In this document: positions 1-32,000 of the stretch, in pieces
How positions within the stretch are numbered: position 1 is the first letter of the stretch
Layout of the letters: every line of letters begins with the position of its first letter
DNA from: Promethearchaeia archaeon
GTDB taxonomy: Archaea > Asgardarchaeota > Lokiarchaeia > Sigyniarchaeales > SOKP01
DNA length: 32,000 nt
Assembly: GCA_046497275.1 (NCBI GenBank)
Contig: JAWOFX010000106.1
Location: forward strand, 1 to 32,000
Reading direction: 5' to 3'
Notes under the pieces: generated by a model
Database searches by the model: none
Told to the model about the DNA's origin: nothing
The model's input: the letters and a program-made list of their open reading frames with translations, nothing else
Translations under genes and position numbers: made by a program

Positions 1-361
1 TTACTAAATGTTTCTAAAAATTCTTCTAAATTCGTGATATTTGAGACTTTAGAAACATGTATGAGCAAATTCTATAACACTTTTTCCCTAATAATTTAGT
101 TTAAAACCTTTACCGATAGCATATACTTTTTCTTAATCATTTAAATAATTATCTTTTTTTTTGAAATATTTTCACGAAGATTTATATATATCTTAATTAA
201 AAGTATTAATTTAACAAAAAAAGGTAAAGAATTGAGTTTCCAAAACACTAAAAGGATTAGATAATGAAAAAAGTCGATTTAAGAAACTGAGGAAAAAAAT
301 AAATTTATATAAGATCAAAAAATAATATTTAAATAGAATACTCAATTTGATGTAATTTGAT

Positions 362-775
362 ATGAAAATTTCGAAATTAGAACTCATTGATAAGGTGAAA
401 TATGCCAAAGATGCCTTATTAGAGAAGGAAAATACAAAGGCGGCACAAATTCTTGAAGAGCTTCTGCAAGATGATCCCATAAATGACCACTTGTGGCTGC
501 TTTTTGGCATTGTAAAACGAAGAATGAATGAATTTGAGAAGGCGATTAGTTGTTTTGAAACTGCGATAGAACTTAATCCTTCATTAGAAGAAGCTTGGGG
601 TTTATTAACCATTACTTATTTAGATATCAATGATAAGAAGCAAGCAGAAAATGTGATGAAAAAAGCTTTAGAATTAAATCCATATAATAATAAAATACAG
701 TTTTATCAAGAAAATCTCATTAATGTTTACCTAAAATTTGGCTCCTTTTTTGACAAGTTTGATAATGTAGCCTAG
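362..775 (+). CDS. Tetratricopeptide repeat (TPR) protein, 137 aa
   Basis: TPR-like helical repeats (LWLLFGIVKRRMNEFEKAISCFETAIELNP; AWGLLTITYLDINDKKQAENVMKKALELNP). Confidence 0.85.
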   Translation: MKISKLELIDKVKYAKDALLEKENTKAAQILEELLQDDPINDHLWLLFGIVKRRMNEFEKAISCFETAIELNPSLEEAWGLLTITYLDINDKKQAENVMKKALELNPYNNKIQFYQENLINVYLKFGSFFDKFDNVA

Positions 776-971
776 AAATTTAATCAAATTAAATATATTT
801 TTGCCCTTTCTTTACGATTTTTATTGATTATAAAATTGTTCAATTTTTTCTTTTTTTTCAAATTAAAATAATGAAAAACTTCACGTTTTTATATGCCGAC
901 ACTATTATGTTATTACCCTATTAATAAAATTTCTTATAGGGGAACAAAAAAAGTTATAGGGTTAAGGCATT

Positions 972-1232
972 ATGACTTTAAATTTTGAAGATAAAGAGCA
1001 TCTAAGAAGAGCCTTTTTAAAAGAATTAAATTGGTTTGAAGAGGAATTAGATCTCTTATTTAACGGGAAAACAAGTAATTTCACGCAAGAAGATTTTAAA
1101 TTAGCCGAAAAAATTTTAGATGGTATGTCTGAAATCATAAATAAGTATAGTTATGAAGAATTCTTATATGTTCTAACGTCAAAATTAAATAATATCAATA
1201 AAAAATACCCTGAATTATTTAAGAATTTATAA
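972..1232 (+). CDS. Small hypothetical helical protein, 86 aa
   Basis: ATG start, Glu/Lys/Leu-rich composition like neighbouring genes, no recognisable motif. Confidence 0.65.
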   Translation: MTLNFEDKEHLRRAFLKELNWFEEELDLLFNGKTSNFTQEDFKLAEKILDGMSEIINKYSYEEFLYVLTSKLNNINKKYPELFKNL

Positions 1233-1416
1233 TCTCTTTCTTTTCTGAGTTTTTTATCTTTTCAAATTTAATCTAATTATTAATCAAGCTATAATATAAT
1301 AAGAGTAAATTATTATTAGAAAGAATTTTTAATATTGAAAACTCTCAATTACTATTAAAGAAAAAAAAGTAAATTTCGTAAAATAATTATATGATTTGAG
1401 GTGTTGGATAAATTAA

Positions 1417-2274
1417 ATGAATGAAAAAAGTGTCTTTATTACAGGAGCTGCGACAGGAATTGGTAAAGCGTTGTCATTAAAATTAAATCAGATGGGATGG
1501 AGGATATTTGGTACCTATAATAGAACCCCCCCAGATGATCTTCTTAAAAAAGCATCGCCTAATATTACTATGATGAAGTGCAATGTAGCAGATCCAGAAG
1601 CCATAAAAAAAGCGGCAGAAAAAGTTGAAAAGGAATTAGGGGATGCTGGATTATCTTTATTAATCAGCAATGCAGCAATGACGGGTGCACCCGGACCTGT
1701 TGAAACATTAGATTTAGAGGAATTCCATTTTTTAATGGAAGTGAACTTTTGGGGACCGATACGTTTAGTACAAGCATTTCTCCCTCAACTTCGAAAATAT
1801 GAAAATGCGAGAATAATAATAGTGACTTCTACATCAGTATATCTCACTATCCCTCTTGGAAGTACTTATCCCACTTCGAAAAGCGCTTTGAGTGCATTAA
1901 CTCGTCATCTTCGCATGGAAATGGAACCATTTGGTATCCAAGTTACCGCATTAGAACCTGGTGGAGTGAGAACAAAAATGACAGGATTTACAAAAGAAGA
2001 AGAAACCAAATTATGGGAATCAATACCTCCTCATTTATTGACTCAATACCAAAAATATTTCTCCAATCCTGGCGATCAGATTGAAGAAAACTTTAAATTA
2101 TGGTCTCCTGCACGATTTGCTGAAAAAGTATATAAAAAAATTATTCTTGCTAAAAAATGGAAACCCGTGTATATCATTGGACCAGGAGTGAGGGCACTTC
2201 CAATCATGCGTCGATTATTCTCGCGCAGTCGAATAGAAAAAACTTTTAAAAAATTATTTGGTGTTAAATCTTAA
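1417..2274 (+). CDS. Short-chain dehydrogenase/reductase (SDR) family oxidoreductase
   Basis: TGAATGIG cofactor motif, SNAA, catalytic Ser region (VTSTS) and YxxxK (YPTSK), EPGGVRT motif; GAGGTG SD-like sequence upstream. Confidence 0.93.
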   Translation: MNEKSVFITGAATGIGKALSLKLNQMGWRIFGTYNRTPPDDLLKKASPNITMMKCNVADPEAIKKAAEKVEKELGDAGLSLLISNAAMTGAPGPVETLDLEEFHFLMEVNFWGPIRLVQAFLPQLRKYENARIIIVTSTSVYLTIPLGSTYPTSKSALSALTRHLRMEMEPFGIQVTALEPGGVRTKMTGFTKEEETKLWESIPPHLLTQYQKYFSNPGDQIEENFKLWSPARFAEKVYKKIILAKKWKPVYIIGPGVRALPIMRRLFSRSRIEKTFKKLFGVKS

Positions 2275-2379
2275 TTTTTTTTTTAAAAAAAACTCGTTTT
2301 ATATTTTGCCAATTTGGAGTTTGATTTCCAATCAATCATAAGAATTTCTTTATAAAAGTATAATTCATTTGAATTTGAA

Positions 2380-2739
2380 TTGCAAAAGGATGATACCACT
2401 CAAGAGATAGTAAATAAAAGAGAGTTACACCAGTTCATTGCCAGTATAACGTTTTACTTGGTGGTTTTTAACTCTCAAGTTTTTATTAAAGAGGGGAGCA
2501 AACATTCGAGAGCAGATTATGCATTGTTTGCGTCACAGCGGGAATTGTTTTATGATAATGAAATCACGGGATTATCTTCAAAGGGGATTGGAAGTAGACA
2601 ATTAAGTCCCACTGGACTTAGTATTATGTCCATATGGGGCGATAAATGGAATCGAGATGCAGGTGGTAGGATTGTGTGGAATTACGGTGATTGCTGGCCA
2701 ATATACATGTTTGATGACTGTTTAGGGATAATTGATTGA
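2380..2739 (+). CDS. Possible hypothetical protein, 119 aa (TTG start)
   Basis: Open frame fills the gap between the SDR and LRR genes; composition atypical, no family recognised. Confidence 0.3.
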   Translation: MQKDDTTQEIVNKRELHQFIASITFYLVVFNSQVFIKEGSKHSRADYALFASQRELFYDNEITGLSSKGIGSRQLSPTGLSIMSIWGDKWNRDAGGRIVWNYGDCWPIYMFDDCLGIID

Positions 2740-2825
2740 TTTAAATCTCACTTCCTTTCATCCAGAGACGATATTTTGAAATTGGAATAAATTTTAATAT
2801 CCATAATACCTTAATACCTTGATAA

Positions 2826-3992
2826 ATGCCAGAATTCAGAATCAATAAGTTTTTATCTCTCATATTAGATGGTAATCAGACTATTATTTATGTAAAAGGA
2901 GTACCGTTTATTCATTGCAAGTCGCTATTGATCACGATTCCTAAAGATCAAGTCCAAAATTTTGATAATATCAACTCGATTGATGAGGCAGAAGAAAAAT
3001 ATGAATTATTAGATGACGATATGGGATATAGAAATGCTGAAATCTCTCCAGAGACCGAATTTTGGGGGCATTGTTCCAACCTTCAAGTCTGGGCAGAGAA
3101 TGGCTATGATACTCGCTTTCTCCATTCAAACATTGCATTTGCCTTACTTAAGAAATTAACAGAGGTCGGTGATCCGAAAGCAAGAGGAAGATTTTACGAG
3201 GAGATAAAATATAGATACGCGCACGGCTCCAAAAGTGTGAGAGAATATCTTAGGCGGGAGGCATATCTTGATTGTCTTCCCGAGGACCAGAGGTTCCATT
3301 TACTCGTAAATGACGATGATTTCAATGCAGTCTATGATCTTTCAGAAGAACTACGTCCTCATTACGGAGATCATTCCCTTAATGCAGTAAAAAGTGTAAT
3401 CAAAATTGAAGGTCAGCGTATCACTGAATTATCGATTCGAGGAACTAATCTCGAAGAGATCCCAAAATCAATTTCGAAGTTTAACTCATTGGAATTTTTA
3501 GACTTGAGTTATAATGGATTTACAGAAATTCCATTAAACATATTGGAAATGGAAAATCTTAAAAAATTATATTTTGATAATAACAACCTCCGCTATATAC
3601 CCAGCAGAATAACTCGAATGAAATTATTAGAGCATTTAGATCTCTCATTCAACAAATTAAGATGTCTTCCTAAGAGGATTGGCAAACTTAAAAATCTGAA
3701 AAAATTATCTCTTTCTAGAAATCTGATCTATAGATTACCAGAATCCTTCTCGAAGTTGAAACAATTAGAATCCTTATATTTATCTTTTAATAAACTAATA
3801 ACCTTACCGGAATGGATTGGACAACTAAAAAATTTAAAATGCTTAAGTCTAAGGGGTAATAAATTAAGAGAATTGCCATCATCTTTCGCGAATTTAAAAA
3901 AATTGGAACACTTGGATCTCAAAAAGAACAAATTTACAGAATCCCCTGAACTGCTAAGTAGCTTACCTAATCTTAAGAGAACTGATATTTGA
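2826..3992 (+). CDS. Lokiarchaeal-type leucine-rich repeat protein
   Basis: N-terminal domain with EFWGHCSNLQVWAENGYDTRFLHSNIAF...LKKL, typical of Lokiarchaeia LRR proteins, followed by 8 full 23-aa LRRs. Confidence 0.9.
   Translation: MPEFRINKFLSLILDGNQTIIYVKGVPFIHCKSLLITIPKDQVQNFDNINSIDEAEEKYELLDDDMGYRNAEISPETEFWGHCSNLQVWAENGYDTRFLHSNIAFALLKKLTEVGDPKARGRFYEEIKYRYAHGSKSVREYLRREAYLDCLPEDQRFHLLVNDDDFNAVYDLSEELRPHYGDHSLNAVKSVIKIEGQRITELSIRGTNLEEIPKSISKFNSLEFLDLSYNGFTEIPLNILEMENLKKLYFDNNNLRYIPSRITRMKLLEHLDLSFNKLRCLPKRIGKLKNLKKLSLSRNLIYRLPESFSKLKQLESLYLSFNKLITLPEWIGQLKNLKCLSLRGNKLRELPSSFANLKKLEHLDLKKNKFTESPELLSSLPNLKRTDI
3420..3989 (+). repeat. LRR array: 8 x 23-aa repeats plus a partial ninth
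   Basis: LxxLxLxxNxLxxLPxxIxxLxx consensus repeated with 69-nt period from ITELSIRG to LKRTDI. Confidence 0.9.
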
Positions 3993-4047
3993 AGATGGTA
4001 TGGTTCTTCTTCTGATCCTCAATTTGCCACATTTTTTTTTGCATAAT

Positions 4048-4803
4048 TTATTTTCTGTGACCCGTTCTTCGGGCAGCTATTTGTCCAACTTTGCGGCCGG
4101 GTGGAGTATTGCGACCGATTGTTGTTGGCTTATGAGGAGACTGCTTAGCGCCTCCGCCGAAGGGATGAGAACAAGCATTCATCGTAACACCCCTGACTAC
4201 GGGCCATTTTTTAGCTTTTGACCTCACATAATAATGTTTACTTCCTGCTTTTAGAAAAGGTTTATCAGTCCTGCCCCCGCCAGCAACTACTCCGATTGTA
4301 CATAAACAATTTTCATTGAACCATTTTGATTTTTTAGATCTGAATTTCACACTTACTTTATTCCCAGATTTTTCCTTGATAATTGCAGACACACCAGAAG
4401 CGCGTGAAAATTTGCCCCCATCATTTGGTTTACCTTCAATATTACACACAACCGTTCCAAGAGGGACATCTTTCAGAGGAACTATATTTCCCACGTTAAT
4501 CATGGCTTGTTTAGCTTTGATGGTTTTCTTTTTATCGATATCTTTTCGAGTTTGTACATATTCATCTCCTACATATACACCCTCAGGAGGCAAATATAAG
4601 CCTTTTAGACCATCTTCATATCTAATTTTTGCGACTGGAGCCCCTCTTCCAGGAGAGTGTATAAAATCAACGATTTCAAAGGAATATTTCATCTCGCCTT
4701 CCTTAAATGGGCGATATCTCACTGATCCAATATGACGATGACTTGGACTACGTGCCCATGTATGTCCATATCCTTTCCTCTGTGCTAAAATTCTTTTTCC
4801 CAT
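4048..4803 (-). CDS. rpl2: 50S ribosomal protein uL2 (archaeal L2P)
   Basis: MGKRILAQRKG start (ATG at 4803 preferred over GTG at 4812), HSPGRGAP, GGKFSRASG, WPVVRGVTMNACSHPFGGG, GQIAARRTG motifs. Confidence 0.97.
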   Translation of the reverse strand: MGKRILAQRKGYGHTWARSPSHRHIGSVRYRPFKEGEMKYSFEIVDFIHSPGRGAPVAKIRYEDGLKGLYLPPEGVYVGDEYVQTRKDIDKKKTIKAKQAMINVGNIVPLKDVPLGTVVCNIEGKPNDGGKFSRASGVSAIIKEKSGNKVSVKFRSKKSKWFNENCLCTIGVVAGGGRTDKPFLKAGSKHYYVRSKAKKWPVVRGVTMNACSHPFGGGAKQSPHKPTTIGRNTPPGRKVGQIAARRTGHRK

Positions 4804-4957
4804 CTGTATCACTTGAACATGTCAAATAAATAATGTAAGAAAAATAATTGTTAAAACTTTAAATTTTTTATTCTTTTTCAAGTAGAATTAAAATTTATCA
4901 ATAAGAATTGAATTACTTTTGGATAGGTTTTTGAGTTAATTTATAAAAATTTAGGCT

Positions 4958-6316
4958 TTAAAGCTTATTATCTTCTAATAAGTCGTCAATATCGTAATTA
5001 AACGCAATAGGAATTTCTCGTTCTAAGAACTCCCCGGCAATATTCGTGGATAATAATTCTTTTGCTTCTTCATAATTGTCTGTTTGTCCTAAAACCCATC
5101 CTAATTTCACGTATCCCACTTCGGGGATCATATTTTTACCTGAGATAACTCCCATATTAATTAATTCTCTACCAGTTGAGTATACATTCATACCTGTAAA
5201 CCCGTGAAGAGTTTGAGTTGTCATTAATACTACAATTTTCTCTTCGATGGCACGTTGAATCGCATCAAATACTCGATGACTTACATGTCCTAATCCAGTT
5301 CCGGCAATAAGGATTCCTTTATATCCCTTATCGACATAAAAATGAATTTCCTCATTCGTTAATCCTGGATATGAGTAGACGAATCCAATCTTCTCTTCAA
5401 ATTCTGTGAGGGCTATAGTTTTTCTTTTCCCTTTCTTACGATAATCATTTGTAAACATTCTGATTTTTCTGTCCTTAACCATTCCCATTGGAATATTATC
5501 TATCGTTCTAAAGGTATTTCGATATGAAGAATGCATTTTTCGTACTAAAGTTCCTTTATGAATTAAGTCATATTCATGAGATGAAGACCCAAGCATCACT
5601 ACCACTACTTCAGCGATATTTGAGGCAGCAACAGAAGCAGCATTAATAAGATTCATTGCCGCATCAGATGATGGTCGGTCAGAGCTACGTTGACTTCCAA
5701 CTATGACTACTGGAATTGAGAGATCTTTCAACATAAATGATAATGCCGCAGAAGTATAACCCATAGTATCTGTTCCATGGGCGATAACAATGCCATCTCT
5801 TCCAGAATTAGAAAGTTTTTGGATTTTATTAGCTAATTTTTTCCAATATTCTGGTTTCATATCTTCCGAATAAATTTTAAAAACAATCTCCGTCTCAAGA
5901 TTGCATACTTCAGCTAATTCTGGGACTGCGCTGAAAAGTTCCCCAGGACTAAACGCAGGAATTACAGCTCCTGTGGTATAATCTAGACGAGATGCTACAG
6001 TCCCTCCAGTTCCTAATAGAGTAATTTCGGGGAGTCCTTTTGTCGTAGGAAATTTTTTTTCAGGGATCTTATACTTCGCTTCTCTTTTTCCAATCTTTTC
6101 AATATTTTTGATATCTTCAACTTTAATACCCACATTATAATTATTTTCTAATTTAATCTCAATAAATCCTGGCTCAGAATATTCATTTCTTGGTAAAAGA
6201 ATTCCTTCAAAATCCGTTTTATCAGTAAATACCCTTATAATATCCCATATTCCCAGCTTCTTTTCATTTAAGAATTCCTTTACTTTTTCCTTATATCCTT
6301 TTAATTTATCATTCAT
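4958..6316 (-). CDS. gatD: Glutamyl-tRNA(Gln) amidotransferase subunit D
   Basis: N-terminal GatD domain plus asparaginase-like TGGTVASRLDYTTGAV, HGTDTMGY, SQRSSDRPSSD, KMHSSYRNTF motifs. Confidence 0.97.
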   Translation of the reverse strand: MNDKLKGYKEKVKEFLNEKKLGIWDIIRVFTDKTDFEGILLPRNEYSEPGFIEIKLENNYNVGIKVEDIKNIEKIGKREAKYKIPEKKFPTTKGLPEITLLGTGGTVASRLDYTTGAVIPAFSPGELFSAVPELAEVCNLETEIVFKIYSEDMKPEYWKKLANKIQKLSNSGRDGIVIAHGTDTMGYTSAALSFMLKDLSIPVVIVGSQRSSDRPSSDAAMNLINAASVAASNIAEVVVVMLGSSSHEYDLIHKGTLVRKMHSSYRNTFRTIDNIPMGMVKDRKIRMFTNDYRKKGKRKTIALTEFEEKIGFVYSYPGLTNEEIHFYVDKGYKGILIAGTGLGHVSHRVFDAIQRAIEEKIVVLMTTQTLHGFTGMNVYSTGRELINMGVISGKNMIPEVGYVKLGWVLGQTDNYEEAKELLSTNIAGEFLEREIPIAFNYDIDDLLEDNKL

Positions 6317-8245
6317 TTAGTTCATCTCCTTTAAATTTTGCGTTATTGCTTCTTTTAATTTTTTTGATATTATAGCACCGTCAATCTTACCTCGTAATCT
6401 TTTCATCGCATCTCCCATCAATGGTCCCATTGCTCGCATTTCCTGTTCTTTGATTAAATCTTTGTTTTTATGAATAACTTCATCGATTATTTGATTAAGC
6501 TCATCCATAGAAACCTTCTCAATTTTTAACTTTTCCTTTACCTCTTCAATTGAGAGAGTTGGATTATCGGCTTTTTCTGCCATTATTTCTTCAATTGCTT
6601 CTTTCCCAATCTCTCCATCGTTTAATAATGTAAAAATTTCTTTATAATTCTCGTTAGAAATATTTTCAATTTCCTTTCCATCCCTTTTAAGAGCAGTTGT
6701 GGTCTCTAAGAGAGTTGTAAGGATATGAGTTGGATTTTCTGGGTAAATTTTAACGAGAGTATTAAACAATTCCAAGTCCCCATTGAAAATTAAGTCTTTA
6801 ATTACTCTTTCTTTAGTGTTATATTTTTTAGAATAATCTTTAATAATTTCCCATGGATAATCAGGCAATTCATCTTGAATAGCTTTTATTTCTGATTGTT
6901 TATTAATAATGGGTTTTGTATCTGTGTCAGGGTACAGACGTGCTCCTCCATGAAGTTCTCTCAAGAATTCTGTATTTCCATTATCTAATGCTTTTCTTGT
7001 TTCAGGTGGGACTCCATTAAACGCAGATCTAACACGGTCTTTAATCACATTAGAAGCTTTTTGTACTTCATTTTCATTTCCGATAATTAAAACAAAACAA
7101 TCCTTCTCATCATACCTTAATTTTTTCTTAATTATATTGATATCCGAATCTGAAAACCCATAATCTTTTAGATTCTCATCAGAGTGGATAATTCCTTTCA
7201 ATCCTGAGATTGATTGAACTTTACTGCTTACTTCAGTTCCAAAACGATAATCGGGAATAAGTTCCATTCCAAAAATTCCACTAAAATTTTTAAAATTAAT
7301 ACCAACAAGATTTTTTCCTTTTTTAAATCCATTTGCGATAAATTTACAATCTGTTTTTTTTAAGTCATGTGAAAGGTCTATTGGATTGCCGATCGCATCC
7401 TCCTGTTTTATGTTCATATCTTTTAATTTTTCTTTAATTTTTAGAAGATTGTATTGACGTGAAATTTCATGATTAATTAAGACAGGAATCCAATCCAATT
7501 TCTGTACTCCCTTTATTTCTATTCTCGTTCCTCCTTTTATACTCACATTTATATCCTGTCGAATTGAACCTAACAATTTTTTTACTTTAGTAGACCATAA
7601 TAAGAGCCCTAAACGTTCTGCACATTCTCTACACTCATTAGGGTCATTAATATCAGGTTTTGTTGTTACTTCTACAAGAGGTATGCCCAATCTGTCTAAT
7701 CTAAAAATATTAGTTTTTTCTAGCGTTTCAATTTTACGCGCGGCATCTTCTTCTAAACACAAAATATCTATTCTAATTTTCTTTCCTTTTTCTAATTCAA
7801 TATAACCATCTTTGGCTAAAATCATGGTTCTTTGAAAACCACATGGTACGCTTCCATCAAGATAGTTTTTTCGACACACATGCATCTCTTTGATAATATT
7901 TGAATTAAGAAGTAGAGCAATTTCTAAGGCGATTTTTCTTGCCTCATCATTACAATCAAAGGGAGGAGTTTCATCCATTTCATATGTGCATATTACATCG
8001 TTATAGCATTCATAAATGGTTTTCATCTCTTTTTCATACTCTGTAAGCATCGCCTCATCATAGGCACCCATCTCTCCAAGCACAGGCCTCATTTCTCTCC
8101 GTAATATAAAATCTGGTTCTCTTGTTCCTTGTAGTTCATTCGGACATCTACAAAATAGCTTTTTCTCTGAATCAAGCTGTTGATGGATCTCTAAACCACA
8201 TTTTAAGCCTAGTTGTTTATAATCAAAATCTTCCATATTTATCAT
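6317..8245 (-). CDS. gatE: Glutamyl-tRNA(Gln) amidotransferase subunit E
   Basis: GLKCGLEIHQQL, DGSVPCGFQRT, LEEDAAR, RLDRLGIPLVE, IRQDINVSI, GGARLYPDTD motifs; C-terminal Yqey-like tail. The start may be the second ATG (MEDFDY). The stop abuts the gatD start. Confidence 0.97.
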   Translation of the reverse strand: MINMEDFDYKQLGLKCGLEIHQQLDSEKKLFCRCPNELQGTREPDFILRREMRPVLGEMGAYDEAMLTEYEKEMKTIYECYNDVICTYEMDETPPFDCNDEARKIALEIALLLNSNIIKEMHVCRKNYLDGSVPCGFQRTMILAKDGYIELEKGKKIRIDILCLEEDAARKIETLEKTNIFRLDRLGIPLVEVTTKPDINDPNECRECAERLGLLLWSTKVKKLLGSIRQDINVSIKGGTRIEIKGVQKLDWIPVLINHEISRQYNLLKIKEKLKDMNIKQEDAIGNPIDLSHDLKKTDCKFIANGFKKGKNLVGINFKNFSGIFGMELIPDYRFGTEVSSKVQSISGLKGIIHSDENLKDYGFSDSDINIIKKKLRYDEKDCFVLIIGNENEVQKASNVIKDRVRSAFNGVPPETRKALDNGNTEFLRELHGGARLYPDTDTKPIINKQSEIKAIQDELPDYPWEIIKDYSKKYNTKERVIKDLIFNGDLELFNTLVKIYPENPTHILTTLLETTTALKRDGKEIENISNENYKEIFTLLNDGEIGKEAIEEIMAEKADNPTLSIEEVKEKLKIEKVSMDELNQIIDEVIHKNKDLIKEQEMRAMGPLMGDAMKRLRGKIDGAIISKKLKEAITQNLKEMN

Positions 8246-8345
8246 AAATTTAGTCTAATTTATTATCTTTTTTACAATTATTATCTAAAATTACGATTTA
8301 CTTTAGAGGGAAGAAAGAAAAGTGAAATAATAGGGAAAATTAAAC

Positions 8346-9416
8346 TTATTTTAAATAATATTTTCCATTGTATTCTTTCACTTTCACATAATTTGAAAGA
8401 TACTCTAAAAAAAATTCTCTTTGTTCTTGTTTAGAGGGGTTTAAACGGATTCTAAAGATTAATTCTTGTTCATTCTCAATTTCAATCCAGTGAAGCTTTT
8501 CAAAAAATCTTAGAAAATTTAATAGACGATTTTCCATATTTCCATATTTTTCTATATTTTCTTCTATTAGTTTTATCCATCTGTGTCTAGCAAAATCATC
8601 CTCAAAATCAATAGACACATCCTTATCAGAAGCCATTTTCATCCATAAATAATAATCATGATCTTTAAGCACTCCAGTATAATTAATAAAAAATTGGATA
8701 TTGTAATCTATTAATTTACGTAGTTCTTCTCTGGAGACATTTTCCTCAAACATCAACTCGATGCCTTCTGCCTCAATCCGATAATAGGAATTCTTAGGTG
8801 AATGTATAAAACTTGTTAATTTTATCCCTAAAAGACCAAATATCGCACTAACAAATTTTGCATTCTCATATATAAGATTTTTATAGAGACTAGTTACCTC
8901 CACTCTAAACTTTGGATAAATTGAATCATTTTGGGTTATAACTTCAAAATTCAGATGAGAACTTAAATTATTCTCTCTAAAATAGTTTTCCAATCTTTTA
9001 ATAAAGATTTCTAATTTATTTACATCTTTTTCTGTAAAATAGTCCTTAAAAAAAATTTTCATTGCTGAAAAAAAACTCAAAGTCCCTTCATAATCAAGTT
9101 CAGTATATTTATTAGTCTCAAGAATCATTTCATAAAAGGGAATTGTAGCTTTGAAGCTGAATTTGTCATAAAAACTATTAACTTCTTCATCTACAAATTT
9201 TTCAAAATCATCAAGAGTTTTTCCTCGTTCAAATGCATTAAGAGTTTTTTCCATTACTTGGGTATAAAAAGCAGAGATACTTTTATATCTCTCATCCTCA
9301 GGATGTTCATTTTTCATTTTATTAACATATCTATTAATCCAATCTTTTAGAGCTGGAGATATGGATATACATTGTTGAGAAGTCTTTTTAGTCGATAAAT
9401 ATTTTTTTGATGTCAT
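8346..9416 (-). CDS. Hypothetical protein, 356 aa, with probable N-terminal ribbon-helix-helix DNA-binding domain
   Basis: Likely start is ATG 9416 (MTSKKY), because the 37 codons upstream in the ORF track are intergenic-like. QCISISPALKDWINRYV...SISAFYTQVMEK fits the strand-helix-helix RHH pattern. Confidence 0.7.
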   Translation of the reverse strand: MTSKKYLSTKKTSQQCISISPALKDWINRYVNKMKNEHPEDERYKSISAFYTQVMEKTLNAFERGKTLDDFEKFVDEEVNSFYDKFSFKATIPFYEMILETNKYTELDYEGTLSFFSAMKIFFKDYFTEKDVNKLEIFIKRLENYFRENNLSSHLNFEVITQNDSIYPKFRVEVTSLYKNLIYENAKFVSAIFGLLGIKLTSFIHSPKNSYYRIEAEGIELMFEENVSREELRKLIDYNIQFFINYTGVLKDHDYYLWMKMASDKDVSIDFEDDFARHRWIKLIEENIEKYGNMENRLLNFLRFFEKLHWIEIENEQELIFRIRLNPSKQEQREFFLEYLSNYVKVKEYNGKYYLK

Positions 9417-9750
9417 TTTTTGTTGGATAAATTTTGTTTTTATATAATATATTAAAAAATGCAAAATATAAAACACTTTTTCAAATAATTTTATGTTATT
9501 CATGAAAATAATATAAAAATGAAACAATTTCCTTAATTTTATTCAAAATTAAATATTATTGAATATCTTTTTCTAAATCGCTCTTAAATTGAACATTTAT
9601 AAAATAATAATCTAATAGTATTATTTAAATATAAAACTCAATACTATAAAGATAATAAACCAAAAAGAGAAAAAAGGGGAGCTTTACAGGAGGGCTTTTT
9701 TCAATTCTTATTTGAAGAGATAAATTTCATTAACATAATATAGCATTAAT

Positions 9751-11421
9751 TTAATTTTTAAGTGTCTTAGAGACATAGGGACCATCTAATACATATCCCA
9801 TATCATAGAACCAACTTCTTACTCCAATTCCACTAATGACAGAAAGCTTTTTAGCATCAAAATCTCTTATGGCTATTTCTTCTGCTTCTTCTAATAAAGA
9901 AGTTCCGAATCCTCTATGTTGGAGTTGGGTTTTGTTATAAGGTTTTTTATCTTTTGCAACCAATTCTCCAACAACTTTTATTTCTCTCACGACCATCGTG
10001 TTTCCGTCATTCAACTCTGGTCGATGTGCAAAATCTGATGGTTTTCTTAATCTCAAATATCCAATCAATAGATTATCCTTTTTATTTTCATAAGAAAGAA
10101 ATACTTCATTTCCTTTCGAAGCAATATAATCTTTTCTATATAAACCAACTTCTTTTATAATTGATTCATTTAAAGTTTGTTTTCTAGTTTGGATTCCATA
10201 TTCTCTGCATCGAATACAGTTGCATTTAGAGTTTAGTTCAAGTAATCTTTCATGCACTAGTTGCCTTAAATTGCTTTTTTTACATCCTGCCTCTATTAAA
10301 GGTGCTGGGATATCACGCATGACTCTTTGAATACGTACATATGAAGGTACCATTTGTTTCCAAGTAGCAATAAGGTCGATTAAAATGTCCAAGGGATATG
10401 GTTTATAGGCACCATTTACCCATAACTTATATAATTCTGTTCCCTTTATAACTAAGCATGGATAAATTTTAAGCATGTCTGGTCTATAATTCGGATCTTC
10501 GAAAAGAATTTGAAACATATCTAAATCCTTTTCATATGAAGATCCTGGTAAGTTGGGCATTATGTGAGCGTTTATTTTCAACCCCGCATCCTTGGTTATC
10601 CTAATTGCTTCAATACTATCTTGAGTAGTATGATCTCTATTCACTAATTGATATATCTCATCAAAGACTGTTTGAATTCCAATCTCTACTCTAGTTGTTC
10701 CATATTCAAGCATTTTATCAACATGAGTTCTCTTGCAATAATCAGGCCTTGTTTCTATGGTAATTCCAATGATTCTTCTTTTTGAAGTTTCTGCTAATTT
10801 CTTAGCTTCTTCTAATGTATCCACTCGTTTATTTATAATTGCTTCAAGAGCTCCTTTGATAAATTCTTTTTGATATATTTCATCAGCAGAGAGAAAGGTT
10901 CCTCCCATGATAACTAACTCAATTTTATCAACATTATGGCCGATAGCTTCAAGATCTTCGATTCTACTTCTTACTTGTTTATAAGGATCATAATTATAAT
11001 GAATCGATCTCATTGCAGCTGGTTCTCTTCCCGTGTAGGATTGTGCTACCTTTTCTCCTGGCTGGGATTCAGAGCCAGGACAATAAATACAGTTTCCAGG
11101 GCATTCGAGAGGTTTTGTCATAATAGCAATAACTGATACTCCTGAAATGCTTCTGGTTGTCCTTCTTCTTAATTTAGTATTTATAAGACGTCTTTCTTCT
11201 TTTGTGAAATTTACCTGATCAACATAATCAAGAATAGTTGCATTTTTTATAACTCTACTATAATCGTATTTCTTGGCAAATCTTCCCTTTATGTTTGTGA
11301 TTTTCGAACGTGGTGTCTGAGGATTGCTAAGTAAATAATTTATGGTGCTAAGTGCAATATTTTTAATCTTTTCTTGATTATCAGAAGGATTTAAATTCAT
11401 TTTATTCATGAGATGCATCAA
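9751..11421 (-). CDS. elp3: Elp3 tRNA uridine(34) acetyltransferase (radical SAM + KAT domains)
   Basis: CPGNCIYCP cluster motif, QSYTGREP, MGGTF, ETRPD, RVEIGIQ, LKIYPCLV, CNCIRCRE, QHRGFG, ISGIGVR motifs. Confidence 0.96.
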   Translation of the reverse strand: MMHLMNKMNLNPSDNQEKIKNIALSTINYLLSNPQTPRSKITNIKGRFAKKYDYSRVIKNATILDYVDQVNFTKEERRLINTKLRRRTTRSISGVSVIAIMTKPLECPGNCIYCPGSESQPGEKVAQSYTGREPAAMRSIHYNYDPYKQVRSRIEDLEAIGHNVDKIELVIMGGTFLSADEIYQKEFIKGALEAIINKRVDTLEEAKKLAETSKRRIIGITIETRPDYCKRTHVDKMLEYGTTRVEIGIQTVFDEIYQLVNRDHTTQDSIEAIRITKDAGLKINAHIMPNLPGSSYEKDLDMFQILFEDPNYRPDMLKIYPCLVIKGTELYKLWVNGAYKPYPLDILIDLIATWKQMVPSYVRIQRVMRDIPAPLIEAGCKKSNLRQLVHERLLELNSKCNCIRCREYGIQTRKQTLNESIIKEVGLYRKDYIASKGNEVFLSYENKKDNLLIGYLRLRKPSDFAHRPELNDGNTMVVREIKVVGELVAKDKKPYNKTQLQHRGFGTSLLEEAEEIAIRDFDAKKLSVISGIGVRSWFYDMGYVLDGPYVSKTLKN

Positions 11422-11535
11422 AAATTTAAAGTCAATTTTAATAATCGATTAAAAAACAAATATTTTATTATAATTATGTAAAAGAAAATGAATATTTTTG
11501 ATTAAGAGAATCTAAATGTAATACTAGATTCCATC

Positions 11536-12384
11536 CTAAATTTTTGATTTCTTTCCTGTAATATCTCGCCTAAATTTTCCAAAGTCATCAATTTTACGCA
11601 AAATTTGAGAATTAAACACAGGTCCATCAAAGCATACTAATAAACCCAGTGGATCTAAAGTGCATAATCCACATAATCCACATCCGCACCTCATCATACG
11701 TTCAAGGCTTGCTTCCATAGGAATGTTTTTTTCTTCACAAACATGAAATATTTCATACATCATTTTTTCAGGACCGCAAGTATAAACTAACGCATTTGAC
11801 AAACTTTTTTTGGAATACTTTTTAATCTCATTGTTGAAGATAGTTGAGGCAAAACCTTCACTACCAAAACTTCCATCATCTGTACAAAATATAACATTCG
11901 AGAAATCATGATCAAGTGACTCAAATTGATTAATAAATATGATTTCTCTCTCTTTATTTGCTCCTTCGATTATAGTATGTTTTAATTTTTTTTCTGCTAG
12001 TTTCTTAGCCAGAAAATTAAGAGGTGCTATTCCAGTTCCACCACCAATAAGAAAAATCAGTTTTGTTTTATCTTTTGGAATTGTAAATGAATTCCCCAAG
12101 GGACCTCTAAAACCAATATAATCACCTTGAGAAAGATTGCATAATATATTGGTACACTCACCTACATTTTTAACCGTAATTGTCCAATTTCCTTTCAAAT
12201 CTGCGCCTGATAATGACATAGGAATTTCATCAACTCCGGGAACCCAGACCATTACAAATTGTCCTGGCATAGGTTTTATATTGGAATCTAAAATATTTTT
12301 AACATTAAATGTAAGATTCAAAACACCATCGCATTCCTCTTCTATATTCTTGATTTTAACTGAATTAATTTGATTTTTATTCAA
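11536..12384 (-). CDS. pyrK: Dihydroorotate dehydrogenase electron transfer subunit
   Basis: PGQFVMVW, RGPLGNSF, GGGTGIAP, CGPEKM, CGCGLCGLC and C-x-DGPVF [2Fe-2S] motifs; TTG start overlaps the pyrD TGA stop (TTGA). Confidence 0.94.
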   Translation of the reverse strand: MNKNQINSVKIKNIEEECDGVLNLTFNVKNILDSNIKPMPGQFVMVWVPGVDEIPMSLSGADLKGNWTITVKNVGECTNILCNLSQGDYIGFRGPLGNSFTIPKDKTKLIFLIGGGTGIAPLNFLAKKLAEKKLKHTIIEGANKEREIIFINQFESLDHDFSNVIFCTDDGSFGSEGFASTIFNNEIKKYSKKSLSNALVYTCGPEKMMYEIFHVCEEKNIPMEASLERMMRCGCGLCGLCTLDPLGLLVCFDGPVFNSQILRKIDDFGKFRRDITGKKSKI

Positions 12385-13304
12385 TATTCTGGCTCCTCCT
12401 GAGTTTTGAATGTATGTGCTTCTCCAATTAATTTGGAAATATTATTAATACTATTTCTTTTCAAATAATCTTTTAAATCCTTATTAATTTCAGTCAATGT
12501 ATCAACTCCCTTATGTAATGCTGTGCCTATTTGAACTGCACTTGCTCCTGCCAAAATGAATTCTATAACATCTTTCCAATTAGATATACCACCACAGCCT
12601 ATGATTGGAATTTTTAATTTGTCATAAAGGTCAAAAACTTTTTTAATGGCGATTGGATGGATTGCTCGGCCTGATAAACCCCCATTCCCATGAGAAAGAA
12701 TAGGGGCCTTAACATTAATGTCAATAACCATTGCTGCGAGTGTATTTATTGCTACAACTGCATCAGCACCACCATTTTCAGCAGCTAAACCTATCTTTGT
12801 GATATCAGTCACATTTGGATTAAGTTTGACAAAAAGAGGAACAGATATTTTTTCCTTTAGAGATTTTACTAATGAATATGTGAGCTCTGGATCAACTCCA
12901 ATAGATGAAACCTTAGCGTGGGGGCAGGAAATATTTACTTCTATAGCATCACATCCTGATTTCTCCGCCTTTAATGCAACTTTAATATAGGATTCAATGG
13001 TATCTCCAAAAACACTCACAATTAACGGGAAATCAAAACTTTTAATTTTTTTAATTTCTTCTTGAAATTCATCTATTCCCGGATTCGCCAATCCAACACT
13101 ATTTATAAAAGTTCCTTCAAAAACTTCAAATATAGATGGGTTTTTATATCCTTTCCTTGGTCGAGGACCAACAGATTTAGTAGTTATTGCTCCCGCCCCA
13201 GCATCAATCACTCGTTTCATAGAGGAATAGGAAACACCCAATATCCCAGAAGCTAATATCAATGGAGATTGTAATTTTAATACACCAATATTTGTTTCTA
13301 GCAT
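12381..13304 (-). CDS. pyrD: Dihydroorotate dehydrogenase (family 1B) catalytic subunit
   Basis: LASG, TKS, NSVGLANPG, EVNISCPH, KLNPN, GGLSG, GCGGI, VQIGTA motifs. Confidence 0.96.
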   Translation of the reverse strand: MLETNIGVLKLQSPLILASGILGVSYSSMKRVIDAGAGAITTKSVGPRPRKGYKNPSIFEVFEGTFINSVGLANPGIDEFQEEIKKIKSFDFPLIVSVFGDTIESYIKVALKAEKSGCDAIEVNISCPHAKVSSIGVDPELTYSLVKSLKEKISVPLFVKLNPNVTDITKIGLAAENGGADAVVAINTLAAMVIDINVKAPILSHGNGGLSGRAIHPIAIKKVFDLYDKLKIPIIGCGGISNWKDVIEFILAGASAVQIGTALHKGVDTLTEINKDLKDYLKRNSINNISKLIGEAHTFKTQEEPEY

Positions 13305-13330
13305 TTGTTTCTAGAATTTGTTTCTAGCAT
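13290..13330. repeat. 13-bp tandem repeat x3 (ATTTGTTTCTAGC/A) spanning the pyrD start codon
   Basis: atttgtttctagc (13290-13302), atttgtttctaga (13303-13315), atttgtttctagc (13316-13328), then 'at'. Confidence 0.9.
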
Positions 13331-13392
13331 TATTATTATTTAAGTATTAAACATTAATAATATTACAAGTCTATTTATGAGAGCGTCTAAAA

Positions 13393-14574
13393 ATGAAATG
13401 TTATATTATTGACACTTTGATTGGATTATTTGCGCAAGATAATCAAGGGAATTTATTAAATTTTAGAAATTTTAATGATCAAACAGAAAGCGCAATAAAT
13501 TTCTTCACAAAACTCGATCAAGGAGAATTATTAGAAGAATATATAAATCTTTTGGATGAATTAACAAATTCTGGATTTGATACATTTATATTTGATAATG
13601 AAAATCTGAAAGCTGCGACCTCAGAAAAATTACATATAAATGCCAAATTAGAACCATCATCCTTAGAATTTAAGAATTTTAGATCCAACCTTCTTGAGAA
13701 ATTAAAAACAATTGGATTGAACTACACTGAACAAGAAATTAAAAAAAGGTATAAAAAGATAAGCCAAGAACTTATACGGCAAAAAGTTAGAGAGGCAGGT
13801 GAAGAAAAGGATATATTTATTGTTCAAGTAATCGAGATATTAGATTCTCTCAAAGAAGCAATAAGTCAATTTTCAAGTCGCTTGAGGGAATGGTATGGCT
13901 TACATTTTCCCGAACTCACCGATAGGATTATTGAGGATAATATATTATTAGCCGAAATTGTTGCAAAGGTAGGAAACAGAAAAAACTACAATGAAGAAGT
14001 TTTTAAAAACGGATTTGAAATTCCCCAAAGATTAATAGAGAAGTTAATAAATATGTCCACGAAATCAATGGGAGCAGATATCAATCTCAAAATGGTTAAA
14101 GATTTCGCTCAACAGATTCTCTCAATCAATAATTATAGAATATCTTTAGAATCATATTTAGAGGATCTTATGTCCATAACGGCACCAAATATTCAAGCTA
14201 TTGTAGGATCTCTCATAGGTGCAAAATTAATCGCAAAAGCAGGAAATCTTCGAAAATTAGCATTTATGCCAGCTTCAAGAATCCAACTTTTAGGAGCTGA
14301 GACCGCGTTATATAGACATTTAAAATCGGGACAAAAGCTCCCCAAACATGGAATTATTTTTCAATGGCAGCAAATTCGTGGAAATCCCCCTTGGATACGG
14401 GGGAATATAGCGAGATTAATTGCTGGTAAACTGGGGTTAGCAGCAAAAATAGACTATTTTTCCGGAGATTTTGTAGGGGAAGAATATGCAAAAGAGATTG
14501 AAGAAAAGATCGAAGAAATAAAGAAAAAATATCCAACACCTCCCGAAAGAAAACCAAAGAAAAAAAGGAAATAA
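13393..14574 (+). CDS. nop5: Nop5 (Nop56/58) box C/D sRNP core protein
   Basis: RLREWYGLHFPEL, APNIQAIVGSLIGAKLIAKAG, PASRIQLLGAETALYRHL, PKHGIIFQ, GNIARLIAGKLGLAAKIDYF. Confidence 0.96.
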   Translation: MKCYIIDTLIGLFAQDNQGNLLNFRNFNDQTESAINFFTKLDQGELLEEYINLLDELTNSGFDTFIFDNENLKAATSEKLHINAKLEPSSLEFKNFRSNLLEKLKTIGLNYTEQEIKKRYKKISQELIRQKVREAGEEKDIFIVQVIEILDSLKEAISQFSSRLREWYGLHFPELTDRIIEDNILLAEIVAKVGNRKNYNEEVFKNGFEIPQRLIEKLINMSTKSMGADINLKMVKDFAQQILSINNYRISLESYLEDLMSITAPNIQAIVGSLIGAKLIAKAGNLRKLAFMPASRIQLLGAETALYRHLKSGQKLPKHGIIFQWQQIRGNPPWIRGNIARLIAGKLGLAAKIDYFSGDFVGEEYAKEIEEKIEEIKKKYPTPPERKPKKKRK

Positions 14575-14591
14575 TGAGTTGATATGATATA

Positions 14592-15284
14592 ATGAATAAT
14601 ATTAAAATCCGAAAACACCCAAAAATATATAATGTATTTGTATCGGGGCCTTTATCCAATCCGCGTTTATATACAAGGAATTTAGTTCCTGGAAGAAAAA
14701 TTTATGATGAAAAATTAATTGAGGTTGATGGGATTGAATATAGAAGCTGGGATCCCAAAAGAAGTAAATTAGCGGCTATTTTTATAAATGATCCCTCAAT
14801 TAGTTTTTTGAGAAAAGCTAATAAATGTTTGTACCTAGGTGCCGCTTCAGGGACTACAATTTCACATCTTAGCGATATTTTACCTAATGGAATAATTTAT
14901 GCAGTAGAATTTTCTGAGCGCAGCATTCGACAATTAATTCAAAATACTTCAGATAGAAAAAATGTAATTCCTATATTAGCAGATGCACGCTATCCAGTAG
15001 ATTATGCAAATGCCATTTTTACTGATATTGATTTAGTCTATCAAGATGTTGCTCAACCAAATCAATCTGAAATTATAGTTAAAAATATGGATTATTATCT
15101 TAAAAAAAATGGAACTTTTATCTTTCTAATAAAATCACAATCAATTGATAGTATCTCAAAATCAGAGAAAATTTACAGCGAGGAAAAAAAAATTCTCCAA
15201 AAAGCAGAGTATAAAATACAAGAAAGTATCAATATTCATAATTTCGCTAAAAATCATATAGCTTTAATTGGAGAGAAAAAATAA
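14592..15284 (+). CDS. flpA: Fibrillarin-like rRNA/tRNA 2'-O-methyltransferase
   Basis: YRSWDPKRSKLAA, LYLGAASGTTISH, YAVEFS, NVIPILADAR, YQDVAQPNQ motifs; directly downstream of nop5. Confidence 0.97.
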   Translation: MNNIKIRKHPKIYNVFVSGPLSNPRLYTRNLVPGRKIYDEKLIEVDGIEYRSWDPKRSKLAAIFINDPSISFLRKANKCLYLGAASGTTISHLSDILPNGIIYAVEFSERSIRQLIQNTSDRKNVIPILADARYPVDYANAIFTDIDLVYQDVAQPNQSEIIVKNMDYYLKKNGTFIFLIKSQSIDSISKSEKIYSEEKKILQKAEYKIQESINIHNFAKNHIALIGEKK

Positions 15285-15350
15285 TATTTTGCTTACTTTT
15301 TCATATTGAAACTGTAAATCATTTTACCCATATCTAATGATTTAGACGAT

Positions 15351-16074
15351 TTATTCATTAAAATATTGAGTTATTTTCCTATTATAAAGCTCTAAATCCA
15401 AGATTTTTTTTGTTGTCTGCCATGTTTTTCGAGCAAATGTTGGTGCTCTTTTTTCGATACGGATCCATTCTTTTAAAAAATTTATAGTAAGCTCATCAGA
15501 GGGATATCCTGAGCCAAGATCTGAATATCCCATATTTAAATATTTTTCTCGCAAGGAAGTTATAATCATATCGCGTTTATGTTTTGCAATGATTGACGCT
15601 GCTGAAACGATGGGATAATTTTCATCTGCCTTATGCTCTGATATTAATTTTAGAGGTTTATAATCTAATTTTTTACCAATCAAATTTTTAAATTTTTCCG
15701 CATTCGTATCGGCAGCATCCATATAAACTATGTCTGGCTTTAATTCATTGATTATTTCTGCAAATTTATTCATTTCGAGGCCATTTAAATTAATATCATT
15801 ATCAAATCTTTTATCAATCTCTTGAGCAGATATAACTAACGAATCATAACACACACAAGCATTTTTTATTAATTTAGAAAGATTTGCACGCTTTTCTGGA
15901 CTCAATAATTTAGAATCTTTTACTCCAATCTTTTCGAGATAATGTAAATTTGATTGTGCAAAACAAACACCGCAAACAACCAGTGGACCTAATACGGGGC
16001 CTTTTGGGCAATTAGGCGATATGCCTTAAATAACTCCCAGCCTCGTCAATTCCACAGATTAAAAAATCTTTCAT
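15351..16074 (-). CDS. rnhB: Ribonuclease HII, split gene: exon 1 = 16074-16034, exon 2 = 16002-15351; 230 aa if spliced
   Basis: Exon 1 reads MKDFLICGIDEAG(AG) and exon 2 reads (A)GPVLGPLVVCG...GVKDSKLLSPEKR...YMDAAD...EHKADENYPIVSAASIIAK...GSGYPSD. Joined length is 41+652=693 nt, i.e. 231 codons in one open frame. The ORF track caught only 15351-15905. Confidence 0.93.
16003..16033 (-). other. Putative 31-nt bulge-helix-bulge intron in the rnhB mRNA
   Basis: Minus-strand sequence UUAUUUAAGGCAUAUCGCCUAAUUGCCCAAA. Central helix UGGG(16039-36)/CCCA(16008-05), 3-nt bulges AG|U (16035-33) and AA|A (16004-02), internal hairpin AGGC-AUAUC-GCCU. Removal gives DEAGRGP. Confidence 0.85.
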
Positions 16075-16220
16075 TATAATATTATCAGATTTGTGTAAAA
16101 ATTCGATTTTAATTAATATATTAAAACATTTTAATCGATAAAAAAATAAATATTGTTATATAATAAAGCAGTAATAAAATATTATTGGAATACTTAGAGA
16201 TATCGAGTTTTAATACAATT

Positions 16221-17243
16221 CTAATTAATTGAAGTAGATTTTTCTGAATCTTGTACGAGGTTTATGAATTCTTCCTCATCATCGATTTTTTCTAATTGTT
16301 TAATCTTAATAATCGGAATTTTCTCCTTCGGAAGATTTTTAGGTATTTTTATACCATTATTTATGATAAATATCGCTTGCTTATGAAACAAATTTGTAAG
16401 GATTTTTAAATTTTGTAGGCATTTTAAATTGATCTCCTTAATTTTTTCTTTTTCAGAAACCTCAGAGAATAATGGATAAAATTGATTTTCTATATCTACT
16501 TCCAAATTTTTGGAAGAGAGTAAGACTTCGAAAGGGAATTGCCTTTTATACCAATATGATTTTATACCAATATCTTCAATAATATCTCGAAGATGTTCCT
16601 CAAAAGGACTTAATTCTTTTTCTTTTTCAATAGTCAATTTTTCGAAATCGAATTTAAAATGCCAATCTAACACATCTATATTTCGTACAAAAGAGTTAGA
16701 GCCCAGAGCTTTTCCAAGTTTCTCGGCAATCTCCATTGAGGGTCTCATATTTTCGCTTTCATATGAGCAGAGAGTTCTTTTTGTTATTCCAATCTGATCT
16801 GATAATTCTTTTCTAGATATTTTTTTCTCTTCCCTCAGTTTTTTCATAATATCTCCATCAAGAAAAACAACACCACCCCCTCTTCTAGCCAAAATATAGG
16901 GATAAAATCCTTCTCTTAATATTTTTTCTAAAGTATTTATATTGATAAAGGGTAAACCTTCTCGTATATATATTGTATTATCTTCCAGCTTTTGGTATCT
17001 ATTTTTCATTCCAATAAGAAGAGGTTTTGATTTTAAAAGTTTTGAAAGTAATTTAATACCTTCAAGTATATCCTCATTAATATTATCGATATTTGAAAAT
17101 AATTTTACTATAAATACCAGATTATACTTCTTGACTAGAAAATCGTAGCAGTAGCTCTGTCTGTTAGTATTAAATCTGAATGAAAATGTTTCAAACTGTG
17201 CTTCATTTAATAGATGTTCAATTTTTTGTAAAATTTTTTCCAT
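16221..17243 (-). CDS. Archaeal Cro/C1 HTH-type transcriptional regulator (nuclease-like N-terminal domain + XRE HTH; COG1395-like)
   Basis: CYDFLVKK..FIVKLFSNID, IREGLP, ARRGGGVVFLDG, KISRKELSDQIGITKRTLCSYESENMRPS HTH. Confidence 0.85.
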   Translation of the reverse strand: MEKILQKIEHLLNEAQFETFSFRFNTNRQSYCYDFLVKKYNLVFIVKLFSNIDNINEDILEGIKLLSKLLKSKPLLIGMKNRYQKLEDNTIYIREGLPFININTLEKILREGFYPYILARRGGGVVFLDGDIMKKLREEKKISRKELSDQIGITKRTLCSYESENMRPSMEIAEKLGKALGSNSFVRNIDVLDWHFKFDFEKLTIEKEKELSPFEEHLRDIIEDIGIKSYWYKRQFPFEVLLSSKNLEVDIENQFYPLFSEVSEKEKIKEINLKCLQNLKILTNLFHKQAIFIINNGIKIPKNLPKEKIPIIKIKQLEKIDDEEEFINLVQDSEKSTSIN

Positions 17244-17302
17244 TTGTTCTACTAGTACTATACGATTTGTATTAAAAAATCTTTATTGTTATTAAGAATA
17301 AT

Positions 17303-18118
17303 CTAAAAATGATATCTAAAAATTTGAAGAACTTCCTTTCCCTCTTTGGTTAAATAGATCTTTTTGTTTCTTTTATGATCTGATACATTAATATAATTTA
17401 ATTCCGAATTCAACCTATTTAGATATTTTTTGCTGTTCATATATTTACTTGCTTTTAATTTCCTTTCATCTTTATTCTTATTTTGTAAAGTTAATACTTT
17501 CTCTTTATAGAGCTGTTCAACTAAATCTTTTTTATATATAAATTTTCTTTTCTTTTCATTGTAATCTTTTCCCTTATATCTTTCTTCTATTAATTTATCA
17601 ATTAATTTGAGGATTTTAATATATATTTCTTTTGGTTTTTTCAAAGGAAAAGTTAGGGGCTCAATAAGGATCATTTCACCTTTATGTTCGGGGCCCTCAC
17701 CAGATGGATTATAATCTGTAGAGTAAACATAGTAGATATCGCAGTCCCACAATTTTGCTGCTTCAACAGATGCAATACCAGTTAATTTCGATCCTGATCC
17801 AACATTAATATAAATCTCGCAATTAGGATTTTCTTCTCTTTCATCTTTAATAATTTTAGAGATCTCTTGAATAACCTCGATATAATTGGCATAGTCAACT
17901 TCTTTTTTAATTATTTCAAGTTGAGGGAGTTTATTTTTAAGAAGTTCTATATTTTGCTCTAAATATGATAAATTCTGATCCTTTTGTCCCGTGTCACGAA
18001 TGTAGGCGGTGAAATAATATAATTTGTTTGGAGGATGATCAAGTAAAGGTTTTGTTATTCGGTCTTTTTCTCTTGAATTGAAAACGAGATGGATTTGTTT
18101 TGTGAAGATATTAATCAC
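17303..18118 (-). CDS. CARF/Csa3-like Rossmann domain + C-terminal winged-helix regulator (DUF6293/HFX_2341-like)
   Basis: E.DRI..P motif, IYINVGSGSKLTGIA loop, YYV, C-terminal K..IYLTKEGKEVL wing. Confidence 0.7.
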   Translation of the reverse strand: MINIFTKQIHLVFNSREKDRITKPLLDHPPNKLYYFTAYIRDTGQKDQNLSYLEQNIELLKNKLPQLEIIKKEVDYANYIEVIQEISKIIKDEREENPNCEIYINVGSGSKLTGIASVEAAKLWDCDIYYVYSTDYNPSGEGPEHKGEMILIEPLTFPLKKPKEIYIKILKLIDKLIEERYKGKDYNEKKRKFIYKKDLVEQLYKEKVLTLQNKNKDERKLKASKYMNSKKYLNRLNSELNYINVSDHKRNKKIYLTKEGKEVLQIFRYHF

Positions 18119-18398
18119 TTTTTAATTATGTTAAATGTGATTATTTAATAAAATTAATTCATCATTATATATTTTAAACTAAAATCTTAGTTAAAAATTT
18201 AGCTCTTGTAAATTTTGAAAGATTTTTTTCTACTTTTAATATTCTAACAAAAGACCCCCTTTAGAAAAATTTTAATTAAAGGTTATGAAAACTTAATTAT
18301 TTAAATTTGAATTCAAATAAAAATCAGAATTTTTTATAATGGATTGTTAATTTAGAAATATATTATACGACGATCAGTATAAATTAAATGATGAGTAA

Positions 18399-19628
18399 AT
18401 GTTAAAAATCGATAAATGCAAATTTGGAGAGATCGAAAAATCTGATTTTCCTGAGCTTTGTGAACGGAAAGGAGTTGGACATCCGGATTCCGTCTGCGAT
18501 GCAGCTGCTGATTTAAGCTCGAGGATGCTATGTAAGTATTATTTTGAAAATTTTGGGCGTTATTATCACCATAATGTAGATAAAGCTGCTTTAGTTGGCG
18601 GGATGGCTAAACCAGAGTTTGGTGGCGGAAAGATTTTAGAACCACAGTATTTCATGATAGTTGGACGAGCAATAAATCAAATTTTCAAGGATAATAAACT
18701 AGAGTATATTCCAGTCGCACCTATATGTTTAGATGCATGTAAAACTGTTGTTTCTAATGTTTTCAGAAATTTAGATTTAACCTCCCAAATTCAATTTGAT
18801 TATGCTATTAAGCCAGGTTCGATTGATCTCACCGGAGTATTCGAGGAATCTGATGTGATGGATCACATTCCACTGGCAAATGACACGAGCTTTGGCGTTG
18901 GTTTCGCCCCTTTATCAGACTGCGAAAGAATAACCTTAGAAACGGAACGTTTGCTTAATTCTGACGATTTCAAGGATAAATGCCCTGGTTCAGGGGAAGA
19001 TATAAAGGTGATGTCAACAAGAACGGGAAATAAGGTAGATATCACTATCGCAAATGCTATGGTTAGTAAGTATATCTTAGATAAGGGTGAATACACCAAT
19101 TATGTGGAACAAGTTCAAGATACAACTATGGATTTGGCATCAAAACTGATTCCAGAGAGAGATGTAAGTGTTTCGGTAAATGTGGGGGATAATTTAGACC
19201 AAGAAATTATGTATTTGACGATAACAGGCACTAGTGCGGAAGCAGGGGATGATGGGCAAGTAGGGAGAGGAAATAGGGCAAATGGCCTTATAACACCTTG
19301 CAGAACAATGTCTCTTGAAGCTGTATGTGGAAAAAACCCGATAAACCATGTTGGAAAAATTTATAACGTTCTTGCGAATAATATATCAAAGAGGATCTAT
19401 GAAAAAGGACAAGGAGATATTAGAGAAGTTCATGTAAAATTGTTATCCCAAATAGGTCGTCCTATTACAGATCCTTGGGTTAATTCAATTTCCCTTATAC
19501 CTGCCGATAACGTGAATTTCTCAAGCATTGAAAAAATCGCCAAAGACGTTTCTGAAGAATTATTTAGTAAAGAGAAAATTATCGATCTGAGAGAACGCTT
19601 AATTTCTGGCAAAGAACAAGTATTTTAA
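18399..19628 (+). CDS. mat: S-adenosylmethionine synthetase, archaeal type
   Basis: ERKGVGHPDSVCD, HHNVDK, ANDTSFGVGFAP, GEDIKVM, YLTITGTSAEAGDDGQVGRGNRANGLITP, GKNPINHVGKIYN. Confidence 0.97.
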   Translation: MLKIDKCKFGEIEKSDFPELCERKGVGHPDSVCDAAADLSSRMLCKYYFENFGRYYHHNVDKAALVGGMAKPEFGGGKILEPQYFMIVGRAINQIFKDNKLEYIPVAPICLDACKTVVSNVFRNLDLTSQIQFDYAIKPGSIDLTGVFEESDVMDHIPLANDTSFGVGFAPLSDCERITLETERLLNSDDFKDKCPGSGEDIKVMSTRTGNKVDITIANAMVSKYILDKGEYTNYVEQVQDTTMDLASKLIPERDVSVSVNVGDNLDQEIMYLTITGTSAEAGDDGQVGRGNRANGLITPCRTMSLEAVCGKNPINHVGKIYNVLANNISKRIYEKGQGDIREVHVKLLSQIGRPITDPWVNSISLIPADNVNFSSIEKIAKDVSEELFSKEKIIDLRERLISGKEQVF

Positions 19629-19773
19629 CATGATTGATACATATCTTATTTTTTATAATTTTTTTCTAAACTCTTCAATAACGATTTCTAATAGTTTTAA
19701 TAAAAAATATTTAAAATTATAAAAAAGATCTTACATATAAAATCTGGTAAACAATTGCAGAGAGAAAATCAAA

Positions 19774-20037
19774 ATGAGCTTAGATAAATGGATAAAATCA
19801 GATAAAGAAAAGGACCAAGAGAAGAAGCAAGAAATTAAGAAAAAACAAAAAAAAGAAAACATATCAACCATAGAGAATCAAATAGAAAAAGAAGAATCAT
19901 TTAAATTAAATAAATTCAGATTAAAATGTTCTAATTCTAAATGCAATTATCAAAAAACATTAATGAAACGGCAATTGGCTAATAAGGATAAAAAATGTCC
20001 TCGATGTAATAGTATAATGAAAATAATTGAATCTTAA
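19774..20037 (+). CDS. Small zinc-ribbon protein with charged N-terminus
   Basis: CSNSKC...CPRC pair; MSLDKW start and Lys/Glu-rich linker. Confidence 0.75.
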   Translation: MSLDKWIKSDKEKDQEKKQEIKKKQKKENISTIENQIEKEESFKLNKFRLKCSNSKCNYQKTLMKRQLANKDKKCPRCNSIMKIIES

Positions 20038-20061
20038 TAAATTCCAATATTAATTTGTAGA

Positions 20062-20286
20062 TTATTTAGATGGATTAGATACATCAAGTTTCCTCTCGCA
20101 ATAAGGGCACGTATCTTTTTTCTTTCTATAACGCAATATTAAATAAATTAAATAACCAAGGCCAAAAGTCAAGCAAACGAAAAAGAAAATTAACTCGTGA
20201 TATTTATGATCGAAATTCTTTCTTCTCGGAATAACCATCCTTTCACATGTTGAGCAATAAATTTTCTCTTTCACTTTTCTCATCAA
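20062..20286 (-). CDS. Small membrane-anchored zinc-ribbon protein (CxxC-hydrophobic-CxxC, LITAF-like architecture)
   Basis: YCSTC...H..LIFFFVCLTFGLGYLIYLIL...TCPYC. Confidence 0.7.
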   Translation of the reverse strand: MMRKVKEKIYCSTCERMVIPRRKNFDHKYHELIFFFVCLTFGLGYLIYLILRYRKKKDTCPYCERKLDVSNPSK

Positions 20287-20388
20287 TTAAAGTAATTTAT
20301 GATATAGTGTATAATAGAAAAATTTTTTTAAAAATTAAATTCTCGCATTAAGCTTAATATTAATTGAAAAATCATAATTCGCAATTTA

Positions 20389-21114
20389 TCAATCGATCCT
20401 CCTAAGTTTCTTTGCGGGGCGTCCAACATAAATCCATCCATTTTTCAATCTTTGACCAATTTTAGTATAGCTACCCATTCCTAGAATGCTTCCTTCTTCG
20501 ATAATAGTACCCGGGGCCACAACGCTATAGGCTCCCACGGTGCTTCGGTCTTCAATTATAGTTTTTTTGATTAGTAGTTTGTTATTGATTATTAAAGAAC
20601 TAAAAATAATTGAACCTTCTCCTAATAATGATTCCTCCCCAAATTCAATAAAATCGGTATCAATATAACTATCTAAGACACCAGCACTTGTTGGCATCCT
20701 AAGATTAAAAAATTTTAATGGAAAAATTTTTGCCCAAGGAAGGGGAAAATAATCGTAAGTTTTTAATATGAATTCCTTAATAGTCTTTCTCATACAATAA
20801 AAAAAATAATTCTTATCCTTTAACGAAAGATCAAATTCTCCTTCTTTTGGGAGATGAATTAAATTGAATAAAATCAAATACAATTTTCCAATCCCAAATA
20901 AACTTAGAATAAATAATCCAAGATATAGAAGCAGATATCCGGGTAATAGAATCAGAAAGAATATCATCCCATACAATTTAAAGAAAAATTCAAAATAGAA
21001 TAAAACCGATATTAACGTAAAAAATATAGCCGGCCAAATTATTAAGAATTTTAAGATAAAGAATCTTTTTTCTTTTAAGTTATTACCTTCAATAATTTTT
21101 AGCTCAGATGACAT
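20389..21114 (-). CDS. Membrane protein with one TM-hairpin + left-handed beta-helix (hexapeptide) acyltransferase-like unit
   Basis: Two hydrophobic segments, P.EGEF..YF motif, then hexapeptide repeats (IEFGEESLLGEGS, IIEDRSTVGAYSVVAPGTIIEEGSILG) ending WIYVGRPAK. Confidence 0.8.
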   Translation of the reverse strand: MSSELKIIEGNNLKEKRFFILKFLIIWPAIFFTLISVLFYFEFFFKLYGMIFFLILLPGYLLLYLGLFILSLFGIGKLYLILFNLIHLPKEGEFDLSLKDKNYFFYCMRKTIKEFILKTYDYFPLPWAKIFPLKFFNLRMPTSAGVLDSYIDTDFIEFGEESLLGEGSIIFSSLIINNKLLIKKTIIEDRSTVGAYSVVAPGTIIEEGSILGMGSYTKIGQRLKNGWIYVGRPAKKLRRID

Positions 21115-21122
21115 GAATCAAT

Positions 21123-22757
21123 CTATCTTTTTATAATTTTGATAAAATTTAATATATCGAGATTAAATATATCCCTAAAATCTTTCAAATTTTCCATTTT
21201 TTTAGCGGGAGCATCATAATAAATGGAGTTAGGATCAATTATTTCATTTTTAGAAACTATTGAAAAAGGCATGATATGTGTATTTTTCTTAATAATAGTT
21301 CCTGGGGCAATGCAGCATCCATCATTAATTACAACACCATCTTTTATAGATACGGATTTTACTGTTAAATCTTTATCCCATAATTGAGTTGTTAGTAAAA
21401 TCTTGCCAAGATAAACGTTTTTTCCCACATTTAAAAACTCTTTTGCTAAATACATATCTTCAATAATTGAATTTTTTCCAAATTGACAATTTCCAATAAA
21501 ATTAAACACCTTCTTGATAAGCCATGGGTAAGGACCTCGCTGAATCTTCCATTTAATATATCTAAGTAAGAACGAACGAAGAAAGTAATAATCATAATCC
21601 TTCGATTTATTTTTCCAGTGAAAGACTCCTTCTTTTGGTTTATTTATCTTGCAGATAATATAATAGCATATTTTTGTGATGAATACAGTTAAAAAAATAT
21701 TACTAAGATGCATTACCATTATAAATGGTGGAGTAAATGTTAAAATTAATATAGAAGTATTAGTGATAAAAAGATCATGGAAAGAAGGAGAAGCTAGCAC
21801 AAAAGGATAAAAAATATCAGTAAAATAGTAATAAGAAATTATCAAAACAGGCATGTAGGCTGCGAAATATAATAGCAAAAATATAGTAATATAGGTGGGA
21901 ATTTTCTTTATGAATTTTTCAGCAGGTTTATACGATTCTGTAGTTTTTTTTGAAGTTTCTTGAAATCTCCTCTCGTTTTCTTGAATTTTTTGTTTTATGT
22001 AAGAATTGTCATTAGTTTGTTTATCTTCAATTGTTCCTTTTTTTCTAGCAGGATATCCTGAATAAATTGAATTTTGTTCCAAAATTTGATTAAATTGAGT
22101 TAAAGAAAGGGTATTTATAATTGTATTATTTTCTATTTTAGTTCCAGGAGAAATATAGCTATGAGGTCCTATTATGACATTATCTTGAATAATTACTTTT
22201 TTTATAATTAGATAATCGCCATATATCATAGAGGATTTTATAAAAGATCCTTTTCCTAGGGTTATATTTTTTCCTAATTCAATGAATTCAGTGTCCATAT
22301 TTGCATTGTTGATGCTACTAGTGAAAGATGTTTTGATTCCAAATATTGTTAGAGTAAGATTATTTAAAACTGATGAGGGTAAAAGACTAATAATCCAGAT
22401 CGGCCATTTTTTAATTACTGCTCGGAGACTCCAAAAATAATAATCCTTATTATCCTTAACTCTTCTAAAATTTCCTTCTTTTGGTTTATGAATAAGATTT
22501 ACAAATATTAAAAGTAATTTTGCCGTCAATAAAGAAGAAAAAACAAGAATAAAATATCCGATAAATAATTGAATCGGAAAAGACAAAAAGAGGAGGATAA
22601 TATCGCTCTTGAATAAATTATAATAGAGTAAAAATTCAATAATAATTACATAAAAGCTAATCCAAATATTAATTCCATAAATAATTAAAAACTTTCGAGA
22701 GACTAATGTGTTAGTTGAATAAGGACCGTCGTGAATAGATGTGGGAAAACTTGTCAT
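21123..22757 (-). CDS. Membrane protein with two tandem TM-hairpin + LbH acyltransferase-like units
   Basis: Internal duplication: KPKEGNF..KDYYFWSLR / KPKEGVF..KDYDYYFLR, each followed by hexapeptide repeats ending YSGYPA / YYDAPA. Confidence 0.8.
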   Translation of the reverse strand: MTSFPTSIHDGPYSTNTLVSRKFLIIYGINIWISFYVIIIEFLLYYNLFKSDIILLFLSFPIQLFIGYFILVFSSLLTAKLLLIFVNLIHKPKEGNFRRVKDNKDYYFWSLRAVIKKWPIWIISLLPSSVLNNLTLTIFGIKTSFTSSINNANMDTEFIELGKNITLGKGSFIKSSMIYGDYLIIKKVIIQDNVIIGPHSYISPGTKIENNTIINTLSLTQFNQILEQNSIYSGYPARKKGTIEDKQTNDNSYIKQKIQENERRFQETSKKTTESYKPAEKFIKKIPTYITIFLLLYFAAYMPVLIISYYYFTDIFYPFVLASPSFHDLFITNTSILILTFTPPFIMVMHLSNIFLTVFITKICYYIICKINKPKEGVFHWKNKSKDYDYYFLRSFLLRYIKWKIQRGPYPWLIKKVFNFIGNCQFGKNSIIEDMYLAKEFLNVGKNVYLGKILLTTQLWDKDLTVKSVSIKDGVVINDGCCIAPGTIIKKNTHIMPFSIVSKNEIIDPNSIYYDAPAKKMENLKDFRDIFNLDILNFIKIIKR

Positions 22758-22857
22758 TATTGTGGTTTAGACAGAGAGAAAAATAATCTACTTAACATAA
22801 TAAATTTCTTGTTTTTAATTAAATATTATGTATTTTAAAAAAAGGATAAAATATACT

Positions 22858-22986
22858 TTAGTCGTCTTCTTCTTTTTTTGGTTTACTCAAAAGATCAAAC
22901 GTACTTTTCATTCCCATTTTATCCAATCGTTCACGTTCGCGCTTTATGTCATCTTTTTTATAATCTTTTTCTTCATTATCAGACAT
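22858..22986 (-). CDS. Small charged protein, 42 aa (MSDNEEKDYKKDDIKRERERLDKMGMKSTFDLLSKPKKEEDD), absent from the ORF track
   Basis: Hand-translated from ATG 22986 to TAA 22858; purine-rich sense strand and codon style match real genes; same strand as the downstream LbH genes. Confidence 0.6.
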   Translation of the reverse strand: MSDNEEKDYKKDDIKRERERLDKMGMKSTFDLLSKPKKEEDD

Positions 22987-23166
22987 ATTGTTAAGTATTA
23001 TTCTTTGTTATTTTTATAATCGATTCTAATCTTATTTTATTATAAAGTAAATAATCTTTTTATTTAATATAATTAAGTTCAAAAATAATTTTATATATCT
23101 ATTCTTGTTTATTTTTCTAGAATACGATTTAAATTAATAAAATTTTAGGATGTGCAGAGAAAAAGT

Positions 23167-24204
23167 ATGCCAAGATGCTATCATTGTGGGGAGAGATTCG
23201 ACGATTTATATAAATGTGATAAATGTAATCAATATTATTGTTATTTACATAAAGATCCGATAAATCATGAATGTAATATAGTTAAAGAATCATTAGAACT
23301 ACAATATAGTTCAAATGAACCGAGTCATGATTATTTAAGATCTTATAATCAATCAAGCACAAATTACGCTGAAAATATATCATCCACTCATCAGCAACAA
23401 CCAAATTATCAGTCAAGTTATTCTGAAAGCTCAGAAATACGTGGAAGTACCGATAGTACTTTTACATGGTATCGGAGAGAATCAAATATTCCTGATAATG
23501 CTTTTAGTCCTAATTCTGGCATTGAATTTAAGGGAATTCTTCTTCCCTATAAATCTGAGTTTTTACATTTGTTAATTGGATCAGTCTTAATTTATATTAT
23601 CGGTTTGATAGGGTTTTATAATCCTCAGAATCAACAGCTACTTAATGATCTAGGATTTGGATGGATTATTTTTATGGTTGCAGGATTTTATACAACTGCA
23701 TTTCTTTTTCATGAATTTGGACATCGTCAAGTGGCGATCCATTTCGGACTCCAAACTAAATTCCGTTTATTAAAATTTGGGATGATTATCACAGCATTTG
23801 GTTTATTAATGGGCCTTATTTCTATATCTTCTGGAGTTCAAGGTCTTCCAGGTTTAGCACTACCTGGGGCAGTAGTCGTTCTTGGATTGGATAAAATAGA
23901 TAAAAAAACCGGTTTATGTAAAGCAGCTGGACCTACAGTTAATTTAATATATGGTTCAATATTATTCGCTGTATCATTTCTAATACCCATTTTTCCGATT
24001 AATTTATTCATCGGAATGTCCGCATCCATAAATTTTATGCTTGGACTTTTTAATCTAATTCCGATTGGTATTTTAGACGGTGAAAATATCTTTAAATGGA
24101 ATAAAAAAGTATATTTCTTCCTTGTAAGTTCTATGCTTATCCTAATTATAATTAATTATATTTGCATCTACTTACCTTCAGCCTCAAATCCCTATTATAT
24201 TTGA
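23167..24204 (+). CDS. AN1-type zinc finger + site-2 (M50-like) intramembrane metalloprotease
   Basis: CYHC..KCDKCNQYYCYLH...HEC AN1 finger, Q/S-rich linker, HEFGH, AAGPTVN and NLIPIGILDG catalytic motifs; ATG 23167 preferred over GTG 23152. Confidence 0.88.
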   Translation: MPRCYHCGERFDDLYKCDKCNQYYCYLHKDPINHECNIVKESLELQYSSNEPSHDYLRSYNQSSTNYAENISSTHQQQPNYQSSYSESSEIRGSTDSTFTWYRRESNIPDNAFSPNSGIEFKGILLPYKSEFLHLLIGSVLIYIIGLIGFYNPQNQQLLNDLGFGWIIFMVAGFYTTAFLFHEFGHRQVAIHFGLQTKFRLLKFGMIITAFGLLMGLISISSGVQGLPGLALPGAVVVLGLDKIDKKTGLCKAAGPTVNLIYGSILFAVSFLIPIFPINLFIGMSASINFMLGLFNLIPIGILDGENIFKWNKKVYFFLVSSMLILIIINYICIYLPSASNPYYI

Positions 24205-24366
24205 TTTAAAATAACGATTTAAATTCTAATAAAAATTATACAGAAGGAACAGAAAGTGAAAAAAATATCAATGATACTACTTTTTATTAGACAAGAAGTA
24301 ATTTTCAGTCCAATTTCATATCGGACTAAAAAATACAAATAAAAGAATATTTAGAAGAACAATTTT

Positions 24367-25284
24367 ATGCCATATTGCGAGTATTGTGGGGAAGAGATCG
24401 GATTTCTCCCCTTTAAATGCAAATACTGCGGCGGAATCTTTTGTAAAGAGCACAGATTACCAGAAAATCATGAATGTACATTTGAGCGAAAACATAGACC
24501 GACTGTACCTACTTCGAGGAGAGGAGAAAAAAGGGAACAAGAGAGATACCGGTTTGTCTCAACAGAAGAGGATCCTAAAAAAGTTAAAAAATTTATGAAA
24601 AAGCAAGATAAACAAAGAGATAGAGCAAGAAAGTTATTTGAAAGTGGTATTTCTGGATATGGAGGGACCTCGATAACAACTTATCTTATTATAGCAATTT
24701 TTATAGCATCTATCATGGGATCCATTATGCCAGAATTTTTATGTTTGAGTTCTTCAAGTTTTTTCAAGTTATATATATGGACCTTCCTCACAGCACCTTT
24801 TGTTAATGTCTCGGAAGGTTTTTTTGGAATGTTCTTTTTACTTATTATCATATTATTATTCTATAATATTATCAGAATAATAGAATTGCGATTTGGGAGC
24901 AAATTTTTAATCACATTATATCTATTCTCAACATTTATAAGTGCATTAATATACATATCAATCTGGGTACCAATAGAGTTTGCAAGCCCAACAAGATTAT
25001 CTCCGTGGCCAATTGGATTAGCATTTGGGGGATTATTGGGAATAATTTCATTCATGATATATTTTAGTTTTGATAAAGAGATGACATTCCTACTCATGTT
25101 TATTCCAATAAGGATGAAAGGGAAGATTATTCTATTGTTGTTGATTTTATTCAGTTTAGTACCCGGGCTTTTATTCTATTTATTAACCTTGGAACCTATT
25201 TATCTTGCCATTTATATTCCTGATTTAGGGGGGATATTGGGTTCTTATATAATATTTCGGTATAAATTTCGATATATTAGATGA
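24367..25284 (+). CDS. AN1-type zinc finger + rhomboid-fold membrane protein (probably catalytically inactive)
   Basis: [28 protein letters not shown]; [29 protein letters not shown] rhomboid-like motifs; no GxSG Ser and D at the catalytic His position (PDLGG). Confidence 0.78.
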
Positions 25285-25397
25285 ATGGGCACATATACGA
25301 TAATGGTGAGAAGTTGAAACCTAATTTATAATTAAACCAAAATTTCTTATTTTTTAAACGTCTATATTTCATTAAAGAGATTTAATTTATTCGGAAA

Positions 25398-26063
25398 ATG
25401 CCTGAAAATAAAAATAATACGGTATCTAAGATAATCGAATTAAATGAAGATTTAATTAGAAATAATGATCTATTAGCGGCTGAAAATAAAACAATGTTTG
25501 AAGAAAATCGGATAAAATCATTTGATATTGTCGGTGCAATAGGGGCAGGAAAGACTTCGTTATTAGAAGCGATTTCTCGAGATCTCCAGAAAGAATATCG
25601 TGTTTTGGTAATTAATGGAGATGTTGCGACTCGAGTGGATGCGGATCGCATTGAAAAAGTGGGAGCAAAAGCAATTCAAGTCAACACAGGGAGAGAGTGT
25701 GCACTAAATTCATATCATATTTCACAAGTAATTAAAAATATCAATTTAACTGATTATGATATTGTATTTATTGAAAATGTAGGAAATCTTATTTGTCCGT
25801 CAGATTTTATTCTAGGAGTTTCTAAACGTGTGGTTGTTGTTTCAATTACAGAGGGACCTTGGGTGATTGAGAAACATCCATTATTATTCAAAATGTCTGA
25901 TATTGCTGTTATAAATAAAATCGATTTATTAGATGTTGTGGAGGTAAATATTGAGAAAATGGTAAATGATGCGAAAGAGATTAATCCAAGATTAAAAGTC
26001 TTCACCACAAGTTGCAAGACTAGGGAAAATGTTGATAAGTTAAAAAAGGCATTAATAGAATAG
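25398..26063 (+). CDS. hypB: HypB/UreG-family nickel-insertion GTPase
   Basis: GAIGAGKTSLL, NGDV..DA.RI, QVNTG.EC, ENVGNLICP..F.LG, EG...KHP.LF, INKIDL. Confidence 0.92.
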   Translation: MPENKNNTVSKIIELNEDLIRNNDLLAAENKTMFEENRIKSFDIVGAIGAGKTSLLEAISRDLQKEYRVLVINGDVATRVDADRIEKVGAKAIQVNTGRECALNSYHISQVIKNINLTDYDIVFIENVGNLICPSDFILGVSKRVVVVSITEGPWVIEKHPLLFKMSDIAVINKIDLLDVVEVNIEKMVNDAKEINPRLKVFTTSCKTRENVDKLKKALIE

Positions 26064-26108
26064 ATTAAAATATATCAAAAAACTAAAAAAAACCGAAGCG
26101 AATTAATC

Positions 26109-26522
26109 ATGTCAATGCGAGAATATAATACTGAACTACAAAAATTCATCGATAAAATTGTTAAGGTATATATAGATAATGAACGATTTTTTGTAGGAAC
26201 TCTCAAGGGTGTTTCTGAAGAGGCAAATTTGATAATAAATTCTGCAAAAAATGAGAAAAATAAAGTTTTTCCCCAGATCTTAATTAATAATTCCTATTAT
26301 CAGTATGTGACAGTTGAGGAAGAACCATTTCCTATGGAGGCATTAGCAGAGAGGATTTCGAAAATCTTCAGTAAAGGGCACGTTCAATATATCGAAGAAC
26401 AGAATATAATTTCAATTTTAGGTGGAAAAATCATAGTTGATGAAAACGGAGTTAGAGGTAGCGGCCCAAGCGCAGAAAGAGTTAAGAAAATATTCGATCA
26501 ATTTAAAATGGACTTAGAATAA
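26109..26522 (+). CDS. Lsm/Sm-like RNA-binding protein with C-terminal extension (SmAP3-like)
   Basis: Sm1 (FVGTLKGV....NLII..A) and Sm2 (ILIN) motifs, plus C-terminal domain ending GVRGSGPSAERVKKIFDQF. Confidence 0.85.
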   Translation: MSMREYNTELQKFIDKIVKVYIDNERFFVGTLKGVSEEANLIINSAKNEKNKVFPQILINNSYYQYVTVEEEPFPMEALAERISKIFSKGHVQYIEEQNIISILGGKIIVDENGVRGSGPSAERVKKIFDQFKMDLE

Positions 26523-26554
26523 TCATTCCTTTTTTTAATATTTTAATTAATCAT

Positions 26555-27058
26555 TTATTCTTTTTTGATGATTTCAAGGAGATTTTTTAAATTTATATTT
26601 TCGATTACATTTTTCAATAAAGCTTTCCCTAAAGGAGTAATTTTAATTATTTCTAAATTATTGATGGTAAGTTTTCGAATGTAATCTTTTTTTAATAAAA
26701 ATTCGACAGTATCCCAAATTTTCGAAAAAATGTCCCTAAGATCAGAAAATTTTAAATTCTCATCAACATCTTTAGTTAACGCTAATATAAATGCAAGAGC
26801 ACCATATTGGCTTGGGGTTATATCATCATCTTTTCCCTCTGTAGTTAATATATAAAATTTCTGTTCTAGAAATGTACTTGTTATTAATTCAAATCCTACA
26901 TCCATCAAATTTTTATAAGTTTGATTTATGACTTGTTCAAAATCTATTGATCCAGGACATAGATTAAGTAAATCTTCTTCGCGAATCATTTTTTGTTCAT
27001 TAGTTAATATAAGTTTTGTTATTTTTTGAACAGTCTGATTAAATATTTTTTCTGACAT
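26555..27058 (-). CDS. Hypothetical tandem winged-helix protein (kite/Nse3-MAGE/ScpB-like)
   Basis: FEQVINQTYKNLMDVGFEL...FYIL...GALAFILAL...KDYI...ITPLGKALL resembles tandem WH patterns; recognition by eye only. Confidence 0.6.
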   Translation of the reverse strand: MSEKIFNQTVQKITKLILTNEQKMIREEDLLNLCPGSIDFEQVINQTYKNLMDVGFELITSTFLEQKFYILTTEGKDDDITPSQYGALAFILALTKDVDENLKFSDLRDIFSKIWDTVEFLLKKDYIRKLTINNLEIIKITPLGKALLKNVIENINLKNLLEIIKKE

Positions 27059-27077
27059 TTTAATTTAACTAACCTCC

Positions 27078-28640
27078 TTAAATTTTGATTATATTTAAAT
27101 TTTCAATAGGGCGTTTCAACTCTAAATTTGAAATAAGAAATTGTACTTTTATATCTGAAAAAATCTTCTCATGATTTAAAATTGGCAATATTTTTCTGAT
27201 TGTACGAAATAGAGAACCTCTTTTATTAAAATTTTCATGTAGGAATAAATTTGAGAAAATTATTTGTTTTATATCAAGACCAATATTAATTGAAAAAAAG
27301 AATACCATAACCACAAAAACTTTTTCAGGAGTGGTTAAATCTTCAAATTTTAAAGAATCCTTTTCGTTCCTTATGAATGCGGTTTGGATAAAAAATTTTT
27401 TTGAATCAAAATCTGTAATTAGAACTAATTTCATCTCCAAATTAATATTAATTAAAAATTTATTCGAAATATTCTCGAAATTTTTTAGGATAAGCTCAAA
27501 ATCTCTCAATCTTTCTACAGAGTTCAATATCTTATTTTTATCAATATTGAAAGTTAAATTTTTTTTATTATCAATTAGTTTTTCATAGAACTGGGATAAT
27601 TTTTGATCAAAAGGCTCTAAATCCTGCATATTCTCACCGCTAATATTATTATTCTTAATTGTGTTGATTTCTCTCTCGGTTTGATTTAATTCCTTTTTTA
27701 TTTGTTCATAATCTCGAATATTATTAAATTCATTCATATCATATTGAGGAGTCGATTCTTTTATCTTATGCTCTAATAAATCTTTGATTTCATCTTGTTG
27801 TTGCTTGATTTGATTTTCTTGTCGTTGAATTGTAGATTTTAAAGCACCAAAATCTTTTTTATATGATTTAAATTTCGGTTGTATTTCATATAATTTATTT
27901 TTAGCTTCATTAAGTTTAGATTCAATTTGTCTTGATTTATAATGGATATCCTTTGCGTCACTTCTTAAGTTTTTAATTTTTTCTGCATTGGAGAGTTCAG
28001 AGAGATCTGGCAATTTTTTTTTATTTTCAGGATGTTCCATATCTCTAGTGATTCTATTTATTTCACTAAATTTTTCTTTTCTCTCTTTTTTTAATTTTTT
28101 AATCTTCTCATTTAAATTATTAATTCTATCATGAATCTGCTTTCTTTTGTTTTTTATTTCGAAGTAATCTTCTTTCAGATATTCTAGTTCTTTTCTATTT
28201 TTTTTAACTTGATTATTTAGATTTTTAAGTAAATTAGTTTTTGTAGACAATAGGTTTGATTTTTCTTTGATTTTGGAAAGTTTCAATTCATTAGATAAAG
28301 AATCTTTTCTCTTTAATGCTAAATTATATTGCATGTGATTGAATAAGGAATCGAGAATCTCGACATAATTATTGATTAAACAAACATTTTCAGCAGAAAC
28401 TCTCCGATAAACATCTAAATACTCAATTATTTTATTTAATTTTTCGAATTTCTTTGTAGTAATATCTATTCTTTTAAAATATTTTAATAATTTCTTAAAA
28501 GGATTTAGATTTAAATCTTCCAATTCTTTGAATATAAAATTCTTTTTATATTTCCGCAGGTCTTTTTCCTCAAAATCTCCCACTATTAAGTTATATTGTT
28601 CCTTTAGTGGAATCTTTTTATTTCCTATTGATATCTCCAT
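27078..28640 (-). CDS. SMC/Rad50-like long coiled-coil protein with degenerate ABC head
   Basis: N-terminal NLIVG lacks the P-loop; roughly 350 aa of heptad-rich sequence; C-terminal LTTPEK / IIFSN / QFLIS lie where signature, Walker B and H-loop are expected. Confidence 0.6.
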   Translation of the reverse strand: MEISIGNKKIPLKEQYNLIVGDFEEKDLRKYKKNFIFKELEDLNLNPFKKLLKYFKRIDITTKKFEKLNKIIEYLDVYRRVSAENVCLINNYVEILDSLFNHMQYNLALKRKDSLSNELKLSKIKEKSNLLSTKTNLLKNLNNQVKKNRKELEYLKEDYFEIKNKRKQIHDRINNLNEKIKKLKKERKEKFSEINRITRDMEHPENKKKLPDLSELSNAEKIKNLRSDAKDIHYKSRQIESKLNEAKNKLYEIQPKFKSYKKDFGALKSTIQRQENQIKQQQDEIKDLLEHKIKESTPQYDMNEFNNIRDYEQIKKELNQTEREINTIKNNNISGENMQDLEPFDQKLSQFYEKLIDNKKNLTFNIDKNKILNSVERLRDFELILKNFENISNKFLININLEMKLVLITDFDSKKFFIQTAFIRNEKDSLKFEDLTTPEKVFVVMVFFFSINIGLDIKQIIFSNLFLHENFNKRGSLFRTIRKILPILNHEKIFSDIKVQFLISNLELKRPIENLNIIKI

Positions 28641-28655
28641 AATGTGTCACTAATT

Positions 28656-29702
28656 TTATTGGTCTTTTGATTTGTTATCTTTAAATTTTTTCAGAAATTC
28701 TTTATATTCTTCCGTCTTCTTCTTTTTTCTATCTCTTATAATATTTTTAGGATCTAATGAATCATCTTTTTGGATTAAATATTTATCTTCAAAAGAATTT
28801 TCGAATTTAGATTTGAACTTTTTAATTTTCTGCTCAACATCTTCCCCTATTTCTTTCTTTATTTCAGGTTTTTGAGCTATTTCTGAAAGATTCTCTCTTT
28901 TTTGTTTACGACGTCTGCGCTCAAATTCCTTATCTGAATATTTTAAATATTCCTTATATAATTTATTCTGTTCCTCTTGTTTTCTTTTTAAATCTTCTAA
29001 CATACCTTTTTCTTTAGCTTTTTGGATAGATTCAGTCTTTTCTTTTAATTTTTTTTTAATTCGTTCTTCTTCAAGCTCTCTAATAAAACTATCAAAAGTT
29101 AATTGAGGATTCTCTCGAAATGCTTCTTTAAACTCCTCTAAAACAGATTTATCGATATAATCGGGAATTTTGATAAGTTCTTTTTCTAATTTATTATCGA
29201 TTATTTTGTTATAAAAAATATTAATATCGTCTAAAATAGAGATGAATAGGGAATTATCCTCAAGATAATCAGTCATTTCTAACCATTGATCTAGTTTAAT
29301 GGATGAAATATAAGAAGCTTTTTTAAGAATCTTTGCGGTATCTTTATTTTCAATTAATGAGAGCCCTATTTTTCTAATATGTGATGGATTGACTTCTAAT
29401 TGCTTTAAACGATTTATATGGATTAGTTTATATTTTTCAATCAAAATGTCTTGAAATTCAATAAATGACTCGAGATTGTTTTGATTTATTTCGATTAAAA
29501 TATCATTAATTAATTCTATTTGTTTTTTGAGACTCCTTAATTGGGGCTTAGCGTCCTTATGGGCGGATTCCTCAAGATATCGCTCTTTTAATTGAATAAA
29601 CTCATTATATTTTGATTCGAGAACATTTAATTTTCCCTCGAGGATATTTAATGGATTAAAAAAACTTTTTATTTGCTGCAGATTAAATGGTTTATTCTCC
29701 AA
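28656..29702 (-). CDS. Hypothetical coiled-coil protein, 348 aa
   Basis: TTG start with GAGCTGAT upstream; helical, very Glu/Lys-rich C-terminal half. Confidence 0.7.
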   Translation of the reverse strand: MENKPFNLQQIKSFFNPLNILEGKLNVLESKYNEFIQLKERYLEESAHKDAKPQLRSLKKQIELINDILIEINQNNLESFIEFQDILIEKYKLIHINRLKQLEVNPSHIRKIGLSLIENKDTAKILKKASYISSIKLDQWLEMTDYLEDNSLFISILDDINIFYNKIIDNKLEKELIKIPDYIDKSVLEEFKEAFRENPQLTFDSFIRELEEERIKKKLKEKTESIQKAKEKGMLEDLKRKQEEQNKLYKEYLKYSDKEFERRRRKQKRENLSEIAQKPEIKKEIGEDVEQKIKKFKSKFENSFEDKYLIQKDDSLDPKNIIRDRKKKKTEEYKEFLKKFKDNKSKDQ

Positions 29703-29733
29703 TCAAATCAGCTCTATTTTTTTTGATTAATAT

Positions 29734-30777
29734 TTATATTTCAGGAGGTCCTGAAGTAGGAGGTCTACTTGCTCTATATTTTTCTTTATTTCCCGAATTT
29801 CGTTTGGAATGACTAAGGAGATCTTGCCGTTCTACATGAACAGCAGTTCCCCCTACTAATTTTAATGAGTTATAAAAAATATCATAGGTCAATACTCCCG
29901 TTTGAATAACCTTAAAAAGTGCTACTCTAGTCCCTCGTTCAATATCAGACCCTGAATATCCAACTGTTAATTTTAGAAAGGCACCTATTTCTAAATCTTT
30001 CTCAACTTCATTCCATAATAGATTATCTTCAAATTCAGATACTTTTCTTCCTAATTTGGTTTCTAAATTTTTATGAATTTTCTTTATAGCCTTATATTCT
30101 TGATCAAGCTTTTTGTATATTGTGTCATCAATTCCAATGTTGGCATTTGAAATTTTATTAAGATAAGATTCAATAATTTCTTTCCTTAATTCATAATTTG
30201 GAAAATCAAATTTAAGATGAAAGGTAAATCTTCTCCAAATTGCAGAATCTAATTGATGTTGATGATTAGTTGCTCCAAAAATGGCCAATGGAATACCCTC
30301 ATAATTTACCTTATCAATAACTTGCAAAAAAGAGATCACTGCTCGTTTTATCTCTCCTACTTCATGAATATTTGATCTCTCAGAACCTATTGCATCAATC
30401 TCATCAAAGAATAGGATGAAAGCATCGTTTTCCCTCGCGATGTCGGCTGCTAATTCCACCACATTTCTTATATTTTTTATTGTATCACCTAATAAAGGGG
30501 AAACTAGTCTATCTGATTCCACAACGCACATTGGAATTTCATATGTTTTAGAGTAAGCACGTGTTAGGGAGGTTTTTCCTGTTCCTGGTGGACCATATAA
30601 AAGTACAGTTAAACTTGGTGATAATTTGGTTTTTTTAAGTTGTTCTGAAATATCTTTATACTTTTTAAGTCCCTTAAAAAAATCGTCTAAACGTTCCTTT
30701 TTAGACTCATTTCCTTTAATATCATCAATATCCTCCTTGATATCTTCTGGTAAATAAACAGCTCCATATTTTCCCAA
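29734..30777 (-). CDS. AAA+ ATPase (classic AAA clade, single module, no obvious N-terminal adaptor domain)
   Basis: Walker A GPPGTGKT, Walker B ILFFDEID, sensor I GATN, SRH LDSAIWRRF, GYSGSDIE. Confidence 0.92.
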   Translation of the reverse strand: MGKYGAVYLPEDIKEDIDDIKGNESKKERLDDFFKGLKKYKDISEQLKKTKLSPSLTVLLYGPPGTGKTSLTRAYSKTYEIPMCVVESDRLVSPLLGDTIKNIRNVVELAADIARENDAFILFFDEIDAIGSERSNIHEVGEIKRAVISFLQVIDKVNYEGIPLAIFGATNHQHQLDSAIWRRFTFHLKFDFPNYELRKEIIESYLNKISNANIGIDDTIYKKLDQEYKAIKKIHKNLETKLGRKVSEFEDNLLWNEVEKDLEIGAFLKLTVGYSGSDIERGTRVALFKVIQTGVLTYDIFYNSLKLVGGTAVHVERQDLLSHSKRNSGNKEKYRASRPPTSGPPEI

Positions 30778-30834
30778 TCGTTCTTTGATTTCTTCATTGC
30801 TATATGTAATTTCAATTCAACCCTTTTTTATATT

Positions 30835-32000
30835 TTATTTATTATTTCTTTCCTTTTCAATTTTCTCACAATATATTCCTACACTTTCAATCAAGCTTTC
30901 TAAATTATCAATCTGAGCTCCAATAAAATTAAAAATTTCTTTCCTATACTGTGGAGAATCTCGAATTTTTGTTTTATCCAAACCAAGATAATTTGGAAAA
31001 CAGATTAATTTCATTAAATATGGTAAAACTTTTTCATTTGTTTGAAGATCATTGAATATTGAATAAAAGATATTCTCATCAGTGAGCTTCCATTTCAAAA
31101 TACCCATATAGACTAAAAAAGCAAAATTCATAGCAATCCAGTTTATTAATTCTTTAGATAAGAAGCCTCTTCTCCTTGACGCAAATGCTAAGTAAAAGAG
31201 TATTAATGTCTCATTGCTAAATTGAGGTATATATCGAACCGTTCCATCTGATTGTTTAGTTTTTCTCAGAAAATTGTTTTCTAAAAAAAGATCAATAGTC
31301 CTTTCTTGAGGAGCTAAAAAAATACCATCTATGACTCTAAGTCCTATTCTTTCTGCGATGTTATTGATAGCTTCCTCTTCTGCATTGGCAATGGAGTCAA
31401 TATATGGTAAAAACACATCTTTTATCAATACCATGGGTATTTCTTGATCTTTTCGTTCCGGAAAATTCCCATAATTCGGATCTAAATTAAAAAATGATGT
31501 GATGTTATTAATTAATTGATAAACCTTAGGAGAAATACCAGGAATTGTAAAGAAATCTGGATGTTCTAAGTCTTCCCTATAATAAGTGTGTACTCTTAAT
31601 AGATGTCTTTGAGATTCATAGAAATCAGGTGCATGTTCCAGTAACCGCTCATAGATGATTTTTATACTTGATCCCCTCGGAAATAAGATCCCTTCAATAT
31701 ATTTTACTAATCGATATAAGTAAGTATTATCTAAATTTCTTTCATCCGGATTAGTAATATTCCTCAGGATTGTTAAAGCTTGAACTGATTCTTGAAGAAA
31801 ATCAATAATATAATCTTTGATATCAATTAAAGGGATCCGATCTCTATATTTGGTGATAAAATCTTTCATAATTTCATATACATTTGAACGATACATTGCA
31901 GAGAATTCCGTTAAGGCACGCACTTTCCGAACATTTCTTTTTTCCTCTTCTTGTCGTATTTTATCTAATATTTCTGTATCATAAAGGAGGTCTGGATCAA
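30835..32000 (-). CDS. Hypothetical protein >387 aa, 5'-truncated by the window edge
   Basis: The frame stays open upstream of the GTG at 31923 to the window end (DPDLLYDTEILDKIRQEEEKRNVRK-VRALTEF...). Confidence 0.75.
   Translation of the reverse strand, partial: DPDLLYDTEILDKIRQEEEKRNVRKVRALTEFSAMYRSNVYEIMKDFITKYRDRIPLIDIKDYIIDFLQESVQALTILRNITNPDERNLDNTYLYRLVKYIEGILFPRGSSIKIIYERLLEHAPDFYESQRHLLRVHTYYREDLEHPDFFTIPGISPKVYQLINNITSFFNLDPNYGNFPERKDQEIPMVLIKDVFLPYIDSIANAEEEAINNIAERIGLRVIDGIFLAPQERTIDLFLENNFLRKTKQSDGTVRYIPQFSNETLILFYLAFASRRRGFLSKELINWIAMNFAFLVYMGILKWKLTDENIFYSIFNDLQTNEKVLPYLMKLICFPNYLGLDKTKIRDSPQYRKEIFNFIGAQIDNLESLIESVGIYCEKIEKERNNK

What the first reader, a model, noticed from the sequence alone, without database searches (positions are those of the whole stretch)
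16003..16033. 31-nt bulge-helix-bulge mRNA intron splitting the RNase HII catalytic motif (DEAG|RGP) in an Asgard archaeon
SEEN: the minus strand reads ATG AAA GAT TTT TTA ATC TGT GGA ATT GAC GAG GCT GGG AG [TTATTTAAGGCATATCGCCTAATTGCCCAAA] A GGC CCC GTA TTA GGT CCA CTG. Unspliced, it gives a 20-aa peptide (MKDFLICGIDEAGSYLRHIA*, TAA at 16014-16012), and the remainder is in a different frame. The region folds into a BHB. The central 4-bp helix is U16039-G16036 paired with C16008-A16005, with 3-nt bulge AGU (16035-33) on the 5' strand and 3-nt bulge AAA (16004-02) on the 3' strand. The intron-side stem is U.G, A-U, U.U, U-A, U-A, bulged A, then AGGC/GCCU closing an AUAUC loop. The exon-side stem starts with C16040-G16001 and continues imperfectly. 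ESTABLISHED: archaeal splicing endonuclease (EndA) cuts after the second nucleotide of each bulge and RtcB ligates. Applying that rule gives AG|U and AA|A, hence the junction GGG AG+A GGC CCC = G-R-G-P. This restores the consensus DEAGRGP motif and a 230-aa RNase HII. Other registers of a 31-nt deletion would give Lys or Ser at this position, so the structure independently picks the consensus Arg. The BHB mRNA introns I know as well documented are those in crenarchaeal cbf5. INFERENCE: this is a true mRNA intron that makes RNase HII expression depend on the tRNA-splicing machinery, possibly as regulatory coupling. It suggests an overlooked class of tiny mRNA introns in Asgard archaea that gene callers record as truncated genes or pseudogenes. 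I cannot confirm from the sequence alone that it is undescribed.
Basis: partly seen in the sequence, partly recalled or inferred. Interest (0 to 1): 0.95.

Follow-up and report, generated by a model that had tools for sequence, protein, structure and literature searches.

The report
tRNA-type mini-intron splitting Asgard RNase HII
The only RNase HII gene of this Lokiarchaeia-type (Asgard) archaeon is broken inside its catalytic motif by a 31-base hairpin shaped like a tRNA intron. The same insert sits at the same site in 77 related species, so the mRNA almost certainly has to be cut and rejoined before the enzyme can be made.

Summary
A 31-nt insert (16033-16003, minus strand) splits the genome's single RNase HII gene after DEAG. 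Read unspliced, it gives a 20-aa peptide. Removing the insert by the bulge-helix-bulge (BHB) rule gives DEAG-R-GP and a 230-aa ORF.

The decisive evidence is comparative:
- A 28-31-nt insert lies at exactly this site in 77 of 135 species-level genomes of the same family. There were no credible hits in 265 other Asgard genomes.
- The insert sequences differ but keep the BHB. The 4-bp central helix is paired in 91% of cells, with UA/AU/CG and UG/GC/UA/CG exchanges. Eight of nine inner-stem pairs show compensatory changes.
- Intron-less relatives, including three in the same genus, carry exactly the predicted junction.
- Spliced ORFs are intact in 54 of 54 complete cases, with dN/dS of 0.03-0.42.
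- The genome encodes an alpha/beta EndA pair and two RtcB.

EF-1alpha (P-loop), RNA polymerase A' and at least five other genes in this genome carry the same kind of ~30-nt intron. Public databases list this gene as 5'-truncated.

Direct RNA proof is missing, because metatranscriptome contigs stop short of the junction. The proposed regulatory role is untested. The scan has made and followed up the same kind of finding on other DNA, in at least 26 other genomes. In the literature I could search, only crenarchaeal cbf5 is described.

The parts
16034..16074 (-). Exon 1 of rnhB: ATG at 16074-16072, 13 codons (MKDFLICGIDEAG) plus the first two bases (AG) of the Arg codon
16003..16033 (-). 31-nt BHB-type intron. 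It holds the in-frame TAA at 16014-16012 and shifts the frame
15351..16002 (-). Exon 2 of rnhB: third base (A16002) of the Arg codon, then GPVLGPL... through the stop codon at 15353-15351. It matches Pfam RNase_HII positions 8-199
16036..16039 (-). 5' strand of the central 4-bp helix H (UGGG: third base of the Ala codon plus the Gly codon)
   Evidence: alignment columns 15-18 pair with 46-49 in 91% of cells, with double changes at two pairs
16005..16008 (-). 3' strand of the central helix H (CCCA, intron)
16033..16035 (-). 5' three-nucleotide bulge AG|U; predicted cut between G16034 and U16033
   Evidence: AG[A/U/G] in all 56 orthologues
16002..16004 (-). 3' three-nucleotide bulge AA|A; predicted cut between A16003 and A16002
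   Evidence: A-N-A in 77 orthologues
16009..16032 (-). Intron hairpin h': stem 16032-16023 with 16017-16009 (one U.U mismatch, one bulged A) and loop AUAUC at 16022-16018
   Evidence: 8 of 9 stem pairs show compensatory changes across orthologues
15997..16001 (-). 3' strand of the weak exon-exon helix h. It pairs with 16044-16040: C-G, G.G, G-C, A.C, G-C
   Evidence: the pairs are invariant because both strands are coding, so they give no covariation evidence

Best explanation
The 31 nt at 16033-16003 are an archaeal bulge-helix-bulge (BHB) intron inside the rnhB coding sequence.

Proposed mechanism: in the pre-mRNA, the last bases of exon 1 (GC-U GGG) pair with the intron's CCCA. This forms a 4-bp helix flanked by two 3-nt bulges, and the body of the intron forms a roughly 9-bp hairpin. 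The heteromeric (alpha/beta) splicing endonuclease EndA cuts after the second nucleotide of each bulge. RtcB then joins the exons and probably circularises the intron. The product is the Arg codon AG|A and a 230-aa RNase HII with an intact DEAGRGP catalytic motif. Without splicing, only a 20-aa peptide or a protein lacking the catalytic Asp and Glu can be made.

Shown here: the structure, its conservation and covariation, the exact junction, the integrity of the spliced ORFs and selection on them, and the presence of the enzymes.

Inferred: that EndA and RtcB are the enzymes acting, and that splicing happens at all, since no RNA read crosses the junction.

The intron is probably old within this Lokiarchaeia family and has been lost precisely several times. 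It is one of many similar mini-introns in this genome.
For: 1. Sequence and junction.
2. The gene is the only RNase HII gene in a 98.9%-complete genome.
3. A 28-31-nt insert lies at the identical site in 56 of 154 genomes of the order under a strict pattern, with 0 hits for the reversed-pattern control. With the 3' bulge relaxed to A-N-A, it is found in 77 of 135 genomes of the family.
4. Of the 56 strict-pattern genomes, 54 of 54 complete genes give 219-263-aa ORFs after removal at the BHB sites.
5. Covariation: 82% of cells are paired against 73% in shuffles (0 of 500 shuffles reach the observed value) and 22-48% when partners are slid. The central helix shows UA/AU/CG and UG/GC/UA/CG exchanges. 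Eight of nine inner-stem pairs have changes on both sides.
6. Intron-less orthologues read GGN-AGA/AGG/CGG-GGN at exactly the predicted junction, including G001, G003 and G005 of the same genus.
7. dN/dS between intron-bearing genes is 0.03-0.42, like the intron-less pairs.
8. The genome has two EndA paralogues. One carries a Tyr/His/Lys pattern and matches crenarchaeal heterotetramer catalytic chains best (3p1z_B, E 3e-38). The other lacks the His. There are also two RtcB.
9. EF-1alpha has a 32-nt frame-breaking intron between GHIDHG and KSTMMG. RpoA' has a 30-nt one. Both have the same architecture. Five further genes have a Pfam domain cut at, or different domains lying either side of, such an insert.
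Against: No RNA evidence exists. Contigs of three metatranscriptomes cover exon 2 (15417-15988) at 100% identity, but none reaches the intron or the junction.

The BHB is not the minimum-energy fold of this sequence (-7.2 against -17.3 kcal/mol; z -0.45).

The exon-side helix h is weak, and its pairs cannot covary because both strands are coding.

Nineteen of 56 orthologues have one mismatch in the 4-bp helix, and in 12 species three of its four pairs are G.U.

The assignment of EndA and RtcB rests on their presence and on the shape of the motif, not on an assay.
Confidence: 0.88

Rival explanations
1. The insert is removed from the RNA at the same junction, but by a machinery other than EndA and RtcB, for example another structure-specific nuclease and ligase.
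For: No assay links EndA to this substrate. The exon-side helix is weak, and the BHB is not the MFE fold.
Against: The geometry is the canonical EndA substrate: a 4-bp helix, two 3-nt bulges on opposite strands, and cuts after the second bulge nucleotide that give the right codon. This geometry is what is conserved across 56 sequences. EndA alpha/beta and RtcB are both present. Asgard EndA is reported to be the broad-specificity (alpha-beta)2 type with the L1 loop (PMC5829648).
Confidence: 0.05
2. Translational recoding: ribosomes bypass, frameshift over or read through the insert, so that the mRNA is never cut.
For: The insert is short, forms a hairpin and lies 14 codons from the start. Most orthologues have a 30-nt, in-frame version.
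Against: Lengths of 28, 29, 30 and 31 nt all resolve to the same junction only by excision. The in-frame versions carry stop codons. There is no matched take-off/landing codon pair and no stop directly after the take-off codon. Covariation involves exon bases pairing with the 3' end of the insert, which recoding does not require. Read-through would also leave 10 foreign residues inside the catalytic DEAG-RGP motif.
Confidence: 0.04
3. The insert is an inactivating insertion. rnhB is a pseudogene, or it is expressed as a truncated protein without the DEAG motif, as public annotation implies.
For: Gene callers output 223-, 184- or 167-aa products that start inside or after the insert. No spliced form is on record among the 6 cluster members.
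Against: It is the only RNase HII gene in the genome. The insert is kept at the same site in 77 species across 8 genera. There are no further lesions in 54 of 54 complete genes. dN/dS is 0.03-0.42. Exon 1, including the Asp and Glu of DEAG, is conserved upstream of the insert in every case. Essential genes (EF-1alpha, RpoA') are split in the same way.
Confidence: 0.02
4. Assembly or sequencing artefact: the 31 nt are not in the DNA.
For: None beyond the fact that the genome is a metagenome-assembled draft of 188 contigs.
Against: Independent assemblies of 77 species carry the insert. A contig of a DNA run covers 15983-16300, including the insert, with no differences, though that run may be the source sample. 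Cluster members from NCBI, JGI and Logan/ENA share the truncated gene call.
Confidence: 0.01

Closest known systems
cbf5 pre-mRNA intron of Crenarchaeota (Desulfurococcales and Sulfolobales; Watanabe 2002, Yoshinari 2006, Yokobori 2009 = PMC2738675)
   Same: A short BHB-type intron inside a protein-coding sequence, removed by the tRNA-splicing endonuclease of the heteromeric type. It was gained in an ancestor and then lost precisely in some lineages (PMC2738675). The rnhB intron shows the same patchy presence and absence.
   Different: The host gene differs (rnhB, at the catalytic DEAG|RGP motif), and so does the phylum (Asgard, Lokiarchaeia-type). cbf5 of this genome is not interrupted. The cbf5 intron is an isolated case in its genomes, whereas here at least eight genes of one genome, including EF-1alpha and RpoA', carry ~30-nt introns of one architecture. 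Splicing of cbf5 was shown experimentally; splicing here was not.
Archaeal tRNA and rRNA BHB introns (hBHBh' motif; Marck and Grosjean 2003; Asgard tRNA census, bioRxiv 10.64898/2026.10.13.758758)
   Same: The motif and the predicted cut positions are the same, and so are the enzymes (EndA, RtcB). [quoted passage not shown] Asgard genomes are already known for heavily interrupted tRNA genes. aragorn recognises only 19 tRNAs in this 98.9%-complete genome.
   Different: The substrate is an mRNA, so excision must be exact to the nucleotide to keep the reading frame, and it competes with translation. The preprint deals with tRNA genes only. It does not contain the word mRNA, and its one use of 'protein-coding' refers to neighbouring genes.
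HAC1/XBP1 unconventional mRNA splicing in eukaryotes (Ire1 cleavage, ligation by tRNA ligase or RtcB)
   Same: A short intron is removed from an mRNA without a spliceosome and changes the reading frame, and in metazoans RtcB does the ligation. This comparison is from my own knowledge, not tested here.
   Different: The nuclease is different (Ire1, which recognises stem-loops rather than a BHB), and that splicing is a regulated stress response. No regulation is shown for rnhB.

Membership tests
Archaeal BHB intron (substrate of splicing endonuclease EndA) | [quoted passage not shown] | tested here: met
   Present in the window. In 56 orthologues the helix is 4/4 paired in 37 and 3/4 in 19. 91% of cells are paired, with double changes at two of four pairs. 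The bulges are AG-N and A-N-A throughout.
Archaeal BHB intron (substrate of splicing endonuclease EndA) | Flanking helices: h' on the intron side and h on the exon side | tested here: inconclusive
   h' is clearly met: a 9-bp stem, with 8 of 9 pairs showing compensatory changes. h is weak: C-G, a G.G mismatch, G-C, A-U or A.C, G-C. Its pairs are invariant because both strands code, so there is no covariation evidence. This is compatible with a relaxed motif cut by broad-specificity (alpha-beta)2 enzymes (PMC5829648).
Archaeal BHB intron (substrate of splicing endonuclease EndA) | Cuts after the second nucleotide of each bulge give a functional product | tested here: met
   The junction AG|A gives Arg and restores DEAGRGP. 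Intron-less orthologues have AGA, AGG or CGG at that codon. Spliced ORFs are 219-263 aa in 54 of 54 complete genes.
Archaeal BHB intron (substrate of splicing endonuclease EndA) | EndA and an RNA ligase (RtcB) are encoded by the organism | tested here: met
   Two PF01974 genes are present: C46:30059-30661, catalytic-type, with best PDB matches 3p1z_B and 3ajv_B; and C168:8025-8624, which lacks the catalytic His. There are two PF01139 genes.
Archaeal BHB intron (substrate of splicing endonuclease EndA) | Spliced RNA and excised (circular) intron observed | not testable with these tools
   The one read-laying run found RNA contigs on exon 2 only, and none reached the junction. No spliced-form protein is on record.
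cbf5 pre-mRNA intron family (Crenarchaeota) | Located in cbf5 (TruB_N) of Desulfurococcales or Sulfolobales | tested here: not met
   The host gene here is rnhB in an Asgard genome. cbf5 of this genome is one open frame of 336 aa without stops. It works like the cbf5 intron but is not a member of that family.
RNase HII (Pfam PF01351) | Full-length match to the family, including the N-terminal D-E-A-G catalytic motif | tested here: met
   Exon 2 alone matches profile positions 8-199 (E 3e-41). Exon 1 supplies ...GIDEAG, and after splicing the N-terminus is colinear with intron-less orthologues, which match positions 1-199.
Translational bypass element (phage T4 gene 60 type) | Matched take-off and landing codons, a stop directly after the take-off codon, and a fixed gap | tested here: not met
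   The first in-frame stop lies 6 codons after the break. Gap length varies from 28 to 31 nt yet resolves to one junction. No matched codon pair would insert the Arg.
Self-splicing group I / group II introns | Ribozyme core of some hundreds of nucleotides | tested here: not met
   The insert is 28-31 nt, a single hairpin.

The most novel reading that the evidence does not exclude
[quoted passage not shown] On this reading, cutting and rejoining of mRNAs by the tRNA-splicing machinery is a routine and obligatory step of gene expression in close prokaryotic relatives of eukaryotes. That would require splicing to outrun translation or to be separated from it. It would also mean that current Asgard gene catalogues systematically mis-call such genes as truncated or broken.
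Probability: 0.75. Interest if true: 0.92.

Novelty: new member of a known kind. Interest (0 to 1): 0.85.

Why it matters
In the literature I could search, endonuclease-spliced introns in archaeal protein genes rest on a single gene, cbf5. This is a second host gene, in another phylum, with unusually strong comparative support: 77 species, covariation, and exact intron-less alleles.

In the same genome EF-1alpha and RNA polymerase A' are split in the same way, so the cell cannot live without mRNA splicing by EndA and RtcB. That has three consequences:

1. It bears on how transcription, splicing and translation are ordered in the archaea closest to eukaryotes.
2. It gives a concrete, testable substrate set for Asgard EndA.
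3. It exposes a systematic annotation error. Public RNase HII entries of these organisms lack the catalytic motif because gene callers start inside the intron. This distorts pseudogene counts, completeness estimates and protein-family alignments.

Tried and rejected
1. RNA evidence. Two run searches found salt-lake metatranscriptomes that hold part of the gene. Laying X5, X6 and X9 plus DNA run X1 gave RNA contigs on exon 2 only (15417-15988). These were mostly single-read-length contigs, and one ended in adapter sequence. None reached the intron or junction, so there is no verdict on splicing.

2. Genome-wide de novo census by BHB descriptor plus ORF fusion. In this 30%-GC genome, random hairpins and gene boundaries swamp the signal. 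Fusions at the true register were no commoner than at registers shifted by 1-2 nt (for example 1312 against 1318-1435). Only when the 3' bulge was required to start with AA was there a modest excess (83 against 62-68). The scan did yield individually convincing candidates that were then checked by Pfam, but it gives no reliable count.

3. Single-sequence thermodynamics. The fold is not more stable than shuffles, and the BHB is not the MFE. This is uninformative for a protein-recognised motif.

4. Search for a spliced-form protein in public collections. Only truncated gene calls were found.

5. The low RNase HII scores in another Asgard family (f26) looked like possible introns elsewhere in the gene. 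They are divergent but uninterrupted ORFs.

6. The search for related loci in named genomes returned only distant relatives (45% identity or less). Taxonomy was instead taken from actin homologues and named protein hits.

7. An actin-family gene with an internal stop (C66) turned out to be a frameshift in a poly-T run, not an intron.

Full report
**What is in the window.** On the minus strand an ORF starts at 16074 and reads MKDFLICGIDEAG. It then runs into 31 nt (16033-16003) that shift the frame and bring a TAA at 16014-16012, so the unspliced ORF is 20 aa. From 16002 onward, in another frame, lie 216 codons that match Pfam RNase_HII positions 8-199 (E 3e-41). This is the only RNase HII match in a 98.9%-complete, 3.85-Mb genome. 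Cutting after the second nucleotide of the bulges AG|U and AA|A joins AG to A. That gives Arg, the motif DEAGRGP and a 230-aa ORF. On this sequence alone, however, the fold is not special. The MFE z-score is -0.45. The BHB conformation scores -7.2 kcal/mol against -17.3 for a competing fold without a 5' bulge.

**Comparative evidence.** A family search in 40 relatives showed many RNase HII genes that are 30 or 45 nt longer with internal stops, or whose match starts at profile position 8. The sequences show an insert at exactly the same place, GGN AG | insert | A GGN.

- A strict pattern found the insert in 56 of 154 genomes of the order, all in the window's family, with no hit for the reversed-pattern control.
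- With the middle base of the 3' bulge left free, the count is 77 of 135 genomes of that family, in 8 of its 12 sampled genera. Among the 265 genomes of more than 30 other families of the phylum there are only two hits that look like chance. One of them is in a genome where the control also hits.
- In the 56 strict-pattern genomes, the insert is 30 nt in 52, 29 nt in 2, 28 nt in 1 and 31 nt in this one.
- After removal at the BHB-defined sites, all 54 genes not cut by a contig end give ORFs of 219-263 aa.
- Relatives without the insert read GGN-AGA-GGN (AGG and CGG once each), which is exactly the predicted junction. They include three species of the window's own genus.

**Structure.** On an alignment of the 56 sequences, the proposed structure pairs 82% of cells. 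Shuffles give 73% (0 of 500 reach the observed value), and slid partners give 22-48%.

- The 4-bp central helix is paired in 91% of cells. Its first pair occurs as U-A, A-U, C-G and G.U. Its last pair occurs as U.G, G-C, U-A and C-G. The 5' partners here are third codon positions of Ala and Gly, and the intron tracks them.
- Eight of the nine pairs of the intron hairpin show changes on both sides.
- The exon-exon helix (C-G, G.G, G-C, A-U or A.C, G-C) never varies, because both strands are conserved coding sequence. It is weak and gives no evidence either way.
- The motif is therefore a canonical B-H-B with a strong h' and a weak h.

**The gene is alive.** dN/dS between intron-bearing orthologues is 0.03-0.42, mostly 0.11-0.20. 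Pairs without the intron give 0.07-0.15. Exon 1, with the catalytic Asp and Glu, is conserved upstream of the insert everywhere. On a gene tree of 81 sequences, intron presence needs at least 11 changes, and at least 4 are forced by well-supported branches. Supported sister pairs differ in state: G005/G006, G014/G024 and G021/G010. Only 13 of the 58 intron-less genomes of the family were in that tree, and it is a 230-aa gene tree. The simplest reading is an old gain within the family followed by repeated exact losses, as described for cbf5 (PMC2738675). Spread by recombination between relatives is not excluded.

**Machinery and organism.** The genome has two EndA-family genes.

- One (201 aa) has the Tyr/His/Lys pattern I know from catalytic subunits. 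Its best matches are the catalytic chains of crenarchaeal heterotetramers (3p1z_B, E 3e-38).
- The other (200 aa) lacks the His and is more divergent.
- This fits the (alpha-beta)2 type with broad substrate range reported for Asgard archaea (PMC5829648).
- Two RtcB genes are present.

Five actin-family genes score up to 444 bits. The nearest named RNase HII proteins are from 'Candidatus Lokiarchaeota' or 'Promethearchaeota' archaea. These results support the Asgard assignment.

**Not an isolated case.** Notes of this scan listed similar candidates elsewhere in the genome, and I checked several.

- EF-1alpha (contig C83) reads ...GHIDHG, then 32 nt, then KSTMMG. It has central helix AUGG/CCAU, bulges UA|U and AA|A and a hairpin. 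Its Pfam match starts only at profile position 16.
- RpoA' reads ...GHFGH, then 30 nt with a stop, then IELARP. Its central helix is GGGC/GCCC.
- A Glycos_transf_3 enzyme has its domain starting at profile position 11, at the first residue after the insert.
- An ABC ATPase has its domain ending at the last residue before the insert.
- A DeoC/LsrF aldolase shows the same (DeoC match stops at 198 of 229 profile positions, at the last residue before the insert).
- A thiolase-like gene and a Prismane/CODH gene are split too, but more weakly: different domains lie either side of the insert and neither match abuts it.

An organism cannot dispense with EF-1alpha or RNA polymerase, so these inserts must be removed. 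This is the strongest indirect argument that the rnhB insert is removed as well.

**Annotation.** In public protein collections this gene appears only as products of 223, 184 or 167 aa. The 223-aa form starts with intron-encoded residues (MSPNCPK...), and all lack DEAG. Orthologues in NCBI named 'ribonuclease HII [Candidatus Lokiarchaeota archaeon]' are truncated in the same way.

**What is missing.** No RNA read crosses the junction. Contigs of three metatranscriptomes lie on exon 2 only, and no spliced-form protein is on record. My attempt at an unbiased genome-wide count failed, because hairpins and gene boundaries in a 30%-GC genome give as many ORF fusions at shifted registers as at the true one. 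'Regulatory coupling' remains an idea. With many unrelated genes affected, a gene-specific regulatory role for rnhB seems unlikely. As inference only, the introns may persist where conserved G/C-rich codons (Gly, Ala, Pro) give the exon half of the motif a stable partner.

**Comparison with what is known.** Six full-text searches found BHB introns in archaeal mRNAs only for cbf5. The recent preprint on Asgard tRNA introns does not treat mRNAs. The mechanism proposed here is the known one, so the rnhB intron is a new member of a known kind. The scale of the phenomenon in this lineage is the more novel part. This scan has already reported and followed up the same kind of intron in other genes, in at least 26 other genomes. 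Those are AI notes, not independent evidence.

**Verdict.** My confidence that this is an endonuclease-spliced mRNA intron is 0.88.

Noticed in passing
G000 contig C83:19114-19145 (locus L166): EF-1alpha is split in its P-loop (GHIDHG | KSTMMG) by a 32-nt frame-breaking BHB-type intron, with central helix AUGG/CCAU and bulges UA|U and AA|A. The Pfam GTP_EFTU match starts only at profile position 16.
   Followed up: yes
G000 contig C83:1644-1673 (locus L172): RNA polymerase subunit A' is split between ...GHFGH and IELARP by a 30-nt in-frame insert with a stop. Its central helix is GGGC/GCCC and it has a 9-bp hairpin.
   Followed up: yes
G000 C171:12136-12166, C59:8285-8316, C98:30530-30559, C105:26548-26519, C46:5373-5403 (loci L182-L186): Five more genes are interrupted by 30-32-nt BHB-like inserts, with Pfam domains cut at the insert or different domains lying either side of it: a Glycos_transf_3 phosphorylase, an ABC ATPase (at Walker B), a DeoC/LsrF aldolase, a thiolase-like gene and a Prismane/CODH gene. 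Two further candidates were judged by motif only: C136:3776-3748 (DnaG-like) and C141:3136-3106.
   Followed up: partly
Public protein records of this gene and its orthologues (P0002, P0129, P0130, P0008): Databases hold only 5'-truncated RNase HII calls of 167-223 aa. Some start with intron-encoded residues, and all lack the catalytic DEAG motif.
   Followed up: yes
Whole genome G000: aragorn recognises only 19 tRNA genes (9 with introns) in a 98.9%-complete genome. This suggests that most tRNA genes are interrupted in ways standard tools miss, as reported for Asgard archaea.
   Followed up: no
window 13393-15284 (+): rnhB is convergent with a Nop5-like gene (393 aa) and a fibrillarin-like gene (230 aa), that is, the box C/D RNP genes. 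Upstream of rnhB (17243-16221, minus strand) lies a 340-aa protein with a helix-turn-helix segment.
   Followed up: no
Orthologues of genus g11 (e.g. L127, L164): In most species of the largest intron-bearing genus the motif after the junction reads G-S (GGC TCT) instead of G-P, giving DEAGRGS. The U at that position adds an A-U pair to the exon-side helix.
   Followed up: no
G000 C66:10869-11683 (-): An actin-family paralogue is broken by a frameshift in a run of T. It is not an intron, and is either a pseudogene or a homopolymer sequencing error.
   Followed up: partly
Genomes G209, G242, G246, G317 (family f26, same phylum): RNase HII of this Asgard family scores much lower (E 1e-16 to 1e-26), because it is divergent and carries in-frame extra segments. 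The ORFs are uninterrupted (262-280 aa).
   Followed up: partly
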